This document shows positions 1 to 64,000 of a DNA stretch of 64,000 nucleotides, piece by piece; within the stretch, counting starts at the first letter, position 1, and each line of letters begins with the position of its first letter. The notes below the pieces were generated by a model. The model made no database searches and was not told where the DNA came from. It was given only the letters and a program-made list of their open reading frames with translations. The stretch covers positions 96,001-160,000 of the forward strand of contig JBPOGI010000007.1 of assembly GCA_051251855.1 (NCBI GenBank). Reading direction: 5' to 3'. The translations under genes and the position numbers were made by a program. Source of the stretch: Roseibacillus sp. (GTDB lineage Bacteria > Verrucomicrobiota > Verrucomicrobiia > Verrucomicrobiales > Akkermansiaceae).

Positions 1-528
1 CAGCGCTTTGCCGCCGAAAAAATTAAGTTCGACGCCATCTACACCTCCGACCTCGGTCGCTCGCACAACACCTGCAAATATCTCTGCGAGCCCATTGGCC
101 AACTCGACGATATTCAAATCGACAAAGGCCTTCGCGAGCGCGCCCTCGGTCACCTGCAGGGACTCACCTTTGACGAAATCCGAGAGCAACATCCCGAAGA
201 CGCCGAACTCCACGAATCCGGCGACCCTCACTTTGCACCCGGTGATGGCGAATCCTGGGCCGACACCTTTGCTCGTTCCTGCAAAGCACTTCGCACCATC
301 GCACGCCGTCATGACGGCCAAAAAGTCCTCGCTGTTTCGCACGGCGGGGTATTGGGAATGGCCCTCCGCGATGCACTCGGTCTCAACCTTCTGCCTCCAC
401 GCCGTTTCCAACTCCCTAACACCGCGCTCAACATCTTCAACTACGCCGACCACAACTGGACCCTCCGGACGTGGGGAGACACCTCCCATCTCAAGCACGT
501 CACCGTCCTCGATGAAGTCGTGAAATGA
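1..528 (+). CDS. Histidine phosphatase (phosphoglycerate mutase-like) family protein, 5' truncated by window edge
   Basis: Frame +1 (absent from the ORF track) reads ...FDAIYTSDLGRSHNT...GLRERALG.LQG...GESWADTFAR...VLAVSHGGVL...LPNTALNIF...WGDTSHL. It stops at TGA 526-528, overlapping the next ATG (ATGA). Confidence 0.88.
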   Translation, partial: QRFAAEKIKFDAIYTSDLGRSHNTCKYLCEPIGQLDDIQIDKGLRERALGHLQGLTFDEIREQHPEDAELHESGDPHFAPGDGESWADTFARSCKALRTIARRHDGQKVLAVSHGGVLGMALRDALGLNLLPPRRFQLPNTALNIFNYADHNWTLRTWGDTSHLKHVTVLDEVVK

Positions 529-2186
529 TTCGCTCCATCTCCAGCAAGAATAAATCCTCAAAGAATCCACCGGGATGCTTCGCTATCGGTTGGTGCCTCT
601 TTAGCAGTATCTTCATCATTGCTGGTCTGGGCATCAGTATCCATCAAGCCAAGCTCTGGACCTGGAAAAAGGCCCCCTGCGAGATTCTCGAATTTCAGAT
701 CCACGATCACCCCAACAAGGACGAACCTTTTACCCCAGAAGTTCGCTTTCGATTTCCACATCAAGGCCAAGAATTTTTCGGAACCAAGATCGAGCCCTCC
801 AAGACCGAGTATTCGAAGTACGAAGTACTCGTCGAAATCGAACGCAAGGCACAAGAAAAAGGAATATGCTTTTATGACCCTAACCATCCTGAAGACGCCA
901 TTCTCAAGCGCAGCACAGGTGGGGTTTGGGGAGGTCTCGCCTTTGCCGTGTTTGGCAGTTTCTTTTTCCTCATCGGAGTCGGAATGTTCCGCGAGAAAAA
1001 GAATGCTCCAAAAGCACTCTCCTCCAAAAGCAGCAGCGGGCAGCTCAAAGAAAGCGGATTCTTAGGCTTTGGTTTCTTCGGCCTCTTTACCCTCGTAGGA
1101 GTCGGAGTTTTCCTCGGACTGGTTCTTCCCACCGCTAAAAAATACCTCGCCGCCAAAACATGGGAACCTGTCAACGCTACCGTCATCTGGAGCAAGGTTC
1201 GTTCACACTCCTCCGATGACGGCACCACATACAGCCCCGACGTCTTCTATCGCTACCGATTCCAAGGAGAGGACTTTCGTTCTAACAACTTCTCACTCAT
1301 GTCCGGCAGCTCCAGCGGATACGATCGCAAGAAAGAGATTGTCGCCGCCCATCCACCTGGCCACACCTTCACCTGCTACGTCAACCCCAACGAACCCTGG
1401 CAAGCCGTCGTCCAAGCCAAACTCGGATGGTGGGCCCTCTTCGGTCTCTTCCCCCTCCCCTTTCTAGCGGTAGGACTTGGTGGTCTCTGGTGGATGCTCA
1501 AAGGCTCAAAATCTAACAAATCACCCAATCTGCCGATTCGCTCGGGCATCAAAGGGTCTTCCCCTCAACTTCCAAAGAAGCCGAAGTCAGGCAATCGTTG
1601 GGGCAAATTCCTTGGACACCTCTTTTTTGCCCTCTTCTGGTGCGGAATTGTCAGCGTCTTCCTCACCTTCGCTTGGAAAGACTGGGCCAAGGGGGATCCC
1701 GAGTGGTTCCTCATTATCTTCATGATTCCTTTCGTCCTGGTGGGTCTCTTCCTTCTTGGAACATTGCCTCACAGCTTTCTCGCCATCTTCTCCCCTCGCT
1801 TCGACCTCGACTTTCGGGACCCTGAACTGAAGCCTGGTCTCGCCACCAAATTTCGCTGGAAACAAAGTGGCGGCAGTGGCCAGCTCACCGAAATGACGAT
1901 CACGCTTGAGGGACGCGAAGAAGCGACTTATCAGCGAGGCACAGATCGCGCGACGGCGACTTCGCTTTTCTATCAGAAGGAAATTTTTAAGTCTTCTCAT
2001 CTCCCCGAGATGATTGCCAACGAGTGCGACCTTATCTTCCCTGCCGACACCCTTCCGAGCTTCGAAGGCGAACATAACAAAATCTGCTGGTGTCTCCGCA
2101 TGAACGCAGCGGTCAAAGCACGGCCCGATGTCCGCGAGGAAATCGAGATCACCCTTCAACCTCTCACCGAAAACGACTTCCGATGA
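525..2186 (+). CDS. Membrane protein with two DUF3592-like domains and a C-terminal beta-sandwich domain
   Basis: Repeated TM-pair plus 'W...(C/A).I..S.......Y.P.V.Y/F.F' and 'YV/YD-P..P..A' units; multiple hydrophobic helices. Confidence 0.75.
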   Translation: MIRSISSKNKSSKNPPGCFAIGWCLFSSIFIIAGLGISIHQAKLWTWKKAPCEILEFQIHDHPNKDEPFTPEVRFRFPHQGQEFFGTKIEPSKTEYSKYEVLVEIERKAQEKGICFYDPNHPEDAILKRSTGGVWGGLAFAVFGSFFFLIGVGMFREKKNAPKALSSKSSSGQLKESGFLGFGFFGLFTLVGVGVFLGLVLPTAKKYLAAKTWEPVNATVIWSKVRSHSSDDGTTYSPDVFYRYRFQGEDFRSNNFSLMSGSSSGYDRKKEIVAAHPPGHTFTCYVNPNEPWQAVVQAKLGWWALFGLFPLPFLAVGLGGLWWMLKGSKSNKSPNLPIRSGIKGSSPQLPKKPKSGNRWGKFLGHLFFALFWCGIVSVFLTFAWKDWAKGDPEWFLIIFMIPFVLVGLFLLGTLPHSFLAIFSPRFDLDFRDPELKPGLATKFRWKQSGGSGQLTEMTITLEGREEATYQRGTDRATATSLFYQKEIFKSSHLPEMIANECDLIFPADTLPSFEGEHNKICWCLRMNAAVKARPDVREEIEITLQPLTENDFR

Positions 2187-2620
2187 GCACCTCAACCTCA
2201 GGGATCGAGATTGAGCTCGACCACTTTCACCACCAGCCCTTCCAAGAACTGAAAGGCAAAGTCCGTATCACGACACCAACCCCGCCCGAAGGTATGGAGC
2301 TCCGGGTCTTTTGGTTCACTCGAGGGCGTGGCGACGAAGAAGCCTCCATCATTCATCGTCTCAAACTCGAAACCGCCCAAGCGCTCACGAACTTCTCATG
2401 GAAACTTCCCGCTGCCCCCTACAGCTTCGCCGGCAAGCTCATCACCCTCGCTTGGGCTATCGAAGTTGTGGATGAAAACGAGCAATCCCTCGACCTTGTG
2501 CCCTTCCTCCTCTCCCCGAGTGGCGAAGAGGTTCAACTGGAAGCCATTCCTGACAACTCGCGCGCAGGAAAGCTCAAAGAAAAACTCGAGAAGAAATTCG
2601 GGCCACCGAGGAGCCAGTGA
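2183..2620 (+). CDS. Hypothetical protein, arrestin/SpoOM-like beta-sandwich
   Basis: ATG 2183 overlaps the upstream stop (ATGA). The motif LPAAPYSFAGKLITLAWAIE resembles the C-terminal domain of the upstream gene. Confidence 0.65.
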   Translation: MSTSTSGIEIELDHFHHQPFQELKGKVRITTPTPPEGMELRVFWFTRGRGDEEASIIHRLKLETAQALTNFSWKLPAAPYSFAGKLITLAWAIEVVDENEQSLDLVPFLLSPSGEEVQLEAIPDNSRAGKLKEKLEKKFGPPRSQ

Positions 2621-3261
2621 AAGCTCACCTCAACCCCTTCGCTCCCGACCGGGTGCAGCGGCTCCTTCCCTTTGACCCTGAACTCATCGAGACCACTTGG
2701 GAACAACTTGAAACTCGCTGGGAAAACCTTCATCGGCGAGCGGTCATTACCGGCCCTCACGGCAGCGGAAAGACCACCTTCCTCAACACCTTTGCCGAGC
2801 GCCTCGCTGACACCTATCACGTCGAAACCCTCTTCTTTCACCGTGACGAGCACCGCCTCTCTCCCCAGCAAAGGAAACAAATCACTCGGCTCAAAGCCCC
2901 CTCTCGCACCATTCTCCTCGTCGATGGTGAAGGCCACCTCACTTTGCGCGAACGCCATTGGTTGCGCCACCAAAGCCAAGAGATGGCAGGCTACCTTGTC
3001 GCGCGCCATCACCGCTGCACCCTCCCCACTCTGCTTTCTCTCAGCGTGACCCCAAAACTTGCCCATCAACTCCTCGAACAGATTCACCCGGCAGAAGCCA
3101 CTCGTCGCGCAAACGATCTCCCCCAACTTCTTCGAAAAAAGAGCGGGAACCTACGCGAACTCTGGCTTAGCTTTTATGACAACTATGCGAGCCAAGACTC
3201 TCCTCCCTCTTCTGTTCCTCCTAACCCTGACCTGCAGCGGAGCCAAGCTCGCTCCCGGTGA
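2617..3261 (+). CDS. P-loop ATPase (AAA-like) protein
   Basis: Walker A GPHGSGKTT, Walker B ILLVDG, C-terminal GNLREL; GTGA overlap with the upstream stop. Confidence 0.8.
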   Translation: MKAHLNPFAPDRVQRLLPFDPELIETTWEQLETRWENLHRRAVITGPHGSGKTTFLNTFAERLADTYHVETLFFHRDEHRLSPQQRKQITRLKAPSRTILLVDGEGHLTLRERHWLRHQSQEMAGYLVARHHRCTLPTLLSLSVTPKLAHQLLEQIHPAEATRRANDLPQLLRKKSGNLRELWLSFYDNYASQDSPPSSVPPNPDLQRSQARSR

Positions 3262-4480
3262 GCCCCTGCCCTCCCTCACTCTCCCCACCGCCAGAGAGCA
3301 CAAGCCTCTCAGCACCGACTCCTTTCTCGGAAAGAAGACCCTCGTTCACATCTTTGCTTCCTGGTGAGCAGGCTGCCGTAAGCACGTGCCCGGGTGGCAC
3401 AACCAAACGAAAGACCTCGTAACAGAAGGCAAATTGCAAGTATTCGGCATCGCACCCGAACAATACGGCGATCGTATGGCTCTCTTTCTTCAATGGAAGA
3501 ACCTCGAATTCCCCGTCCTGATGGATCCCTTAAATGTGCTCAATGTCTCTGCCGTCCCCATCACTCTTCTCGTCGATGAGTCCGGAGTGATTCGCTACCG
3601 CAATCCCAAGCCTAGAGATCTAAAAGTCTTTTTAGACAAAGAATACCCCGAAACCGCAAGAGTCATCACTCCCGCTTCTCCTCTCGGACAAGAGCAGGCG
3701 CTGCGGGCGCTTCAAAATCGAGACACAGCCGAAATCGAGAGAGCTGCTACCATGTTGGCCTTACTCTCGACTTCGAATAAAAATCCTGAATTCACTTTTC
3801 AATCCGGCGTTCTTGCTCGCTGGCTCTTTGACAACGGAGGCGATCCCGAGAATTTTCAAACTGCGGTCCACCTCTGGAGCGACGCCCTTGCTCATCGCCC
3901 CGGTCAATACATCTGGCGCCGAAGAATCCAGCAATACGGTCCTCGCCTTGATAAGCCCTACCCATTCTACAACTGGGTCATCGAAGCTCGCAAAGACCTG
4001 CAAGCCGCTGGAAAAACGCCTCACCCGCTCCAAGTCGAACCATCAGGCTCGGAAGTGGCAGCCCCGCGCAAGAAAGGCGAACAAGGAAAAGAGTCCCCCA
4101 ACTTCCCCGACCCTAACAACAAGCTCCCCCACGAAAACGCCCTCCTCGAAATCACAACCACTACCATCCCGCATACCGACGCCCCCGAGAAGGGACGCCT
4201 CCACCTCCTGCTCACTCCTACCGAGAACGGGCATTGGTCCAGCGATGCTCAAAAGGTCGAGCTCTGGTTTCGTCCCGAAGAAGGCTCCCCCATCTTTCTC
4301 ACCAGCGAGGCCACTTCCCTCCCGGCTAATCTCGAGACCAGCAGCCTCCCCCGAGTCCTCGAAGGAGATTTCTCTCTTCCACAAAACTCCGCTGGGAAGC
4401 TGGTTCTCTTCTACTCCCTTTGCGAAACCGAGAATGCTGTTTGCCGCTTTCTCAAAACGGAATGGAAATTTCATCAGTAA
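3185..4480 (+). CDS. Secreted TlpA/thioredoxin-fold redoxin, candidate selenoprotein (in-frame TGA at 3365-3367 giving WUAGC)
   Basis: ORFs 3059..3367 and 3386..4480 share a frame. Reading through gives LGKKTLVHIFASW-*-AGCRKHVPGW...FPVLMD...VSAVPITLLVDESGVIRY, a continuous TlpA fold with the TGA at the first Cys of CxxC. N-terminal signal peptide; start could be 3176. Confidence 0.8.
3365..3400 (+). promoter_or_regulatory. Candidate bacterial SECIS element
   Basis: TGA followed by the stem GTGCC (3386-3390) / loop CGGGT / GGCAC (3396-3400). 23 nt separate the TGA from the apical loop, which has G at loop position 2. Confidence 0.55.
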
Positions 4481-4555
4481 GCCCCTCCCGTTTATTGCAG
4501 GAACAAGAATGTCCCTGCTCCTTTGACTCAGCTGCCTTTTTCGTTAGTCTCCGGC

Positions 4556-4984
4556 ATGGCTAACGAACTCGTCAAAATACCCCGTCAGCGCGAGGTATCT
4601 CCTTGCCCGTGCAACAAGGAGAAGAGCTACGACCAATGCTGCATGCCCTTTCACTATGGCCGCGCCATGCCCGAGACGGCGGAACAACTGATGCGGTCAC
4701 GCTACACCGCCTTTTTCTTCCGACTCGTCGACTACCTCGTTTCCACCACTCACCCCGACAAGCGCGAGAAAGACCTCGCTCGCGAACTCGACAAAACCAT
4801 CTGGAATCCCAGTTGGCGAAAGCTCCAAGTCATTTCCCAATCGAAAGGCGGCAAAGAGGATAAAACCGGCAAAGTCGAATTCATTGCCACCTTTTCACTC
4901 GATGGCGAAAAACGCGAACTCCACGAAAAATCCCGCTTCCGCCGCTACAAAGGCAAGTGGATGTATGTAGATGGGAAAGGATAA
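4556..4984 (+). CDS. YchJ family SEC-C motif protein
   Basis: CPC......Y.QCC, TAEQLMRSRYTAF, VEFIATF, HEKSRF, W.YVDG motifs. Confidence 0.9.
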   Translation: MANELVKIPRQREVSPCPCNKEKSYDQCCMPFHYGRAMPETAEQLMRSRYTAFFFRLVDYLVSTTHPDKREKDLARELDKTIWNPSWRKLQVISQSKGGKEDKTGKVEFIATFSLDGEKRELHEKSRFRRYKGKWMYVDGKG

Positions 4985-4989
4985 CGAAA

Positions 4990-5595
4990 ATGAGCCTACA
5001 AGAAGAGTGGAACACACTATGCACCTCGTTGAATCTCGACGGCCTGCACTCTTGGACGAAGATCGAAGAATCCTACAGCAAGAACCAACTGGCTTATCAT
5101 AACCTCACTCATATCGCTGACTGTTTGAGCAAATTTCGAGCCTCACAACATCTTGCCCAAGACCCCGCTGCAATCGAACTCGCCATTTGGTTTCACGATA
5201 TCGTTTACGATCCCAAGGCCTCGGACAACGAGGAACAAAGTGCCCGCAGAGCTGAAAGCTTCCTATTGGATTCTCCTCTAACCACAAGGGTTACCGAACT
5301 CATTCTCGATACCAGCCACCGTCAGGAAGCAGAGACCTCCGACGGCAAGCTCATTTGTGATATCGACCTGAGTATTTTGGGGAGTGACCCAAAGAGCTAC
5401 CGTTCTTATGCAGATGCCATTCGAGAAGAATACTCTTGGGTAAATTCGACCGATTACATGCTCGGGCGCAGCCAAGTCTTAGAGAACTTTCTCAATCGAA
5501 AGAGAATCTTCGCTCTTCCCTACTTTGAAGAAAAATACGAACAGCAAGCACGATTGAACTTATCAGAAGAGTTAGAATCACTGACTAGTTGCTAG
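4990..5595 (+). CDS. Predicted HD-superfamily metal-dependent phosphohydrolase
   Basis: YHNLTHI, AIWFHDIVYDP, NEEQSA, DIDLSILG, IREEY motifs. Confidence 0.85.
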   Translation: MSLQEEWNTLCTSLNLDGLHSWTKIEESYSKNQLAYHNLTHIADCLSKFRASQHLAQDPAAIELAIWFHDIVYDPKASDNEEQSARRAESFLLDSPLTTRVTELILDTSHRQEAETSDGKLICDIDLSILGSDPKSYRSYADAIREEYSWVNSTDYMLGRSQVLENFLNRKRIFALPYFEEKYEQQARLNLSEELESLTSC

Positions 5596-8500
5596 AAACC
5601 TCAACCCCCAGCTCCTGAAAGGCGGTGTTTTCCTTGGGATTTTTGGCTGGAGAGACCTGCCAGACGATCCACCGGAACTCCCCAAGAGATTCTCCCTTCG
5701 GAGCTCGCAATGAAAGTGCACTAAACGCTTCCAAGGATTCTTTTCCGCTCTTCAAAACTCCCAAAGGCACGAACCGTTCCGCGTTGGTGAGGTCCCAGCC
5801 TGGGTCTTTCTCATCTGCACTCCCATAGAGACGAACTGACTGATGTCCACGTCGTCCCCCTTCGTTGTGAGACCAACTCGTCATCGCCGAAATACTCTTC
5901 TTCTTCCCGAGGTCTAGTTTGTAGGCACCATCTGTGATCCCATTCCCAAAGACTGGTCCGTATCCTTCCTCCAAGCGACCATCGGTAAGAACCTTCGGCG
6001 AGTCATTGCTTGTCTTCTGATTCGTCATCACTGTTCCCTTCGACTTCTTAGGGACCAACTGATTGAACTCAGAAGCATTCGCGGCGGTCTCAAAAAACAC
6101 GCCCTCACCTAGATTCTTCGTCGTCGCCTTCTTTTCTTCGACGGTCTTCAACTCTTCCACAATGAGCGAACCTTGCATCACCCGCCAGTGACCGGGGAAG
6201 GTGCAGATGTAGGGATAGACTCCCGGTTCAGTGGGAGCTTCGAAAACCAGCTCCTGCTCCTGCTTGGTGGAAAGAAGCTTCGACGCTTGCAGGATTTTTG
6301 CACTCTCAGGGAGATACTCTTTTTCAGCGCCATCCGCTTGGCCAGCTAGCTTGTCCGCCAACGCCCCCATCTCCTCAACGCTTCCGGGAGCAATAAGCAC
6401 CCAGTTGTGCGGCATGATATCGGGGTTTTCAAAAATGAGACGCACCTTACTCCCCGGGGTTACTCGAACTTCCTTGGGAGCAAACTGAAGCCCTGCCGCC
6501 GCCTGCACCCGAACCACGTTCCCTCGCTCAGCCACCATCTCTTCGTATTCCTCAGCAAAGCCCTCCAGCTCATCAAAGCTCTTTGAATACTGAACTCCAG
6601 CGACCTCCTGCCCAACCGGATCATAGAGATAGGCCGGTGGCATGGTCTTGGTTTTGCGACGTCCACTCTTGAGTAAAATCTCAATCGTATTCAGCCCCTT
6701 CTCCAGCTCGACATTGACTTGCTGGTCACCGCTCCAAAGCGAGTCCTGACTAAAAACGAGGCGATCGTTCAGACGAATATCAATCGACATGTGCTTAATC
6801 GCAATGATGGCTGTTGTGGGTTCATCAGCTTGAACAAAAGTTCGGAAGAGCCCCACCCCCGGCAGAGGCTTGCCTTCGGTCGCTAGCTCTGTGGGAACCG
6901 CATCCCCCTTCTCTCCCAGAAACAACCAATGCGTCATCCGTGAGTTCTTATCAACTTCGAGAACCGGAACGCTGCGCCCCTTGAGAGGTTCAATACCAAG
7001 GTCAAGATAACTGAGAGAACTTTCCACATCCTTTGTGAGCGGTTTCAGGTTGGCGAGAACCGTCTCCACCTCCGGATAATTGGGCCGCAAGTGAGCGACG
7101 GCATCAATGACTTCAATTTGAACTCTGGGATTCGTCTCGGTTTCAACAAAAGACAAAAGGCCCACCAAGTCGGGCAATTCATCTGCCTGAATTCGAATCG
7201 CTTGCACGGCCGCTCCTCGGTAAAGGGCCAACTTGGATCGAAGCAAAACCTTCAGGAGGTCTGGCTGAACTACCCCAAGGCCTTCCCCCACAAAAATGGT
7301 CTCGAGCACAGCCTGCTCATAGTTCTCATCCTCTTTATCAAAGGCCGCCAACCAATCATTAACCGCGCCCATCCCTTGCGAACCCTGCTTTCGCAACTCA
7401 ATTCGGGCATGCTTCCTCACTAGGTCCTGAGGGTGCACGAGAAGAGAACAAAGCGCTTTGAGCGAAGCTCCTTCAATCTGCGGCCAATCCTTGGCGAGTG
7501 ACCCTTTCGAATACACCACTCTCCAAATACGACCAAAATCATGGTCCCAATGAGGACTCCGCATTGGGTGCTGGGCGTGCCCAATAATGGGGCTACAAAA
7601 ATCGGAAATGTAGAGCGCCCCATCCATCCCAAACTCCAAGTCCGCTGGACGAAACGCCGCGTTGGGAGAAGAAACAATAGTCAAAGGATCCTTTTTCCGA
7701 TTGAACCCGTTTTTAGATTCGAAAGCAGTCAAGGTCACGGCATAGCGGCCAAGAAGAGCCGCCGAGGCCATCCCTTGCTGATAGCGCTCGGGGAAGTTCG
7801 GACTTGAGACAATGGTCAGTCCCGAGCCCTTTCCGTAGGTTGCAATGTTCGCGTAGCCAAAGGGATGATAACCACCCAGAGGAGTCCAAATCAGCGCGGT
7901 GCCATCATAGGCATGGCCATCGCCATAGTTCTGAAAGATTCCACCCCAACGATTAAAGGTCACCTTCCATGGATTGGGCGTGGTGTGCTGCCACTCGGTG
8001 ACAATTCCGCCATCCTTCATATCGAGCCGATAAGTGGTGGCATCGATTCCGCGATGAACCCCCATGGGCGTTTCTAACTGTGAACGATGAAAGACCCCGT
8101 CGCAGAAGATGACATCGCCAAAAGGGTCCGTCGTGATCATTCCGCCATGGTGAGAATCCGTCACGTCAATCCCGCGCAGCAATTCCACCTGAGTATCGGC
8201 TCGATCATCGCCGTCGGTATCCTTCATCAACCAAAGACGAGGCTGCTCCGAAACGATGACCCCGTCGCGATGAAAAGCCACCCCATCCAAAGCATCGAGA
8301 CCATCCATAAAGGTCGTGATCTTATCCGCTCGCCCATCTTTATCGGTATCTTCTAGAATTACGATTCGATCGGGTGGCGTGAGACCCGGCACAGTGTGAG
8401 GAAAAGAAGGCATCGTCACCACCCACAGGCGGCCACGCGCATCAAAAGAAATCTGAACCGGATTGCGCAGCTCAGGGAACTGCTCTTCCGAAGCAAAAAG

Positions 8501-9538
8501 GTTCACTTCAAAATCATCCGCGACAGTGAACTCCGCCATCGCCTCACTGGGTGGCTTAATGATTCCAGTGCGTGCGCCATCGTCTTTGCCCTTTCTCGGG
8601 GGGAGCGGAGGCAAGGAAGGCTTCTCGATATCAGCAAAATTCAGCGTCGAATCCTTGGCCATGCGATGCACCACTTCTTCGGTGAGACGAATCATCTCAT
8701 GATAGCGAGGCATCTCTTCATTATACTCCTTCGAGCGAGCACGGACTCCGAAGTAAACCACCGCATTCTTCGGTCTCACCACTTCAGCGACACGCTTGTG
8801 CTTCGCGGCCACGGCGAGTTTCAACTCCTCAATACGACTCTTATCCATCTCTTGAGTAGCGGAACCAACCAGCGCCTCGGCAATGACCCGAGCCACGTGA
8901 TGATTCCCCAAGTCACTCAAGTGAATGCCATTGTTCGTCAAGGGAGCTTCCAACTCTTGATATCTCTTTTGAGTCGCCGAAAAGAGATCCACGAACTCGG
9001 CCCCTCGTTCCTTGGCCAATTGCGCGATCGCTTGGCTATACATTCCAACCTCAGCTTGACGTTCAGCCGAAGCCCCCTCAATCGCAATCGGCGAAAGCAA
9101 AACAAACCGCGCATTGGGATGAAGATGAGAAAGCTGGTCGAGATGCACTCCATATTGCGCTCGAAAATCCTCCAAACCCTCCTCGCCCCCAAAAGACTCA
9201 TTCAAACCGTAGCCCAACACGATGGTGTCGGAAGGCCACTCTTGTAGCAAATTCTTCATGTGCTTGGCATAGCCCTCAAGACGAAGTCGATGGCCCACCT
9301 CATCACCGGTCCACGCCAAGCTACGGACCTTCAACCCAGCCTCGGGAGCAGCGAGCTGTAAACGCGCTTCCAATTCTCCATGCTCCAAGAGCCGCTCGAT
9401 CATGGAGTTGCCATAGAAGAGAATACTGTTCTTCCCCGAGGAATCAGCGGCCTTTGCAAGGACCGAGGTTAGGAGAAAAAGACAAGTCGCCAGGCAATAC
9501 GATCGAGCCGTGGAGGTGAGTCGAGAAAGGTTGTCCAT
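5585..9538 (-). CDS. Large secreted PVC-type redox protein: SGNH/GDSL-like domain, beta-propeller, HEAT repeats, azurin/auracyanin-type copper domain
   Basis: YGNSMIERL (SGNH-like); FEVNLFASE...NPVQISFDARGRLWV and LEDTDKDGRADK (PVC propeller); FRPADLEFGMDGALYISD; MPHNWV...YICTFPGHWRVM (type-1 Cu). Start uncertain (9538 or 9592). Confidence 0.85.
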   Translation of the reverse strand: MDNLSRLTSTARSYCLATCLFLLTSVLAKAADSSGKNSILFYGNSMIERLLEHGELEARLQLAAPEAGLKVRSLAWTGDEVGHRLRLEGYAKHMKNLLQEWPSDTIVLGYGLNESFGGEEGLEDFRAQYGVHLDQLSHLHPNARFVLLSPIAIEGASAERQAEVGMYSQAIAQLAKERGAEFVDLFSATQKRYQELEAPLTNNGIHLSDLGNHHVARVIAEALVGSATQEMDKSRIEELKLAVAAKHKRVAEVVRPKNAVVYFGVRARSKEYNEEMPRYHEMIRLTEEVVHRMAKDSTLNFADIEKPSLPPLPPRKGKDDGARTGIIKPPSEAMAEFTVADDFEVNLFASEEQFPELRNPVQISFDARGRLWVVTMPSFPHTVPGLTPPDRIVILEDTDKDGRADKITTFMDGLDALDGVAFHRDGVIVSEQPRLWLMKDTDGDDRADTQVELLRGIDVTDSHHGGMITTDPFGDVIFCDGVFHRSQLETPMGVHRGIDATTYRLDMKDGGIVTEWQHTTPNPWKVTFNRWGGIFQNYGDGHAYDGTALIWTPLGGYHPFGYANIATYGKGSGLTIVSSPNFPERYQQGMASAALLGRYAVTLTAFESKNGFNRKKDPLTIVSSPNAAFRPADLEFGMDGALYISDFCSPIIGHAQHPMRSPHWDHDFGRIWRVVYSKGSLAKDWPQIEGASLKALCSLLVHPQDLVRKHARIELRKQGSQGMGAVNDWLAAFDKEDENYEQAVLETIFVGEGLGVVQPDLLKVLLRSKLALYRGAAVQAIRIQADELPDLVGLLSFVETETNPRVQIEVIDAVAHLRPNYPEVETVLANLKPLTKDVESSLSYLDLGIEPLKGRSVPVLEVDKNSRMTHWLFLGEKGDAVPTELATEGKPLPGVGLFRTFVQADEPTTAIIAIKHMSIDIRLNDRLVFSQDSLWSGDQQVNVELEKGLNTIEILLKSGRRKTKTMPPAYLYDPVGQEVAGVQYSKSFDELEGFAEEYEEMVAERGNVVRVQAAAGLQFAPKEVRVTPGSKVRLIFENPDIMPHNWVLIAPGSVEEMGALADKLAGQADGAEKEYLPESAKILQASKLLSTKQEQELVFEAPTEPGVYPYICTFPGHWRVMQGSLIVEELKTVEEKKATTKNLGEGVFFETAANASEFNQLVPKKSKGTVMTNQKTSNDSPKVLTDGRLEEGYGPVFGNGITDGAYKLDLGKKKSISAMTSWSHNEGGRRGHQSVRLYGSADEKDPGWDLTNAERFVPLGVLKSGKESLEAFSALSLRAPKGESLGEFRWIVWQVSPAKNPKENTAFQELGVEVSSN

Positions 9539-9611
9539 GTTGAGTAGAGAGCTACGAAGAAACTCAGGCGAGTTTTCCACTTTATCCTCCATCAACAAGA
9601 AAAAGGAACCT

Positions 9612-10370
9612 CTACTGACCCAGCTTGGCCACATAGACCGTGCTTCGGCTCTCGCAATCTTGAATAGGATTGTCAAAGGTCACAATGTGCGCTTCCGCAG
9701 TAGCAAAAACTTCCCGCAAGGCCGTTAGAAATGCCTCATCTGGGGCATCATCAGACCACAGCCCAAAGACGCCTCCCGCCTTCAACTTGTTGGCCATCTT
9801 TCTCAGACCCTCTGGCTCATAAAACGTGGCATGGCGTTCATGCAAAAGCTTGGTAGGAGAATGGTCAATATCGAGGAGCACAGCATCAAACCGCTTTTCG
9901 GCCTCACCCGGTGCAAAGTGCTCGGCACCCTCATCAGCTAGCGCGAGTTCAAAGAAATCTCCATGCACAAAATGGCAACGCTCGTCATCGCTCAGCTCTT
10001 TTCCGAGAGGAACCAAACCACGCTGATGCCAATCAATCACCGGCGCGAGGTAGTCAACCACGTAACAAGATTTCACCGCAGAATACGCAAGAGCAGCCTG
10101 CGCGGTAAAACCCAGTCCCAAGCCACCGACCACCACATCTAGAGAAGGCTCACCTTCTAAAGTATCCGAAACCGCAGCCAAACCTAAGTCCGACAACGCC
10201 TCCTCCACCACTGTGAAGAGACTCGACATTAAAAAAGCATCGCCCAGAACAACCTCGTGCACCTCAAGGTGGTCGAGCGACGGAACGGTGCGTCGACGAA
10301 GGCTCAACAAACCCAACGGAGTCTGCTGGCTATCGAGGTGCTCGAAGACCGGTGGGCGAAACTCAGGCAA
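9612..10370 (-). CDS. Spermidine synthase-like SAM-dependent transferase
   Basis: FLMSSLFT, VVVGGLGLGFTA (SAM motif), FDAVLLDIDHSP, GGVFGLWS. Confidence 0.8.
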   Translation of the reverse strand: MPEFRPPVFEHLDSQQTPLGLLSLRRRTVPSLDHLEVHEVVLGDAFLMSSLFTVVEEALSDLGLAAVSDTLEGEPSLDVVVGGLGLGFTAQAALAYSAVKSCYVVDYLAPVIDWHQRGLVPLGKELSDDERCHFVHGDFFELALADEGAEHFAPGEAEKRFDAVLLDIDHSPTKLLHERHATFYEPEGLRKMANKLKAGGVFGLWSDDAPDEAFLTALREVFATAEAHIVTFDNPIQDCESRSTVYVAKLGQ

Positions 10371-11766
10371 CGCTTTCCTCCCCTTCTGCTATTTCCATAT
10401 CACTCAAACGACGGAGGTGAACTTGGCCCACACGGCGCCCATCGGTACTCGTCACTTTGGCCTCGTAGCCTTCAATGCGGACCGTTTCACCCGGCTCAGG
10501 CATACGCCCCATTTGCTGAGTGATATAACCTCCAATGGTCGTTACCTCACTGGCATCGAGATCGAAATTCTCCAAAATGGTTTCCAACTCATTGACCCCA
10601 ATCGCCCCCTCCACCACAAATTCGTTCTCGTTCACCCGAGTATAGCCCGCTTCCTCGTTGTCGAACTCGTCCTGAATATCCCCCACCAATTCTTCCATGA
10701 TGTTATCCATGAAAATCAAACCCGCCGAGTCCCCATACTCATCGACCACCAAGGCGAGGTGCGCCTTCTCCTTCAGAAAGAACTCGAGCAACCCATCCAA
10801 AGGCATGGTCTCCGGAACCACCTTCAGCTCCCGCTTGATCTTCAGCAAATCTGGGGACTCGTCGCGAACCAACTTGAGAATATCTTTGATGTGAATCAAT
10901 CCCACCGTGTTATCAAAGTGACCTCTCACCAGCGGAAATCGGGTATGCTTGGTGCGCACCGCAATCGCGAGGTTGTCCTCGAAAGACTTTTCTAGGTCCA
11001 AGGCCACCGCTTCACTACGAGGGAGCATCACCTCTTTCACACTGAGGTCATTCAACTCCAGAGCGTTGATGAGGATCTGTTTTTCGGTCTTGGTCACCTC
11101 CTCGGACTCACCACTTTCATGCACCAGCAGAGCGAGTTCCTCAGAACTATGCACTTCACTCTCATCGGCAGGGTCGAGGCGGAAAATCCACTTAAGCAGC
11201 TTGTTAGAAGTTCCCTGTAAGAAATAGATGGCAAACCACGAAACGGTGTAAAACCAACTCAAAGGTTTCGCCAAAACGAGGGTCGACTCCAAAGGCTTTC
11301 GAATCGCCACCGACTTGGGAAGAAGCTCACCAACCACCACGTGAAGGAAGGTGAAGGAAACCAGCGCCACGATGAAGGAGGTAATTCCAATCAAGTGGAC
11401 AGGAAACCAAGAAATATTCCCCAAGGTCGGGGCCACAAGACTGGCTACAAACGGTTCCGCAACAAATCCCAAAGAAAGCGACGCCAACGTAATGCCCAAC
11501 TGATTCGCGGAAAGATAGCCATCGAGATTACCGACCACCTTCTCTGCGGTAGCATAGGCTTTCCCTTTCAACTTACCTGCCGCTTCAACCTGACTAGGCC
11601 GAACTTTAACGATCGCAAATTCCGAAGCGACAAAGAAGGCATTCGCCAACAAGAGGAGGATACTTAAAAAAATGGACCACAGAGCCTCAGGAATAGTGGG
11701 ATAATGATCCGACACCTCCATTGACGCCGAAGCGAGGACTAATCCTAAATCGTAAATCCCACTCAC
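10363..11766 (-). CDS. Hemolysin/CNNM family transporter (DUF21, CBS pair, CorC_HlyC domain)
   Basis: NAFFVASEFAIV, QLGITLASL, GELLPKS, HTRFPLV, VVDEYG, EELVGDIQDEFD, TTIGGY. Confidence 0.92.
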   Translation of the reverse strand: MSGIYDLGLVLASASMEVSDHYPTIPEALWSIFLSILLLLANAFFVASEFAIVKVRPSQVEAAGKLKGKAYATAEKVVGNLDGYLSANQLGITLASLSLGFVAEPFVASLVAPTLGNISWFPVHLIGITSFIVALVSFTFLHVVVGELLPKSVAIRKPLESTLVLAKPLSWFYTVSWFAIYFLQGTSNKLLKWIFRLDPADESEVHSSEELALLVHESGESEEVTKTEKQILINALELNDLSVKEVMLPRSEAVALDLEKSFEDNLAIAVRTKHTRFPLVRGHFDNTVGLIHIKDILKLVRDESPDLLKIKRELKVVPETMPLDGLLEFFLKEKAHLALVVDEYGDSAGLIFMDNIMEELVGDIQDEFDNEEAGYTRVNENEFVVEGAIGVNELETILENFDLDASEVTTIGGYITQQMGRMPEPGETVRIEGYEAKVTSTDGRRVGQVHLRRLSDMEIAEGEESVA

Positions 11767-12023
11767 AGCTTCTCAAACACCCCTTCGTCGCGCTTCTGCA
11801 GCACAGTGAAGCCAGCCTTCTTGGCATCGACGGGAGAAAACGGCTTGATGATGGTCGGCGAATTGACACGACTAATCACCTTACGGACAGGATTCTTGCA
11901 GGAGAGGCAAAACTCGAGCGGGGGCCGATCAACAGGTCTCCGCAACTCAAACCCTTTCGAACAGATGCGACAACTTCGCTCCGGATTATCCGGTTCTTCA
12001 GAAAGGTATTCGTAAATAGGCAT
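11763..12023 (-). CDS. FmdB family zinc-ribbon protein
   Basis: MPIYEY start, CxxC (CRIC) and CxxC (CLSC) pairs, ...RKVIS. Confidence 0.85.
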   Translation of the reverse strand: MPIYEYLSEEPDNPERSCRICSKGFELRRPVDRPPLEFCLSCKNPVRKVISRVNSPTIIKPFSPVDAKKAGFTVLQKRDEGVFEKL

Positions 12024-12085
12024 TCGGGGGCGGAAGGGGCGGGTTGTTTACGACCCCCTTCCCTAAATCTCGACGGAGATTACCA

Positions 12086-12355
12086 CTACCAGCTCGACTT
12101 TGTCACGCCGGGAATCATCCCTGCGGAAGCAAACTCGCGGAAGGTAATCCGAGACATTTTGAAGCGACGCAAATAGGCGCGGCGACGTCCGGTAATCACA
12201 CAACGATTCACAAGACGAGTCGGACTCGCATCGCGAGGAAGCATAGAAAGACCAATGTAGTCTTTCTCCTTCTTCAGTTGGTGACGGAGATCAGCATAGC
12301 GGGCGACAGTCTTCGCCTTGCGTTCGTTTCTAGCTTTCCAGCATTTTCTTGCCAT
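12086..12355 (-). CDS. rpsN: 30S ribosomal protein S14, 89-aa zinc-independent type
   Basis: [43 protein letters not shown]. Confidence 0.97.
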
Positions 12356-12488
12356 GGGGGCGGAGGGAATAAGCTTTTCAGCGAGGTTTTCAAGAGGTTT
12401 TTACGAAGATCGTGCGGTTTTTTTCCCGAAAATATCCTCAAGCCCTCTCAACAACATCAAAATCATCCCGAAAAGCGCACTCTACTCC

Positions 12489-12857
12489 CTATTTTTTGAG
12501 TCGAATACGAATGGGACCTTTCGCCGTGGATGCATCCACCACCTTGCTTTTTTGAAGAATCTCAGCCTTCCCAGCCGCCACCAATCGGCGTGCCGCCATC
12601 CGGACCGCCTCCATTTGACCTCTCCACTCATCCTCACCGTATCGCAGTCGGGCCAATTCGCTGGGACAGATCGTTTTCGAGGTCCCACGCTCTCGCAAAA
12701 ACCGCACAAGTTCTTCTTCTAATACTCGATCCTCTTCCGTCAGCCCCCTCTTTCGGCAAGCTCCCGAGCAATACTTCACCTCCTCCCAGCAATCGGCCCA
12801 AGCCTTCCGCCACTCCATTCGACGGCCACAAAGCTGGCAGCACTTTTTCTCGAGCAC
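12489..12857 (-). CDS. DUF2256-DUF3253 fusion protein
   Basis: C..CGR..EWRKAW...WEEVKYCS..CR followed by TICPSE.AR...WR...VR.AA..L...Q....VD.....GPIRIR. GTG start inferred. Confidence 0.75.
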   Translation of the reverse strand: MLEKKCCQLCGRRMEWRKAWADCWEEVKYCSGACRKRGLTEEDRVLEEELVRFLRERGTSKTICPSELARLRYGEDEWRGQMEAVRMAARRLVAAGKAEILQKSKVVDASTAKGPIRIRLKK

Positions 12858-12942
12858 CAAGAAAGATGGCCCCTGCCAACTATTTCGCAAGTCAGCTCGC
12901 ACTTGGCTTGAAAAAATAGCACCAATAACAAACGCTCCCAGC

Positions 12943-13362
12943 ATGTCTGAAAGCTACCCTTGCTCACCCCGTGTCGAAATTGATGGTCTCCCCTATTTTC
13001 AACGCATGGTCGAAAAAATCCGCCTCCACGCCGCCGGAGACCTACATCCCGAGCTCCATGATAACCTTGGCCATGGCATGGACCTCTGGATTTGCCAATT
13101 TCTCGGAGTGAATTATTCGGATCTCAAAGAAGTGGTCCTTTCTGGTGCCTCCGACCAAGAAGCACTCGCTCACGCAAAGGCAAACGGCACCCAGCGCGCT
13201 GACTACGAACTCGCGTGGTTTCGCTCCTATATCCTTAACCGAGGATTCCGCGATGATTTCGCTGAAAAGCTCACCTCGCGTATCGAAGAATCGGGCTTTC
13301 AAGACAAGAAGGGCATTCTTTCCTTCTGCGACTACATCGATGCCGACGAGGGACGTCTCTAG
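12943..13362 (+). CDS. DUF5069 domain protein
   Basis: SPRVEIDGLPYFQRMVEKIRL...FLGV.Y...FCDYIDADEGR. Confidence 0.75.
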   Translation: MSESYPCSPRVEIDGLPYFQRMVEKIRLHAAGDLHPELHDNLGHGMDLWICQFLGVNYSDLKEVVLSGASDQEALAHAKANGTQRADYELAWFRSYILNRGFRDDFAEKLTSRIEESGFQDKKGILSFCDYIDADEGRL

Positions 13363-13461
13363 CGCAAAAACTCAGGACTACCTTTCTTTCAGGTTTCGTG
13401 TTATTTTTAAGTCCGAGCGATGCGTCTTCCGCATCGACTTGCAGACTCCCCCTTCCTCCCG

Positions 13462-14853
13462 ATGCTTCTCGCCGATGCTCCCGAAACCGTCACCCCGCCG
13501 CCGACGTGGCAGGCGCCGTGGCTGCGGGCCCTCTTCTGGCTCTTCATGCTTTCCTTCGCTTTCGACTACAAAGCCGAAGTCCCCTCCTCCATTTCTTCCC
13601 TCGTTCAATTCGGATTTCTTGGCCTTGCCGCTTCAGTCACCGCATTGATGATGCTCATCGGACTTCCCTTTCTTTTGGTTCGCCCTGGTGGCTGGCTGCT
13701 GGCTATTTGGGGAGTCTTTCTCACATACATGGTTGGTAATGCTCTGATGCAAGGAGTGCCCCCCGGACGCTTCATGCGAACAGGTCTCCCCTTCTTCCTT
13801 TCCTTCGCCGCCATGCTCAATGCCCACGTAGCTGCTGGCTCGGGGGTGCGCCTTGCCCATCTTGCCACTCCTATTTTTATCACTGCGATCATCAATATTG
13901 TTTGGCGAATCGTCTACGGACTCTTGTTCACCTCCTCCACGCTGGAAACCGCCCGCGCTGAAATCCTCAGTCCTGCCCTCAGTTGGTCAGCAGCCTTTAT
14001 TGGATGCTCTATTCTTCTCCGCAGCAAATTTCATTGGACGATGCTCCTTGCCGCGGCCGCCCTCTTCACCGCGATGCTACTTTCCATCACCCGATCGCTC
14101 CTATTCCCCATGGCCGCCTCGGCCTTCGCTTGCTCTCTCTTTTTCGCCTTCGGCCTTCGTTGGGGAGCGTTTCAAATTCAGGACTTATTCAAACGGGTCT
14201 GGCCCATTTTCATCGCTGGTGGCGCCGCCCTTCTTCTTGTTGCCGGACTCTTCCTCGCCTTCCCTCATACTCTCGACCGCTGGCAGGAGAGACTTTTCAG
14301 TCCGACCTCGGACCGGAACATGGCCTCCGACCCCTCCCTACTTACTCGCCAGGCCGAAGCCAAGGCCATTTTCGACATCCTCGATCGCGACCCTCTTCGC
14401 TACGTCAATGGCATGGGAGTGGGCGCTTCTTTCTACTGGGATCACGACTACTTTCCGGAACTATACCAAGTCTATGATCCCGACGAGCTTGAAGAAATGT
14501 CTTCGGATATTTGGTATGCGGGACACTCAATTTGGACTTACTCTCTTTTCTCAGGAGGGTTCATTGCCCTCACCGCCTTCATTGGATTGTTCGTTGGCAC
14601 CATTGCCTTTAGTATTTCCAGCGCAGCAGCCAACGCCAGCTCCCCAGGACCAGACTATTGGCTACTCTTTTTACCAGCAGTAGCCTCCATCTGTATCCTT
14701 TCGGAATCAGCGACCTCCAACCCCTTCGATGAGCGCCTACTCGGCATGATCTTTGGCGCGACCTTCAGCTTTTCCCAAGCAGGATTTGTGCGCGCTCACC
14801 AGCTACGCAACGCCGGCTCTAACACGACGAAACCGCGAGCCCCTATTCTTTAA
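13462..14853 (+). CDS. O-antigen ligase/Wzy-like polytopic membrane protein
   Basis: About 11 hydrophobic helices, SITRS, S...R..E, G.G.G and H motif in a periplasmic loop. Start could be 13420. Confidence 0.6.
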   Translation: MLLADAPETVTPPPTWQAPWLRALFWLFMLSFAFDYKAEVPSSISSLVQFGFLGLAASVTALMMLIGLPFLLVRPGGWLLAIWGVFLTYMVGNALMQGVPPGRFMRTGLPFFLSFAAMLNAHVAAGSGVRLAHLATPIFITAIINIVWRIVYGLLFTSSTLETARAEILSPALSWSAAFIGCSILLRSKFHWTMLLAAAALFTAMLLSITRSLLFPMAASAFACSLFFAFGLRWGAFQIQDLFKRVWPIFIAGGAALLLVAGLFLAFPHTLDRWQERLFSPTSDRNMASDPSLLTRQAEAKAIFDILDRDPLRYVNGMGVGASFYWDHDYFPELYQVYDPDELEEMSSDIWYAGHSIWTYSLFSGGFIALTAFIGLFVGTIAFSISSAAANASSPGPDYWLLFLPAVASICILSESATSNPFDERLLGMIFGATFSFSQAGFVRAHQLRNAGSNTTKPRAPIL

Positions 14854-14892
14854 GGGAGGACTCGAGCGTAGCGTTCTGGAAACAGAATTTCG

Positions 14893-16290
14893 CTAAATCC
14901 GCTCGATAGCGACGAGCGTAATATCGTCGATTTGCGGAGAACCATCAGCAAAGTCATTTAACTCCTTGGGGAGCTCAGTGACGACTCCTTCGGCTCCATC
15001 GAGAGCTAACTTGGCAAAGCGCTCTAACAAGCGCTCTTTACCAAACTCCTGCCCCTTGCCATTTTCCGCCTCATTGACTCCATCGGTGTAGAAGAGAATG
15101 ACGTCACCCGACTCCAACTTCACCACCATCTCTTTGAGAACACGCTCAAAAACAGGCCCCTTGTCAATCCCGAGCGCCAAGCCGCCGGGTTTCAATTTCT
15201 CGACCTGACCCGTGCTCTTCCGAAAAAGAAGAGGAGCATCATGACCCGCACGTGCCAAGGTCACTTTCCCACTCCCGTTTTCTAACACCGCATAGGCCGC
15301 GCTCACGAACATGTCCTCCCGCATATCGATAAAGACCTGCGCATTGAGAGCCTTCAACGTTTCCGCCGGCCCCTCTGCGACAACTGCGTGCGCACGCAGC
15401 GCACTGCGACAACTCGCCATCACCAAGCCTGCAGCGACACCTTTACCCGAGACATCAGCGATGACCACCCCGTGCCTTTCTTCCGGCAAATTCACGAAGT
15501 CAAAATAGTCCCCACTAATCAAGCGAGCAGCAGAATTGGTTCCCCTCACCCGGTAACCCGGCCAGTCTGGAGTTTTGCTTGGTAAGAGAATTTTCTGAAC
15601 TTCTTGAGCCGTCCGGAGCTCATCATCCATCCGCCGCTTCTCTTGCACCTCTTTGTGCAAAAGAGCATTCCCAAGCCCAAAGGCCGATTGCTCCGCCGCG
15701 GACCGAAAGACATCCCAATCATTGTTCGAAAAGCTCCCTTCCTTTCGCACCGCAGACAGCACCGCAAATACCTTTCCCGCATGAGAGAGTGGCACCCCAA
15801 AAAAGTGACTTACCCCTTCAGGCATTTCTCGCCCTCCCTGACTCCATCGCACTCCTGATGGATGTTCCGCCACATAGCTCAAGAACTCGCCTTCACGCTT
15901 TACTCGGCCCAATCGAAGCCATTTTCTGATCTCGGCATCCCCTTCCGACTTCATCTCCTTCGGCACCGTGATCAAGGCCGGACATCGTTTCGAAAGATGC
16001 CCTGGAGACAACTCATCGCCATCAAGTAAATATAGAGCTACTCCATCTGCAGCGACCACCTCCTCAATCCCTTCGACAATGGTCTTGTAGAGATGAGCCA
16101 GCGAGCGCTCTTGCTCGATTGACTCTCCCAAATGATGAAGAAAATCGAACATGCGGTGCTCTTCGGCATCAAGGGCCGCCAACTCACTTTCTCGAATACG
16201 GAGACGCTTCCTAACAGCTAGAAAGCGCCAGCCCAAGATGAAGGCTACAGCTAACAGACCAAAAATTATCCACCACTCCTTCTCGGTCAT
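14893..16290 (-). CDS. GAF-domain PP2C/SpoIIE (RsbU-like) phosphatase with N-terminal TM
   Basis: ISGDYFD, IADVSGKGVAAGL, ARAGH, FYTDGVNEA, DDITLV. Confidence 0.92.
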   Translation of the reverse strand: MTEKEWWIIFGLLAVAFILGWRFLAVRKRLRIRESELAALDAEEHRMFDFLHHLGESIEQERSLAHLYKTIVEGIEEVVAADGVALYLLDGDELSPGHLSKRCPALITVPKEMKSEGDAEIRKWLRLGRVKREGEFLSYVAEHPSGVRWSQGGREMPEGVSHFFGVPLSHAGKVFAVLSAVRKEGSFSNNDWDVFRSAAEQSAFGLGNALLHKEVQEKRRMDDELRTAQEVQKILLPSKTPDWPGYRVRGTNSAARLISGDYFDFVNLPEERHGVVIADVSGKGVAAGLVMASCRSALRAHAVVAEGPAETLKALNAQVFIDMREDMFVSAAYAVLENGSGKVTLARAGHDAPLLFRKSTGQVEKLKPGGLALGIDKGPVFERVLKEMVVKLESGDVILFYTDGVNEAENGKGQEFGKERLLERFAKLALDGAEGVVTELPKELNDFADGSPQIDDITLVAIERI

Positions 16291-16309
16291 CGCAAAGGGG
16301 GCTTTTCAG

Positions 16310-16837
16310 CTAACCTGCTTTCGTCGCAGAACATTCTTTTTCTAACACTTCCAAAACCCCCTCAAACTTTTTGTTGTTGCGATCATCCACTTCACACAAC
16401 TTACGGTGGGCTTCCAAAACTTCTTCAGCTGCTGCTGCTCCATTCGATTTCCCATCCCAATCGGTCAACCCATCACGGACGTCGTCAATCTGCTCACTCC
16501 AAGAGGAGGTGCCGTCTTCTTCCTCCATCTCCAAAATTGCATCCAACCCCAAATCAACCAGCGAGTCGCGATTTCTCTCCGAAAGCCCCACCACCAAAAG
16601 TCGTCCCTCGCGCTCCATCAGGCGCCCAGCCAATCCCGCCAAAGTACCCATGAAGGTTGAATCCATCGCTGGGCAGGTTAGCAAATCAACCACCACCTCT
16701 TTGCAGTCCTTCAACTCAAGGCAAACTTCCACGTAATGTTTCAGGCGGGGGCTACTCATAAAGTTTCCCTTGCCCTGAACTCGGACCCATTTGGAGTCCT
16801 CAACCTCACCAACCGCTATGGAGTCTGTTTTTGTCAC
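16310..16837 (-). CDS. STAS-domain anti-sigma-factor antagonist
   Basis: VVVDLLTCPAMDSTFMGTL (phosphorylatable Ser motif), LVDLGLD. GTG start inferred. Confidence 0.85.
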   Translation of the reverse strand: MTKTDSIAVGEVEDSKWVRVQGKGNFMSSPRLKHYVEVCLELKDCKEVVVDLLTCPAMDSTFMGTLAGLAGRLMEREGRLLVVGLSERNRDSLVDLGLDAILEMEEEDGTSSWSEQIDDVRDGLTDWDGKSNGAAAAEEVLEAHRKLCEVDDRNNKKFEGVLEVLEKECSATKAG

Positions 16838-16876
16838 TCGAATCAATGTCTTCGACACCGGAGAACCAACTTCCGA

Positions 16877-16905
16877 AAGATAACTAACCTTTGTCCAATC
16901 GTCAA
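16877..16905 (-). promoter_or_regulatory. Sigma70-type promoter for the STAS-PP2C operon
   Basis: Minus strand TTGACG-N17-TATCTT. Confidence 0.5.
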
Positions 16906-17026
16906 TGAAACCCGAACCGACGGACATTCTTTTTCCCGAAAGGACTCTTGGAACACCTTGCGCTGTCATCTCAGAGAATGGGACGCTCAAACACGAAAGT
17001 TTATTCGTGCAGGCTCCGCGCGCACC

Positions 17027-17479
17027 CTACTCCCAGAGAAATGACTTCTTTTCCGCCAAGTCTTGGCCGTTCTGGGAGAGTAACATACGCCATGCCAGCA
17101 CCCGCCCGCCCTTAAGATAGGTATCCCCCGCGATCGAGAACTCGACGACACCGGTTCCCTTGGTTGCCGCCACCGTCTGCACCAACTCGTGCACGCGACT
17201 CCCCGTCGAGGCCTGCCGATACTGAAAACGCACCTTTGCTGGCCCCCCAGCCGGATTCGCCCGCCAGCGAACCGAGTAATACTGCCCCTTTCGCTTTTCG
17301 CGGTCGATCTGCTCAACAGCACCATAGAGACGCTTCTGCGACTCACCCCGAACAAGTAAATCATCGCTCCAACTAGGATTGACATCCTTCACCGTGAACT
17401 GCTTTACCACCAAAGGCTCACGTGGACCACAACTCGCCAAAACCAATGCCAAGAATCCCAGCATCACAATCACTCTCAT
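17027..17479 (-). CDS. Hypothetical lipoprotein
   Basis: MRVIVMLGFLALVLASC lipobox; LYGAV, GQYYSVRW, GGRVLAWR. Confidence 0.7.
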   Translation of the reverse strand: MRVIVMLGFLALVLASCGPREPLVVKQFTVKDVNPSWSDDLLVRGESQKRLYGAVEQIDREKRKGQYYSVRWRANPAGGPAKVRFQYRQASTGSRVHELVQTVAATKGTGVVEFSIAGDTYLKGGRVLAWRMLLSQNGQDLAEKKSFLWE

Positions 17480-17534
17480 GGCGCAATCTTTCTTCCCAAT
17501 TGCCATTTCCTCAATTACTGATTGGGGCATCACC

Positions 17535-18038
17535 ATGATGCCTCCTGCCATCCGCGAAAAACTCGACGCGTTCATTCGCGCCAAAGGTCTCCGTCAGACC
17601 GCGCAGCGTGACGCCATCGTGGAGCTTATTTTCGCCTCCGACGAGCACTTCACCGCCGAGGAACTTTTCGAGCGCTTTCGCAAACAAGGCTCTTCCGCCT
17701 CCCGAGCCACCCTCTATCGCACCCTTTCACTTCTCACCGAAGCCGACCTGCTTCACGAGATCGACTTGGGAGACGGCCAAACGACTTACGACCCCAACTT
17801 TCTCGACCGGCCCACCCACAACCACCTCGTTTGCATCGATTGCGGGAAAGTACTCGAGTTCGAAGACGATCACCTCGAAGTCCTCAACGATTGCCTCACC
17901 CGCCGTCTCGGTTTCCGCCCCGTCAAACAATCCCTCCGTATCGAAGCTTCCTGCGACCAGCTCCGAGCCAAGGGCCAATGCCCCAACCTCATCCAAGCAC
18001 GCCTCGAAGGCAAACGACTCCCCAATCGTAAAAAGTGA
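17535..18038 (+). CDS. Fur family transcriptional regulator
   Basis: GLRQTAQR, HFTAEEL, SRATLYRTL, HNHLVCIDCGKVLEF. Confidence 0.92.
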   Translation: MMPPAIREKLDAFIRAKGLRQTAQRDAIVELIFASDEHFTAEELFERFRKQGSSASRATLYRTLSLLTEADLLHEIDLGDGQTTYDPNFLDRPTHNHLVCIDCGKVLEFEDDHLEVLNDCLTRRLGFRPVKQSLRIEASCDQLRAKGQCPNLIQARLEGKRLPNRKK

Positions 18039-18171
18039 AAGCCCGTCATTTTGAAGTGCTGAAGCTTGCTTCCACTCTCATCGTCGTCACTTCATCCACA
18101 ACACGCAGAAAAGGAGCCCCTTGCGGCTCCAAACTTTCGGCCTTCCTCACTCTACTGCCCGCTCTTCTTCC

Positions 18172-18291
18172 TTAGTCGAGCAAGTAAGCTTTGCCCTTCT
18201 CGTGCACAGCCATCAACTCATACTTCTTCCCCAAAGCGGCAGCAAGCGGCACGCACTCCAAAACATCTCCCCTCGCAATCCCTAAAAGTGA
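18172..18291 (-). pseudogene. Possible remnant of a four-helix-bundle (23S rRNA IVP-like) gene
   Basis: A start-less minus-strand frame reads LLGIARGDVLECVPL..., reminiscent of the IARGSxxE motif. Short match judged by eye. Confidence 0.2.
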
Positions 18292-18315
18292 GGCTTAGAG
18301 TCCGTCGCAAGCTCC

Positions 18316-19533
18316 ATGCGTCGTCATCTTCCACTCATCCTTGTCCTCGCCGTTTTCGCAATCGGTCTCGGCTTCATTCTGACCAACAGAAAGCAGCCCC
18401 TAGCCCCACCGGAACCTACCCCGCCACCTGTCCTCTCCACCGGACCCGCCCTCTCGAATCTGGCTACCGCCCCTGATTGGGCCGAAATCGAAGCGTTCCA
18501 CGACACCCTCACCCGCGAGCTATTTCAGACCAGCCTCACCAAAGTTTCAGCCCTTCCCGACTCTTGGCAGTCCACTATTACCATCGAAGAGGATTCCGCT
18601 TGGGTACGCCATCATGGGGGCCCCGATTCAGGAGAATCAAAAATCACCTTTGCCACCGAACTTTCCCCACTCGCGCCTCTCCCTCCCCTCAACCAACTCC
18701 ACATCGCCATCGACCCCGGACACATCGGCGGCGAATTCGCCCTTCTCGAACAACGTAACTTCCAACCTTTCGAAGACGACCCTGACCAAATCCCCGTCCG
18801 CGAAGGCGAGCTCACCCTTGCCACAGCCAAACATCTCAAACCCTTACTCGAAAAACTCGGAGCCAAAGTGACCCTTGTTCGCGAGACAAACGCCCCCGTC
18901 ACTAACCAACGCCCGGAAGACTTTCTCCCCGACTTCCCCGATCGGCTCACCGCCGAAAAAGTCTTCTACCGTACCGCCGAAATCCGCGCCCGAGCCGACC
19001 TCGTAAATAACCTTATCCAACCCGACCTCGTCCTCTGCCTTCACTACAACGCCGACGGTTGGGCCGATCCAGAAAACCCATGGGCCAGCCGCAACCACTT
19101 TCATCTCCTCATGCATGGCGCCTACATGCCAGGCGAAGTCGCCCTCGACGACCAACGCTTCGAAATGCTTCGTCACCTCTACACCCAATCTACCCAACGC
19201 GCTCTCCCCCTCGCCAAAATCATCTCCGACGTCTTCCTTCGCGAGACTGACCTCGTCCCCTATCACTATATTTCTACAGCCCCTGCACTGCGCGTCGATC
19301 CCACCCGTCCCATCTACGCTCGTAACCTCCTCGCCAATCGCCTCTATCAAGCCCCCACTATCTTCCTTGAACCCTACGTCATGAACCATCGCGACACCTA
19401 TGACCGCGTGCAACTCGGCGACTACTCCGGCTTCCGAGAGTTCAAAGGCCAAAACCGCCGTTCCCTAGTGCAAGAATACGCCCACACCCTCGCCTCCGGC
19501 ATCGCCGAGTACTTCCTCAACCCAACTCCCTAA
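18316..19533 (+). CDS. N-acetylmuramoyl-L-alanine amidase-like protein with N-terminal anchor
   Basis: IAIDPGHIGG, EGELTL, LGAKVTLVR, RADLVN, LCLHYNA, IFLEPY (Amidase_3-type zinc ligands). Confidence 0.8.
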   Translation: MRRHLPLILVLAVFAIGLGFILTNRKQPLAPPEPTPPPVLSTGPALSNLATAPDWAEIEAFHDTLTRELFQTSLTKVSALPDSWQSTITIEEDSAWVRHHGGPDSGESKITFATELSPLAPLPPLNQLHIAIDPGHIGGEFALLEQRNFQPFEDDPDQIPVREGELTLATAKHLKPLLEKLGAKVTLVRETNAPVTNQRPEDFLPDFPDRLTAEKVFYRTAEIRARADLVNNLIQPDLVLCLHYNADGWADPENPWASRNHFHLLMHGAYMPGEVALDDQRFEMLRHLYTQSTQRALPLAKIISDVFLRETDLVPYHYISTAPALRVDPTRPIYARNLLANRLYQAPTIFLEPYVMNHRDTYDRVQLGDYSGFREFKGQNRRSLVQEYAHTLASGIAEYFLNPTP

Positions 19534-19543
19534 CAGCTCTTTC

Positions 19544-20383
19544 ATGTCCCGCCATCTCCTTATCGCTGGAAACGGATACCTCGGCCAAGCGGTATCCGAA
19601 CAATCCCGCGCACACAACTTTAAGGTCACCACTCTTTCCAAATCAGGACAAGACTCCGACTACGCCATCGACTTCACCGACCCCCAAGCACTGCAAGACC
19701 TCGCCGAAAAAATCACCCCTCCTACCCACATTCTCGCCAGTGCCTCCTCCGGTCGCGGTGGTCCCGAAGCTTACCGCCGGGTCTTCATCGACGGCACCAC
19801 CCGACTCCTTCAAGCCTTCCCCCACGCTCACCTCACCTTCATTTCCTCCACCTCCGTCTACCGTCAAACCGACGGCAGCACCGTAGACGAAGCCAGTGAA
19901 CTCGCTGGCGAGACCGCTACCTCCGCCATTCTTCGCCAAGCCGAAAAAATCACTCTTGCTGCCGACGGCACCGCTCTCCGCCTCTCCGGAATCTACGGCC
20001 CCTATCGCAGCATCATCCTCAAGAAATTTCTCCAAGACCAAGCCACCCTCGAAGAAACCACTGATGGGCTCGGCATCCGCATTCTTAACCAAATTCACCG
20101 TGATGACGCAGCTCGCGCCATCATCCACCTCATCACCAACAACCAAACCGGCCTCTTCAACGTCACCGACAACCAACCCACCAGCCAGTTAGAAACCTAC
20201 CAACAACTCTCTCAAAAACTCTCCAAGCCCCTTCCCCCAGTCGCCCCTCCCAATCCCAACTCCAAACGCGGTTGGACCCACAAAGCCATCTCCAACGCCA
20301 AACTCCGCACCACCGACTGGACCCCATCCTATCCCGACTTTCTCTCCGCCATCGACGACCTCCTTCCCACTATCGAATTATGA
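19544..20383 (+). CDS. NAD-dependent epimerase/dehydratase (atypical SDR)
   Basis: LIAGNGYLG, FISSTSVY, LRLSGIYGP, NQIHRDDAA, K.ISNAKL. Confidence 0.88.
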   Translation: MSRHLLIAGNGYLGQAVSEQSRAHNFKVTTLSKSGQDSDYAIDFTDPQALQDLAEKITPPTHILASASSGRGGPEAYRRVFIDGTTRLLQAFPHAHLTFISSTSVYRQTDGSTVDEASELAGETATSAILRQAEKITLAADGTALRLSGIYGPYRSIILKKFLQDQATLEETTDGLGIRILNQIHRDDAARAIIHLITNNQTGLFNVTDNQPTSQLETYQQLSQKLSKPLPPVAPPNPNSKRGWTHKAISNAKLRTTDWTPSYPDFLSAIDDLLPTIEL

Positions 20384-21522
20384 CCGTCAAGACTCTCCTG
20401 CAAGACCTCGTCCGCATCCCCTCAATCAATCCCGACGCCGTTCCGAACTCCCCCTTTTCTGGCGAAGCCAAAATGGCGGCCCATCTCGCCCCTCTCCTCA
20501 CCTCTTGGGGCTTCAACGTCACCCTCGACGAAGTCCTCCCCAATCGCCCCAACCTCATCGCTCGCGCACCCGGCCCTGACAACCGGCCCCGCATCCTTCT
20601 TGGCCCTCACCTCGACACCGTCGCCGTCGACGGCATGACCATCGAACCTTTCTCCGCCGAAGAGCGAGACGGAAAAATCTGGGGCCGTGGAACCTCCGAC
20701 ACCAAAGGTCCCATGTCCTCCATGCTCACCGCCCTCTTCCAAAACAAAGACCTCCTCGCCACCCTACCCGTCGCAGTCGACTTCGTCGCCTTCATGGGCG
20801 AAGAATCTCATCAACCCGGCGCCAAACACTTCGCGCAACATCACGCCGCCGACTACGAATTCGCCCTCGTTGGCGAACCCACCTCCCTCAACTTCGTACA
20901 CACTACCAAAGGCTCCCTCTGGGCCACCGTCGCAACCACAGGCAAAGCCACCCACGCCTCCCAACCTCATCTCGGCGAAAATGCCATTCTCAAGCTCACC
21001 GCCTCCCTCGACCTCCTCAATCGCAAGCTCACCAACCGCCTCGCCACCTATACCCACCCCATCCTCGGACACTCCACCCTCAACATCGGCACCATCGCTG
21101 GCGGCAGTAGCACTAATATAGTCCCCGACCACGCCCAAGCGACCCTCGACATTCGCTTCACCCCCGACCTCCAGCAAGACGGTGGAGCCAAAAACCTACT
21201 ACAAGAACTCATCACCCAACATCGCCTTCCCCTCACCATCACCCAAGCCAGCGAAGCTCCGCCGATGGACGTCAGCGCCGACAATCCTTGGCTCAAAAAA
21301 CTCGCTGCCACTCAGGCCGGTAGCGAAGTCGGCCACCTCGTCGGCGCCCCATGGTTCTCCGATGCCGCCCACCTCAACGACGCTGGTCTCCCCGCCGTCT
21401 GCATCGGCCCCGGCTCCATAGACCAGGCCCACACCGCAAATGAGTTCATCAAAATTTCCGACCTCGAATACGGAGTCCAATTCTTTACTCATCTTATCCA
21501 AGGCCTCAGAGATGAAAAATAA
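20380..21522 (+). CDS. M20 family metallopeptidase (ArgE/DapE-like)
   Basis: HLDTV, GRGTSDTKG, GEE, GEPT, GPGSIDQAHTANE. Confidence 0.9.
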   Translation: MTVKTLLQDLVRIPSINPDAVPNSPFSGEAKMAAHLAPLLTSWGFNVTLDEVLPNRPNLIARAPGPDNRPRILLGPHLDTVAVDGMTIEPFSAEERDGKIWGRGTSDTKGPMSSMLTALFQNKDLLATLPVAVDFVAFMGEESHQPGAKHFAQHHAADYEFALVGEPTSLNFVHTTKGSLWATVATTGKATHASQPHLGENAILKLTASLDLLNRKLTNRLATYTHPILGHSTLNIGTIAGGSSTNIVPDHAQATLDIRFTPDLQQDGGAKNLLQELITQHRLPLTITQASEAPPMDVSADNPWLKKLAATQAGSEVGHLVGAPWFSDAAHLNDAGLPAVCIGPGSIDQAHTANEFIKISDLEYGVQFFTHLIQGLRDEK

Positions 21523-21585
21523 TCATCCTGCACCAGCGCATCTCCGTCTTGCATCCTCCCCACTTGGCTCTAAATTACCAAAGTC

Positions 21586-22056
21586 ATGAAAAATACACTG
21601 CTTTGCGCCTTCGCTGGTCTCGCCCTCTTCGCTGCTCCCAACCTCGGAGCACACTGCCAAGTCCCTTGCGGAATCTATGACGACAACAACGTCATTCAAT
21701 CCATGCACACCGATTGGATCACCATCGAGAAGGCAAGCAAGACCATCTTGGAGCTACAAAAGGACCCATCTGCCAACGCACACCAACTCACTCGCTGGGT
21801 CACTAACAAAGAGTCCCACGCCCAGGCCATTCAAGAAAAAGTCCTCAACTACTTCCTCGCCCAACGCCTCAAGCCCACCACCGTCGATGCAGAGGCTCCC
21901 GCCTACATCGAGAAACTCACTCTCTGCCACAAGGTCATCGTCACCGCAATGAAGTGCAAGCAGTCAACCGACCCCGAAGCCGTCGCAGAGCTTCACAACC
22001 TTCTCCACGAATTCGAAACTCAGTTCGGCACCAAAGAAGAAAAAGCCGCCGAATAA
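21586..22056 (+). CDS. sodN: Nickel superoxide dismutase with signal peptide
   Basis: Ni-hook HCQVPCGIYD directly after a 22-aa hydrophobic signal peptide; RWV..KE.HA, YFLAQR, MKCKQ. Confidence 0.9.
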   Translation: MKNTLLCAFAGLALFAAPNLGAHCQVPCGIYDDNNVIQSMHTDWITIEKASKTILELQKDPSANAHQLTRWVTNKESHAQAIQEKVLNYFLAQRLKPTTVDAEAPAYIEKLTLCHKVIVTAMKCKQSTDPEAVAELHNLLHEFETQFGTKEEKAAE

Positions 22057-22085
22057 CGACCAACTTCCATACCCTTTCAAAAGAA

Positions 22086-22118
22086 AACGAGCCCTTCAAT
22101 CGAAGGGCTCGTTTTTTT
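22086..22118. terminator. Rho-independent terminator, probably bidirectional
   Basis: AAAACGAGCCCTTC-AATC-GAAGGGCTCGTTTTTTT downstream of sodN. Confidence 0.85.
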
Positions 22119-22143
22119 GAGGGAAATGGAGACTCAAGGCGTC

Positions 22144-22273
22144 GGTAGGGTCGTTTTGATCAAGCGACAGTAAATCACCGGAAGAAGGCCAAGACACCAG
22201 CAAACAAAGAGCGCGAATGGCGCTTTACGAAGTCAGCCAACATTCGCAACCCATTTATCAAACGGTCCCTACC
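22144..22273. repeat. GTAG-type REP doublet (REPIN-like)
   Basis: Inverted termini GGTAGGGTCGTTTTGAT and (reverse complement) GGTAGGGACCGTTTGAT, each followed by an imperfect palindrome. Confidence 0.6.
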
Positions 22274-22280
22274 ATCGAGA

Positions 22281-23603
22281 CTAGTCGAGCGAATAAGCGG
22301 TCTCGCCGTGCTCCTCTTGGTCCAGGCCATTTTGCTCCGCTTCTTCAGAAACACGGAGTCCAGTCACCGCGCGAACAATAAAGACAATGACAACGGTCGC
22401 GACTATTGACCAACCAATCGTGATTGCAAGTGACTGCACTTGAACGACCAACTGGCTTCCAATGTTGAACTCGCCGCCCACGCCACCGAACATTTGATGT
22501 CCGAGAACTGCCGCAAGCAAAGTCCCCAAAATACCACCCACTCCGTGAACAGCGAAGACATCGAGAGAATCGTCAATCTTGAGGCCATTACGAACAATTC
22601 CACACATGAAGTAACAAATCACCCCCGCGAGGAAGCCGAGCAAGATCGCTCCCATCGGCCCCACCACTCCAGAGGCGGGAGTAATGGTCGCCATTCCTGC
22701 GATCATACCGGTTACGATACCCACCAATCCGGATTTACCAGTCTTGATTTTCTCAACCACAGCCCAAGTGAGCGCTGCCGTCGAAGCGGAGAGATGGGTC
22801 ACGAGCATCGTCATTCCTGCCGAACCATTGGCCTGCAGCTGACTACCGGCATTGAATCCAAACCAGCCCACCCAAAGCATGGAAGCACCGATCATGACCA
22901 TGCCGGGATTGTGTGGAGGCTGCAACTTGCTCGGGAACCCTTTGCGAGCACCTAACATTTTCGCCAAAACCAAAGCCGAAACACCGGCCGTTGCATGAAC
23001 CACAATTCCCCCCGCAAGGTCAATTGCGCCCCAGGCAAGCATGATTCCGTTGTCAGCCCAAACCCAGTGCACCGCAGGTGCATAGACAATCACCAACCAC
23101 AGCGCCGAGAAAAGCATCACTGCCGAAAACTTCATCCGCTCCACAAAAGCACCCACAATAAGACCAGGAGTAATGATCGCGAAGGTCATCTGGAACATCA
23201 CGAATACCGTCTCAGGGATATCCCCTAAACCGCCCATCGAGTTGACCCCAACCCCTTTCAAAAAGGCTTTATTGAGATCCCCAATCCAAGCATTACCACC
23301 ACTGAAGGCCAAGCTGTAGCCCACCGCCACCCAAACCAGCGACGCCAAACAAGCGACCGCAAAGCAGTGCATCAAAACGGAGAGCACGTTCTTCGACCGC
23401 ACCAACCCGCCATAGAAAAGCGCGAGTCCAGGCAAGGTCATAAAGAGCACCAAAACGGTCGCCGTAATCATCCAAGCAGTGTTCCCACTATCAAGAACCG
23501 AGGCCTCCCCTTCTTGGCCGAAGGCGGTTCCCACTCCTGCAAGCAGAAGAAACAGTGCTAGCCCAACCGGTCGATGTCGATGAATGAAATTCATAAGAGG
23601 CAT
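22281..23603 (-). CDS. amt: Ammonium transporter (AmtB-like)
   Basis: PGLALFYGGLVRSKN, FQMTFAIIT, DLAGGIVVH, LWVGWFGFNAGS, DDSLDVFAVHGVGG, GLD..EHGE.AY. Confidence 0.96.
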   Translation of the reverse strand: MPLMNFIHRHRPVGLALFLLLAGVGTAFGQEGEASVLDSGNTAWMITATVLVLFMTLPGLALFYGGLVRSKNVLSVLMHCFAVACLASLVWVAVGYSLAFSGGNAWIGDLNKAFLKGVGVNSMGGLGDIPETVFVMFQMTFAIITPGLIVGAFVERMKFSAVMLFSALWLVIVYAPAVHWVWADNGIMLAWGAIDLAGGIVVHATAGVSALVLAKMLGARKGFPSKLQPPHNPGMVMIGASMLWVGWFGFNAGSQLQANGSAGMTMLVTHLSASTAALTWAVVEKIKTGKSGLVGIVTGMIAGMATITPASGVVGPMGAILLGFLAGVICYFMCGIVRNGLKIDDSLDVFAVHGVGGILGTLLAAVLGHQMFGGVGGEFNIGSQLVVQVQSLAITIGWSIVATVVIVFIVRAVTGLRVSEEAEQNGLDQEEHGETAYSLD

Positions 23604-23689
23604 GAATTAGTAGCTAAAATCATTTTGATGGCAACCAAGGAGAGCCCCCAATGACTCGATCTCAATACTTTAAGACACCGAAACAAAGT

Positions 23690-23705
23690 TGGCACGCCCT
23701 CTGCT
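23690..23705 (+). promoter_or_regulatory. Sigma-54 (-24/-12) promoter
   Basis: TGGCACGCCCTCTGCT: GG-N10-GC with the TGGCAC core, about 40 nt upstream of the second amt. Confidence 0.75.
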
Positions 23706-23744
23706 TTTGATTGCCCGACTCATACAATCCAGTCAAGAAACAAC

Positions 23745-25100
23745 ATGATATCACCAAAATCAAAACTCCCATGGCTCCTCGCTCCTTTTGCGTTAGCGAC
23801 AACAGCCTTCGGTCAGGAAAAAGATGCTGATTATGTGGCACTTATCGAAGCCCAAGGCGACGCAGCCTATGCCTTCGATTTCTTCACAACCTCTATGCTT
23901 TGGACATGTATCGCTGCCGCGATGGTGTTCATTATGCACCTAGGTTTTGCCACTCTTGAAGCAGGCCTTACCCAGAAGAAGAACACCGTTAACATTCTTT
24001 TTAAGAACGTCTGGATTATCAGCATCGGTCTCCTGACTTATGCTGCAATGGGTTTCAACACTCACTACCCTGTCGATAGTTGGCAGATTCCTGGCATTCT
24101 TGGCATCAACGGCCCCATCTCTGGGTTGACTGGTGGTGACAACGACACCTTCACCTATGGAGGCACTGCTCTCGCCATGACCGCTTATGGTGACTTCATC
24201 TTCCAAGCCATGTTCGCAGCAACTGCAGCGACCATCGTTTCAGGTGCGGTTGCTGAGCGCGTCAAGCTCGGAGCCTTCATGATTTATTCCACCATTTTGG
24301 TGGCTGTCGGTTACACTGTTGCTGGTTCTTGGCACTGGGGTGGCGGATTCCTCAGCTCTCTCGGAGGCGAAGACGGCACTGCCTTCTACGACTTCGCTGG
24401 TTCTACTGTCGTTCACGGATTTGGTGGCGCAGCGGCACTCGCAGCTGTTATCATTCTTGGACCACGCAACGGAAAATATACTGCGAATGGCATCAAGCCT
24501 ATCCTCGGACACTCCATGCCTTTGGCTGCAGTGGGCGTATTCCTTCTCTTCTTCGGATGGTTTGGCTTCAACGGTGGTTCAGTCCTCTCTGCGAATCCTG
24601 GACCTCTCGGTCTTGTCTTCACTACCACTGCTTTGGCAGCGGCTGCGGGCGGAGTTGCCTCCATTCTCGTTTCCATGATTGTTCTCAAGAAGCCTGACCT
24701 CTCTATGGCACTCAACGGTCTCCTCGCAGGATTGGTCTCCATTACTGCAGGTGCTGATTCGGTTGGACCTTGGTTCGCCGTCCTCATGGGTGCTGTCGGT
24801 GGAGTCATCGTGGTATTCTCCATCCTCTTCTTCGACAAAATCAAGATTGATGACCCAGTGGGTGCCATTTCGGTTCACGGTGTCGTCGGTATTTGGGGAA
24901 CACTTGCGGTGGCCTTCTTCGGAGGTGCGAGCTTTGTCTCACAGCTCATCGGAGTCGTCAGCGTCTACTCATTCGCCTTCATCTTCTCCTTCGCCCTCTT
25001 CTTCATCATCAAGCTCATCATGGGCGTTCGCGTCAGCGAGGAAGAAGAAGCAGAAGGTCTCGACGTTGCAGAGCACGGAGTTCCTGCATATACCGACTAG
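23745..25100 (+). CDS. amt: Ammonium transporter (second, divergent paralog)
   Basis: MHLGFATLEAG, FQAMFAATAATIVSGAVAER, DFAGSTVVH, GWFGFNGGS, IDDPVGAISVHG. Confidence 0.96.
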   Translation: MISPKSKLPWLLAPFALATTAFGQEKDADYVALIEAQGDAAYAFDFFTTSMLWTCIAAAMVFIMHLGFATLEAGLTQKKNTVNILFKNVWIISIGLLTYAAMGFNTHYPVDSWQIPGILGINGPISGLTGGDNDTFTYGGTALAMTAYGDFIFQAMFAATAATIVSGAVAERVKLGAFMIYSTILVAVGYTVAGSWHWGGGFLSSLGGEDGTAFYDFAGSTVVHGFGGAAALAAVIILGPRNGKYTANGIKPILGHSMPLAAVGVFLLFFGWFGFNGGSVLSANPGPLGLVFTTTALAAAAGGVASILVSMIVLKKPDLSMALNGLLAGLVSITAGADSVGPWFAVLMGAVGGVIVVFSILFFDKIKIDDPVGAISVHGVVGIWGTLAVAFFGGASFVSQLIGVVSVYSFAFIFSFALFFIIKLIMGVRVSEEEEAEGLDVAEHGVPAYTD

Positions 25101-25130
25101 TCTCACTAAATTTCACTTAGTTCATACAAG

Positions 25131-25158
25131 AAAGCGACCGGGTAACCGGTCGCTTTTT
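25131..25158 (+). terminator. Rho-independent terminator
   Basis: AAAGCGACCGG-GTAA-CCGGTCGCTTTTT after the amt stop. Confidence 0.85.
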
Positions 25159-25194
25159 CTTTGCCCCCTGCTCTCTTTCCCTTATCTCACTTAT

Positions 25195-25938
25195 ATCCAC
25201 CTTCTCATCGACAACTCCAACACCCGCACCAAGTTCGCACTCGCCAACGGCTCAGAACTCCTCGACTGGCGCGCAGTGATTCCAACCACCGAACTTTCGC
25301 CAGAGTCCATTCAGCAGAACCTCCCCTCTCAGACCATCTCCCGTGCGACCATCTGTTCCGTCGTCCCCGAGAAAGCGGCCCTCCTTGCGGAGACCCTTTC
25401 ACTCGCCGGCATCCCCTCTCATCAGGTCAGCCATCTCAGCAAACTCCCCATCACTGTTGACTACCCCCATCCTCATCAAATTGGTCCCGATCGACTTGCA
25501 AACGCCGCCGCCATCGCCCCCCTGAAAAAATCGGCCATCGTGATCGACTTTGGCACCGCAGTCACCTTTGACGTCGTCTCTGCAACAAACAGCGGCACCT
25601 ATCTCGGTGGAGTCATCGCCCCCGGACTGGGAGCCCTCTGTAGTGATCTCCACCAACGCACCGCCCTTCTTCCCCGCATCGACTTAGCAGAACCCGCCAG
25701 CGCTATCGGCAAGTCAACCGAACACGCCATGCAAGTCGGCGCCGTTATTGGCTACCGAGGACTCATTCGCGAAATCCTATCTGCCCTTGCGAAAGAACTC
25801 CCCGAATCCCCCTCTATCCACGCCACCGGAGGCGACGCCGCACTCATAGCCTCCGGAATGCCTGAAATCAAAAATGTGAATTCAAATCTCACCCTGTTAG
25901 GCATTCAAAGAATCGGAGACCTGAACGAGGCAAAATAA
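25195..25938 (+). CDS. coaX: Type III pantothenate kinase; no canonical start codon in frame
   Basis: LLIDNSNTRTKF, CSVVP, IGPDRLANA, VIDFGTAVTFD, GGVIAPG, TALLP, IGKST, ATGGDA. The start is placed at an in-frame ATC by inference. Confidence 0.88.
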   Translation: MHLLIDNSNTRTKFALANGSELLDWRAVIPTTELSPESIQQNLPSQTISRATICSVVPEKAALLAETLSLAGIPSHQVSHLSKLPITVDYPHPHQIGPDRLANAAAIAPLKKSAIVIDFGTAVTFDVVSATNSGTYLGGVIAPGLGALCSDLHQRTALLPRIDLAEPASAIGKSTEHAMQVGAVIGYRGLIREILSALAKELPESPSIHATGGDAALIASGMPEIKNVNSNLTLLGIQRIGDLNEAK

Positions 25939-25983
25939 GAAGCACTACTTGCACACCACAATATCATCTGCCTAACGTTCGCA

Positions 25984-26418
25984 ATGGGTTTTGGCATTGC
26001 TTACAGCAGTCAGGCACTCACTGACTTTGACGACGAAACTCTTTTGGAGCTCGCCGACAATTCAGCTGCTAAAAATGAAAAGTCGGGAATCAGCGGTTAT
26101 CTCTACTATCGCAACGGACTCTTTTTGCAGTATCTCGAGGGCGAGCAACAAAATGTCGAAAACTTGATGGCTAGAATCGCCATCGATCCTCGCCATAACG
26201 TCCTCTCAACCGTTCCCCTAGCCATCGGATCCAAACGTATCTTTCCTCACTGGTATATGCGCTTTCTTGGGAGCAATCTTCCCCACAACAACGCCCCTAC
26301 CCTCGAAGACGAACTCATTTTTATTCTGGAAACGACCGCCAAGGAGCACTACAGCAACGATGAAGTCGCCGATGCGATTTTACACGTGACCCAGCGTATC
26401 GCTCGCCTCGACTGGTAA
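25984..26418 (+). CDS. BLUF-domain blue-light sensor protein
   Basis: IAYSS, N...GISGYL, FLQYLEG, I..DPRH, R.FP.W.M; the conserved Tyr/Gln/Trp/Met are present. Confidence 0.9.
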   Translation: MGFGIAYSSQALTDFDDETLLELADNSAAKNEKSGISGYLYYRNGLFLQYLEGEQQNVENLMARIAIDPRHNVLSTVPLAIGSKRIFPHWYMRFLGSNLPHNNAPTLEDELIFILETTAKEHYSNDEVADAILHVTQRIARLDW

Positions 26419-26445
26419 ACCCAACCCGCGTTTCACCTCAACCTC

Positions 26446-27768
26446 ATGCCCTCTCTTCGAAAGACCGCCACCTCGGTGGCTTCCCGCCTCATCGAAGCGG
26501 GTCATGAAGCCCTCTTCGCAGGAGGCTGTGTCCGCGATCAACTCCTCAAGCAGCGCCCCAAGGACTTCGATATCGCCACTTCCGCCACTCCCGAGCAAGT
26601 GCAAGCCCTCTTCGAAAACACCAACGCCGTGGGTGCCCACTTCGGCGTGATTCTCGTCAAAGAAAACGGACATCACCTCGAGATCGCCACCTTTCGCCAC
26701 GACGGATCCTACCACGACGGCCGCCGCCCCGAATCCGTCACTTTCACCACCGCCAAGGAGGATGCCCGCCGCCGCGACTTCACCATCAATGGCCTCTTCC
26801 AAAACCCCCTCACTGACGAGATTCTCGACTACGTCGACGGCCAAGAGGACCTCTCTAACAAAGTCCTTCGCGCCATCGGAGATCCCAACGTCCGTTTTCA
26901 AGAAGACGCCCTCCGCCTCCTCCGTGCCGTTCGCTTTGCAGTGAAAACTAATTTCACCATCGAAGAAGACACTTGGCAGGCAATACAGAGCAACGCCGAG
27001 CTCTTAGATAAAATTTCTCCCGAACGTATCCGCGACGAATTCTCTCGTATCATCGCTCATCCTCGGCGCGCCCTTGGGCTCCAACTTCTCCTCGATTCCG
27101 GCCTCTTGCAACGCTTTCTCCCCGAAGCCCTCCCTCTTGTCGGTTGCGAACAGCCTCCCCAGTGGCACCCCGAAGGAGACGTCTACACTCACACCAAGAT
27201 TGCCCTCGATCTCCTCCCCGACGACGCGCCCCTTGAGCTCTGCCTCGGGGTTCTCCTTCACGATATCGGCAAACCTCCGACCTATACTTGGGACGAGAAA
27301 GATCAACGCATTCGCTTCTCTGGCCATGATGCCGTCGGCGCCGAAATGGCCGAAGAAATCCTGCGCAGGCTTCGCTACTCCAACGACACCATCGCCAACG
27401 TTAAGGAGATGGTCGCGCGGCACATGCAATTCATGAACGTACAGGACATGCGCGCGGCGAAACTCAAGCGCTTCATGGCGCGCCCTACTTTCCCTTTAGA
27501 GCTCCAACTCCACCAAGTCGATTGCGCCTCCTCCAACGGCTTCACCGACAACTTCGATTTTCTTAGCGAAAAGGTCGAAGAGTTCGCCAACGAGCCCATC
27601 ATTCCTCCTCCTCTCGTCACCGGAAAGGACCTCATTACAAGGGGTCTTGAGCCCGGGCCCATGTTTCGGGAAATCCTCGATGAGATTCAAAATCAACAGC
27701 TTGAAGGGACAATCAAAGACCGCGATGATGCTTTAAGGTTGATTCCTAACCTTTTACGACGACAGTAA
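26446..27768 (+). CDS. cca: CCA tRNA nucleotidyltransferase with HD domain
   Basis: AGGCVRD.LL...PKDFDIATSA, EDARRRDFTING, EDALRLLRAVRF, HPEGDVYTH, LLHDIGKP. Confidence 0.9.
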   Translation: MPSLRKTATSVASRLIEAGHEALFAGGCVRDQLLKQRPKDFDIATSATPEQVQALFENTNAVGAHFGVILVKENGHHLEIATFRHDGSYHDGRRPESVTFTTAKEDARRRDFTINGLFQNPLTDEILDYVDGQEDLSNKVLRAIGDPNVRFQEDALRLLRAVRFAVKTNFTIEEDTWQAIQSNAELLDKISPERIRDEFSRIIAHPRRALGLQLLLDSGLLQRFLPEALPLVGCEQPPQWHPEGDVYTHTKIALDLLPDDAPLELCLGVLLHDIGKPPTYTWDEKDQRIRFSGHDAVGAEMAEEILRRLRYSNDTIANVKEMVARHMQFMNVQDMRAAKLKRFMARPTFPLELQLHQVDCASSNGFTDNFDFLSEKVEEFANEPIIPPPLVTGKDLITRGLEPGPMFREILDEIQNQQLEGTIKDRDDALRLIPNLLRRQ

Positions 27769-27844
27769 TTTCTCACTTGGGATTTTTAGCATCTACATAA
27801 CCCCCCTCTTATGCTAAAGGCTTCTTAAGTATTATCCAAAACCC

Positions 27845-28741
27845 ATGAAAACCTTACTCCCTATCTTCTTATTGCTCCCTTCTCTGGCGGTCGCGCAGTC
27901 AGACATTGACAGCTTCTCTGCCGCAACCAATGACCGCTTCGCCAACGATCCGTCATTTATAGGCTCTGCCTTCGATTTCTCAGGTATCGGCCGGACCACC
28001 CAAAACAATGGCCGATGGGCAACCCTCATTGCAGATAACGTCTATATCACAGCCAACCACTTCCGAGCTTCGGGAGCTGTCACGTTCTACGAACAGGACA
28101 ACACTACCTCCCACGTGCGCTCGTTTGCCGGAGGAATGAGGATTGGCTCTACCGATTTCTATCTCGGCTATTTTGCCACACCCCTTCCAACTACGATCGC
28201 GCGCTATGATTTCACCACCATCCCCATCAACACTCCCGAATTCCCAGTCCCACTTCCCGGCCCGGAATTCGCCTACACCGTAGGTTTGACCCCATCGACG
28301 GGTGGATACGCCAACAACGACCTCACGAACATGGCGGTAGGTGAAAATCGCGTCGAGTATTACCAAGCCGACTCCGACCTCACTAATGGGGCAGGAACCG
28401 TGATTGCAACGACCGACTCCGTCTACACGATTCAGAATGAGCCCACCGACCCTGGATTCACCTACGAGACCCACGAATCTGCAGCCAATGGAGGCGACTC
28501 TGGTTCTCCTCTCCTCGTCGTCGATGGCGGAGAACTCGTTCTCTGGGGTGTTGCCGGTGGAGAAGGAAGTATCAACCTTGCTGGAGGAACTCGTGATCTG
28601 TCCGTATACTCCTACACCGGCAACTACGCCACCGAGATTCAGGACTTTATCGACATCAACCTCGTCCCCATCCCTGAGCCCTCCACGATTCTTCTTCTGG
28701 GACTCTCAGGACTTTCCTTCCTCACGCGCCGACGCTCTTAA
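27845..28741 (+). CDS. PEP-CTERM-sorted trypsin-like serine protease-domain protein
   Basis: Signal peptide; TANH, TDF, GDSGSP; C-terminal IPEPSTILLLGLSGLSFLTRRRS. Confidence 0.85.
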   Translation: MKTLLPIFLLLPSLAVAQSDIDSFSAATNDRFANDPSFIGSAFDFSGIGRTTQNNGRWATLIADNVYITANHFRASGAVTFYEQDNTTSHVRSFAGGMRIGSTDFYLGYFATPLPTTIARYDFTTIPINTPEFPVPLPGPEFAYTVGLTPSTGGYANNDLTNMAVGENRVEYYQADSDLTNGAGTVIATTDSVYTIQNEPTDPGFTYETHESAANGGDSGSPLLVVDGGELVLWGVAGGEGSINLAGGTRDLSVYSYTGNYATEIQDFIDINLVPIPEPSTILLLGLSGLSFLTRRRS

Positions 28742-30070
28742 GAAAAGGTAGTCAAAGACTCCCTCAGCAGTCGCGACTTTACCTAATTGAGGGCCGATCA
28801 ATATCGGTTGCTCTTCCACACTCACGGAATCACGCCCGTGCGAGCCCTTGACCAGACTGGCATCAAGGGGAATCACATCCAAAAGCCCACGCAGCCCTAA
28901 TTTTTTCTTTGCTAGGAACCCCGCAATCTTAAGCTTCGCAAATCTCAGTTCGGGATCCACGAAAAGTTCCGCAGGGTCATATCCCGGCTTGCGGTGAATA
29001 TCAATCGTGCGCGCAAAGTCCGGCGCGAGCGCATCGTCGAACCAGTAATAGTAGCTAAACCACGCATCAGCCTCAGACATAGCCACCAAGTCCCCTCCCC
29101 GTTCTCCTCCAACCCCTTCCCAGCCCTCTCGAACTTCTTCCACGCCGTCCGTCTTTTCAAGCAGCGAACGCACCTCCCCCTTCAGGGACTGGTCGTTCAA
29201 ATAGACATGAGCCACCTGATGGTCCACCACCGCAAAGACCTTGCTGGCACCACAGTCCAGCTGCTCCAAACCGAGTTCATCCTTAATCGTAATCCACCCT
29301 TGCTCGCGAAAAAGCCGATTCAGGTGCACCACTCGTTTCACCTCTGAGATCCCGTATTCAGAGAGAACGACTACCTCCACACCCCGCCCCTCAAGAAAAG
29401 GAATCAAGTCAGAAAGCAGCGTGTCGGTCGCCTTCATTTCTTCTACTGACTCAGCTGCTTTCGGACCATATTTTTGCAGGCTGTAGTCAAGATGCGGGAG
29501 ATAGACCAAATTCAGATCCGGGCTCTCCCGCTCCTCAATCCACTTTGCCGAATTTGCAATCCAACGCGACGACTCGATCCCTGCCCGAGGCCCCCAAAAA
29601 GCAGGAAAAGGAAAATTCCCCAGCGCCTTCTTCACCTCTTCACGCAAATCAAACGGCTGCGCATAAACATCAAAGACCTTACGCCCATCAGCAGGATACA
29701 TCGGACGAGGAGTCATCGAAAACTCAGCACTTGAATACATGTTATACCACCAAAACCACTTCGCACATCGATAGCCAGGATTCTCGCGACGCAAGCGCTC
29801 CCAGAGTTTCTCTCCCTTAACGAGGTGATTACTCTGCTTCCAAAACTTCACCTCCGCAGCCTCACGGTCGTACCACCCATTCCCGACAATCCCGTGCTCA
29901 TCAACCGACTTCCCCGTGAGATAGCTCGATTGAGCCGTGCAAGTTACCGCCGGAAATACAGGCTTAAACGACGCTCGCTCCCGCCCCTCGGCCCACGACC
30001 TTAGAAACGGCATCTCCTGCAGCTCGCGCTCGCAAAGGCCTACCACATTGAGAACAGCCAATCGTTTCAT
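28706..30070 (-). CDS. Alkaline phosphatase / nucleotide pyrophosphatase family protein (EboF-like)
   Basis: LNVVGL, PAVTCTAQSSYLTG, HGIVGNGWY, WKQSN, YLPHLDY, DIHRKPGYDPAELF, VKGSHG. Confidence 0.85.
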   Translation of the reverse strand: MKRLAVLNVVGLCERELQEMPFLRSWAEGRERASFKPVFPAVTCTAQSSYLTGKSVDEHGIVGNGWYDREAAEVKFWKQSNHLVKGEKLWERLRRENPGYRCAKWFWWYNMYSSAEFSMTPRPMYPADGRKVFDVYAQPFDLREEVKKALGNFPFPAFWGPRAGIESSRWIANSAKWIEERESPDLNLVYLPHLDYSLQKYGPKAAESVEEMKATDTLLSDLIPFLEGRGVEVVVLSEYGISEVKRVVHLNRLFREQGWITIKDELGLEQLDCGASKVFAVVDHQVAHVYLNDQSLKGEVRSLLEKTDGVEEVREGWEGVGGERGGDLVAMSEADAWFSYYYWFDDALAPDFARTIDIHRKPGYDPAELFVDPELRFAKLKIAGFLAKKKLGLRGLLDVIPLDASLVKGSHGRDSVSVEEQPILIGPQLGKVATAEGVFDYLFLRASAREEGKS

Positions 30071-30076
30071 GAGTAT

Positions 30077-31234
30077 CTAAACCAAACTACAGGCCCGCTC
30101 CTTCAACTCCACAATACACTCTTCCAAAGCCTCCTCGCACATCTCATGCACCTCCACTCCTTGGCCGGGACTCCTCAACAGTAAAATAGTCAACTGCCCA
30201 CCCAAATGCTCGCGAAACTCTTCCAGCCCTTCGAAAACTTCCCGACGACCGCTTACATTTCGGGACTCATAAAATTCACTCCATAAGGGCAAGCCCATTT
30301 TCTCCAAGAGAGATAAGACTCGTTCACCATCGGCCATCGAGAGCAGCCCTTTTTTCACCGAGTAAAGGCAATCCAGAGCCAAACCGATTGACACTGCACG
30401 AGCATGACTGAGCTCAAAGTCACTGATTTGTTCCAGCTTATGAGCGGCCCAGTGACCAAAGTCCAAAGGCCGACTGCTGCCTGATTCAAACGGATCCCCG
30501 CCCTGCGCGATGTGGCTCGCATGCAATACCGCCGAGCGCTCTACTGCTTTTTCCAAAGCGGCTTCATCAAGCATTACTAGCTCATCGAGATGAGTTTCTA
30601 ACCAAGAGAAAAATTCCCCATCCTTCACCAACGCTACCTTTACAGCCTCCACCAGTCCATCAAGCCGAACATCAGCTGGCTGAGTGTGCAGAAAATTAAA
30701 ATCGTTCACCACGGCAAAAGGCACCGCAAAGGCTCCCATAAAGTTCTTCTTTCCGTATTTGTTGATACCCGATTTCACCCCCACACCGCTATCGTCCTGC
30801 GAAAGAGTTGTTGTCGGAAAACGAACCAACCTCACCCCACGATGGACCGTTGTCGCAGCATAGCCAATCGCATCTAAGAAGGCTCCACCTCCGATAACAA
30901 AAACGAAAGAATGCCGATCAATACCCGCTCCAGCGATGGCATCACAAGCCTTTTGGTAGACGCTATCGTCTCGCTTGCACTCCTCACCTCCCGGTAAAAC
31001 CAGTAAGCCTCGGAAATCTGTTCTCGGCAGCGTGTTTAGCTTCAGTTCCACCTGAGTGGCCAACTCAGGGAAGACTTCCCTGACTCCTTCTTCGAGAAAC
31101 ACGAAAATCCGGCTCGTCTTTTGGGTTTGCTCACCCAGCAACTCTTCCAAAGTCCTGTTCCCCTCCCCAAAGACGTCCCTCTCGAACACCACTCGGTGCT
31201 CAAAGGTGATCGGAATCTTAAAATCATACCTCAT
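30077..31234 (-). CDS. 3-dehydroquinate synthase-like sugar phosphate cyclase (EboD-like)
   Basis: GGEECK, IDRHS, GGGAFLD, HRGVRLVRFPTTTLSQDDSGVGVK, GDPFESGSSRPLDFGHWAAHKLE, FREHLGG. Confidence 0.88.
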   Translation of the reverse strand: MRYDFKIPITFEHRVVFERDVFGEGNRTLEELLGEQTQKTSRIFVFLEEGVREVFPELATQVELKLNTLPRTDFRGLLVLPGGEECKRDDSVYQKACDAIAGAGIDRHSFVFVIGGGAFLDAIGYAATTVHRGVRLVRFPTTTLSQDDSGVGVKSGINKYGKKNFMGAFAVPFAVVNDFNFLHTQPADVRLDGLVEAVKVALVKDGEFFSWLETHLDELVMLDEAALEKAVERSAVLHASHIAQGGDPFESGSSRPLDFGHWAAHKLEQISDFELSHARAVSIGLALDCLYSVKKGLLSMADGERVLSLLEKMGLPLWSEFYESRNVSGRREVFEGLEEFREHLGGQLTILLLRSPGQGVEVHEMCEEALEECIVELKERACSLV

Positions 31235-31338
31235 TTCGTGCTCTGTAAACTAACCCTCCTACGGAAGCTCGCCAATGAATCTTCGACTTGATTTCACTTT
31301 CGTCCCCGCTTTCTCGGAACTCCAAAGATGCCACATCC

Positions 31339-31941
31339 CTATGGCGTAGGCGTGAATACAGGGCTCGATGCCGACGGAGCCGCAGTGACAGCAAAGACAA
31401 TGAGGGCCACATAGGCGATAATTCCCAAAATCGATAAGACAGTCGCGATGTAGCCAAGAATCAGACCCGTTGTCGCCATTCCTTCACCCGATTGCGGAGT
31501 GGGCGACTCTCGGAACTGTTTTCGGGCCATATGACCACAGATGATAGCTGGAATCCCTGTGAGAAGGCCTGAGCAGAGCACAATACTCAAAATCCCGAGA
31601 ATCATACTCACCAATGCCATCGTATTCTGCTGCACCGGCGCGATCAATTGCGGCGCTGGCTGTGACAATTGACTGACTGCGGGTGCCACATAAGGGTCCG
31701 ACGAATTCGTCGCGACAGCGCTGGCAGCACTACTACTTTCAGCCGAACTCCCTTGACTACCCTCACCAGAAACAGGAACCGGCTCACGCAACTCAAGCAC
31801 CTCTCCCAACGGAGACCACTGCGCCATTCCCTCCCGCCACACAAGCGTTCCATTGGAGAGATCCCCACTTTTCAACCGAGAACGAATATCGTCAGCCTCC
31901 ACAGGACCATGCTGCTCACCATCTTTCGCGTAAAACCACAT
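31339..31941 (-). CDS. GYF_2 plus DUF4190 membrane protein
   Basis: WFY...G.Q.GP, TLVWREGM..W.PL; MALVSMILGI, AIICGHMARKQ, G.GMATTGLILGY. Confidence 0.85.
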   Translation of the reverse strand: MWFYAKDGEQHGPVEADDIRSRLKSGDLSNGTLVWREGMAQWSPLGEVLELREPVPVSGEGSQGSSAESSSAASAVATNSSDPYVAPAVSQLSQPAPQLIAPVQQNTMALVSMILGILSIVLCSGLLTGIPAIICGHMARKQFRESPTPQSGEGMATTGLILGYIATVLSILGIIAYVALIVFAVTAAPSASSPVFTPTP

Positions 31942-32009
31942 ACCCCTGCTATGCCAGAACTCCCCCAATAAATCCAGCGTAGAGAGCGGCTCCAATCAAA
32001 CACACATTG

Positions 32010-32540
32010 CTAGGGAAAAGAGGAGCCTCCCGCTCCTCCCATAATCATCAATACGACAAAGAAAATGCACATACCCCCAAATAACCCCAAGACGATATAA
32101 CCAATAATCAGTCCCGCCAGCGCCATACTATCACCCGTCTGCATATGCGCTCCATCCCGAATTTGCTTACGAGCGATATGCCCGAAAATGACGGCCGGAA
32201 CCGCAAGAATAAAGCCTACCAAACAACCTAAGGTCAGCACCACCGAGCTAATCGCCAAAATCATACTCGTCAGTGCCATTCCATTTTGGACCGGCATCAT
32301 CCCCGTCCCTGGATAGCCCTGCGGAGGCTGGGGCATTCCAATACTCGTAGGAGAATGATTCGCGGGTAAAACTTGGTTCTCTTGAACCAATTCAGCAACG
32401 GTATAGAGAGGCTGCCAGTCCCCCATCCCTTCCCGCCAAACCAAAGTAGATGATGACAATTCCCCATTACGAAGCCTTTGCAGAACCCGCTCAGTCTCTT
32501 CCGGTCCCTGCTGCGTTCCATTCAGTTCGAAATACCACAT
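32010..32540 (-). CDS. GYF_2 plus DUF4190 membrane protein (paralog)
   Basis: WYF...G.QQGP, TLVWREGM.DWQPL; MALTSMIL, AVIFGHIARKQI, MALAGLIIGY. Confidence 0.85.
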   Translation of the reverse strand: MWYFELNGTQQGPEETERVLQRLRNGELSSSTLVWREGMGDWQPLYTVAELVQENQVLPANHSPTSIGMPQPPQGYPGTGMMPVQNGMALTSMILAISSVVLTLGCLVGFILAVPAVIFGHIARKQIRDGAHMQTGDSMALAGLIIGYIVLGLFGGMCIFFVVLMIMGGAGGSSFP

Positions 32541-32656
32541 CCTGCTTTTAATCCTCCCACAAACCCTTGATTCACCACAACCAAAGAGTCTGACGACAAC
32601 GGGGAATGCTCCTTGCAAAAGCTCACACGTTGCACAATATTGCAGAACTAATCACT

Positions 32657-35518
32657 ATGCCGTCCTCCTTTATAAAATTCGCCCTGAAGAGCTCTCTCCT
32701 CATGGCTCTCTCCTTGGCAGCACCTGGCACGGAACCCAATCTCACCATCGGGTTCGAGTCCGTTCTTTCCTGGCCTACCACTAGCGGACGTAGTTATCAG
32801 CTCCAAGGATCCTCGAACTCTGGAGTCTCTTGGACCAACCTCGGTGCAGAACTCGAGGGCGACGATTCTAACCAAATCTACCTCACCTCCCCAGAAGAAG
32901 AATGGACCGGATACCAGGTCCTTGAAACCATCCCCGGCACTCCTGCTCAACCTGCCAGCCCAGTCAACGGGAGCTTCGAAGACGGGAGCGGCACTATCGC
33001 GGACCATTGGAGCACCGGAGCTAACCAACCACCTCAGCGCTCTAACGCCGAAGCTCACACTGGCTCCTACTCCATGCACTCCTCGCTTTCCGTCGCAGAC
33101 GAAGGTCTCATAAGCCAACTCGTAGTGGCTGCAGGTGGCTCAGTTACCGGGGGATCCGGTCATGACTTTTCCTTTTGGGCCAAACAAATCTCCTCCGGTC
33201 CCTCCTACGTGCAACAATACGAAGTCGAGTGGCTCAATTCCTCTAACAATACCGTTGGAAGCTCAGGCTTACGAAGCTTCTCCGGCACCATCGGCAGCTG
33301 GATCGAAATCTCTGAGCCCAACCTCATCGCTCCTACTAGCGCGGTCGAAGCACGCATTCGTTTTCGCTTCGTTACCGGAGCTGTCACCGACGCCGATGGC
33401 GAAATTTTCATCGACGACATCACACTCGGAGAAGGCACCGAAGCAATCCCCGACACCATCAACACTCTTGTGGTGTCTAGCGAACCCGTCTCCATGCTGA
33501 GCTGGGACTCTCAGGCTAACGTCCCTTACCAACCCGTCGCCTCTACCGACCTCAGCAACTGGAGTAATATCGAATCCGAAATCATCGGCGATGGCGGGCC
33601 AAAGAGCTTCTTCGTTCCACTCACCAAGCCTGCCGAATTCTACCGCCTCCACTATCCCGAAGTCGTAGATCCCCTCGAAGGGACCGGCATCGTTTCCCTC
33701 TTCAATGCCAGCACTCCCCTCGAACCTGCCACTACTGTCGACACCCCCACCGCCCTCGTCACCTACATCGGCGACCGTGCTCGCGATCGGCATGCTCGGG
33801 AAGGAAACTTCATGGCCTACGATCATTACCTCTCTTGGTATTGGGAAGAGAGGTCCATGAACATCGAGATTGTGGACGAAGTGGCAAAAGGCGGCACCAC
33901 GGTCACCTTCAACTACACAACCCAAGCACCTCTCGGAGCGGCCGAATTTCGCGCCTTTTTCCGAGGGATTGGCACCGTTGCCGAATACCACCAAAACATG
34001 ATTGCGACCCTCGTGGGTCCAAATCAATACCGTGCGGTTCTCAACCAACAACAACCCGAGCTCCGCCCTATCCAAATCGGTGATCGGATCGAAATCGAAA
34101 TCAGCCAATTTCTCGCTGGCGCTCAAAACGGGCGTAACAACTACTACGGCACCACCATGCTCTACATCGTGGGACAAGGCATTGTTCCTTGGGAAGGAAT
34201 CACCGTCCCCGGGGGGCCGCCTCTCGACTCCTACCCTCTCCCGGAGAACGCATGGCTCGGAGGCCTCACCACCCTGCCCTATCAATACTCCAACGAGCCC
34301 GACAACCGCTTCAAGCAGATGGCGGGCAACTTGGCACCCATTAATACCCAACCCTTTCTATTAGGCCGCCGCCTTCATCACACTAGCTTCGACACCGGCT
34401 CTCACTCCGAACCAGGAAACCCCATTTTCACCGAACACGTGGCCAAACTCGGCAACCAATTCATCAACCGCAGTTGTATTTCTTGCCACACCAATAATGG
34501 TCGCGCTCTCCCACCTGCCATCGGTTCCTCCATGCTACAATCTGTGGTCAAAGTAGGCGACGATGCTAACGGTGCCACACACCCAATCCTCGGCGCGGTC
34601 CTGCAACCACAAAGTAACACCGGAAGCCCCGAAGGCGACGCAACGATCTCCGGTTACACCGTGACTAACGGTCAATATGGAGACGGCACCGCCTACTCCC
34701 TTCGCAAACCTAACTACACCTTCACCGGAACAACTCCGAGCCACTTCTCAGTTCGAGTCGCACCCCAACTCGTTGGACTCGGACTCCTCGAAGCGATCAG
34801 CGAAAGCACCATCCTCTCCCTTGCAGATCCCACCGACGAAAACGGCGACGGGATCAGCGGACGTGTTCAAACCGTCCTCGACACAACTACAGGCGAAACC
34901 CGCCTTGGCCGCTTCACCTCCCGAGCAAGCCAACCACGCCTCGTCGACCAAATTGCGGCAGCACTCAATACCGACATGGGAGTCACCACCTCCTTGGCTC
35001 CCATTCTAGATGGCCAGACCAGCAGCGGGTCACCCGAACTCTCCGACGCTGACCTCGATCTCATGAATCGCTACGTCGCCCTCCTCGGTGTCGGCGCTCG
35101 CCGCGACCTTGATGATGCGCAAGCTCTCGCCGGCGAACAAATCTTTGGAACCGCAGGATGCGCCTCCTGCCACACTCCCACCCACACCACGAGCGCCTTC
35201 CACCCCATGACGGAACTGCGCAATCAGACCATCCACCCCTACACCGACCTCCTCATTCACGATATGGGACCAGGCCTCGCTGATAACATGGGCGAAGAAA
35301 ATGCTTCTGGCTCAGAATGGCGAACCCCTCCCCTCTGGAACATCGGTCTCACAGCAGGAGTCAGTGGCGGCGAAGCCTATCTCCATGACGGGCGCGCCCG
35401 CACCCTCGAAGAAGCCATCCTCTGGCATGGCGGCGAAGCAGAAACCTCCAAGGAAAACTTCCGCACCCTCCCCGCAGCGGACCGCGCCGCTCTCATCAAG
35501 TTCCTCCAGTCCCTTTAA
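32657..35518 (+). CDS. Secreted di-heme oxidoreductase family (DUF1111-like) protein with N-terminal CBM-like domain
   Basis: Two CxxCH (CISCH, CASCH), PQLVGLGLLEAI, DENGDGISGR, PYTDLLIHDMG, WRTPPLW, YLHDGRARTLEEAILWHGGEA; NGSFEDG...IDDITL module. Confidence 0.85.
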   Translation: MPSSFIKFALKSSLLMALSLAAPGTEPNLTIGFESVLSWPTTSGRSYQLQGSSNSGVSWTNLGAELEGDDSNQIYLTSPEEEWTGYQVLETIPGTPAQPASPVNGSFEDGSGTIADHWSTGANQPPQRSNAEAHTGSYSMHSSLSVADEGLISQLVVAAGGSVTGGSGHDFSFWAKQISSGPSYVQQYEVEWLNSSNNTVGSSGLRSFSGTIGSWIEISEPNLIAPTSAVEARIRFRFVTGAVTDADGEIFIDDITLGEGTEAIPDTINTLVVSSEPVSMLSWDSQANVPYQPVASTDLSNWSNIESEIIGDGGPKSFFVPLTKPAEFYRLHYPEVVDPLEGTGIVSLFNASTPLEPATTVDTPTALVTYIGDRARDRHAREGNFMAYDHYLSWYWEERSMNIEIVDEVAKGGTTVTFNYTTQAPLGAAEFRAFFRGIGTVAEYHQNMIATLVGPNQYRAVLNQQQPELRPIQIGDRIEIEISQFLAGAQNGRNNYYGTTMLYIVGQGIVPWEGITVPGGPPLDSYPLPENAWLGGLTTLPYQYSNEPDNRFKQMAGNLAPINTQPFLLGRRLHHTSFDTGSHSEPGNPIFTEHVAKLGNQFINRSCISCHTNNGRALPPAIGSSMLQSVVKVGDDANGATHPILGAVLQPQSNTGSPEGDATISGYTVTNGQYGDGTAYSLRKPNYTFTGTTPSHFSVRVAPQLVGLGLLEAISESTILSLADPTDENGDGISGRVQTVLDTTTGETRLGRFTSRASQPRLVDQIAAALNTDMGVTTSLAPILDGQTSSGSPELSDADLDLMNRYVALLGVGARRDLDDAQALAGEQIFGTAGCASCHTPTHTTSAFHPMTELRNQTIHPYTDLLIHDMGPGLADNMGEENASGSEWRTPPLWNIGLTAGVSGGEAYLHDGRARTLEEAILWHGGEAETSKENFRTLPAADRAALIKFLQSL

Positions 35519-35523
35519 AACAG

Positions 35524-35544
35524 GGAGCCCCAGGCTTCAGCCTG
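35524..35544 (+). repeat. GGAG-type REP-like hairpin
   Basis: GGAG-CCC-CAGGC-TTCA-GCCTG. Confidence 0.45.
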
Positions 35545-35626
35545 AGAATCAACACCTAGAAACGCTTTAGCACGTCCCCCATCAATCACCGGCTAAACAG
35601 CGCGGTCGTTTTTCACTCTGCGTCTT

Positions 35627-36456
35627 GTTCGCCTATTCTAATTCGGACCGACATGCCTAGGGAGTTCATCGCCCCCATTTTTTGGTATCTCTACTTCAGC
35701 AATCATCAAAAGGTCCTCAAGAAAGCTCGCGAGCACCCCGACATCGAGATCGGGTAAATCATAATTTTTGAATTCGTCTGGAAGACGATATTCGGAAGGG
35801 TTCTTCCGAACCTCTTTCTCAAAATCCTCCCGCACAAGCTTCTCAACATATTCAAACGATTCAGGATTTTGAACATCCACCATAGTGTAACCTTCATCGT
35901 TCACAACTTCCAAGACCCAAGTCGTGCCGTCTAGTCCCTCGTAAAGCGGCAGAAGCCGATGATCCAATTTCTTGAACGGATCACGGACTACATGCCATTC
36001 AGCAAGCTTTTCGAAGCCCTTCGCGGCTTTTTTACTCATCGCAATATGACCCGAAAGCTCTACCTCACCTGGCCCGTCGGTAATAACACATCTTCCACTG
36101 AGCCTCGCTACCGAGATTGTTGCTCCAGTCTCACTGCGTCTATATGTCAGGAACAAGGGCTTCGAAAACGAAGGAAATACAGCAGCCCTGAAGGTCACTT
36201 CACCTTTCGCTACTTGAGTTGATTGAAAGGACGGCAAATTTGCCGCTCTATAGTATGGGCCGTAGTATTTCTCTCGCCCTTTCGGAAAATAAGGCCTCCC
36301 CTTTGGGTCAGTAACACTTTCAGCCAATAAGTCCTCATCTCCCTTTTTGGTAGGATTTTCCGCAGAGGGTTTAACACGCTGCGGTTCTCCAGAGACAACT
36401 TGCACAACCACCAAAATCGCAAAAAAGGTGAGGAATTTCATGATATTCTGGCGAAC
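35627..36456 (-). mobile_element. Putative orphan integron-like gene cassette
   Basis: On the coding strand GTTCGCC lies 8 nt before the ATG and its exact complement GGCGAAC lies 4 nt after the stop. Confidence 0.45.
35638..36441 (-). CDS. Hypothetical secreted protein
   Basis: 267-aa ORF with a signal peptide (MKFLTFFAILVVVQVVSG); FPSF..P and LDGTTWVLE motifs; visibly more AT-rich than its neighbours. Confidence 0.7.
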   Translation of the reverse strand: MKFLTFFAILVVVQVVSGEPQRVKPSAENPTKKGDEDLLAESVTDPKGRPYFPKGREKYYGPYYRAANLPSFQSTQVAKGEVTFRAAVFPSFSKPLFLTYRRSETGATISVARLSGRCVITDGPGEVELSGHIAMSKKAAKGFEKLAEWHVVRDPFKKLDHRLLPLYEGLDGTTWVLEVVNDEGYTMVDVQNPESFEYVEKLVREDFEKEVRKNPSEYRLPDEFKNYDLPDLDVGVLASFLEDLLMIAEVEIPKNGGDELPRHVGPN

Positions 36457-36486
36457 GAGCCGCTAACTTCCTAACAGCCAAATATC

Positions 36487-36507
36487 GACGACTCAAGTCG
36501 TCACTCC
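36487..36507 (-). repeat. GGAG-type REP-like hairpin
   Basis: Minus strand GGAG-T-GACGAC-TTGA-GTCGTC. Confidence 0.45.
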
Positions 36508-36517
36508 AGCTAGTCAC

Positions 36518-36880
36518 CTATCCTTCTTCCGTCGATTCACCTGCGGTCGGAATTCTATCGACTTCCTCGAGCAAGTTCACGATATCCACTCCCCGCTCCG
36601 CCGAGACATCATGCCGGAAACTCAAAACAGGTGTGCAACGCAATCTCACACGGTTCGAAACTCTCTTCTGAATCATACCGTGCTTACGCCCCAAAAGCTC
36701 AAGCACAGGCTCAGATTCGCCGCCTAGAATGCCGACCCAGACTTTCGCTTCGCGCAAATCCTTGGTAACTTCAACCGCATTGACCGAAACCAACTGTCCC
36801 TTCCATTCAAAATCCTTCTGAATGATTGCTGATATCTCCCGCTTAAGGAGTTCATCGACACGTTGGAGACGCTGGGACAT
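36518..36880 (-). CDS. rbfA: Ribosome-binding factor A
   Basis: R..RV.ELLKREIS, VEVTKDLREAKVWV, LRCTPVLSF.HD.S.ERG; directly downstream of infB. Confidence 0.93.
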   Translation of the reverse strand: MSQRLQRVDELLKREISAIIQKDFEWKGQLVSVNAVEVTKDLREAKVWVGILGGESEPVLELLGRKHGMIQKRVSNRVRLRCTPVLSFRHDVSAERGVDIVNLLEEVDRIPTAGESTEEG

Positions 36881-36921
36881 AAAAGTAAGTTAAACTCGAA
36901 TCAGAAAAGACGCAACCGAAC

Positions 36922-39060
36922 CTATAGTTCGACCGGAATACTCTCTAGGGTGTAACACTGGATAATATCGCCTTCTTCGTAGTCGTTGAAGTTGCCCAAA
37001 CGAATACCACACTCGATACCCTGCTTGACCTCGCTCACCTCATCTTGGAAGCGACGCAAAGTCGACATCTTGCCATCGAAGACAGGAGTTCTGCCACGAA
37101 GGACACGTGCATGCGCATTGCGGGACACCTTGCCCTTTGCTATGACACAACCAGCGGCTTTGCCTTTCTTCACCTTGAAGACCTGCTTCACCTCGGCATG
37201 ACCAAGAATGTTTTCCCGCTTCTCTGGAACCAACAATCCAAGCATCGCATCGCGCACCTGATCGAGGAGTTCGTAAATCACAGAGAAGAGCTTAATTTGC
37301 ACTCCCTCAGACTTGGCTGCTTTCACAGCCTTTCCCTCCACCTTAGTATTGAAACCAAGAACCACCGCATCGGAAGAACTGGCGAGAAGAATATCGGATT
37401 CACTGATGGCTCCGGTAGCGGCATGAAGAAACTTCACGTCCACCTTTTCGGATTCAATGTCGCCGACTGCTTGCTGGATCGCTTGTACCGAACCCTGCAC
37501 ATCAGCGCGTAGAATGAGATTGAGCGTAGTCTTCTGACCCGTCTCAACGAAAGAAAGCATGTCTTCCATGCGGCTCTTCTTAGGACGAACGAGGCGAGCC
37601 TCGCGGCGCTCATGTTGACGCTCTTCGCCCAACTTCTTAGCTGCGCGTTCGGTCTCCATGATGACGAGTTCATCACCTACATGAGGTGAGTCGGAGAAAC
37701 CAAGAACCTCGATCGGGTAACCCGGAGGTACTTCCTTAACCTGTTCGCCACGGTCATTGATGAGACCTTTGATTTTTCCTGAGAAAGGACCGCAAATGAA
37801 CGGCTTGCCGACTTTGAGTGTTCCATTCTCGACAATGACGCTAGCTGTCGCCCCCTTACCCGCTTGGATACGAGACTCGATGACAATCGCGCGGCCATTT
37901 GCCTTCGGATTGGCCTTCAGCTCCAAGACCTCCGCCTGCAAGGCCATGAGTTCAAGCAATTCATCCATGCCATCACCAGTAACAGCGGATACCTCAAGAC
38001 ACTCAATATCACCACCAAAGTCAGTCGGGGTGAGTTCGTGCTCCATCAGTTGCGTCTTCACCCGAGTCGGGTCTGCAGCGGGAAGGTCGCACTTATTGAT
38101 CGCGACGATGATCGTCTTATTAGCAGCCTTGGCGTGGCTAATCGCCTCCTTGGTCTGAGGCATGATGCCGTCATCAGCCGCAATCACGAGAACGATAATG
38201 TCGGTGACATCTGCTCCCCGCGCTCGCATCGCCGAGAAGACAGCGTGGCCAGGGGTATCGATGAAGGTTACCGGACGGTCACCGTGGTCCACTTGGTAAG
38301 CGCCCACATGCTGAGTGATTCCACCCGCTTCGCCGGAAGTTACTTTCGACTTACGAAGATAATCTAAGAGAGAAGTCTTACCATGATCGACATGACCCAT
38401 GAAGGTGATAATGGGAGCACGAAGAACCATCTTGTCCTCCGGCTCTTCAATCTCAGGCTCGGGCTCCTCAATAACTTCCTCAACCTTATGAACTCCCCCG
38501 CCTTTTTCGCGCTTCTCGCGCTCGAAGACAAAGCCATGAACCTCACAAACTTTTTCCGCAATCTCAGGCTCAATCGCCTGCTTGGGACTCACAAAAATTT
38601 CCAGAGCAATGAGATCTTTCATGATCTCAAAGCCTTTCAGACCCATACGCGCAGCGAGGTCTTCCACAATAATGGGCGGCTTAAGGCTAATAGTCTTGCC
38701 GTCATCACCTTCTTCACTGGCAGTGTCGTCGCCTTCGCCATCAGCTGGAGGTGCTACTGAACTAGCCTCATCGAGAGAGACCAACTCACCATCTTCTTCC
38801 TTGATTTTAGAAATGGGGGCCAAGACATCCTTTCCTGATCTCTTGGTCTTTTTAATGGCAGACTTGGGAGCCGCATCGTCTTCAATTCCCAGATCGAGAG
38901 CCGCTTTCTTTTGTTTCGCGACCGTTGGTTCAGAGGCCTCGACAGCCGCCTGCTTGTCACGCTGCTTCTCGCGGCGTGACTTCTTAGGTGCTTGATCCTC
39001 GTCTAAGAGGCTCAGCACTTTTTTCTTCTTCTCGTCCTTCGATTTTCCGTCTTCTGCCAT
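36922..39060 (-). CDS. infB: Translation initiation factor IF-2
   Basis: [52 protein letters not shown]. Confidence 0.98.
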
Positions 39061-39103
39061 GCAATCGTTCCTTCGTTTTCACCGGTCGTCCCCAGATTTA
39101 TGT

Positions 39104-40495
39104 TTACTGTGATTCTTCTGCGGCCTCTTCGGGCGCAGCTTCTTCACTCGCATCTGAGGGAGCATCTTCTGCGGGGGATTCTTCCTCCACGTCAGCTCCG
39201 GTTACGGCGGCGGGCGCATCATCAGACGCGGCTCCTCCCCCGATTTTTTCCTGGGCTTTGCCCAAAATTTCTTCTGCTAAAGCGCGATCGCCTTCGAGCG
39301 CTACTTCGAGATACTCAATCGGCATCTGGGTGACCAAATCAGCGGTCGCTCCCCCTGCGCGGAACAATTTATCCGCAATCAAGGGCTCGATTCCGAGCTC
39401 GTCAGCCAAAGTCATCGCCGCGCCTGCAACACGTGCTTCGAACTGCTCGTGCTGAGTCTCGTCCTTGCGCACCTGCACATCCCAACCCACCAACTTGGAG
39501 GTAAGACGCGCGTTTTGACCACGACGGCCAATCGCTTTGCTTAAATCTTCTTCATCCACGGTGACGTGGATCACTTTGTCTTCCTCATTTGCCTTGAAAG
39601 TCCGAATGATCGCTGGCTTCAAAGCATCAGTGACAAAGTCCTGCAAATCTTCGCTCCAGCGGATGATATCCACCTTCTCATTGTTAAGCTCGCGAACGAT
39701 GTTCTTAACACGCGCACCACGAAGACCAACACAAGCACCTACCGGATCGACTTTGTCGTCATTGGTGCCTACCGCGACCTTAGTGCGATAGCCCGCTTCT
39801 CGCGCAATCGCTTTCAGCTCTACCGTGCGGTCAGAAATTTCAGCAACCTCGGCTTCGAACAAGCGACGCACAAAGGCAGGATGGCTGCGAGAAAGAATAA
39901 TCTCAGGGCCGCGAGCATCATTATCAACCGCAACGACATAGCAGCGAATGCGGTCACCCACGTTGTAATCTTCTGTCGAAACACGCTCACGGGAAGGCAT
40001 GCGAGCCTCGAACTTGCCGAGGTCGATCATAACGTCGTTCTTCTCGAAGCGACGCACTGAACCGCTGACGATATCGCCCGCTCGGTCCTTGAACTCATCA
40101 TACATCATCTCCTTCTCGGCGAGACGAAGACGCTGCATCATAGTCTGCTTAGCAGTCTGCACCGCAATACGACCAAAATTCTTGGGAGTGACATTGAACT
40201 CCATCCGATCACCCACCGCAGCATCAGCCTTTCGCTTTTGCGCTAAAGAAACAGGGACCTCGTTGAACTTATCCTGATGGTCGTCATCAGACACAACCTC
40301 AAGGTCAGCGAAAATTTTAGTTTCACCCTTCTTGGTATCAATTTCGGCCCGTAGAATCTCAATCGCATCGGCGCCAGGCACCATGCGACGATAAGCTGAG
40401 GTAAAAGCGTACTCCAAAGCTTCGACCACTCGCTCGCGAGTGATAGCTTTTTCCCGTTCGTAAAAATCGATGAGGGCAACGATGTCGTTGGTCAT
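39104..40495 (-). CDS. nusA: Transcription termination/antitermination factor NusA
   Basis: FGRIAVQTAKQ, ILSRSHP, AREAGYRTKVAV, DPVGACVGLRGARV, AIGRRGQNARL. Confidence 0.98.
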   Translation of the reverse strand: MTNDIVALIDFYEREKAITRERVVEALEYAFTSAYRRMVPGADAIEILRAEIDTKKGETKIFADLEVVSDDDHQDKFNEVPVSLAQKRKADAAVGDRMEFNVTPKNFGRIAVQTAKQTMMQRLRLAEKEMMYDEFKDRAGDIVSGSVRRFEKNDVMIDLGKFEARMPSRERVSTEDYNVGDRIRCYVVAVDNDARGPEIILSRSHPAFVRRLFEAEVAEISDRTVELKAIAREAGYRTKVAVGTNDDKVDPVGACVGLRGARVKNIVRELNNEKVDIIRWSEDLQDFVTDALKPAIIRTFKANEEDKVIHVTVDEEDLSKAIGRRGQNARLTSKLVGWDVQVRKDETQHEQFEARVAGAAMTLADELGIEPLIADKLFRAGGATADLVTQMPIEYLEVALEGDRALAEEILGKAQEKIGGGAASDDAPAAVTGADVEEESPAEDAPSDASEEAAPEEAAEESQ

Positions 40496-40523
40496 AAGGT
40501 CTCGAGGTTAACCTCTTGAGACA

Positions 40524-40553
40524 GAAAAGAGTGGGCCTTTAAACCCACCCTTG
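40524..40553 (-). promoter_or_regulatory. nusA leader terminator/attenuator hairpin (rimP-leader-like)
   Basis: Minus strand AAGGGTGGG-TTTAAAGG-CCCACTCTTTT ends about 28 nt upstream of the nusA start. Confidence 0.65.
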
Positions 40554-40660
40554 GCCATTTCAAGAGATGTCTTCGGGCGAAGTCTTAGGGGCCATTCCCC
40601 TGCAAAGCAAGTGCGAAATCCCTGCTCGCTTCCGCTATTTCCTTCCGACAGGGTCAAATC

Positions 40661-41314
40661 ATGAAGGCAATCTCCCTCGACGCCGCCGGAACTCTCTTCG
40701 ACCTCTCCGAACCGGTGGGAGAAGTCTACACCCGTTTCGCCCACCAGGAAGGGTTCGCACTCTTACCAGCAGAGGTCGAAAAGAGATTCCGAGCCGCCTT
40801 TAAAGCCTCTCCAGCTCCTTCTTACGATGGAGACTCAGACGGTCACACTGCCGAACGCTCGTGGTGGAGAGCCTTAGTACTCCAAGCCACCGAAATCCCT
40901 CCATCAGAGGCGTTCGAACGCCTTTTCCACCAACTCTTCGCCCACTACGAAAAACCCTCCGCTTGGCAACTCTACCCCGACACCCTTCCCTTCCTTGAAA
41001 AGGCTTCTGCAAAATACCGCCTCGCTGTTGTCTCGAACTTTGACGACCGCCTCCATCCCATTCTCGACGGTCTCGGCCTCTCCCCCTTCTTCGAAATCGC
41101 CATCTCGTCCTCCCTAGCCCAGTCTCAAAAACCCGATTCCAGAATTTTCGAAAGATTACTAAAAGAACTGGCCCTTCCCCCTGAAGAAGTCCTCCACATT
41201 GGCGACTCGCTCAAAGCTGACTACGAAGGAGCCCTCCAAGTAGGAATGAAGGCCTTTCACCTGCAGCGTGCGAAGGGCCAGCTGCTTGCCCATGCAGCAC
41301 CAACCCTCTCCTAA
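40661..41314 (+). CDS. HAD-IA family hydrolase (REG-2-like)
   Basis: LDAAGTL, VVSNFDDRL, KPDSRIF, HIGDS...DYEGA. Confidence 0.9.
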   Translation: MKAISLDAAGTLFDLSEPVGEVYTRFAHQEGFALLPAEVEKRFRAAFKASPAPSYDGDSDGHTAERSWWRALVLQATEIPPSEAFERLFHQLFAHYEKPSAWQLYPDTLPFLEKASAKYRLAVVSNFDDRLHPILDGLGLSPFFEIAISSSLAQSQKPDSRIFERLLKELALPPEEVLHIGDSLKADYEGALQVGMKAFHLQRAKGQLLAHAAPTLS

Positions 41315-41335
41315 GTTTGCAAAGAAAAAGGAGAC

Positions 41336-42382
41336 TCAACTCATCATCTTCAAGAGTATAGGGAGCAAGAGCGCGAGCGCGATGGCGATGACCGAGCCCA
41401 GCAAAGCCTTCCCTGCATCCAAGAAAATCAACTTCGACACTTCTTTTCGGTTTCTTTGGCCTAAGCGCAAGGCGAGACCAATCTCCCGGCCAGCCAAAAG
41501 CCCCAAAAAGACCCAAGTTGTGCTCATTGGCAACTTTTCTGGCCACATTTTGAGAACATCAAGTTTGAAAAAGAGAAGCACAACCGCGTAAAGTAAGTCC
41601 ACAAAAGTGGCCGATCGAACATCCATCGTACTGGTCTTGGAGGTGACCACCTTTTGAATCTTCCCGCCTCGCTCGCGGAAAATCCATCCTTGTAACAAGA
41701 CCATCCCACCCAAGGAAAGAGCAAGGCCCCACCAAGTAAGTTCCCGCGGAAGATAACAAAAGATATTGGCGAGGTCCTGCACCAGCCACATCGACCAAAG
41801 GAACCCAGTAGTCCCCCACTGAAAGATGACCCAACCGAAATGCGGGTTATTTCGCTTTTCTTCAGGCTCAGCCGCAAAACGCTTCTCCACAGTCCCAACA
41901 ACAGCGCTAAAAATGAGAAGACCAAGAACAAATGCGATGGCGTAGCCAGAAAGCGACTTCTCCATCATCCCTTGGAAAAGATCGATCGCCCCTTTGGCGT
42001 CCTTCCCCTGTTGCGCCGCCACTAGACCCTTGAAACCGGTAAGAACAAGCAACGACGTGCTGACCGGAATGCCGTAGCGCGTCAGAATGACCAACACCAA
42101 AGGCGGGAGAATAAACAAAAAATGAAACGTGCCTCCATAGTCAGAAGGGAAAGGAATATTCTTTCCTGAAGCAGCAAGACGACCAAAGGCGGGATCTCCG
42201 CCATTTTGCAACCAACCCCAAACCACAGTTACCACTAAAATACTAGAAACCCAAAGCCAGAGAGCCCACCAAGGCCGTTTTGAATTTGAACTAATAAAGG
42301 TGCCCAGAGTCTGAATCGAATCATTGGCAACAATGGCATAAGCAGCGAGGCCGAAGCCTACGATCATGAAAAACTCGCTCAT
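41336..42382 (-). CDS. Polytopic membrane protein, PiT/PHO4-like motifs
   Basis: ANDSIQTLGTF, GIPVSTS, QDLANIF, LPMSTTWVFLG; about 9-10 TM helices. Confidence 0.6.
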   Translation of the reverse strand: MSEFFMIVGFGLAAYAIVANDSIQTLGTFISSNSKRPWWALWLWVSSILVVTVVWGWLQNGGDPAFGRLAASGKNIPFPSDYGGTFHFLFILPPLVLVILTRYGIPVSTSLLVLTGFKGLVAAQQGKDAKGAIDLFQGMMEKSLSGYAIAFVLGLLIFSAVVGTVEKRFAAEPEEKRNNPHFGWVIFQWGTTGFLWSMWLVQDLANIFCYLPRELTWWGLALSLGGMVLLQGWIFRERGGKIQKVVTSKTSTMDVRSATFVDLLYAVVLLFFKLDVLKMWPEKLPMSTTWVFLGLLAGREIGLALRLGQRNRKEVSKLIFLDAGKALLGSVIAIALALLLPILLKMMS

Positions 42383-42590
42383 AAGCTAAGCCAATAAAGG
42401 AACGAGAGACGATCTCATCACACCACCTCGCACAAAATTCTCAAATCCACACATGAAGGCTCAAAGTCATAGGTTCTGCCCAACAGAATTCATTGATAGA
42501 GATGATATTCCAGACATTTTTCAGATGATTTTCTCAGGACTCTAAAGAGGCGAAGTCCGAGTGCATTCCGAGCCGAAAACGGAGCTCAAC

Positions 42591-43496
42591 CTACACCCCC
42601 GTCACTGCCAGCTTTGTGGCGACCACGGCATCGAGACAAACCGAATCACAATAACCTGCATGCTTGGCTTCGCAGCTCGAGCAGCAAAAATGACGTTCAT
42701 TGCAACGCATGTAACTGCAATTGATTTGGATATCGCAAGGCTCCTCGCACCACTTGCAGCGCGCAATAATTTTAGCCCCAGAAGTGCGGTTCACTTCCAC
42801 TCCAATGCGCTCATCAAAGACATAGCACTTCCCTTCGAAGCCTTCTCCCCTCGCCTCTTCATCCTTACCATAAGTCACAATGCCGCCGTGGAGTTGAAAG
42901 ACGTCTTCGAAACCTTCTCGCTTAAGAAAACCGCTGAACTTTTCGCAGCGAATCCCTCCCGTGCAATAGGTCATGATCTTCTTCCCCTCTAGGTCCTTAC
43001 GATGGTCTCGCACCCAGCCCGGCAAGTCACGAAAGCTTGGCACGTCTGGAAGCATGGCCCCCTCGAACCGGCCCATCTCCCATTCATAATCATTACGCGC
43101 GTCGATGATGACCACGTCGTCGTCCTTCATCATCTCCTTCCACTCCTTCGGGGCGAGATAGTCCCCCGTCACTTCACGGGGCGAAAAATCTTCCCCGCCC
43201 AATCCCAGTCTTACCACTTCATCACGAGCCTTAATGGATAGCTTTGGGAATACATGACCCTCCGCAGGATCCACTTTCCACTCCATACCCTCCGTCAAGG
43301 AATGCTCATCCATTACCTGTTGATATTCTAAGGTAGCCTCCCTTGTCCCCGAAACCGTTCCGTTGATCCCTTCCTTTGCCACCAGAATGCGCCCTCGCAG
43401 TTCCAAGCGCTCGCAGAGTTCCAACTGCCAACGATGGTAACTCTCCACATCCTCGATCTCGTTGTAGAAATAATAGAGCAGAATCCGAAAATCCAT
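42591..43496 (-). CDS. trhO: Rhodanese-domain tRNA uridine(34) hydroxylase (YceA/TrhO family)
   Basis: GRILVAKEGINGTVSG, DARNDYE, YCTGGIRCEK, QLHGGI..Y, GKCYVFDER. Confidence 0.9.
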   Translation of the reverse strand: MDFRILLYYFYNEIEDVESYHRWQLELCERLELRGRILVAKEGINGTVSGTREATLEYQQVMDEHSLTEGMEWKVDPAEGHVFPKLSIKARDEVVRLGLGGEDFSPREVTGDYLAPKEWKEMMKDDDVVIIDARNDYEWEMGRFEGAMLPDVPSFRDLPGWVRDHRKDLEGKKIMTYCTGGIRCEKFSGFLKREGFEDVFQLHGGIVTYGKDEEARGEGFEGKCYVFDERIGVEVNRTSGAKIIARCKWCEEPCDIQINCSYMRCNERHFCCSSCEAKHAGYCDSVCLDAVVATKLAVTGV

Positions 43497-43551
43497 GGCC
43501 GGTTCTTATGGACAAAGACGGCCAAAAACGAAAGTCCGAAAAGACCGCCCG

Positions 43552-45291
43552 CTATTCGAACCAAACGCACTCGTAGCCACCCAGCTTCCAGTCGGTCTCA
43601 TCCAGCGTCTTCTTACGTCGAAGCAGATTCCGCATTGGCGCGTGCCCGAGAAGACCCTCCACCCACTCTTCCTCAACCTCCAAAGGATCCTCTGAAAAAT
43701 TAAACACACACAGGACCCGACGCTCCTGATCGAGAGACTCCCGCAAAATCGCGAACATATTCCCCTCTGTGGGCACGATCGTCTGAGCAGCGTCCGGATG
43801 AAACGCCGAACACCCACGCCTCACTCGCAACATTGACGCGTAGACATTCGCAATCCAGCCCGCCTCTCCATCAGGGTCATCAAGAAGCTCTTCGATTTCG
43901 CGCCAGCTCAACCTCCGCCGGTTGATATCACGACGCTCGCCCCCTTCCCGCTCGGGGCCCTCCGACCAATTGTGTTCCCCGACAATCGAGTGAAAGTAAA
44001 CTCCCGGAATCCCCGCCATCGCCAGCATCACCGCCTGCGAACAAATAAACCGTCGCGCACCCATTTCAGGATTACCGATCACCTCCATGGCACTCCGGTA
44101 GGTGACATTCATCTCGTAAGGAGCCTTCCCCCCATCAGGCAAGGCGCGATAACTCACCAAGCCTCCTCTCTCCTTCACCCGCTCAATCATCCAATCCAAC
44201 TCCTCAGCCGGAACCAAACCACTCAATGGACGCACTCCCACGCCATCGTGACTGGCCGTAAAGTTGAAATAATTACAACCCTCGGGTAAATTATCCAAAC
44301 CACTTGCCCACTTCTGGAGATACTGAGAATCCCCTTTTAAGAGCGCATGCAGAAGAAGCGGCGGTAACGCGAACTGATAGACCATTTGCGCCTCATCTCC
44401 TTCTCCAAAGTAAGAAACATTCTCCTCATGCGGCACGTTTGTCTCCGTCAGGAGAATTACGTGTGGGGCTACGATTCGCAAAACGTCACGAAAGAGCTTA
44501 ATCATCTCATGCGTCTCCGGAAGATGAATACAAGTCGTGTCCTTTTTCTTCCAAAGAAAGGCCACCGCATCCAAGCGCACAATACGAGCTCCCCGAGCCA
44601 CGTAGTCTAACAGAATATCCAAAAAGTCGAAAAGAACATCGGGACACTCCCAGTTCACGTCCACTTGGTCCGCACTAAAGGTTGTCCAAATATACTTTAC
44701 CCCCTCTGGCGTCTCGGTGGGTGACAACAAATCATGGGGCCTAGGACGCGTGACATTCTTGAGCCACTCCTGCTCAGGCTCCTCCTCAATAAAATATTCG
44801 CTGTAAGGCGCAATCCCTCGCACGTAGCTCTTAAACCAGTCGCTCTCCCGCGAACAGTGGTTCAACACCAAATCGACCATCAACTTGTAGTCGCGTCCAA
44901 TGCGCTCGACATCTCCCCACCCCCCCAAGGAGGGCTCCACCTCTCGATAATCAATCACCGAAAATCCCCCATCCGAACTCGAAGGAGAAAACGGCAAGAT
45001 ATGAATCCCATTCACGGCATCGCGCAGTCGTCGGTCGCAAAAATTTTTCAACGTTGAGAGAGGCTCCTCCCCCTTCCTCCGAATCATATCGCCATAGGAG
45101 ATCAAAACCACGTCCTGCTCCGTCCAGTTGACCGCATCTGCCCCCATTTCGTAACCATCACGAGGCTGCACCCCGTAGCGCCCTATCAGCATATAAAGCC
45201 GATCCGACAACTGGTCCGCCTTCTCTGGCCCGTAAATTCGGGCCAGTCGTAGCTTCATGCGGGAAAAGGTGGTCCTGCGAATTAACTTCAT
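43552..45291 (-). CDS. GH13_18 sugar phosphorylase, probably glucosylglycerate phosphorylase
   Basis: LISYGD, HILPF.P.SSDGGFSV.DY, DLVLNH, WTTFS.DQ.D, RLDAVAF, LTETN, ASHDGVG, PYEMNVTY. Confidence 0.88.
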   Translation of the reverse strand: MKLIRRTTFSRMKLRLARIYGPEKADQLSDRLYMLIGRYGVQPRDGYEMGADAVNWTEQDVVLISYGDMIRRKGEEPLSTLKNFCDRRLRDAVNGIHILPFSPSSSDGGFSVIDYREVEPSLGGWGDVERIGRDYKLMVDLVLNHCSRESDWFKSYVRGIAPYSEYFIEEEPEQEWLKNVTRPRPHDLLSPTETPEGVKYIWTTFSADQVDVNWECPDVLFDFLDILLDYVARGARIVRLDAVAFLWKKKDTTCIHLPETHEMIKLFRDVLRIVAPHVILLTETNVPHEENVSYFGEGDEAQMVYQFALPPLLLHALLKGDSQYLQKWASGLDNLPEGCNYFNFTASHDGVGVRPLSGLVPAEELDWMIERVKERGGLVSYRALPDGGKAPYEMNVTYRSAMEVIGNPEMGARRFICSQAVMLAMAGIPGVYFHSIVGEHNWSEGPEREGGERRDINRRRLSWREIEELLDDPDGEAGWIANVYASMLRVRRGCSAFHPDAAQTIVPTEGNMFAILRESLDQERRVLCVFNFSEDPLEVEEEWVEGLLGHAPMRNLLRRKKTLDETDWKLGGYECVWFE

Positions 45292-45426
45292 TCATGGACC
45301 AGAAAGCAAATCCCGCGCCAGCCTCCAATGGCAAAATCAAAGCTGCCGCACTCTCCCGCGCTCAAATCACTAGCTACGACCCTCTTCTCGATCGCGATCA
45401 GCTACAGAGTTCATTCTCTCACCCAC

Positions 45427-46695
45427 TCAATTCACAATCGGCTTCAACCGAAAAAGCCCAGTCGTCGCCTGATATGCGTGATCAAAAGTCATCGTCTTGA
45501 ATTCATGGCCAGCCCCCCATGAGTCAGAAAAAATAACCAATCCCTTCTTTTCCTGATAGCCGATAATGGTCCGCATATGCCCTCCTTCAGTCTGTGGATT
45601 GAGATTCGGAGTCTCCGGGAAGCGCCCCAGCTGAAGGCCCCACAATAGCGGCACTCCCTCATCAATAGAGCTCTTGATATCTTTGATATAGCCTCGCAGA
45701 TCCATCGCTTTGCCAACTCGATAACCATCAGAACTTTGCTTAATCTCCGACAATTGCCGACGGCTCGAAATCATCGCAAGCACTTCCAACCGTGTCTTGA
45801 ACCGATAATCAATCTCATCGAGCTCCTTGGCCATCTGATAAGAGCTTGTGCCTCGACTGGGATCCGAACCAGCAATCTCCGCAATTTGGTGCATATCGAT
45901 ACCCACCCCATAGTATTCGAACACCCGCTGCGCCGACGCCACCACGCAGTAGCCCTTGTTCCCTTGGTCAACCATCGGGAAATCAGCGATGAAGGTATTT
46001 CCTTCCTCATCATTCCGAACGCGACTCCTGAGTTGGCTCAACTTCACTGCACACCCACCACGACGATTTCGCATCGCCTGAACGAGTGGACTCTTGCTCC
46101 TCGGACTTGCCAGTCTAAGACGCAAGAACGCGGGTGCCTGAGCCGTGCTTAGCGCACCCTCATTATGAGTCAGCAGCGCCAGCCCCTTCTTTGACTCCCA
46201 AAAATAACCTTCAATCGGCATCCCCTGCTTCGCATTCGCTTTGCGCGTTTGTGGCTTCGTTCCCAAAATCGAACCCACTTCTTTTCCACAAATAAGAAAG
46301 CGTTCCTTAAAATCCTTCGTCGAGATTCTCGCTGAATCGCCACGACTAAAAAGAGATAAGCTTACCACGCTAACCCTCCCCTTCTCGAAGTCCACCACCA
46401 CCTCATCCACCGGAACCTTCTTCTCAAAAAGCGACAGATCAATTTCGATGTTCGTGAACCGATAGCGGCTCAGTTTAGCGCGCGTCTTGTCCTTCGTCAG
46501 CCAGACCAACCCAAACTTATCATCCTCGTGAAAAGCTTTCGCCAAGTCTTTCGGAGTCAGACTCCAACACTCCGGAGCCTCAATCAATCGATTCAGTGCT
46601 ATCTCGGGAGTCGTCAGCTCGTCCTGCCCTACCATCACATCTGTGCCCAGAAGGAAAACCACCAGCGAGAAACGGCTTAATAGCGAAAAAACCAT
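45427..46695 (-). CDS. Secreted papain-like (C39-like) cysteine peptidase
   Basis: PMVDQGNKGYCVVAS, GGHMRTIIGY, SDSWG; N-terminal signal peptide. Confidence 0.8.
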   Translation of the reverse strand: MVFSLLSRFSLVVFLLGTDVMVGQDELTTPEIALNRLIEAPECWSLTPKDLAKAFHEDDKFGLVWLTKDKTRAKLSRYRFTNIEIDLSLFEKKVPVDEVVVDFEKGRVSVVSLSLFSRGDSARISTKDFKERFLICGKEVGSILGTKPQTRKANAKQGMPIEGYFWESKKGLALLTHNEGALSTAQAPAFLRLRLASPRSKSPLVQAMRNRRGGCAVKLSQLRSRVRNDEEGNTFIADFPMVDQGNKGYCVVASAQRVFEYYGVGIDMHQIAEIAGSDPSRGTSSYQMAKELDEIDYRFKTRLEVLAMISSRRQLSEIKQSSDGYRVGKAMDLRGYIKDIKSSIDEGVPLLWGLQLGRFPETPNLNPQTEGGHMRTIIGYQEKKGLVIFSDSWGAGHEFKTMTFDHAYQATTGLFRLKPIVN

Positions 46696-46826
46696 CTCCT
46701 AGACAACCATAGCCCCCTTCACCAACACCATTCAAAAATGGCAGAACCATGCTGCTCCTCACTATCCCTGAAAAAATCCATCATATTGGACTGGCGCACA
46801 GGAAACCGGCAAAGACAATACCTCCC

Positions 46827-47582
46827 ATGTATCAATCACTCGAAGCCGAACTCCACGACGTCTTCTGGGACGCAGAAGGCCCCGCTGCGGAGCTGGCGCT
46901 CCTCCGAGACTTCCATCAACGACACCCAGGAAAAGCGCTCGAGCTCGGTTGCGGCTCGGGCCGACTCCTTCTCCCCCTCCTCAAAGAAGGCTTCCAAATC
47001 GAAGGACTCGACAACGCGCCTGAAATGATCGCGCTCTGCGAAGAATCTGCTGCCAAACAAGAACTCACCCCAACGCTTCACTGCTGCGATCTCTTTGCCC
47101 TGCCCTCCGAAGCACAATATCAGGCCATCACCATCCCCGCCTTCACCCTACAACTTCTCCCCGACCCCATTGCGGCAGTCATGCATCTGCGAGAGCGCCT
47201 CCCCGTGGGCGGCGGGCTCTACTTCTCCGTCTTCTATCCTTGGGCCGAGGTCGAAAACGAACTCCCCGAAAACGAATTCTACCCTGATCACAGCCTCACC
47301 TTGCCTAACGGAAAAAGGGCCAGCATCGAGACCAAACACCGTATCGACAAAGATGCTCAAATCCTCACCCGAAGCCATCGCTACCAGATCTCTAACCGAG
47401 ACGACATCGAACGCCAACACGAGTCCACCCAAGTGATTCGCTACTGCGTCGAAGAAGATTGGCTACACCTGTTAGATGCTGCCGGCTTTCAGCTAATGGA
47501 CACCTTCTGGGACTTTCTCCCGAAACAAGACGAAGAAGATGAGAGCGCAGGCGTAACCACTTTTTTCGCCGAGAAGAAATAA
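46827..47582 (+). CDS. Class I SAM-dependent methyltransferase
   Basis: ALELGCGSGRLL, GLDNAPEMI, GGGLY. Confidence 0.88.
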   Translation: MYQSLEAELHDVFWDAEGPAAELALLRDFHQRHPGKALELGCGSGRLLLPLLKEGFQIEGLDNAPEMIALCEESAAKQELTPTLHCCDLFALPSEAQYQAITIPAFTLQLLPDPIAAVMHLRERLPVGGGLYFSVFYPWAEVENELPENEFYPDHSLTLPNGKRASIETKHRIDKDAQILTRSHRYQISNRDDIERQHESTQVIRYCVEEDWLHLLDAAGFQLMDTFWDFLPKQDEEDESAGVTTFFAEKK

Positions 47583-47616
47583 AAAAGAGCCACCGCATAC
47601 CGCGACGACTCTCTTC
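47581..47616 (-). terminator. Rho-independent terminator of ftsH
   Basis: Minus strand GAGTCGTCGC-GGTAT-GCGGTGGCTC-TTTTTT (stem with G-U pairs). Confidence 0.65.
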
Positions 47617-47638
47617 ATTAAGCTTCTAAAAGTCCGCG

Positions 47639-49951
47639 TTACGCAGGAACTCCCACGATGTCCCCGGCGAGAGGCTCATCGTCATCCTTTGAAGAGGAGT
47701 CGCTCTTACTCGCGGCTGCTTTCGGAGTATCATTGGGAACCTCTGGTGGCTTGGGGGACTTAGGAGGGTTGGTCATCGAACCCGTGTCCATCAACTCAAC
47801 AATATGAGCACCATCTAAAGTCTCAAACTCCATCAAGGCGTCGGCAATCACATCCAAATCGTTTCGATGCTTGGTCAGAAGCTCCGTTGCTTTGGCGTAG
47901 GCCTCATCAATGATACGCTTAATCTCGGCATCGATCTTCTGCGCAGTCGCTTCGGAGTAGTTCTTCGACTTGCCCATATCACGCGCAAGGAAAACTTCTC
48001 CGCCACCACCGTCGCCATACTCGACCATTCCCAGGGCTTCACTCATACCCCACTCACAGACCATGCTGCGGGCTAGGTTCGTTGCCATGTGAATATCTCC
48101 ACTGGCACCGCTGGCCACATCATCAAGGACGATCGCTTCAGCAACACGTCCACCCATCAAGACGACCAACTCATCGAGCATCTCCAGCTTGTGATAGCTA
48201 AACTTGTCCTTTTCAGGCAGGAACATCGTAGAACCCAAAGATGGTCCACGAGGAATGATAGTCACCTTGTGAAGGGGATCGGTATTCTTAAGAATCACGT
48301 TCAAAATCGCGTGACCCGCTTCGTGATACGCCGTTTTACGCTTGTCCTCTTCGCTCAAAGCCAAGGAGCGACGCTCACGTCCCCAGCGGACTTTATCGCG
48401 TGCCTCCTCGAGTTCAGGAAGAGTGACTGCCTTCATATTCTTACGAGCAGCTAACAAGGCAGACTCGTTAATCAAGTTCGCCAACTCTGCTCCTGAGAAT
48501 CCAGGGGTTCCTCGTGCAATAACACCAAGGTCGACATCTGCTGAAAGCTTAATCTTCTTGGAGTGCACGCGAAGAATTTCGGCACGGCCTTTCACGTCCG
48601 GCAGAGAGACAGTCACCTGGCGGTCGAAACGTCCAGGGCGAAGCAAAGCAGGGTCGAGCACATCAGGACGGTTCGTCGCCGCAATGATAATAATTCCTTC
48701 TTGGGTATCGAAACCGTCCATCTCTACGAGGAGAGCGTTGAGAGTTTGCTCACGCTCATCGTGACCACCACCCATGCCGTGTCCACGGTGACGACCAACA
48801 GCATCAATCTCATCGATGAAAATCAGACAAGGAGCATTCTTTTTCCCCTGCTCGAACATGTCGCGCACCCGGCTGGCACCGACTCCAACGAACATCTCCA
48901 CAAAGTCAGAACCACTAATCGAGAAGAAAGGCACGTCCGCCTCACCCGCAATGGCGCGAGCGAGAAGAGTCTTACCAGTTCCAGGCGAACCCACCATCAG
49001 AACACCCTTGGGGATGCTACCTCCAAGCTTCTGGAACTTACGAGGGTCGCGAAGATACTCTACAATTTCTTGAAGTTCTTCTTTCGCTTCCTGAATACCA
49101 GCAACGTCTTTAAAGGTGACCTTGCCCTTTTCCATCGAAAGAAGACGGGCCTTGCTCTTGCCAAAATTCATAGCTCCCCGACCGGCAGATTTCATCTGGT
49201 GGCGGAACAGGAAGAACAGGAGAAGCAACAGAATGAGAATGGGAAGAAAGCTCAGTAGAATTGACTGCCACATGCCGCTGTCTTTCTCCAACACCGCACC
49301 ATTGCGATAGAGATATTCCAACTCCTTATACATGTAGTTCGGCACCTCAACTTTGAAGCGCGCCATTTCAGGATCCTTGCCATCTTCAGAAGAAGCGACC
49401 TCAACCTGCTTCTTGCTACGACCTACGATCACGGCATTGTCGCTTCCAGGTGTGGTGACGATTTTTAGTGATTCGGGACCGCCATCCAAGACCACTGCGT
49501 TCTTCCAGAGAAGCGACTTAAAGCTTTTGAAGGACATCTCGACGCCATTGGTCTCAGTCCCCTCTTCATACTTGGCAAGGTCTCCCACCAAGTCAGAGAG
49601 ACTTTCTCGTGTCACTGAGAGAGAAACAGGCACTTGGAAGTTCTCACCTTCAGTCCATTTACCCTCAGGAGCCTCCTCTAAATAGTAGCCATTAATCACC
49701 GAGCCCGCTGGGCCTCCAGATTCCACAACTTTGAGTGGTTTCTTATCGTCTCCCATCACAACTTGGTCGTTGCGAAGAAGATCCTGAAATTCAGGCCAAG
49801 CGACTTTGTTGACTTTGCCATCATTACTCATCGTGAAAGCAAGCACGATGATGGTGACGGCGAGGCCAAAGAGAAGAAAGACGCGCCAGTTCGAATTCGG
49901 CTCGCTAGCAGGCTTTTTCGAATCGCGGGGAGGATCAGGTTGATCAGACAT
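47639..49951 (-). CDS. ftsH: ATP-dependent zinc metalloprotease FtsH
   Basis: Two TM helices, [42 protein letters not shown]. Confidence 0.98.
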
Positions 49952-50192
49952 ATATGAACGGTTGCGTTTCAAAGGCGAGAATGACCCTCGCCCTTTGGGT
50001 GGGCACCATACTCTAGCTTTCCTAATTGGAAAATGCCTTTTTCTGGCGCATTTCGGGGCATTTCGCTCCCCTGTGTGCAAAAAATTACGTCAGCGAAGGG
50101 CAAAAGCCGCTACCGCCGCCGTCTTGGGCTTTGAAAAAAACCTCTCGAATAGCAAAAGAGCACCAATCTCCAATAGAAACAGGCCTCAAAAG

Positions 50193-50921
50193 TTACCCTG
50201 CCTGCTGAGTGATGACGACTTCCTCATAGGGCTGAATCACCACAAAACCGTCTCCTTCGAACTTCATCTGGAAACTCTCACCGCTGCCTCGTCCGATAAA
50301 ACTCCGGAGAGAAACGTCGGTTTTGAACTCAGGTTGAAGATTCCCGCTCCATGCAACCGTCGCATTAGGATCCGTAAAAACAGGGTTGCCAGGGGTCACT
50401 CGGAGGGTTCTTGGCTCATAGTGACTGGTAATCGCCAACATACCTTCACCAGAAATGAAGACATTGAAAAGTCCGCCCGACATCATCGCAGCCATCTTCT
50501 TCATCATCGAAATCTTATGAGTCAGGCTGCTCTCGAAGGCCAACATATCGTTGCCATTCACATAGAGGCTCTCTCCATTCAACTTGATAATGCTCACTTT
50601 TTTCCCCGAGTCAGCGAGATAGAGCTTACCGTTTCCGTCAGCGTAGGTGATCTGCATCCCCTCGCCCGACACTGCCTTTTTCAAAAGACCACCCATTCCT
50701 TGGTCAAGTGCACCCTCACGAGTGAATTTAATATCACCCTGATAAGCGACCATCGCGCCCTTCTTCATATTCACACGCCCATTGAGGTTCACCTCCAACA
50801 GGCGCTCAGTCTCCTTCTCGAAAAAGCCATGGCCTTTATCTTTTTCAGAGGTGGATTGAACGAACTCGTCGAGACTGTAGCTCACTGGGCTACCGGTTGG
50901 CATAGGAGGTGGCGTTGTCAT
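50193..50921 (-). CDS. AIM24 family protein
   Basis: KKGAMVAYQG, GGLFNV, TDPNATVAWS, GRGSGESFQMKFEGDGFVVIQP. Confidence 0.88.
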   Translation of the reverse strand: MTTPPPMPTGSPVSYSLDEFVQSTSEKDKGHGFFEKETERLLEVNLNGRVNMKKGAMVAYQGDIKFTREGALDQGMGGLLKKAVSGEGMQITYADGNGKLYLADSGKKVSIIKLNGESLYVNGNDMLAFESSLTHKISMMKKMAAMMSGGLFNVFISGEGMLAITSHYEPRTLRVTPGNPVFTDPNATVAWSGNLQPEFKTDVSLRSFIGRGSGESFQMKFEGDGFVVIQPYEEVVITQQAG

Positions 50922-51009
50922 AGCAACTTTCTTCTAAACCAATCCGCCCTTAAACCTAAGTCAAAAGGTGGGCATGACTTCATCGATAGAAAAAGACCGC
51001 TTAAGCCGA

Positions 51010-51810
51010 CTATTCCTCAATAATCTCACGAAATCTTCTGACTGTGAGCGCTTTTCCCGTGTCCGTATCAACATCAACAATCATACCACCCAGCTCCACA
51101 GGCCCCTTCGCGATCGGGAAGCGGGTCGGCATCCCCGTCCGGAAACGCCAGACTACACTATCGACCGCCCGGCCCAGCACCGAATAATGAGGCCCACACA
51201 TCCCCGCATCCGTTAGCACCGCCGTCCCTCCCGGTAGAATTCGCTCATCAGCCGTCTGGACATGGGTATGAGTCCCTGCCACCGCTGAGACTTTACCGTC
51301 GAGATGGTGTCCAAAACCGATTTTCTCGCTGGTAGCTTCCGCATGAAAATCCACAAAGATCACCTTCACCCCCTCTGCGCGCAAGCGGTTTACTTCCTTC
51401 TCGGCACGAGTGAACGGATCTTCCAGCGGTGGCTGCATAAAGACCCGCCCCTGCGCATTGACCACCGCGACTTTTCCCTTGTCAGTTTCTAGGACCACAC
51501 TGCCAGCGCCCGTTGTTCCTTCCGGCCAATTGATAGGCCTCAGCAACCGAGGCTCCGTCGGAAAGTAGTCCACAATCTCCTTCTGATCCCAGACATGGTC
51601 CCCCGTTGTCACCACCGCAATTCCCGCCCGCAGCAAGTCGATCGATAGCTTGGGCGTAATTCCCCGTCCCCCCGCAATATTCTCGCCATTGGCGATTACG
51701 AAATCAATTTCTTCCTCTTTCCTCAGCTCCGGGAGCCGACGGTAAATCGCCTCCCGACCGGGCTCCCCCACAATATCCCCCAAGAACAAAATCCGAATCG
51801 CCTCTCCCAT
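51010..51810 (-). CDS. YmdB/TIGR00282 family metallophosphoesterase
   Basis: FLGDIVGEPG, NGEN.AGG.GIT, GDH.WD, DFHAEATSEK, GTHTHVQTADERIL. Confidence 0.93.
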   Translation of the reverse strand: MGEAIRILFLGDIVGEPGREAIYRRLPELRKEEEIDFVIANGENIAGGRGITPKLSIDLLRAGIAVVTTGDHVWDQKEIVDYFPTEPRLLRPINWPEGTTGAGSVVLETDKGKVAVVNAQGRVFMQPPLEDPFTRAEKEVNRLRAEGVKVIFVDFHAEATSEKIGFGHHLDGKVSAVAGTHTHVQTADERILPGGTAVLTDAGMCGPHYSVLGRAVDSVVWRFRTGMPTRFPIAKGPVELGGMIVDVDTDTGKALTVRRFREIIEE

Positions 51811-51878
51811 GCCCTCGAGCAAACCGTATCTCCCCACAAACAGCAATCCAAAGCCGTGAATGCGAGACGAGAATTTCG

Positions 51879-53084
51879 TTACAGAAACAAACTCGCAATC
51901 GAGGCGCTCATCAAATTAGAACACGTCGCCGCGTAAACCGCAAAAAGCCCCAGCCTCGCAATCTCCGGCCGGCGCTCCGGAGCCATCACTCCGAGCCCGC
52001 CCAGCAAAATCGCAATCGAGGACAAATTTGCAAATCCACAAAGGGCAAAAGTCATAATCCCGTGAGAGCGAGTGGAAATACTTTCGGCAGCTTGAAAACC
52101 CTCCAGTGACTTAAAGGCGATAAACTCGTTGGCTACCAACTTCGTTCCAATCAAGCTTCCTCCTTGAGAAGCTTCATGCCAAGGAATTCCAAGCAACCAA
52201 GCCACGGGAGCAAAGGCCCAGCCAAAAAGACCCTCTAAAGACCAATCTGCCTTAAACCACTTCCCAGCCTCCCCAAATCCAAGATTGATCACCGCAATCA
52301 ATCCAATAAACGCCAACAGCATCGCTCCCACATTGAGGGCCAACTGCATTCCGCTCGAAGCCCCCTGCGCAGCGGCGTCAAAGACATTGGCCGGTTTCTC
52401 CTCCTCATCCTGATAAACCTTAACGTTCCGAACCGGCTTCCCCGTTTCTGGCAAAAGCAGCTTCGCAAAAAGAAGCCCTCCCGGAGCCGACATAAAGGAA
52501 GCCGCGATAAGGTAATTCAACTCGACCCCCATGCTCGCATAGCCAGCCATCACCGAACCCGCAATACTGGCAAGTCCTCCTACCATCACGGCAAAAAGCT
52601 CAGAACGGGTCATGCCCGCAATATAAGGCCGCACTACCAGCGGAGCTTCTGTCTGCCCAACGAACACGTTGGCCGCAGCCGAAAGTGATTCCGCATGGCT
52701 CGTCCCAAGAAGCTTACTTACCAAACCACCGAACAAGGTAATGATCCAATTCATTACTCCTAAGTAATAGAGGACCGCAATCAGCGAACTGAAAAAGACA
52801 ATCACCGGCAACACGTTGAAGGCGAAAAAGAAGCCCAAAGAAAAGTCCCCCGCTGGCCCAAAGAGAAATTCAATCCCCTCCTGCCCCGCACCAATAATCG
52901 CCCCCACAAACTCGCTCATCCATCTCAGAGCCGTTCGCCCCCACGGGACAAATAGGACGACCACCGCCACCAAAAACTGCAATGCAAAAGCTCCGCCCAC
53001 CGCTCTCCATCGAATTGCCTTCCGGTCCTTCGAGAGGAGAAAGCCCAATCCGAGCAAAGCTACGATGCCGAGAATTCCAGTCAC
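51879..53084 (-). CDS. CNT family (NupC-like) nucleoside transporter
   Basis: [56 protein letters not shown]. Confidence 0.93.
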
Positions 53085-53113
53085 TGGTTATTAGAGCATT
53101 TCATATTCCAATT

Positions 53114-55651
53114 TTACTTCCGGCGCTCCATCGCCTCCAAAGCCTTTTCGGCCAAGAAAGAAGTGTCGTCATTGGAATCTTTCGTCAATGGCTCAATCAA
53201 GGCCATCGCCCAATTCTCGGAGCCCCGCGCCAATATACTAATAAATTCTTTCTTCTCTCGTGAGTCCTTCAACTCTTTCGAAAGGGCCTGCCACATCTTC
53301 TTCTCACTCCCGTCATCATACTCGGCATCACCCTTCAAAAAGCTGATCACAGAATCAAAAGCATGGCTTCGCAAAAAGGTCTCATTCTCTCCCCTCATCG
53401 CACCGATGTGTTGCTCAAACAGTGAGTCGTCACGCCAATTTGCAAGCGCGGCATAAGCAGAGACCTTGAGAGAATTATCACTCGAAGAGAGAGCCTCCTC
53501 CACCGCCTCTGCGGCCTCAGGAGCTCCGGTTGCCCCGAGAAGCCGAAGGAAGGTTTCACGAGGTCCCTTTTCCATAGAACCTTTGAAAGCCGTCACCAAA
53601 TCCTTAGCTGCAGGAGAGTTGTTTGTCTGCGCGACCAAATAGCGTTTAACCGCTCGCTCAGAAGCCCCCCGCACATCAACCGATGGCGAAGACGAAATCA
53701 ATTTATAGAGATCGGAGAGGTGGCGACCGGAAAGATTTTTCCCTGTTGCATCTATCGCCGCTACCACCGCGTCCTTTTCCTTCGATTCTTTTGCGAACTT
53801 CAGAAGATAAGGAACTGCAGCCTCATCCCCCCTCTTGCCGACGACTTGGAACAATTTGGTCCGGACCTGCTCATTGAGCTTCCCCGTGGAGGCGAACTCG
53901 GCAATCCGGCGATCAATATTGGTCCCATCGGTCGAGCTCGACAAATAGAGAGTCTGGTAAACAGCGCCCTTATCTTTATCAAAGTCCACCTCAGCCGAAG
54001 CAGACAAGAAGCCTTCGAGATGTTCTTTGCTAAGCGGAATTTCCGAAACCGTAGGGTCCGTAGCCTGTAACATCAAATCCTGCAGTTCCTTCTCCTTCTT
54101 GCTGGTCCCCATCACATTCATCAGGAGCACACCAGAGATAATAATTGCCACTCCAAGAACAGCGGCGATAGCGATGCGAACCGCATTCCCCGAGCCCTTG
54201 GCAGACTTGAGTTGGTTCGAGGGAGAAGGCGCGGAAGTCGGAGTCGAAGAATCAGTAGACATAGGGGATGTTTGAGAGAGTTGTGCCGCCAGCTGTGTCG
54301 TCAGTTGAGGCTGTGGCGGAGGAGGAACTTGAGCTACTTCTGGTGTTACTGGCGCCACCGGAGTGGTATATTGGGCCGCATGAACAGGAACCGGGCCCGT
54401 CGTAGCTCGCACGACCTGCGCTCCCGTATGAATAGAAGGCTTGGCTCCTTCCGGTGGCGTGATCGCCTGAGGAATCACCATCTTGACGCCACTTGATACG
54501 GACTGTGTAGGAGGTTCTCCTTGTAAGGGTTCTGAAGGAATTGCTGCCGCTACCGGAACCTCCGCTACCGGAACCTCCGCTGGCGGTTCCGTGTTCATAG
54601 GTCCTGTGATCAACTTGGCACGAACGGGAGCACTTTCCGTCACCGCTGCAACCTCTCCCTCGGGGGCCGCCGCTGCAGGCACTCGAGCGGATGGCAGAAC
54701 AGGCACAGGACCCGTCAATCGACTAGGCGTTCCGGACCCACCTTGATTCGTCTGCTCCACCGGAAGACTCGACGCAGAAACCACATCAACGGCCACCGGA
54801 GCGGTCTGCGGAACTGGTTGCTCAAAAGCTAAAAAGCGCTCCAAAGATTCGCGCGCATCATGGGGTCGCTCATCAGGGGTGCGCGCAATATGCCACTCCA
54901 CCCACTGACAAACCCAGTCCGGCAAATCAGGACGATACTCCTTGAGCTTGTGAAACTCATTCTGCAAATGCGCCGCCATAACCAAGGGGGCCGTCTCACC
55001 ATCAAAAGGATAGTGTCCCGTCAAACAGAAGAAGAACACACAGCCTAACGAGTACATATCCGTGCGCTGGTCGAGGGGAACACGCTCGAATTGCTCCGGC
55101 GCCATAAAGTGAATCGATCCAAAGACCGCGTCACCATGATCAATCGTCTGAAGAGACGGAGCTGCAGAAAATTTGGCCAACCCAAAATCCACCAACTTCA
55201 CTTGAAATTTTCCGGAAGGCAACCAAGTCACCATCACATTCGAGGGCTTGATATCACGGTGCACCAAATCCAATTCTTGTGCCGCAATGAGAGCCTCTAA
55301 ACACTGGACCGCGGTCTCGCGAAAGTCAGGCCAAGTCATCGTCCCTCGCTCCACCATTTCATCCAAGGTGCGACCCGAGAGAAGTTCCATCACAACATAG
55401 GGCCCATCCGTGTCCACCCCAGCATCATAAACGGTCACAATATGAGGGTGCTGCACTGAGCATAAAGCTACCGCCTCCTTCAAGAGCGCTTTAGTTGCCT
55501 CATCTTCCTTATCATTGGGATCAAATCCTTCCTCCGTTAAGACCCGCTTGATCGCGACTTCACGATTCAGGTTACGATCGTAGGCACGGTAAACGGCCCC
55601 GACTCCTCCTTGCCCGATTTTTCCCCTAATCTCGTATCGTTCTTCGCTCAT
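53114..55651 (-). CDS. Hanks-type Ser/Thr protein kinase with Pro-rich linker, TM helix and HEAT-like C-terminal domain
   Basis: GQGGVG.V, VAIKR, HRDIKPSN, DFGLAK, APE, DMYSLG; hydrophobic segment IAIAAVLGVAIIISGVLL. Confidence 0.93.
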   Translation of the reverse strand: MSEERYEIRGKIGQGGVGAVYRAYDRNLNREVAIKRVLTEEGFDPNDKEDEATKALLKEAVALCSVQHPHIVTVYDAGVDTDGPYVVMELLSGRTLDEMVERGTMTWPDFRETAVQCLEALIAAQELDLVHRDIKPSNVMVTWLPSGKFQVKLVDFGLAKFSAAPSLQTIDHGDAVFGSIHFMAPEQFERVPLDQRTDMYSLGCVFFFCLTGHYPFDGETAPLVMAAHLQNEFHKLKEYRPDLPDWVCQWVEWHIARTPDERPHDARESLERFLAFEQPVPQTAPVAVDVVSASSLPVEQTNQGGSGTPSRLTGPVPVLPSARVPAAAAPEGEVAAVTESAPVRAKLITGPMNTEPPAEVPVAEVPVAAAIPSEPLQGEPPTQSVSSGVKMVIPQAITPPEGAKPSIHTGAQVVRATTGPVPVHAAQYTTPVAPVTPEVAQVPPPPQPQLTTQLAAQLSQTSPMSTDSSTPTSAPSPSNQLKSAKGSGNAVRIAIAAVLGVAIIISGVLLMNVMGTSKKEKELQDLMLQATDPTVSEIPLSKEHLEGFLSASAEVDFDKDKGAVYQTLYLSSSTDGTNIDRRIAEFASTGKLNEQVRTKLFQVVGKRGDEAAVPYLLKFAKESKEKDAVVAAIDATGKNLSGRHLSDLYKLISSSPSVDVRGASERAVKRYLVAQTNNSPAAKDLVTAFKGSMEKGPRETFLRLLGATGAPEAAEAVEEALSSSDNSLKVSAYAALANWRDDSLFEQHIGAMRGENETFLRSHAFDSVISFLKGDAEYDDGSEKKMWQALSKELKDSREKKEFISILARGSENWAMALIEPLTKDSNDDTSFLAEKALEAMERRK

Positions 55652-55893
55652 GAATTAGTGAACCCGCGACTATCCTTGAAAATACCGCTGGAAACTTCAA
55701 AGCAAAGTTTTCTCTTTCTGAACGATACTTCAGTAGTAAAGAGACCGAATTCTCGAATTTTTTCGAGCTCAAGACTTCAAATACTTCCCGTTGACTACAT
55801 TCCAAGGAGCACGACTATTGATTACCGATAGCTCGAACACCTCACTCGATAGAACCTTCACGCGCCTCCAGTATCTGGTCAAGACCACCCCCT

Positions 55894-58302
55894 ATGAAGT
55901 TCGTTCAACTGCCACTCCAAAGCTTCCAAGCCCTACTTCTTGGCAGCTCATCCCTCACATTCGGGGCCATAGGCAACGCACAGGGCGAGCAATTTAACCT
56001 CCCCGAACTCCTCGAAGACACCCTTGCCTTCTACTGCTACGATTGCCACAACAGCTCAATTAAAAAAGGAGGCCTCAATCTCGAGGACACCCCTTTCAAT
56101 CTTACCGACCCCCACCACTTTGAGAAATGGGCCCACGTTTTCGACCGCGTCGAAAGCGGCGAGATGCCCCCCCAAGAAGAAGAGCAGCCCGACAAAAAAG
56201 AGACCGCCGCCTTCCTCAAAGAACTTTTCCCCACCCTTCTCCAAGCAGATAGAAAGGCGATCGAAGCTGAAGGTCGCGTTCACAGCCGGCGACTCAGCCG
56301 CCCCGAATACGAGAACACCCTTCACGACCTTCTCGGGATCCGCATTCCCCTCGCCAAACTTTTGCCCAACGACGAAAGCGACGGAGAATTTCAAACCGTT
56401 GCCGACGCCCAGCAGCTCAGCCACTTTCACCTCAATCAATACCTTCAAACCGCCGACACCGCCCTCCACATCGCACTGAGCCGCAGTCAAAGGGGGCTCA
56501 AACCTTACTCCCGCAAATTTTGGCCCGATCGCCTGATCGAGCCCGGCAACTTTCGAGGCGGCAATTACCGAGGCCCCCAGAAAAAGGATGGACGCATCTA
56601 CAGCTGGAGCCGAGGAATCGCTTTCAATGGCCGGTTGGAAGCCACCCGCGTCCCCGAAGGAGGCTGGTACCGCATCACCATCAAGAATCTTCAAGCCATC
56701 AACCCCGGCGAAGACGGAGTGGTTTGGGGCACCCTCAAAACAGGGGCCGGCATTGCCAGCGAGGCCCAACTCTTCCTCGCTCAATCCATCGAAGCCACCT
56801 CCAAGCCTCGCGACGTTATCTGTGATACTTGGATGGAAGAAGGCCACCTCCTCGTACTCGAACCCAAAGAAGGAGGCGCAAAATCAGTTTTCCAAAAGCC
56901 ATCCCGCAGCCACCCTTACTATCACAACCGTGACCTCCAAAAAGAAGGCTACACTGCCTTCGCCTTCGACCGCATAGAGATGACCCGCATCTACCCCGGA
57001 GGTTATCGACAGGCCCTGCGCGATAAGCTTCTCCCCGGCATCACCTTTAGCGACGGCCGCCCCGTCCTCACCAACCCTACTTCAGAAATCAACCGGCTCA
57101 TTGCCACCTTTGCCAGCCAAGCGTTCCGCCGTCCCGTCAAGGAGAGCCAACTCACTCCCTATCAAAGCCTCGCCCTCCAGCGATATGAGGAAACCGAAGA
57201 CCTCTTCGAAGCTCTTCACGAAGGCTATCGCGCCATTCTCTGTTCTCCTCACTTCCTCACCTTCGTTGAGGCACCCGGCCCCCTCAACAACCACGCCATC
57301 GCCTCCCGTTTGAGCTATCTTCTTTGGTCCAGCCTTCCGGATCCCACCCTGCGCAAACTGGCCGACCAAGGCCAACTCACCAAACCCAAAGTCCTCACCG
57401 CGCAAATCGATCGCATGCTCGCCGACCCCAAGTCCGAGCGCTTTATCGAGAACTTCACCGACCAATGGTTACAGCTCAATGAGATCGACTTCACCTCGCC
57501 AGATCCACGCCGTTTCCGCAAATTCGATGACAGCTTACAAGCATCCATGCTCCTTGAAACTAGAGCCTTCTTTCGCGAACTGTTAGACAAAGACCTCTCC
57601 GTTCGTCACTTCGTCGACTCCGACTTCGGCATGCTCGATACCCGACTCCAGCGCCACTACCTCCTCGACCATCTCAAGCTCACTCCTGGAGGCGGCATAC
57701 AAAAGGTCGCACTCCGTCCCGAGGACCGCAGTGGACTCACCACCCAAGCCTCCATCCTCAAAGTCACCGCAGACGGCTCCGTCACCTCTCCCGTTATTCG
57801 CGGGGTCTGGATTGGCGAACGTATTCTCGGACTCCACATTCCTCCGCCACCCGCCAACGTCCCCGCCATCGAGCCCGACATTCGTGGTGCCATCAGTATC
57901 CGCGATGAACTTGAAAAACACCGCGCCGACCCCTCTTGTGCCGCCTGCCACACCAAGATCGACCCCCAAGGATTTGCCCTCGAGAGCTTCGATCCCATTG
58001 GCCAATCCCGCACCTACTACGGTAAAAACGCCAAATCAGCCACCGTCGACCCCAGTGGCATCACCCCTGATGGAGAGACTTTTCCTGATGTGGAAGGCTG
58101 GAAAAACATCTACGCCAATCGCCCCCGCATGCTTGCCAAAGCCTTCCTCAACCACTTCCTCACCTACGCGACAGGTGCCGACTCACGCTTTGCCGACCGT
58201 CCTACCATCAACCGCATTCTCAACGAAACGAAAGACCACGACTACGGTCTTCGTTCACTCATTCACGCCGCCCTCACCAGCGATATCTTCCTCCAAAAAT
58301 AA
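55894..58302 (+). CDS. DUF1592/DUF1588-type PVC cytochrome c protein
   Basis: CYDCH, GEMPP, RRLS..EYENTL.DLLG, AFRRP, ASRLSY.LW.S.PD, SPVIRGVW, CAACH..IDP.GFALE.FD.IG. Confidence 0.88.
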   Translation: MKFVQLPLQSFQALLLGSSSLTFGAIGNAQGEQFNLPELLEDTLAFYCYDCHNSSIKKGGLNLEDTPFNLTDPHHFEKWAHVFDRVESGEMPPQEEEQPDKKETAAFLKELFPTLLQADRKAIEAEGRVHSRRLSRPEYENTLHDLLGIRIPLAKLLPNDESDGEFQTVADAQQLSHFHLNQYLQTADTALHIALSRSQRGLKPYSRKFWPDRLIEPGNFRGGNYRGPQKKDGRIYSWSRGIAFNGRLEATRVPEGGWYRITIKNLQAINPGEDGVVWGTLKTGAGIASEAQLFLAQSIEATSKPRDVICDTWMEEGHLLVLEPKEGGAKSVFQKPSRSHPYYHNRDLQKEGYTAFAFDRIEMTRIYPGGYRQALRDKLLPGITFSDGRPVLTNPTSEINRLIATFASQAFRRPVKESQLTPYQSLALQRYEETEDLFEALHEGYRAILCSPHFLTFVEAPGPLNNHAIASRLSYLLWSSLPDPTLRKLADQGQLTKPKVLTAQIDRMLADPKSERFIENFTDQWLQLNEIDFTSPDPRRFRKFDDSLQASMLLETRAFFRELLDKDLSVRHFVDSDFGMLDTRLQRHYLLDHLKLTPGGGIQKVALRPEDRSGLTTQASILKVTADGSVTSPVIRGVWIGERILGLHIPPPPANVPAIEPDIRGAISIRDELEKHRADPSCAACHTKIDPQGFALESFDPIGQSRTYYGKNAKSATVDPSGITPDGETFPDVEGWKNIYANRPRMLAKAFLNHFLTYATGADSRFADRPTINRILNETKDHDYGLRSLIHAALTSDIFLQK

Positions 58303-58325
58303 CCCTTTCCCAATATTTTCGAACC

Positions 58326-59600
58326 ATGGCCAGCTTTCACATTCATACCGGAGCTCAGCTCTCCCGCCGTCACTTCTTGCGCAACGTCGGCATCGTCATG
58401 GGCCTCCCCTTGCTTGACGCAATGACGCCCGCCTTCGCTGCCGCACCAACCCGCGCACCCAAACGATTTGTCGGCATCAGCCTCTCCTTAGGCCTCCACT
58501 CCCCCAACCTCGTTCCCAAAGACGCCGGCCGCGATTACACCCCCTCCCGTTATCTGCGCTCGGTCCAAGACCTACGCGATCAATTCACCGTCATCTCCGG
58601 CACCTCCCACCCCGGAGTCGGCGGAGGACACCGGGCCGAATCCTCCATCTTCACCGCTTGCCCAAACAAAGGCAGCGGCAGCCGCAATACCATCTCCTTG
58701 GACCAATTGATGGCGAAACACCTCGGACACGAGACCCGCTTCCCCTCCCTCACCCTCAATACCGGCGAACAAAAGAGCCCCTCCTACACCGAGAACGGCT
58801 CCATGATCCCCGCCATCGACGACCCCCGCCAACTCTTTGCGCAACTCTTCATCGACGACAAACCAGCAGTCCGCCGACGTCAGACCGAACTCCTGCGAGG
58901 AGGAAAAAGCATTATGGATATCGTCGGAGCTGAGGCCAAAGCGCTCCAACGCGAAGTCGGAGCTGGGGACCGCGATAAACTCGACTCCTGGTTCACCAGC
59001 GTGCGAGAGCTGGAACAACGCCTCGAAATGAACAAAGCTTGGGTCGAAAAGCCCAAACCCAAAGTCAAAGGCCAACCCCGCACCCCAGACAACAACAACG
59101 CTGCCGACATCAAACGTGCTATGCTCGACACCATTGCCATGGCTCTCCAAACCGACTCCACCCGCTTCATCACCCTCCATTGCACCACCAACGGCGTGCG
59201 TAGCATCGAGGGTGTCGACGAAAGCTACCACGGCCTCAGTCACCACGGTCTCGACGAGGAAAAGCTGACCCAACTCACCTTGGTCGAACAAGCCATGATC
59301 AACTCTTGGGGTAACTTCCTTCGTCAACTTAAAGACAGCGAGTCTAATGGACGCACCCTGTTAGACGACACCATGGTCATCCTCACCTCCAACCTCGGCA
59401 ACGCTTCCTCTCATGACAACCGCAACATGCCTGTCCTCTTCGCGGGAGGAGAATTTGTCCACGGCCAGCACCTCGCCTTCGACCAAAAGGACAATTACCC
59501 CCTCCCCAATCTCTACCTCAGCGCCCTCAATTCGATTGGCATCATGCAGGACAATTTCGCCACCAGCACCGGCGCCATGAAAGGCCTACAGATGACTTAG
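58326..59600 (+). CDS. DUF1552 domain protein with Tat signal
   Basis: SRRHFLR, LPLLDAM, ISLDQ, TRFPSL, SVRELE.RL, YHGLSHHG, LLDDT, H...N.P.LFAGG. Confidence 0.88.
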   Translation: MASFHIHTGAQLSRRHFLRNVGIVMGLPLLDAMTPAFAAAPTRAPKRFVGISLSLGLHSPNLVPKDAGRDYTPSRYLRSVQDLRDQFTVISGTSHPGVGGGHRAESSIFTACPNKGSGSRNTISLDQLMAKHLGHETRFPSLTLNTGEQKSPSYTENGSMIPAIDDPRQLFAQLFIDDKPAVRRRQTELLRGGKSIMDIVGAEAKALQREVGAGDRDKLDSWFTSVRELEQRLEMNKAWVEKPKPKVKGQPRTPDNNNAADIKRAMLDTIAMALQTDSTRFITLHCTTNGVRSIEGVDESYHGLSHHGLDEEKLTQLTLVEQAMINSWGNFLRQLKDSESNGRTLLDDTMVILTSNLGNASSHDNRNMPVLFAGGEFVHGQHLAFDQKDNYPLPNLYLSALNSIGIMQDNFATSTGAMKGLQMT

Positions 59601-59610
59601 CTCCCCGATA

Positions 59611-59630
59611 GGAGGGTCGACTTTCGTCGA
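59611..59630 (+). repeat. GGAG-type REP-like hairpin
   Basis: GGAG-GG-TCGAC-TTTC-GTCGA. Confidence 0.4.
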
Positions 59631-59686
59631 ATGACAACGCCCCAAACTCTTTCCTACAACTTGCTTTCACCACCAAGCCGGAGAAC

Positions 59687-59716
59687 AAAAAAGACCGACT
59701 GTTTCCAGTCGGCCTT
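59687..59716 (-). terminator. Rho-independent terminator
   Basis: Minus strand GGCCGACTG-GAAA-CAGTCGGTC-TTTTTT, about 25 nt after the stop at 59741. Confidence 0.85.
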
Positions 59717-59740
59717 CTCAAAAAATAACAAGTCGAAGGT

Positions 59741-60439
59741 TCAACCCTTTTTTAAGATTTCAGGGAGCTTCTTGTCGCTATAGTGCGTCTTCACGACCTT
59801 TTCATCGACAACAATTTCAACCTTCGCTCCAATCAGCTCATCTGCACGGCGACCGCCGGGCGTTACTGGACCGCCTCCTCATCCGCCACCCGATTTGGAT
59901 GTCGAAACCCGTTCCAAACTCACCGTGCTACTGAAGCCTTCGGAGCGTTTCTTTGGATAAATGGTGTAGAGGTCAAGGGAACCCGTTTTCTCGGTAATCT
60001 TCCCCTTGCCCGAATTCGTACCCTTGCGATAATAAATCGTATAATTCGCGGTGACATCTTCCATTACCTCACCCGAACCGTTCAGCACATTAATCGTGTA
60101 TCCCGTAGGAGTGACTGCGCTTCGCATCGTGTCCGAACGAGTGGACTGTCGCTCGCCCTCAAACTCTTTCAGTTGAACCGTGGTCGCGCTTGCCGCAGCA
60201 AGAACCACTCCGTTTTCGCGAATATACGTTTGGTCTTCCTCACAAAGGAGAGAGACCTTAAACTTCACCTCTGAACCATTGTCACGCAGGACCGTAACGG
60301 TATCAGACTTGGAACTATAGCCAATCGCCTCACCGACGAACGACTTGGACTTATCCGCGCTATGGAAGGTCCGCTCCTCAAGGGCAGACGCCGGTAGCAC
60401 CGCCAAAAGGCAGAGGGGTATGAGACGTTTCATTTTCAT
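59741..60439 (-). CDS. Secreted SHD1-like domain protein, candidate selenoprotein (in-frame TGA at 59879-59881, GGG-U-GGG)
   Basis: The 186-aa ORF ends SKSGGG-TGA, but the frame stays open for 45 more sense codons (GGGPVTPGGRRADELIGAKVEIVVDEKVVKTHYSDKKLPEILKKG) up to a terminator. SD AGGAGG, signal peptide, RTF.S.D...G......LL...DQ.YI motif. Confidence 0.65.
59847..59881 (-). promoter_or_regulatory. Candidate bacterial SECIS element
   Basis: After the TGA: stem CGGC / loop GGTC / GCCG, with 24 nt between the TGA and the apical loop. Confidence 0.45.
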
Positions 60440-60572
60440 ATTCCCTCCTACATTAGGACCAAAATCCTAGAAAACGAGGCAAAAATCGCCTCCACCTCCC
60501 TGTCTGCGACAGCATTTCCAACGCATCGTGGGCTTGCCCAAAGCGAAAAAAAGCCTTATCGCACGCGCAACA

Positions 60573-61172
60573 ATGTCTTTACCCGCTATTTCCCAAGTCG
60601 CCGGCACCGCCGTTCCTGTTCTCGGTAACGATATCGACACCGACCGTATCATCCCTGCCCGCTTCATGAAGTGCGTCACTTTCGACGACCTCGCCGAAGG
60701 CATGTTCTACGACGTGAAAAACAATCCCGAGACCGGCGAGAAAACCGACCACCCCCTCAACGACAGCAAATTCGAGGGAGCTTCTATCCTTCTTTCAAAC
60801 TCCAACTTCGGCTGCGGTTCCTCTCGCGAGCACGCCCCTCAGTCCATCTACCGCTCCGGCTACCGCGCTGTCATCGCCGAGTCCTTTGCCGAAATTTTCT
60901 TCGGAAACTCCACTACCTTGGGAATGCCCTGCGTTTGCGCCAGCCACGCAGACATCACCGCCCTTTCGGACTTTGTCACCAAAGCTCCCGAAACACGTAT
61001 CACCATCGATATCGACACCCTCAAGGTCCACTACGCTGACATTTCATTCCCCATCACCCTTCCCAATTCCGCTCGCAGCGCCCTCACCACCGCGAAGTAC
61101 GACCCCTTGGCTGAACTTCTCGAGAACAACGAAGCCATCGAAAAGACCGCCGACGGCCTCGCTTACGTTTAG
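60573..61172 (+). CDS. leuD: 3-isopropylmalate dehydratase small subunit
   Basis: NDIDTDRIIPARF, NFGCGSSREHAP, AVIAESFAEIFFGN. Confidence 0.95.
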   Translation: MSLPAISQVAGTAVPVLGNDIDTDRIIPARFMKCVTFDDLAEGMFYDVKNNPETGEKTDHPLNDSKFEGASILLSNSNFGCGSSREHAPQSIYRSGYRAVIAESFAEIFFGNSTTLGMPCVCASHADITALSDFVTKAPETRITIDIDTLKVHYADISFPITLPNSARSALTTAKYDPLAELLENNEAIEKTADGLAYV

Positions 61173-61187
61173 TCCGACTTCGATCCG

Positions 61188-62579
61188 CTATTTCTTCTGC
61201 AAGCGCCCGCCCGTTCTTCGGCCCGGGCCTATTTTCTTTTGGAAATCATCGCCCAAGTCAGCCCGCATCTCCTCGGCCAGCCTCTGCATGCTCGCCAAGA
61301 TCGCCGGATGCTGATCAATCACGTTTTCGGTCTCCCCGATATCCTCATCCACGTTGTAGAGTTCCAAATCCGACTTGGGCCACAAGTAGGTCCCTCGCAT
61401 GCCATCCTGCCCCGGCTCACTGCGTTCATCGCGCCATTTGTGGGGAAAAATCAGCTTCCATGGCCCCATTCGCATCGCTTCCAAATTGTTGCGGCCATAA
61501 TAGAAAAAGTAAGCCTCCTGCACTGGCCCCTCCACCGCTCCCGAGAGCATGGGCCAAGCATCCTCTCCATCAATCGCGTGCTCTGGCAAAGGAACCTCGA
61601 GTAACCCCGCGATGGTTGGCAACAAGTCTATCGTCATCCAAAGCTCATTCCTCACTAAACCTGCCTCAAATTGAGCTGGCCAACGCATCACACAAGGCAC
61701 CCTCACCCCGCCTTCCCAACTCGTACCCTTGCTTCCCCGTAAAGGCCCCACCAAGCCGCCATGATTCCCATAGGTCATCCACGGCCCGTTATCACTCGTG
61801 AAAATCACCCAAGTATTCTCCGACAACTTGAGCTCATCCAACGTCTTCAAAATTTCCCCCGTGGACCAATCAATTTCTTGCATCACATCTCCATACAAAC
61901 CGTTGGACGAACTCCCCGCCCGTTCCGGCGACACATAAAGTGGCACGTGCGGCTGGGGATGAGCTAAATAGAGAAAGAAGGGACGCTCCTGGTTCTCCCG
62001 AATGAATCGCACCGAACGCTCCGTCAGCCACTTCGTCATATAGGTCTGGTCCTCCACCGTCACAATCACCTCATCGTCTTCAATCAAAGGAAGACGAGGC
62101 CATTTGGGTTTCATTTCAACCGGTCCACTCGGCCACATGTCATTGGAATAGGGATAACCAAAGTAATCATCGAAACCATGATGTACCGGCAAGAACTGCG
62201 GATAATGCCCCAGGTGCCACTTCCCAAAAGCCGCCGTCGCATAACCCGCCTGCTGGCACACCTCCCCCAGAGTTACTTCGTCTTCATGAATGCCATTCTT
62301 GCTCCCAGGCCCCAGCGCCCCCGCGATATCGATTCGGTTAGCATAACACCCCGTCAAAAGCGCCGCCCGCGAAGCAGAACAAACCGCTTGCGCCACATGA
62401 AAATCGGTAAACCGAATCCCCTCCTCCGCCAGCCGATCAATATTTGGCGTCGCCCACCCCTCCGCCCCCTGACAACTCAAGTCCCCATAGCCTAAATCAT
62501 CACAATAGATGAGCACGATATTTGGCCTCTCAGCGAGGATCGGAAGAACCAGAGCAAACAAGAGAATCAAAACTTTCAT
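61188..62579 (-). CDS. Secreted arylsulfatase-like (S1) sulfatase
   Basis: PNIVLIYCDDLGYGD, CSASRAALLTG, GKWHLG, FTSDNGP, EGGVRVP, ELYN..EDIGE. Confidence 0.93.
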   Translation of the reverse strand: MKVLILLFALVLPILAERPNIVLIYCDDLGYGDLSCQGAEGWATPNIDRLAEEGIRFTDFHVAQAVCSASRAALLTGCYANRIDIAGALGPGSKNGIHEDEVTLGEVCQQAGYATAAFGKWHLGHYPQFLPVHHGFDDYFGYPYSNDMWPSGPVEMKPKWPRLPLIEDDEVIVTVEDQTYMTKWLTERSVRFIRENQERPFFLYLAHPQPHVPLYVSPERAGSSSNGLYGDVMQEIDWSTGEILKTLDELKLSENTWVIFTSDNGPWMTYGNHGGLVGPLRGSKGTSWEGGVRVPCVMRWPAQFEAGLVRNELWMTIDLLPTIAGLLEVPLPEHAIDGEDAWPMLSGAVEGPVQEAYFFYYGRNNLEAMRMGPWKLIFPHKWRDERSEPGQDGMRGTYLWPKSDLELYNVDEDIGETENVIDQHPAILASMQRLAEEMRADLGDDFQKKIGPGRRTGGRLQKK

Positions 62580-62692
62580 GACAACTTGTAACCCAGACTC
62601 AGCAAGTAAAGGAAGCACTCAGAGCCCATTGAACCAGAGCCATTCATGCAATTCGCGTCCTAGGTCATACAACTGAAGCAGAAGTTCCTATT

Positions 62693-63802
62693 TCAGACCG
62701 TTGCCCGAAAGACAGAAAACTTCGTCCCGAGGTGCGCAGGATGAGTCAAGGTTTGGAACTGGCGGATAAAGTTCGAATCGACTTGGCCGTCCATTTTGGT
62801 GAGGAAACTGGCGGCGGCTTTGGTGAGAAAGTGGCCTTGGCTGGTGAGCGGTTGGGGGTTGAGGCCGATGGCCTGTGCATCTTCCTCCAAAGCGGTGAAA
62901 TCAACATGGGCGGTGATGTCAAGTTGGCCCAGATTGACCAGCGGATCTTCGTCAGCTTGGTGGCGACCATACGTGCGCAGGGTGCCCGTGGTGCGAGAGG
63001 GATGGTAGAGGTCGTTACGTTCGAAACCGTAGTCAAAGAGAAGAATCTCTCCAGAGGTAAGGACGGACTTCATTTCGGCAAGCAAAGGAGAAAGCGAAGG
63101 GCGGAGTTCGGTTTCGTAGCCTTCGCTGAATGTGTCTTTTACAAGAGCAAGTCGGTCCGAAAGCTCAGAATCGGGCTCGGCGAGTTCAAAGCGGAGGCTT
63201 TCCCCCTCTCTAGCCACCCGTTTTTCCAGCCATTGCCCTTTTTCCCAGCGGATGAGCCAAAAGGACAACGCATCAATGAGTTCGTTTCCAATCACTAAAC
63301 CCGGCTGCGGGGTCAACTCCTTTGCCTTCGCCACCACCTCAGCACCTTCCAAAGCCTCCGCCAGCGCCGCTCGCTTCTGCGGAAGGGGCTCCACCACTGC
63401 GTATTGCAGGGCTTGAGCAAATTCTCCTCCAATTCCCTGCCCTCCGGCCAAAATATCTTTCGCCAAGTCTCCCTGCTCCGCTCCCCACTCCACGACACGA
63501 AAAACCGTCGGCTTCTCCTGCTGTTCCCAAGTCGCGAAGGCATATTCCGCCAAAATCCTCCCAAATAGGGGCCCCACCGAAACCGCCGTGAAAAAGTCCC
63601 CTTCTTTCCCTGTTCGTGACTGTTGGGGACGCGCATAATAGCCCCAATCGGGATGGTACAGCACCAAATCAAAGAACTTTCGGAACGAAATCGGGCCCTC
63701 GGCGTCGATTTCAGCCATGACTTCCTCCGTCAAACGCGCAGTTGCCCCTTGGCCATCTCCTAGGTAAGACTGTGCTCCAGAAAGCTCCTCTGTGGGCTGC
63801 AT
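62693..63802 (-). CDS. MidA/NDUFAF7-type SAM-dependent methyltransferase
   Basis: LYHP..GYY, GKEGDFFTA, EWGA..G.LA.D, NELIDAL, FDYG, G..DITAHVDF. Start uncertain (63802, 63733 or 63718). Confidence 0.88.
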   Translation of the reverse strand: MQPTEELSGAQSYLGDGQGATARLTEEVMAEIDAEGPISFRKFFDLVLYHPDWGYYARPQQSRTGKEGDFFTAVSVGPLFGRILAEYAFATWEQQEKPTVFRVVEWGAEQGDLAKDILAGGQGIGGEFAQALQYAVVEPLPQKRAALAEALEGAEVVAKAKELTPQPGLVIGNELIDALSFWLIRWEKGQWLEKRVAREGESLRFELAEPDSELSDRLALVKDTFSEGYETELRPSLSPLLAEMKSVLTSGEILLFDYGFERNDLYHPSRTTGTLRTYGRHQADEDPLVNLGQLDITAHVDFTALEEDAQAIGLNPQPLTSQGHFLTKAAASFLTKMDGQVDSNFIRQFQTLTHPAHLGTKFSVFRATV

Positions 63803-63811
63803 TCCTTTCTC

Positions 63812-64000
63812 ATGAACAAGAAGCGAAACCAACGCAAGACCAAGCAGCCCTTTTACAAGCGCCGGGGTATCTACCTCTTCCTATTGGTCTGCACCCTAGT
63901 CGGAATCGTCGTCACCCTCCTGTTCTATCAAGTCTACCTGAAGCCCTTCCGCGAACGCGCCCTTGATAACTATGACTACAGCAAGGTCGATGATGTTGAG
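63812..64000 (+). CDS. N-terminus of a membrane-anchored protein, possibly a class A penicillin-binding protein; truncated by window edge
   Basis: Open frame MNKKRNQRKTKQPFYKRRGIYLFLLVCTLVGIVVTLLFYQVYLKPFRERALDNYDYSKVDDVE: basic N-terminus plus one TM helix. The product is a guess. Confidence 0.5.
   Translation, partial: MNKKRNQRKTKQPFYKRRGIYLFLLVCTLVGIVVTLLFYQVYLKPFRERALDNYDYSKVDDVE

Follow-up and report, generated by a model that had tools for sequence, protein, structure and literature searches.

The region from 3185 to 4480 on the + strand of a 64,000-nucleotide stretch of Roseibacillus sp. DNA (GCA_051251855.1, contig JBPOGI010000007.1, positions 96,001 to 160,000; hereafter the window) is very probably a single gene for a 431-residue selenoprotein, predicted to be exported. 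On comparative sequence evidence, its internal UGA codon at 3365–3367 is almost certainly decoded as selenocysteine (Sec) and not as a stop. The protein is of a known kind, the UxxC selenoproteins of TlpA type. Its architecture and its apparently obligate Sec are new. All coordinates below are those of the window, and all features lie on the + strand.

Reading frame and the UGA column

The complete gene (3185..4480) is composed of 431 codons and the stop codon TAA, and Sec is codon 61. When TGA was translated as U, this region gave 431 residues, of which only U61, within HIFASW-U-AGC-RKHVP, was non-standard. No further stops and no frameshifts were found within the 431 codons. With translation table 11, two ORFs were obtained, one at 3059..3367 that ends with the TGA at 3365–3367 and another at 3386..4480 that starts with GTG and encodes 364 residues. 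Both of them share the frame of the ATG at 3185. The preliminary description had joined these two same-frame ORFs, split by a lone TGA, into a 431-residue selenoprotein with Sec at residue 61. The split was borne out by the ORF list and the TGA=U translation, and the selenoprotein by the same translation together with the comparative evidence. About two thirds of the protein, the TPR-like part and the DsbD-alpha-like domain, were absent from that description. For the read-through protein, AF2 gave a model with a pLDDT of 89.6 and a pTM of 0.86. The truncated 364-residue ORF that gene callers report (3386..4480) is an annotation artefact, and its GTG start is a valine codon within the SECIS stem.

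The UGA codon (3365..3367) is assigned to U61, the predicted attacking residue of a U-A-G-C redox motif, from the conservation of the TGA column. All 80 related loci, found on genome contigs at 35–60% identity and belonging to at least five phyla, have TGA in the same column. These loci span Verrucomicrobiota, Acidobacteriota, Planctomycetota, Poribacteria, and Anaerolineae, and none of the 80 has a Cys codon at the Sec column. The same-column TGA was also found in 8/8 species genomes, and the full-length orthologues of the other species genomes contain exactly one TGA, in this column (7/7, 38–60% identity). At least 540 relatives were confirmed in one genome collection. Protein-level conservation across phyla extends to the segment 5' of the TGA, which has a signal-peptide-like start. 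A mixture of TGA and Cys codons among homologues had been named beforehand as support for Sec. The column is instead TGA in all 80 loci with no TGA/TGC mix, which is conservation beyond that expectation.

TGC or TGT in the reads had been named beforehand as a refutation of Sec, and contigs of public runs have no alternative letter at 3365–3367. The stretch is unchanged in the run that is its possible source, and a second study contributes six short contigs over 3345–3402 with no differing letter at the three positions. Among the public runs, no RNA run was listed as containing the stretch. Runs X5, X6, and X8 leave the gene mostly uncovered and carry no weight. The TGA in 80/80 loci of other genomes and the run contigs therefore rule out a nonsense mutation, a pseudogene, or a sequencing error peculiar to this Roseibacillus genome. 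The chance of such an error is practically nil, and an open frame of 431 codons with no other stops or frameshifts also argues against it.

Downstream hairpin and selenocysteine machinery

The core of a putative bSECIS hairpin, identified from pair tables and covariation, is located at 3386..3400. A 5 bp stem, GUGCC/GGCAC, encloses a 5-nt loop, CGGGU, and the corresponding DNA segments are GTGCC (3386–3390), CGGGT (3391–3395), and GGCAC (3396–3400). The loop begins 23 nt past the A of the TGA. The hairpin had been pointed out in the preliminary description with the same spacing, and it was found again at these positions. The pairs 21-35, 22-34, 23-33, 24-32, and 25-31 are kept in 80–81 of 81 sequences. 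Pair 23-33 is GC in 74, GU in 5, and AU in 2 of the 81 sequences, and pair 20-36 is CG in 50, UA in 8, and UG in 5 of them. A sixth pair (3385/3401) is formed in 64/81 relatives and is missing in 17/81; it is C.A in the window. Paired cells amounted to 96.0% versus 17.7–61.3% in slid controls, the covariation score was reached by 0/500 shuffles, and RNAalifold predicts the same helix.

The valine codon of the stem is GTG in 79/81 sequences versus 38% GTG elsewhere in these genes. This preference for GTG is explained by the hairpin pair 23-33. The hairpin sits in the codons for a conserved V-P-G-W-H. Therefore, much of the conservation of the stem is forced by the protein, and the informative positions are only 20, 23, 26, 35, and 36, which are synonymous or variable. 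When 3365–3425 was folded as a single sequence, the energy was −14.9 kcal/mol (z −0.15), and 76/200 shuffles folded equally well. Therefore, the single-sequence folding test is powerless here.

The bSECIS model, as outlined in the main text of PMC13188914, requires a loop of 3–9 nt with a G within its first two positions, a stem of 4–16 bp, a distance of 16–37 nt from the UGA, and an MFE of −7.5 kcal/mol or lower. Scored against these criteria, the window hairpin agrees with all four published constraints. Loop positions 2-3 are G and then G/U in 81/81 sequences. The MFE of the hairpin alone is −7.6 kcal/mol in the window, and −7.5 kcal/mol is attained in only 59/81 sequences; the UGA with the following 50 nt folds at −7.5 kcal/mol or lower in 81/81. 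The conserved hairpin 23 nt downstream, as predicted from the aligned sequences, fits the bacterial SECIS model, in agreement with the earlier claim that a UxxC motif and a stem-loop just 3' of the UGA are a selenoprotein signature. It is like the consensus bSECIS (the bSECISearch model of Zhang and Gladyshev; main text of PMC13188914) in its constraints and in its site within the coding region directly 3' of the UGA, and its stem of 5–6 bp represents the short end of the permitted range. An Rfam scan of 3200–3600 at E ≤ 10 gave only chance lncRNA and sRNA matches far below the gathering scores, and no bacterial SECIS family was matched.

The genome holds the full SelA/SelB/SelD/tRNA-Sec system. 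The preliminary description had recommended a search for these four genes, and all of them were found above curated cut-offs. The scores are 455.6 bits for selA, 331.1 bits for selB, 375.9 bits for selD, and 63.9 bits for tRNA-Sec (cut-off 47), which ARAGORN reports as SeC with the anticodon tca (UCA). The selD gene is itself a selenoprotein gene. It has one internal TGA and reads SSCAG-U-ASKL, and its UGA is also followed by a hairpin, with the loop AGGUC. Among 41 relatives, the gene described here was found in 9/21 selA-positive genomes versus 0/20 selA-negative genomes. A search with profile A1 at E ≤ 1e-30 gave no match in 300 other genomes of the phylum sample. This sample contains 22 genomes from one other genus of the taxonomic family and none from the window's own genus. 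Therefore, the result shows only that the distribution of the gene is patchy.

The UGA might also be read through independently of SelB and tRNA-Sec, by near-cognate insertion of Trp or Cys or by a recoding signal other than SECIS. Such a mechanism draws on the facts that selenium in the protein is deduced from sequence and that the hairpin is short (5–6 bp) and no stabler than shuffles of the region. However, it is very improbable given the full Sec machinery, the restriction of the gene to selA-positive genomes among the 41 relatives, and a hairpin that fits bSECIS, its loop G included, and resembles that of selD. In addition, the UGA stands for the catalytic Cys of a CxxC motif, which is the classic Sec site in Table 1 of PMC13188914.

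Domains and relatives lacking selenocysteine

The N-terminus (residues ~1-20, MRAKTLLPLLFLLTLTCSGA; 3185..3244) is signal-peptide-like by inspection. A hydrophobic N-terminus located 53–80 residues before U was likewise recognised by inspection in 76/80 loci and in 8/8 species loci. Residues 1-17 have a pLDDT under 50 in the AF2 model. From inspection of this hydrophobic segment only, the protein is predicted to be exported. A TlpA/ResA/CcmG-like thioredoxin-fold domain comprises residues 24-150 (3254..3634), as indicated by Pfam, Foldseek, and phmmer. The Pfam families AhpC-TSA (PF00578, 39.7 bits versus gathering 26) and Redoxin (PF08534, 36.6 bits versus gathering 26.6) both matched residues 24-144. 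The top Foldseek matches were DsbE, ResA, and TlpA-like chains (E ~3e-8, TMt 0.74–0.79), and phmmer against the PDB found CcmG 3kh7 at 1.8e-7 and also StoA and ResA. Residues 21-150 form one confident thioredoxin domain in the AF2 model (pLDDT 93–98), in which a strand at 52-56 is followed by a helix starting at residue 62. In CcmG 3kh7, StoA 3erw, and ResA 2h1b, the two Cys of WCxxC are the counterparts of U61 and C64, and the first Cys of this motif is aligned with U61 in 3or5 as well. The placement of the TGA at the attacking Cys of the TlpA/Trx motif, as claimed earlier, is confirmed by the alignment of U61 with the first Cys of the solved CcmG, StoA, and ResA. Cys64 (3374..3376) aligns with the second one and is invariant in alignment A4. 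According to these alignments, the N-terminal domain is a predicted periplasmic thioredoxin fold of the TlpA/ResA/CcmG type, in which Sec61 would replace the attacking Cys and Cys64 would be the resolving one.

If the UGA were a true stop, a secreted peptide of about 60 residues and a 364-residue protein from the GTG at 3386 would be produced. Table 11 yields exactly these two ORFs, the database entries all begin at or near that GTG, and the GTG is kept in 79/81 sequences. However, the split falls inside the active-site motif of a thioredoxin fold (U61/C64 = WCxxC) that is modelled as one domain in the read-through protein, and the segment upstream is conserved as protein across phyla. The 364-residue product would be made without a signal peptide, although those of its relatives whose function is known are periplasmic. 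Only selA-positive genomes have the gene (9/21 versus 0/20), and the hairpin pair 23-33 accounts for the conservation of the GTG. Two separate products are accordingly considered extremely improbable, and the single selenoprotein is preferred. The protein database contains an entry (P0002) identical to the 364-residue product and about 120 relatives of 333–407 residues, with a query coverage of about 83%. In public records, members of this family carry labels such as 'TlpA family', 'thioredoxin family', 'TPR repeat', or 'hypothetical' protein. Hundreds of these records are cut at the UGA and lack the signal peptide and the catalytic residue. The family is found in Verrucomicrobiota, Acidobacteriota, and Planctomycetota of the sea and of soil, and the cultured strains with it include Roseibacillus persicicus KCTC 12988 and Oceaniferula spumae NT6N.

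A TPR-like helical region (residues 167-239; 3683..3901) was recognised from the model helices and the family profile. The AF2 model has helices at 167-237, and positions 185-247 of the family profile match consensus TPR units among PDB sequences with a per-unit E of ~0.013. Two relatives, P0117 and P0120, have Pfam TPR_14, TPR_11, and TPR_2 matches around the cut-off, and residues 151-431 of the window protein matched no Pfam family. The TPR-like part ends in an invariant WRRRIQQYGPRLDKPYPFY block, which is rich in Arg and aromatic residues. Conservation within the family peaks in the block GQYIWRRRIQQYGPRLDKPYPFYNW, located at residues 240-264 (3902..3976) with alignments A1 and A4. Y242, I243, R245-R247, Q249, Q250, G252, P253, K257-Y259, F261, Y262, and W264 are invariant in both alignments. 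In the six non-Sec forms described below, this block has degenerated.

The C-terminal residues 315-431 (4127..4477) form a DsbD-alpha-like immunoglobulin-fold beta-sandwich, as judged by AF2 and hhalign. The AF2 model of this domain alone has 8 strands and a pLDDT of 89.0. The hhalign comparison with 31 DsbD_N domains gave a probability of 89.0 and an E of 2.4e-6 over 121 columns, versus a probability of at most 1.9 and an E of at least 0.025 for the controls (reversed and 10 shuffled templates). The independent alignment A4 gave a probability of 78 and an E of 1.8e-5, with the C-terminal domain only. Cys413 (4421..4423) and Cys420 (4442..4444), which make up a distal C-x6-C, align with the first and the second Cys of the DsbD_N pair, respectively. 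Both are invariant in A3 (48/48), A1 (28/28), and A4 (21/21), and the surrounding domain is just 20–55% identical. One locus, L072, keeps the TGA and has lost the first distal Cys. In the VIA fold search, DsbD-alpha (1jpe_A, Z 7.4, rmsd 3.5, 101 aligned; 2k0r, Z 7.0) was tied with generic Ig-like sandwiches at Z 6.3–8.0 (superoxide reductase at 8.0, FN3, GAE, ApaG). Foldseek against the PDB found superoxide reductase (6.2e-4) and generic Ig-like chains. The window domain was unmatched by Pfam DsbD_N (PF11412, gathering 25 bits), which matched 3/48 family members, all below the threshold, with a best E of 0.057. A profile search of PDB sequences with the C-terminal domain found no DsbD and nothing relevant. 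On the profile alignments, the C-terminal domain is a predicted remote homologue of DsbD-alpha, and C413/C420 align with its catalytic pair.

The forms that lack Sec were sought among 1.84 billion proteins. Of the best 150 cluster representatives, 144 start just past the Sec column and six span it, with SxxC (4), CxxS (1), or SxxS (1). No CxxC form is present among these six, and one or both distal Cys are missing in each of them. Among the matches to residues 1-150, 38/39 begin after U and the other one is frame-shifted across the Sec column. P0004 had at first seemed to span this column and was rejected as a Cys form, because it is frame-shifted there. From these comparisons, Sec appears to be obligatory within this orthologous family. 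The only non-Sec members found have a Ser or CxxS centre and have lost distal Cys; therefore, these are probably paralogues without redox activity. Loss of Sec together with the distal Cys pair fits a single clade with one change (support 62/93) and therefore counts as only one or two events.

A possible redox relay and its relation to known systems

DsbD consists of an alpha Ig-fold domain with Cys103/Cys109, a membrane beta domain, and a gamma thioredoxin-fold domain, and it passes electrons to CcmG. We infer that U61/C64 and C413/C420 form an intramolecular selenol/thiol-disulfide relay, a proposal with about an even chance of being right. Such a relay would resemble the transfer from DsbD gamma to alpha, or from DsbD-alpha to CcmG, fused in one soluble polypeptide. 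The genome encodes a DsbD (DsbD_N + DsbD_TM), and this membrane protein would supply the reducing power. The electrons might end on a protein of the envelope or on an oxidised thiol. No conserved gene neighbour was found when 404 flanking ORFs were clustered, the largest cluster occurring in 7/81 loci. Therefore, the neighbourhood points to no substrate.

On the other hand, the protein may be a genuine selenoprotein with no internal relay, whose U-x-x-C domain is reduced directly by the membrane DsbD. In that case, C413-C420 would hold a beta-hairpin together as a structural disulfide, and the TPR part and the sandwich would serve only to bind a substrate or a partner. This alternative falls a little short of an even chance. 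Structural disulfides are common in secreted Ig-like domains as a matter of general knowledge, and the complete DsbD of the genome has its own alpha domain. The link to DsbD-alpha is remote, being below the Pfam threshold and tied with generic sandwiches in fold scores. L072 keeps the TGA in the absence of the first distal Cys, and Sec and the Cys pair may have been lost in a single event. However, a purely structural role has to be reconciled with C413/C420 being invariant in A3, A1, and A4 despite a domain identity of 20–55%, with their column-for-column match to the DsbD_N catalytic pair, and with the loss of one or both distal Cys in all six non-Sec forms. The joint reading, that the family is a self-contained, selenium-dependent, soluble redox relay of the envelope in which Sec is irreplaceable by Cys, is put forward only tentatively and is rather doubtful as a whole.

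The catalytic domain shares its fold and length with the extracytoplasmic or periplasmic thiol-disulfide oxidoreductases TlpA, ResA, CcmG (DsbE), StoA, and Etrx, and the W-C-x-x-C is placed alike. The putative export signal, by inspection, is also alike, and the genome encodes a membrane reductant of the DsbD type. Unlike in those proteins, Sec takes the place of the attacking Cys, some 280 further residues (the TPR-like part, the WRRRIQQYGPRLDKPYPFY block, and the DsbD-alpha-like domain) have no counterpart in the solved members, and the neighbourhood shows no link to genes for cytochrome c maturation or copper centres. Both kinds of periplasmic module of DsbD are shared, namely a dithiol-type centre in a thioredoxin fold and an alpha-like sandwich with an aligned Cys pair. 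Unlike DsbD, the protein has no membrane domain, and its order is reversed, with the thioredoxin fold first, the sandwich last, and the TPR-like part in the middle. Its distal Cys are spaced as C-x6-C, its thioredoxin centre contains Sec, and the sandwich is below the Pfam DsbD_N threshold.

No NCBIfam model covers this family. The best match was NF041054 (WAxxUGC_long), in which residues 27-144 aligned to profile positions 83-201 with 46.4 bits versus a cut-off of 300. This curated selenoprotein model, 'ResA-like WAxxUGC motif-containing protein', likewise describes a ResA-like, exported, thioredoxin-fold protein of extra length. By its name, however, Sec is at the second motif position, W-A-x-x-U-G-C, and here the motif is W-U-A-G-C. 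Membership was rejected, as the score is far below the cut-off and the match is limited to the thioredoxin domain. Selenoproteins of the same kind, with Sec first in CxxC and a TlpA- or Prx-like fold, were reported from marine metagenomes in the main texts of PMC13188914, PMC1088965, and PMC2398784. For these UxxC families, the same texts give Cys homologues as 'widespread' or in thousands, and no mention of a TPR part, a DsbD-alpha-like domain, or an absence of Cys forms was found there. The tables there give a motif and a domain identifier, and the present family is set apart from them by descriptions rather than by sequence comparison. Compared in this way, one published label may already cover the N-terminal domain of the family. 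A description of the three-domain family was not found in the main texts of PMC13188914, PMC1088965, PMC2398784, PMC5029168, and PMC13326102, and their supplements may list members.

If the joint reading of an irreplaceable Sec and an internal relay is true, the protein would represent one of the rare bacterial selenoprotein families whose Sec cannot give way to Cys. The only relatives that lack Sec, across at least five phyla, would be those that gave up redox chemistry, with a Ser in the active site and the distal Cys lost. The TGA in 80/80 loci and the absence of a CxxC form would make the family a useful case for understanding what Sec does beyond Cys. Moreover, the combination of a TlpA-type and a DsbD-alpha-type centre in one soluble protein suggests a reducing pathway that is undescribed in model organisms.

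The TGA codon, its hairpin and the decoding machinery

Two open reading frames of the standard code, 3059..3367 and 3386..4480 (+ strand, same frame), are parted by one TGA at 3365-3367, which ends the upstream frame; the ORF list agrees exactly with the preliminary description on this point. Translation of 3185-4480 with TGA as selenocysteine (U) gave 431 residues, the length proposed there, and the only non-standard step is U61, in the context HIFASW-U-AGC-RKHVP. The hairpin GTGCC/CGGGT/GGCAC was also found as described, at 3386-3400 (+), with its loop 23 nt past the TGA. An alternative letter at the TGA was looked for in public-run contigs and none was found at 3365-3367: the stretch is identical in the contigs of one run, a possible source of the assembly, and the six short contigs of a second study, which span the 3345-3402 core only, hold no other letter at the codon.

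The machinery for selenocysteine insertion, which the preliminary description had asked for, was found in full in the genome (4.96 Mb, 13 contigs, the window lying on contig 11). A tRNA-Sec scored 63.9 bits against a cut-off of 47, and ARAGORN called the same tRNA as SeC with anticodon tca. Profile searches detected selA (455.6 bits), selB (331.1 bits) and selD (375.9 bits, with one in-frame TGA). The selD gene (G000:C7:93121-94050, locus L018) is itself a selenoprotein gene, reading SSCAG-U-ASKL, and its own downstream hairpin has the apical loop AGGUC, beginning 32 nt past the UGA. Among 41 related genomes, selA was detected in 21; the gene studied occurs in 9 of these 21 and in 0 of the 20 selA-negative genomes, which is a matter of consistency rather than a statistic because related genomes are not independent.

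Folding of the window sequence alone was uninformative (z -0.15), and the hairpin was assessed over 81 sequences, with positions counted from the U of UGA as 0. Pairs 22-34, 23-33 and 25-31 are formed in 81/81 (23-33 as GC in 74, GU in 5 and AU in 2), pairs 21-35 and 24-32 in 80/81 each, and pair 20-36 in 64/81 (CG 50, UA 8, UG 5, GU 1). The stem lies within V-P-G-W-H codons, so part of its conservation is forced by the protein. In 79/81 the Val codon in the stem has G as its synonymous third base; across the rest of these genes GTG accounts for only 38% of Val codons, and four-fold sites beside the hairpin vary freely. Paired cells amount to 96.0%, against 17.7-61.3% with the partners slid; the covariation score of 0.157 exceeds that of shuffled alignments (0.126) and was reached by 0/500 shuffles. 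RNAalifold predicted the same six pairs. Section 5 of PMC13188914 gives bSECIS limits of a 3-9 nt loop, a 4-16 bp stem, a G in the first two loop positions, a distance of 16-37 nt from the UGA and an MFE of at most -7.5 kcal/mol. The present hairpin has a 5-nt loop, a 5-6 bp stem and a spacing of 23 nt, and in 81/81 its loop carries G at position 2 with G or U after it. The window hairpin alone has -7.6 kcal/mol; the value is at or below -7.5 kcal/mol for the hairpin alone in 59/81 and for UGA plus 50 nt in 81/81. On this comparative evidence the UGA is almost certainly decoded by SelB and tRNA-Sec, directed by the hairpin at 3386-3400.

Around the 81 family loci a conserved neighbour gene was sought and none was found. 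In the window, a 214-aa ORF at 2617-3261 (+) that carries the P-loop motif GPHGSGKT runs 77 nt into the start of the selenoprotein gene, and the overlap suggests translational coupling; its neighbour cluster is found in the window and 2 other loci only among the 81 compared. A 1363-aa ORF at 5585-9676 (-) lies downstream on the opposite strand. In 7/81 loci a divergent ORF of about 210 aa stands about 370 nt upstream of the gene (for example L068:1971-2606, -), and by eye its product may be a DUF3179-like protein. DUF3179 is among the selenoprotein families listed by a 2026 review.

Relatives with TGA and the search for a Cys form

Exactly one TGA, in the same column (FASW*AGCR), is present in each of seven full-length orthologues from other species genomes (38-60% identity); an eighth (genome G009) ends at residue 100 with its contig. 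A scan of one genome per species gave at least 599 pattern matches, at least 540 of them confirmed relatives, and the codon was scored in the best 80, which include the seven. These come from Verrucomicrobiota (Roseibacillus, Akkermansiaceae, Oceaniferula, Limisphaerales), Acidobacteriota (Vicinamibacteria, Marinacidobacterales, Thermoanaerobaculia), Planctomycetota, Poribacteria and Anaerolineae. The homologues' Sec column, whose scoring the preliminary description had proposed as a check, is TGA in 80/80 best loci (79/79 by the pattern, plus L093, which the pattern missed). The segment before the TGA is conserved among them, and in 76/80 its beginning, 53-80 residues before the U, is hydrophobic and resembles a signal peptide, in line with the earlier suggestion that the protein would be exported. 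The preliminary reading, a hidden selenoprotein split by the ORF caller, thus held right on the 80/80 TGA, the Sec machinery and the conserved hairpin. The sequence evidence indicates that 3185-4480 is a genuine selenoprotein gene, mis-split by gene callers.

The phyla are mixed in a tree of 27 family members: Poribacteria group with Marinacidobacterales (support 97/95) and Limisphaerales with Phycisphaerales (82/81). This intermixing with good support indicates that the family has moved between phyla. A distant TlpA-like match with one in-frame TGA (G034:C2:186463-186852, L044; E 6.3e-4 to residues 45-172) may belong to another thioredoxin-fold selenoprotein family.

When 5.8 billion proteins were searched by word index, the best 120 matches had lengths of 263-407 aa; query coverage was 77-84% for nearly all of them, which therefore start after the TGA. 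With query residues 1-150, 38/39 matches begin past U. The remaining one, P0004, is a close relative of 407 aa from an ENA metagenome contig (69% identity), and gene calling gives it a single ORF because its frame shifts out and back over the Sec/SECIS region. With its reading frame shifted across the Sec column it was ruled out as a Cys form, and it represents either a misassembly or a copy in decay.

An exhaustive HMMER run with the full-length read-through profile against 1.84 billion representatives gave 433 proteins at E <= 1e-30, and the Sec column was inspected in the best 150. Of these, 144 begin no earlier than profile position 67, and six span the column: S-x-x-C in P0238, P0239, P0243 and P0272, C-x-x-S in P0232 and S-x-x-S in P0264. 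A CxxC form was found in 0 of these six. Cys homologues exist at the superfamily level (CcmG, StoA, ResA), but none was found within the orthologous family. All six non-Sec forms have lost one or both distal cysteines (C413/C420 here), and their central block is degraded. They fit one clade with 1 change (support 62/93), so the joint loss represents one or two events, and a tie between loss of Sec and loss of the distal pair is only suggestive.

Domain architecture and the proposed redox mechanism

An AlphaFold2 model from a 28-sequence alignment (pLDDT 89.6, pTM 0.86) has three parts: a thioredoxin fold at residues ~24-150, helices at 167-275 and a beta-sandwich at 315-430. First, Pfam AhpC-TSA and Redoxin both score above their cut-offs on residues 24-144, and the best Foldseek matches of this domain are all DsbE/CcmG, ResA and TlpA-like chains. 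By phmmer, U61 and C64 align with both W-C-x-x-C cysteines of CcmG 3kh7, 3or5, StoA 3erw and ResA 2h1b. Second, the helical part has a profile-level match to consensus TPR units, and Pfam TPR families are matched by that of relatives; its end is the most strongly conserved stretch of the whole protein, QYIWRRRIQQYGPRLDKPYPFY(D/N)W. Third, the sandwich modelled alone (pLDDT 89.0) is near DsbD-alpha, the N-terminal immunoglobulin-fold domain of DsbD (1jpe, Z 7.4; 2k0r, Z 7.0), tied with many generic Ig-like domains. Pfam DsbD_N was matched below threshold in 3/48 family members, with a best E of 0.057.

The C-terminal alignment was compared by hhalign with a template built from 31 bona fide DsbD_N domains of this and related genomes. 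The match has a probability of 89.0 and E 2.4e-6 over 121 columns, and the invariant C413 and C420 fall on the DsbD_N Cys pair. Control templates, reversed and ten column-shuffled, gave a probability of at most 1.9 and E of at least 0.025, and an independent full-length alignment matched DsbD_N through its C-terminal domain only (probability 78). Because of this match, the aligned Cys pair and the low scores of the controls, the C-terminal domain is, at profile level, a remote DsbD-alpha homologue and not a Pfam-level member. The genome also has a normal DsbD, whose single 718-codon frame holds both DsbD_N and DsbD_TM, as well as a DsbD_N protein that stands alone (G000:C13:33418-33747, L128). 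Such stand-alone DsbD_N ORFs, here and in many of 31 related genomes (L131, L134, L136-L139 and others), have frames of 260-401 aa that include no DsbD membrane domain.

The protein, probably exported, carries a TlpA-type selenol/thiol redox centre. Electrons may pass between this centre and the DsbD-alpha-like Cys pair inside one molecule, in the manner of the DsbD-gamma/DsbD-alpha or DsbD-alpha/CcmG exchange, and would ultimately be supplied by membrane DsbD. On the main rival reading, the distal cysteines form a structural disulfide only, and substrate binding is the role of the additional domains. Both redox centres are conserved jointly, with the exception of L072, a Limisphaerales MAG in which the TGA is retained but the first distal Cys is gone (YFYLRYSDTGVCQF). 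We put the chances of the intramolecular exchange at about even.

Relation to known selenoproteins

UxxC Trx-fold selenoproteins of the TlpA, Prx-like and thiol-disulfide-isomerase types have been catalogued since 2004-2008 (PMC13188914 Table 1, PMC1088965, PMC2398784), so this kind of selenoprotein is already known and is not a new category. Table 1 of PMC13188914 names 'Thiol-disulfide isomerase-like' and 'Redoxin family' selenoproteins. The Sargasso Sea tables (PMC1088965) list 4 'thiol-disulfide isomerase-like' sequences and the GOS table (PMC2398784) 68 of 'Prx-like 3, pfam08534, UxxC'; compared by label only, one such label may include the N-terminal domain of the present family. The family falls outside every NCBIfam model: the highest-scoring one, NF041054, reached 46.4 bits (cut-off 300) and has a motif different from W-U-A-G-C. 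RefSeq and GenBank name the shortened records 'TlpA family protein disulfide reductase', 'thioredoxin family protein' or 'hypothetical protein', and no description of the three-domain architecture was found in the literature searched. What is new is this architecture, the size and spread of a mis-annotated family and the apparent absence of a CxxC form, and the three-domain selenoprotein family merits a specialist's attention.

Follow-up and report, generated by a model that had tools for sequence, protein, structure and literature searches.

The window, a 64,000-nucleotide stretch of a Roseibacillus sp. contig, contains on its minus strand a gene (60439..59741) in which a TGA at codon 187 precedes 45 further sense codons; these end at a second TGA, and a terminator lies beyond it. 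The first-pass annotation had proposed that the first TGA encodes selenocysteine (Sec, U) in an exported protein of a new selenoprotein family. The features of the locus, in the direction of transcription, are as follows.

60444..60449, minus strand: Shine-Dalgarno-like AGGAGG, lying 4 nt upstream of the ATG at 60439 and 10 nt upstream of the one at 60433
60383..60439, minus strand: predicted signal peptide, codons 1-19, MKMKRLIPLCLLAVLPASA before LEERTF, from sequence features; pLDDT 57-58 for residues 1-20
60203..60382, minus strand: SHD1-like small beta domain plus first helix, residues ~20-79, from a structure match to 2hbp
59774..60190, minus strand: predicted Ig-like beta-sandwich, residues ~84-222 (strands 86-220), interrupted by the putative Sec loop 181-195
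59879..59881, minus strand: UGA codon 187, very probably read as selenocysteine, in GGGUGGG
59844..59861, minus strand: SECIS-like hairpin, loop starting 27 nt after the U of the UGA; dG -7.8 kcal/mol
59744..59878, minus strand: probable coding extension, codons 188-232 (predicted strands 196-199, 201-211 and 214-220, helix 225-231; block pLDDT 82-98)
59741..59743, minus strand: probable true stop TGA, replaced by TAG in the sister genome and by TAA in an independent metagenome strain
59683..59710, minus strand: intrinsic-terminator-like hairpin (59710-59693) and T-run

The codon series given earlier for the glycine loop, ...TCG GGT GGC GGA TGA GGA GGC GGT CCA..., was found on the minus strand, where the TGA occupies 59881-59879. 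Under translation table 11 the ORF (59879..60439) encodes 186 aa, and downstream of it the same frame contains no ORF of at least 40 aa. Translation with TGA as U gave 232 sense positions, U187 and a stop at 59743-59741, in agreement with the claim of 45 sense codons past the first TGA; these codons include DELIGAKVEIVVDEKVV. The terminator hairpin and T-run lie past the second stop and none was found between the two TGAs, also as described. An open stretch of 45 codons is not significant on its own (~0.1 for even codon use, an estimate), and the terminator scan alone was not above chance (2 sites vs. 1.5 ± 1.6 expected). The significance of the extension therefore comes from comparison with relatives, not from the open frame or the terminator scan alone. 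The database copy of the protein has 184 aa and was thus called from the second ATG; the start is therefore at 60439 or 60433.

One alternative is that the TGA is an ordinary stop, that the 186-residue product is real, and that the 45 codons downstream are untranslated or a decaying remnant. Gene callers do end the protein at the TGA: the close database homologues (63-100% identity) were called at 184-186 aa in 10 of 10 cases, and all of them thus end at this TGA. The open stretch alone is, as stated, not improbable, and the SECIS-like hairpin of the window is short. Comparison of the extension with the sister genome, however, revealed purifying selection (pN 0.091, pS 0.580, dN/dS 0.087), and dN/dS was 0.05-0.25 in 9 of 10 computable pairs. 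In an independent strain, represented by a contig from another study, the internal TGA was kept and the terminal stop was TAA; the 7 other differences within the ORF, including the 3 in the extension, were all synonymous. The same contrast was observed across the family, in which terminal stops vary (TGA, TAG, TAA) while the internal TGA stays in members from several families of the order. Cys at the aligned position in other members, and the near confinement of TGA forms to genomes with SelA (see below), also argue against an ordinary stop. We consider this alternative highly improbable. A chance open frame or a sequencing error at the TGA was ruled out by the presence of the TGA in an independent run and in 52 genomes.

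The distribution of the TGA was determined by searching related genomes. In-frame TGA was present in full-length matches from 9 genomes besides the window's own (61 related genomes), and 56 of the best 150 family matches, from 52 genomes, had one or two in-frame TGAs (401 genomes of the order searched). In the extracted ORFs, which over-represent TGA forms (the presence of a TGA was the reason for choosing 37 of 40 fetched stretches), these TGAs fall in one loop. Relatives from several families of the order thus keep the TGA at one place in the loop, and other members have Cys there (CC, CxxC or CxC in the same loop). Because the aligner was given U as C, placement of Sec over Cys was favored in this comparison, and because loop length varies among members, exact column identity is uncertain for the CU and UC forms. 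The nearest relative beyond the species pair, a member of the same genus, has the CC form (SH-aLRT 99). Neither of the two outcomes that would have spoken against the proposal was seen: relatives did not have Gly here with TGA unique to this strain, and homologues did not simply end here with nothing conserved downstream. In a comparison with 1.84 billion proteins, 64 of the best 150 cluster representatives stop at the Sec column or close to it. The query protein of the database, 61-genome, Pfam, NCBIfam and contig searches ended in one extra C corresponding to the terminal TGA, a harmless artefact. A search of genome contigs with the single protein revealed no relative; with a closer sub-alignment as query it revealed 14 loci, titled as Verrucomicrobiales, Verrucomicrobia or Akkermansiaceae MAGs.

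The CGGC/GGUC/GCCG hairpin reported downstream of the TGA was confirmed; it represents, in this gene, a SECIS-like hairpin that occurs throughout the family with an invariant GU in its loop. It consists of CGGC (59858-59855), GGUC (59854-59851) and GCCG (59850-59847); beyond a C.U mismatch, 2 further pairs extend the stem to 59861/59844. The hairpin sits within the codons P-G-G-R-R. By a criterion that was set after the hairpins had been inspected, a hairpin with a stem of 5 bp or longer and a GU-containing loop of 3-6 nt that starts 18-30 nt past the UGA was found in 57 of 58 distinct last-or-only UGA contexts, in 1 of 17 homologues lacking Sec when the corresponding place was examined, and in a background of 6.7% of window positions and 8.1% of 2258 TGA trinucleotides. 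The window's hairpin (4+2 bp) was the single miss and the weakest of the 58. A 4-bp version of the test detected a hairpin in 58 of 58 contexts, the window's included, against a background of 13.6-16.2%. Among 28 tetraloop hairpins, the loop G and U were invariant and 7 of 7 stem pairs had changed on both sides. The covariation score was 0.928, vs. 0.222 for shuffles (0 of 500 reached 0.928) and 0.08-0.22 for slid partners; these 28 sequences were chosen for having at least 4 pairs, and the 88% paired is thus partly by construction. An Rfam scan of 59600-60000 at E ≤ 10 gave three chance-level matches and no SECIS family.

The review PMC8659212 places G23 and U24 of the E. coli fdhF SECIS in the apical loop, where they are fixed along with U17 while other positions vary. 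The review names U17 and G23 as the SelB-binding sites, and describes a 17-nt upper stem-loop that begins 11 nt after the UGA and has G23/U24 at its apex. The family resembles the fdhF SelB/SECIS system in having an in-frame UGA, a stem-loop in the coding region at a fixed distance, and an invariant apical G and U; family loops that start at offset 21 have GU at positions 23-24, as in this account of fdhF. It differs in that the GU of the window's gene is at positions 29-30 and spacing in the family shifts in steps of three, with the loop start mostly at 21, 24, 27 or 28. Also unlike fdhF, the family stems are perfect helices of 5-10 bp with NGUY tetraloops (GGUC/AGUU) or GUU/GGUUC loops, and no bulged U like U17 was seen in the family hairpins.

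The same genome encodes SelA, SelB, tRNA-Sec (63.9 bits; anticodon TCA by ARAGORN) and SelD, and this SelD itself has an in-frame TGA and is Sec-containing. SelA was present in 51 of the 52 genomes with TGA forms, compared with 133 of all 401 genomes. In the taxonomic family to which the window belongs, SelA was present in 9 of 9 genomes with TGA forms and in 0 of 9 named genomes with stop-free forms only. These data bear on a second alternative, in which the UGA is read through without Sec, either because a near-cognate or suppressor tRNA inserts Trp, Cys or Gly or because the genetic code has been reassigned. UGA-to-Trp reassignment has been reported in some Verrucomicrobiota (PMC13462651). 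However, the same gene ends in TGA followed by a terminator, and TGA is therefore a stop in this genome, which at 4.96 Mb carries the full Sec machinery; a GU-loop hairpin at a fixed distance and the link to SelA are, moreover, specific to Sec. Readthrough without Sec thus has very little probability in our judgment. On this comparative sequence evidence, UGA codon 187 almost certainly encodes selenocysteine and the protein is very probably a selenoprotein.

Members of the family differ in the chemistry of the loop. Forms with Sec are U, CU, UC, UU, C-x4-U, U-x4-C, C-x2-U and U-xn-U; in genomes without Sec machinery the loop has CC, CxxC, CxC or no chalcogen. The statement that the protein has no CxxC/UxxC motif was correct for the window's protein and incorrect for the family, in which most members pair Sec with Cys or with a second Sec. 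The window's protein has no partner Cys near the Sec; its mature part contains a single Cys, C66, and the sister genome has Ser in its place. Of the full-length proteins among the best 150 cluster representatives, 55 of 85 had no Cys or Sec in the loop, often G-[WY]-Y.

In an AlphaFold2 model (pLDDT 90.7, pTM 0.80), the signal peptide is followed by an SHD1-like domain and this in turn by an Ig-like sandwich; the model is all-beta save for helices 67-85 and 225-231. The signal peptide has an AXA-type end, followed by a conserved mature start E-x-R-x-F; both recur in homologues. In the model, the extension supplies three strands of the sandwich and a helix, as the proposal that it completes the fold would predict. 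A product ending at the TGA would miss these three strands, a further argument against an ordinary stop. The loop has pLDDT 71, the lowest of the folded part, and the model is consistent with the suggestion of an exposed selenol on a flexible glycine loop. The SHD1-like N-domain named in the first-pass annotation was upheld by the predicted structure, whereas sequence support was weak. VIA-align of the N-domain model (range 20-79) with SHD1 (2hbp) gave Z 8.3, rmsd 2.0, 58 of 66 residues and 17% identity. The SHD1 HMM (PF03983) did not match the window's protein at E ≤ 1 and matched 3 of 66 members (best E 0.0019); in Atlas clusters related to the family, SHD1 was found in 15-28% of members. 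The yeast SHD1 recognises a peptide motif of endocytosis for which bacteria have no obvious equivalent. The C-domain gave generic Ig-like matches, including a GH2 Ig-like domain (5t9a; Z 9.7) and CsgC (2y2y; Z 8.2). Foldseek with the whole model against PDB revealed weak matches only (arrestins, POLDIP2/PDIP38, ApaG at TM 0.4 by target), which we read as the likeness expected of a predicted generic beta-sandwich. No Pfam match to thioredoxin was found for the window's protein or the 66 members, and no thioredoxin chain was among the structure matches listed.

We compared the protein with known selenoproteins. The claim that it fits no known selenoprotein family was borne out: no Pfam or NCBIfam family matched the window's protein at E ≤ 1, and the 6 marginal Pfam families that appeared among the 66 members include no selenoprotein family. 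Of the 119 families and subfamilies listed in Table 1 of a 2026 review (PMC13188914), not one fits; the HMM comparison covered those with Pfam or NCBIfam models. The literature on SHD1 plus selenocysteine and on Verrucomicrobia contained no description of the family that we could find, and the ESM Atlas clusters obtained with a natural Cys-form homologue (table 11) were all named 'hypothetical protein'. The protein could still be a divergent member of a described family missed by HMM libraries, since some families in the review table are keyed by CDD or PANTHER identifiers. The HMM and literature results above argue against this, as does the predicted all-beta Ig-like and SHD1-like fold vs. 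the thioredoxin-like fold of most characterised selenoproteins (PMC13188914, section 7); we regard it as very unlikely. A new selenoprotein family is, by sequence comparison, very probable. The family is large and as yet unnamed, and consists of proteins of marine Verrucomicrobiales with Sec or Cys on a glycine-rich loop of a beta-sandwich. The explanation as a whole, an exported selenoprotein of a new and unnamed Verrucomicrobiales family, is likewise very likely to be correct.

Three known systems resemble parts of the family. DUF1573 is a non-thioredoxin domain of exported proteins. The family is like the DUF1573 domain selenoprotein (PF07610, motif UGC; PMC13188914 Table 1) in being a predicted selenoprotein with a Sec-Gly-Cys type motif, and unlike it in having an SHD1-like N-domain and a far wider set of motifs. 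PF07610 matched 0 of 66 members (E ≤ 0.01), and the two are therefore different families. CsgC and the DsbD N-domain are periplasmic Ig-fold proteins with a redox-active Cys pair, CxC or C-x5-C, on the sandwich, and the family is similarly an exported Ig-like beta-sandwich. The match of the C-domain to the oxidised form of E. coli CsgC (2y2y; rmsd 3.7 over 95 residues) is in the range common for unrelated sandwiches; identity was 3%, and in the family, unlike in CsgC, the residues concerned include Sec and are carried by a long Gly-rich loop. The 50 structure matches listed did not include nDsbD. Mammalian thioredoxin reductase has a C-terminal Gly-Cys-Sec-Gly redox arm, and some members of the family likewise carry G-C-U-G on a flexible Gly-rich segment (AGCUGQP, AGCUGVP). 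By analogy, this suggests a vicinal selenenylsulfide that may swing to a partner. Protein, fold and compartment are, however, unrelated to thioredoxin reductase, and the window's protein has GGGUGGG without Cys.

From these features we infer the following mechanism. SelB with Sec-tRNA(Sec) would bind the coding-region SECIS hairpin (59861-59844), whose GGUC loop is 27 nt past the UGA. UGA codon 187 would be decoded as Sec by the standard bacterial route, and the ribosome would continue for 45 codons to the stop at 59743-59741. After removal of the signal peptide, the mature product would have ~213 residues and be exported. The encoded protein would combine a signal peptide, a docking domain resembling SHD1, and an Ig-like sandwich in which a long glycine-rich loop separates the last strands. 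The loop may be a redox-active selenol/thiol center outside the cytoplasm, and in most members a selenenylsulfide or diselenide could form reversibly. The window's protein, with its lone selenol, would have to pair with an external thiol or with another copy of itself. Through its SHD1-like domain the protein would be anchored to a partner or an envelope component.

The role of the selenol may be in redox chemistry or in metal binding. A redox function of the loop is plausible, and we propose it tentatively. The absence of Cys and Sec from the loop of the 55 representatives indicates that the chalcogen is not needed for the basic role of the family, and this weakens a purely catalytic redox reading. 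Genomic context gave no functional support: the neighborhoods were not conserved, and no conserved partner gene was found among 68 flanking ORFs in 37 loci. Sulfatases, PSCyt/PSD proteins and cytochrome c recurred beside the gene among close relatives only.

Alternatively, the protein is a selenoprotein whose loop binds a soft metal or metalloid (Hg, Cu, Cd, As, Se), capturing or passing the ion outside the cytoplasm. An Ig-like, non-thioredoxin fold is also used by periplasmic metal chaperones, which counts in favor of metal binding. CC, CU, UC and UU pairs, CxxC and C-x4-U on a flexible loop are no less characteristic of thiophilic metal sites than of redox sites. Several selenoproteins with CU or UxxU, e.g., MbdU, an HgcA-type protein and a putative mercuric reductase, are annotated as metal-binding (PMC13188914 Table 1). 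The window's protein, however, offers a single ligand, the lone U; no conserved His- or Met-rich motif occurs near the loop, and no metal-resistance genes recurred in the 37 loci (68 flanking ORFs). We consider metal binding unlikely on balance.

A broader proposal, which we regard as possible and put forward as speculation, is that the family is the founding example of an extracytoplasmic, non-thioredoxin class of selenoenzymes: an Ig-like sandwich would present a glycine-rich arm that swings and that has repeatedly been given a different chalcogen chemistry. The series might run through lone U, CU/UC (as in the GCUG arm of thioredoxin reductase), UU, C-x4-U and two-Sec forms, with CxxC or aromatics where Sec is unavailable. 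The SHD1-like module, perhaps common to other exported enzymes of Verrucomicrobiota and Planctomycetota, would dock the protein to its target. Such a protein might act as a selenium-dependent electron shuttle or a selenol-based scavenger in the periplasm or on the cell surface of marine bacteria that degrade polysaccharides.

Known selenoproteins are for the most part intracellular enzymes with a thioredoxin fold or a metal cofactor. An Ig-like selenoprotein that is exported and occurs in many natural Sec/Cys motif variants would provide a series for comparing selenium with sulfur in an oxidising compartment. The 58 SECIS variants would clearly outline which features the SelB of this order recognises, and this set could improve selenoprotein prediction in the phylum. 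Annotation pipelines cut these genes at the Sec codon, as in the 10 close copies and the 64 truncated representatives described above; a sizeable family of marine Verrucomicrobiales is evidently misannotated, and the selenium demand of these bacteria is thereby probably underestimated.

The gene examined lies on the minus strand (60439..59741) and has the following layout.

Features of the candidate selenoprotein gene (all minus strand)
60449-60444: Shine-Dalgarno-like AGGAGG box, 5′ of ATG codons at 60439 and 60433
ending at TGA 59881-59879: ORF of 186 residues in the ORF listing (table 11)
to second TGA 59743-59741: extension of 45 sense codons in the recoded translation (TGA read as U)
59861-59844: hairpin with a GGUC loop closed by CGGC/GCCG, followed by a C.U mismatch and two pairs
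59710-59683: terminator-like hairpin and T-run (terminator scan)

The first-pass annotation had proposed a selenoprotein with Sec in a GGG-U-GGG loop. The details it listed (TGA context, 45-codon frame, terminator after the second stop, GGUC hairpin) were all present. The GGUC loop lies 27 nt past the U of the first TGA. Beyond that TGA, no separate ORF of ≥40 aa starts in the frame of this gene, and the terminator scan, which on its own was not above its shuffles, revealed no terminator-like hairpin between the two TGAs. The neighboring genes encode a DUF1552/HXXSHH protein with a twin-arginine-like N-terminus, SRRHFLRNVG (58326-59600, plus strand), a LeuD-like small subunit (60528-61172, plus strand; its counterpart in the sister genome is Aconitase_C), and a sulfatase (61188-62618, minus strand). 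None of the three is kept beside homologues elsewhere. The sequencing runs in which this DNA occurs are seawater and macroalgae metagenomes.

Comparison of the 45 post-TGA codons with the sister genome gave a dN/dS of 0.087 (pN 0.091, pS 0.580). For the extension, dN/dS was computable for 10 of 12 pairs, with nine values of 0.05-0.25 and one of 0.685. Another study (run X5) provides a 363-nt contig spanning 59669-60031; this contig keeps the internal TGA, has TAA in place of the terminal TGA (window 59742), and shows 7 other in-ORF differences. All 7 are synonymous, and 3 fall within the extension. The terminal stop of the sister genome is TAG. Terminal stops drift while the internal TGA stays. 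This pattern of substitution argues that the extension is translated.

The ten close database homologues (63-100% identity) were all called at 184-186 residues, and therefore end at the codon 187 TGA. Six-frame searches of whole genomes were performed across stop codons. Of 61 relatives, 9 (the window's own genome not counted) gave a full-length match containing an in-frame TGA. Across 401 genomes of the order, one or two in-frame TGAs were present in 56 of the best 150 matches, from 52 genomes; there were 980 further matches, and many of the 322 matching genomes match in the N-domain only. We extracted 77 distinct full-length ORFs, dropped one containing X, and removed rows of >90% identity. 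Of the resulting 66 ORFs, 49 contain Sec, 9 have a loop Cys instead, and 8 lack both; the sample is enriched for Sec forms (in one subset, 37 of 40 stretches were picked for their TGA). Every TGA sits in one glycine-rich loop, directly before a conserved R-x-D-x-h-x-G strand.

Loop motifs of the TGA forms
GGGUGGG: the window's gene and the sister genome
GGGUGGxPC: U-x4-C
GCUG or ACUG
UC
UU
C-x4-U: e.g. QCVGGTU
C-x2-U
U-x5..9-U: two-Sec forms

Stop-free members have CC, CxxC (CPKC, CSTC, CSSC), CxC, or no Cys in the same loop. A caution on this comparison is that U was entered as C for the aligner. In a tree built without the loop columns, the window's pair has a congeneric CC form as its sister (SH-aLRT 99), and well-supported branches require the Sec label to change at least 4 times. 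One member (L072:292-924, minus strand) has two adjacent TGA codons (GGGUUGSG) where a genus-mate has TGA TGT (UC); both codons are followed by the same single SECIS hairpin, at distances of 21 and 24 nt. The UU may be a genuine Sec-Sec pair or reflect a single-base error in the MAG.

Searched with a profile, 1.84 billion cluster representatives yielded 186 matches at E≤1e-30, 1786 at 1e-10, and 7231 at 0.001; the weaker matches probably share the N-domain only. Of the best 150 representatives, 64 (including a few contig-end fragments) end at or near the Sec column, with C-termini ...SGGG, ...QCVGGT or ...GGPG; 85 are full length, of which 30 contain a Cys within the loop window and 55 lack one, often with G-[WY]-Y in its place; and 1 was assigned to neither group. 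A sub-alignment search revealed 14 loci with titles naming Verrucomicrobiales, Verrucomicrobia or Akkermansiaceae MAGs. In the ESM Atlas, all clusters around a Cys-form homologue were "hypothetical protein", with Verrucomicrobiota the commonest phylum.

RNAfold predicted a hairpin with a GGUC, AGUU or GUU loop after nearly every Sec codon. A criterion set after these hairpins had been inspected (≥5 consecutive pairs; 3-6 nt loop containing GU; loop start 18-30 nt after UGA) was matched by 57 of 58 distinct last-or-only UGA contexts, 1 of 17 non-Sec homologues at the aligned place, 6.7% of all window positions, and 8.1% of the window's 2258 TGA trinucleotides. The sole miss was the window's own gene, which passes at 4 pairs only; a 4-pair version matched 58/58 contexts against a background of 13.6-16.2%. 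In two-Sec forms, the upstream UGA matched in 1 of 9 cases, and the standard hairpin follows the second UGA only (L081, L083, L084, L099, L100, L098, L065, L021). The first UGA is followed by a different hairpin, often with the second UGA in its loop (Y-UGA-AAR). Among 28 tetraloop hairpins, chosen for ≥4 pairs so that pairing is partly by construction, loop G and U were invariant and all 7 stem pairs varied on both sides; the covariation score was 0.928, vs. 0.222 for shuffles (0 of 500 reached 0.928) and 0.08-0.22 for slid partners. According to a review, the apical loop of the E. coli fdhF element bears G23 and U24; these two and U17 stay constant, the remaining positions being variable, and SelB is contacted through U17 and G23 (PMC8659212). 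Rfam contained no matching family for the hairpin. In the same genome, GGU is found in the loop after the TGA of SelD and after that of a thioredoxin-like UxxC gene. The latter TGA (window 3365, plus strand) lies in a long frame, with 105 codons before it and 370 after (...HIFASWUAGCRKH...), and a hairpin loop CGGGU begins 26 nt downstream; the product resembles Prx/TlpA-like selenoproteins, and this TGA is probably the earlier in-frame UGA to which the first-pass annotation alludes.

The window's genome (4.96 Mb, 95% complete) contains SelA, a 754-codon frame with a SelB winged-helix domain, and a tRNA-Sec (63.9 bits; ARAGORN tRNA-SeC, anticodon TCA). Its SelD (L110, contig 7, 93121-94050) has one TGA within its own frame (SSCAGUASKL), and ~35 nt downstream lies a hairpin whose loop reads GGUCU. 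Selenophosphate synthetase thus belongs to the selenoproteins of this genome. TGA is also an ordinary stop here, because the window's gene itself ends with TGA. SelA was found in 133 of 401 genomes of the order and in 51 of the 52 with TGA forms among the best 150 matches, one of the 51 by a weak partial match only; the lone genome without it is 67% complete. Within the window's own taxonomic family, SelA was found in 9 of 9 genomes with TGA forms and in 0 of 9 named genomes for which the full-length copies listed lack internal stops; one SelA-positive genome carries a CC form. These values are given as counts rather than as a test because relatives are not independent. Some genomes without SelA have tandem paralogues of the family (L020; L027/L056; two copies each), in one genome a CxxC form beside a Cys-less form and in another two Cys-less forms.

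A May 2026 review tabulates 119 prokaryotic selenoprotein families and subfamilies with model ids, and no SHD1 or Ig-like exported protein is among those tabulated (PMC13188914). No Pfam or NCBIfam model matches the window's protein. The consulted passages of the deep-Sep paper do not name the family, and its text contains "Verrucomicrob", "SHD1" and "signal peptide" 0 times (PMC12013277). Full-text literature searches yielded no relevant report of a Verrucomicrobia/Verrucomicrobiota selenoprotein with SECIS or of a selenoproteome, and none of SHD1 together with selenocysteine. On main texts and Pfam/NCBIfam models, we regard the family as new and the kind of system it belongs to as known.

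AlphaFold2 with the 66-row alignment gave a model with pLDDT 90.7 and pTM 0.80.

Regions of the model
1-20: disordered; signal peptide by sequence, ending ASA before LEERTF
23-85: small beta domain and two helices
86-220: beta-sandwich
181-195: Sec loop, lowest confidence of the folded part (71)
196-199, 201-211, 214-220: strands past the Sec, pLDDT 82-98
225-231: helix past the Sec

According to this model, the sandwich would be incomplete in a product stopping at residue 186. In an exhaustive structural comparison, residues 20-79 aligned with Sla1 homology domain 1 (2hbp; Z 8.3, rmsd 2.0, 58 residues) and residues 84-222 with Ig-like domains (GH2 enzymes Z 9.7, CsgC Z 8.2, transglutaminase, others); the scores of this C-terminal domain are in the tool's common range. 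Foldseek gave weak matches only, and Pfam SHD1 weakly matched 3 of the 66 members.

The UGA recoding step is standard and well supported. As to function, the favored reading is that the protein may provide an extracytoplasmic redox centre carried on a mobile loop. In most members, Sec is paired with Cys or a second Sec at short range; the GCUG found in some is the arrangement of thioredoxin reductase. Putative metal or metalloid binding, the main rival, is rather unlikely. The lone Sec of the window's protein, the large Cys-less branch of the family, and the lack of conserved gene neighborhoods fit both the redox and the metal readings poorly. Atlas clusters structurally similar to the N-terminal part combine SHD1 with thioredoxin, PQQ/BamB, YHYH, SASA esterase or peptidase domains. 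In Verrucomicrobiota and Planctomycetota, exported enzymes therefore seem to begin commonly with an SHD1-like module; its presence on other exported enzymes of the phylum, as labeled in these clusters, suggests a shared docking role.
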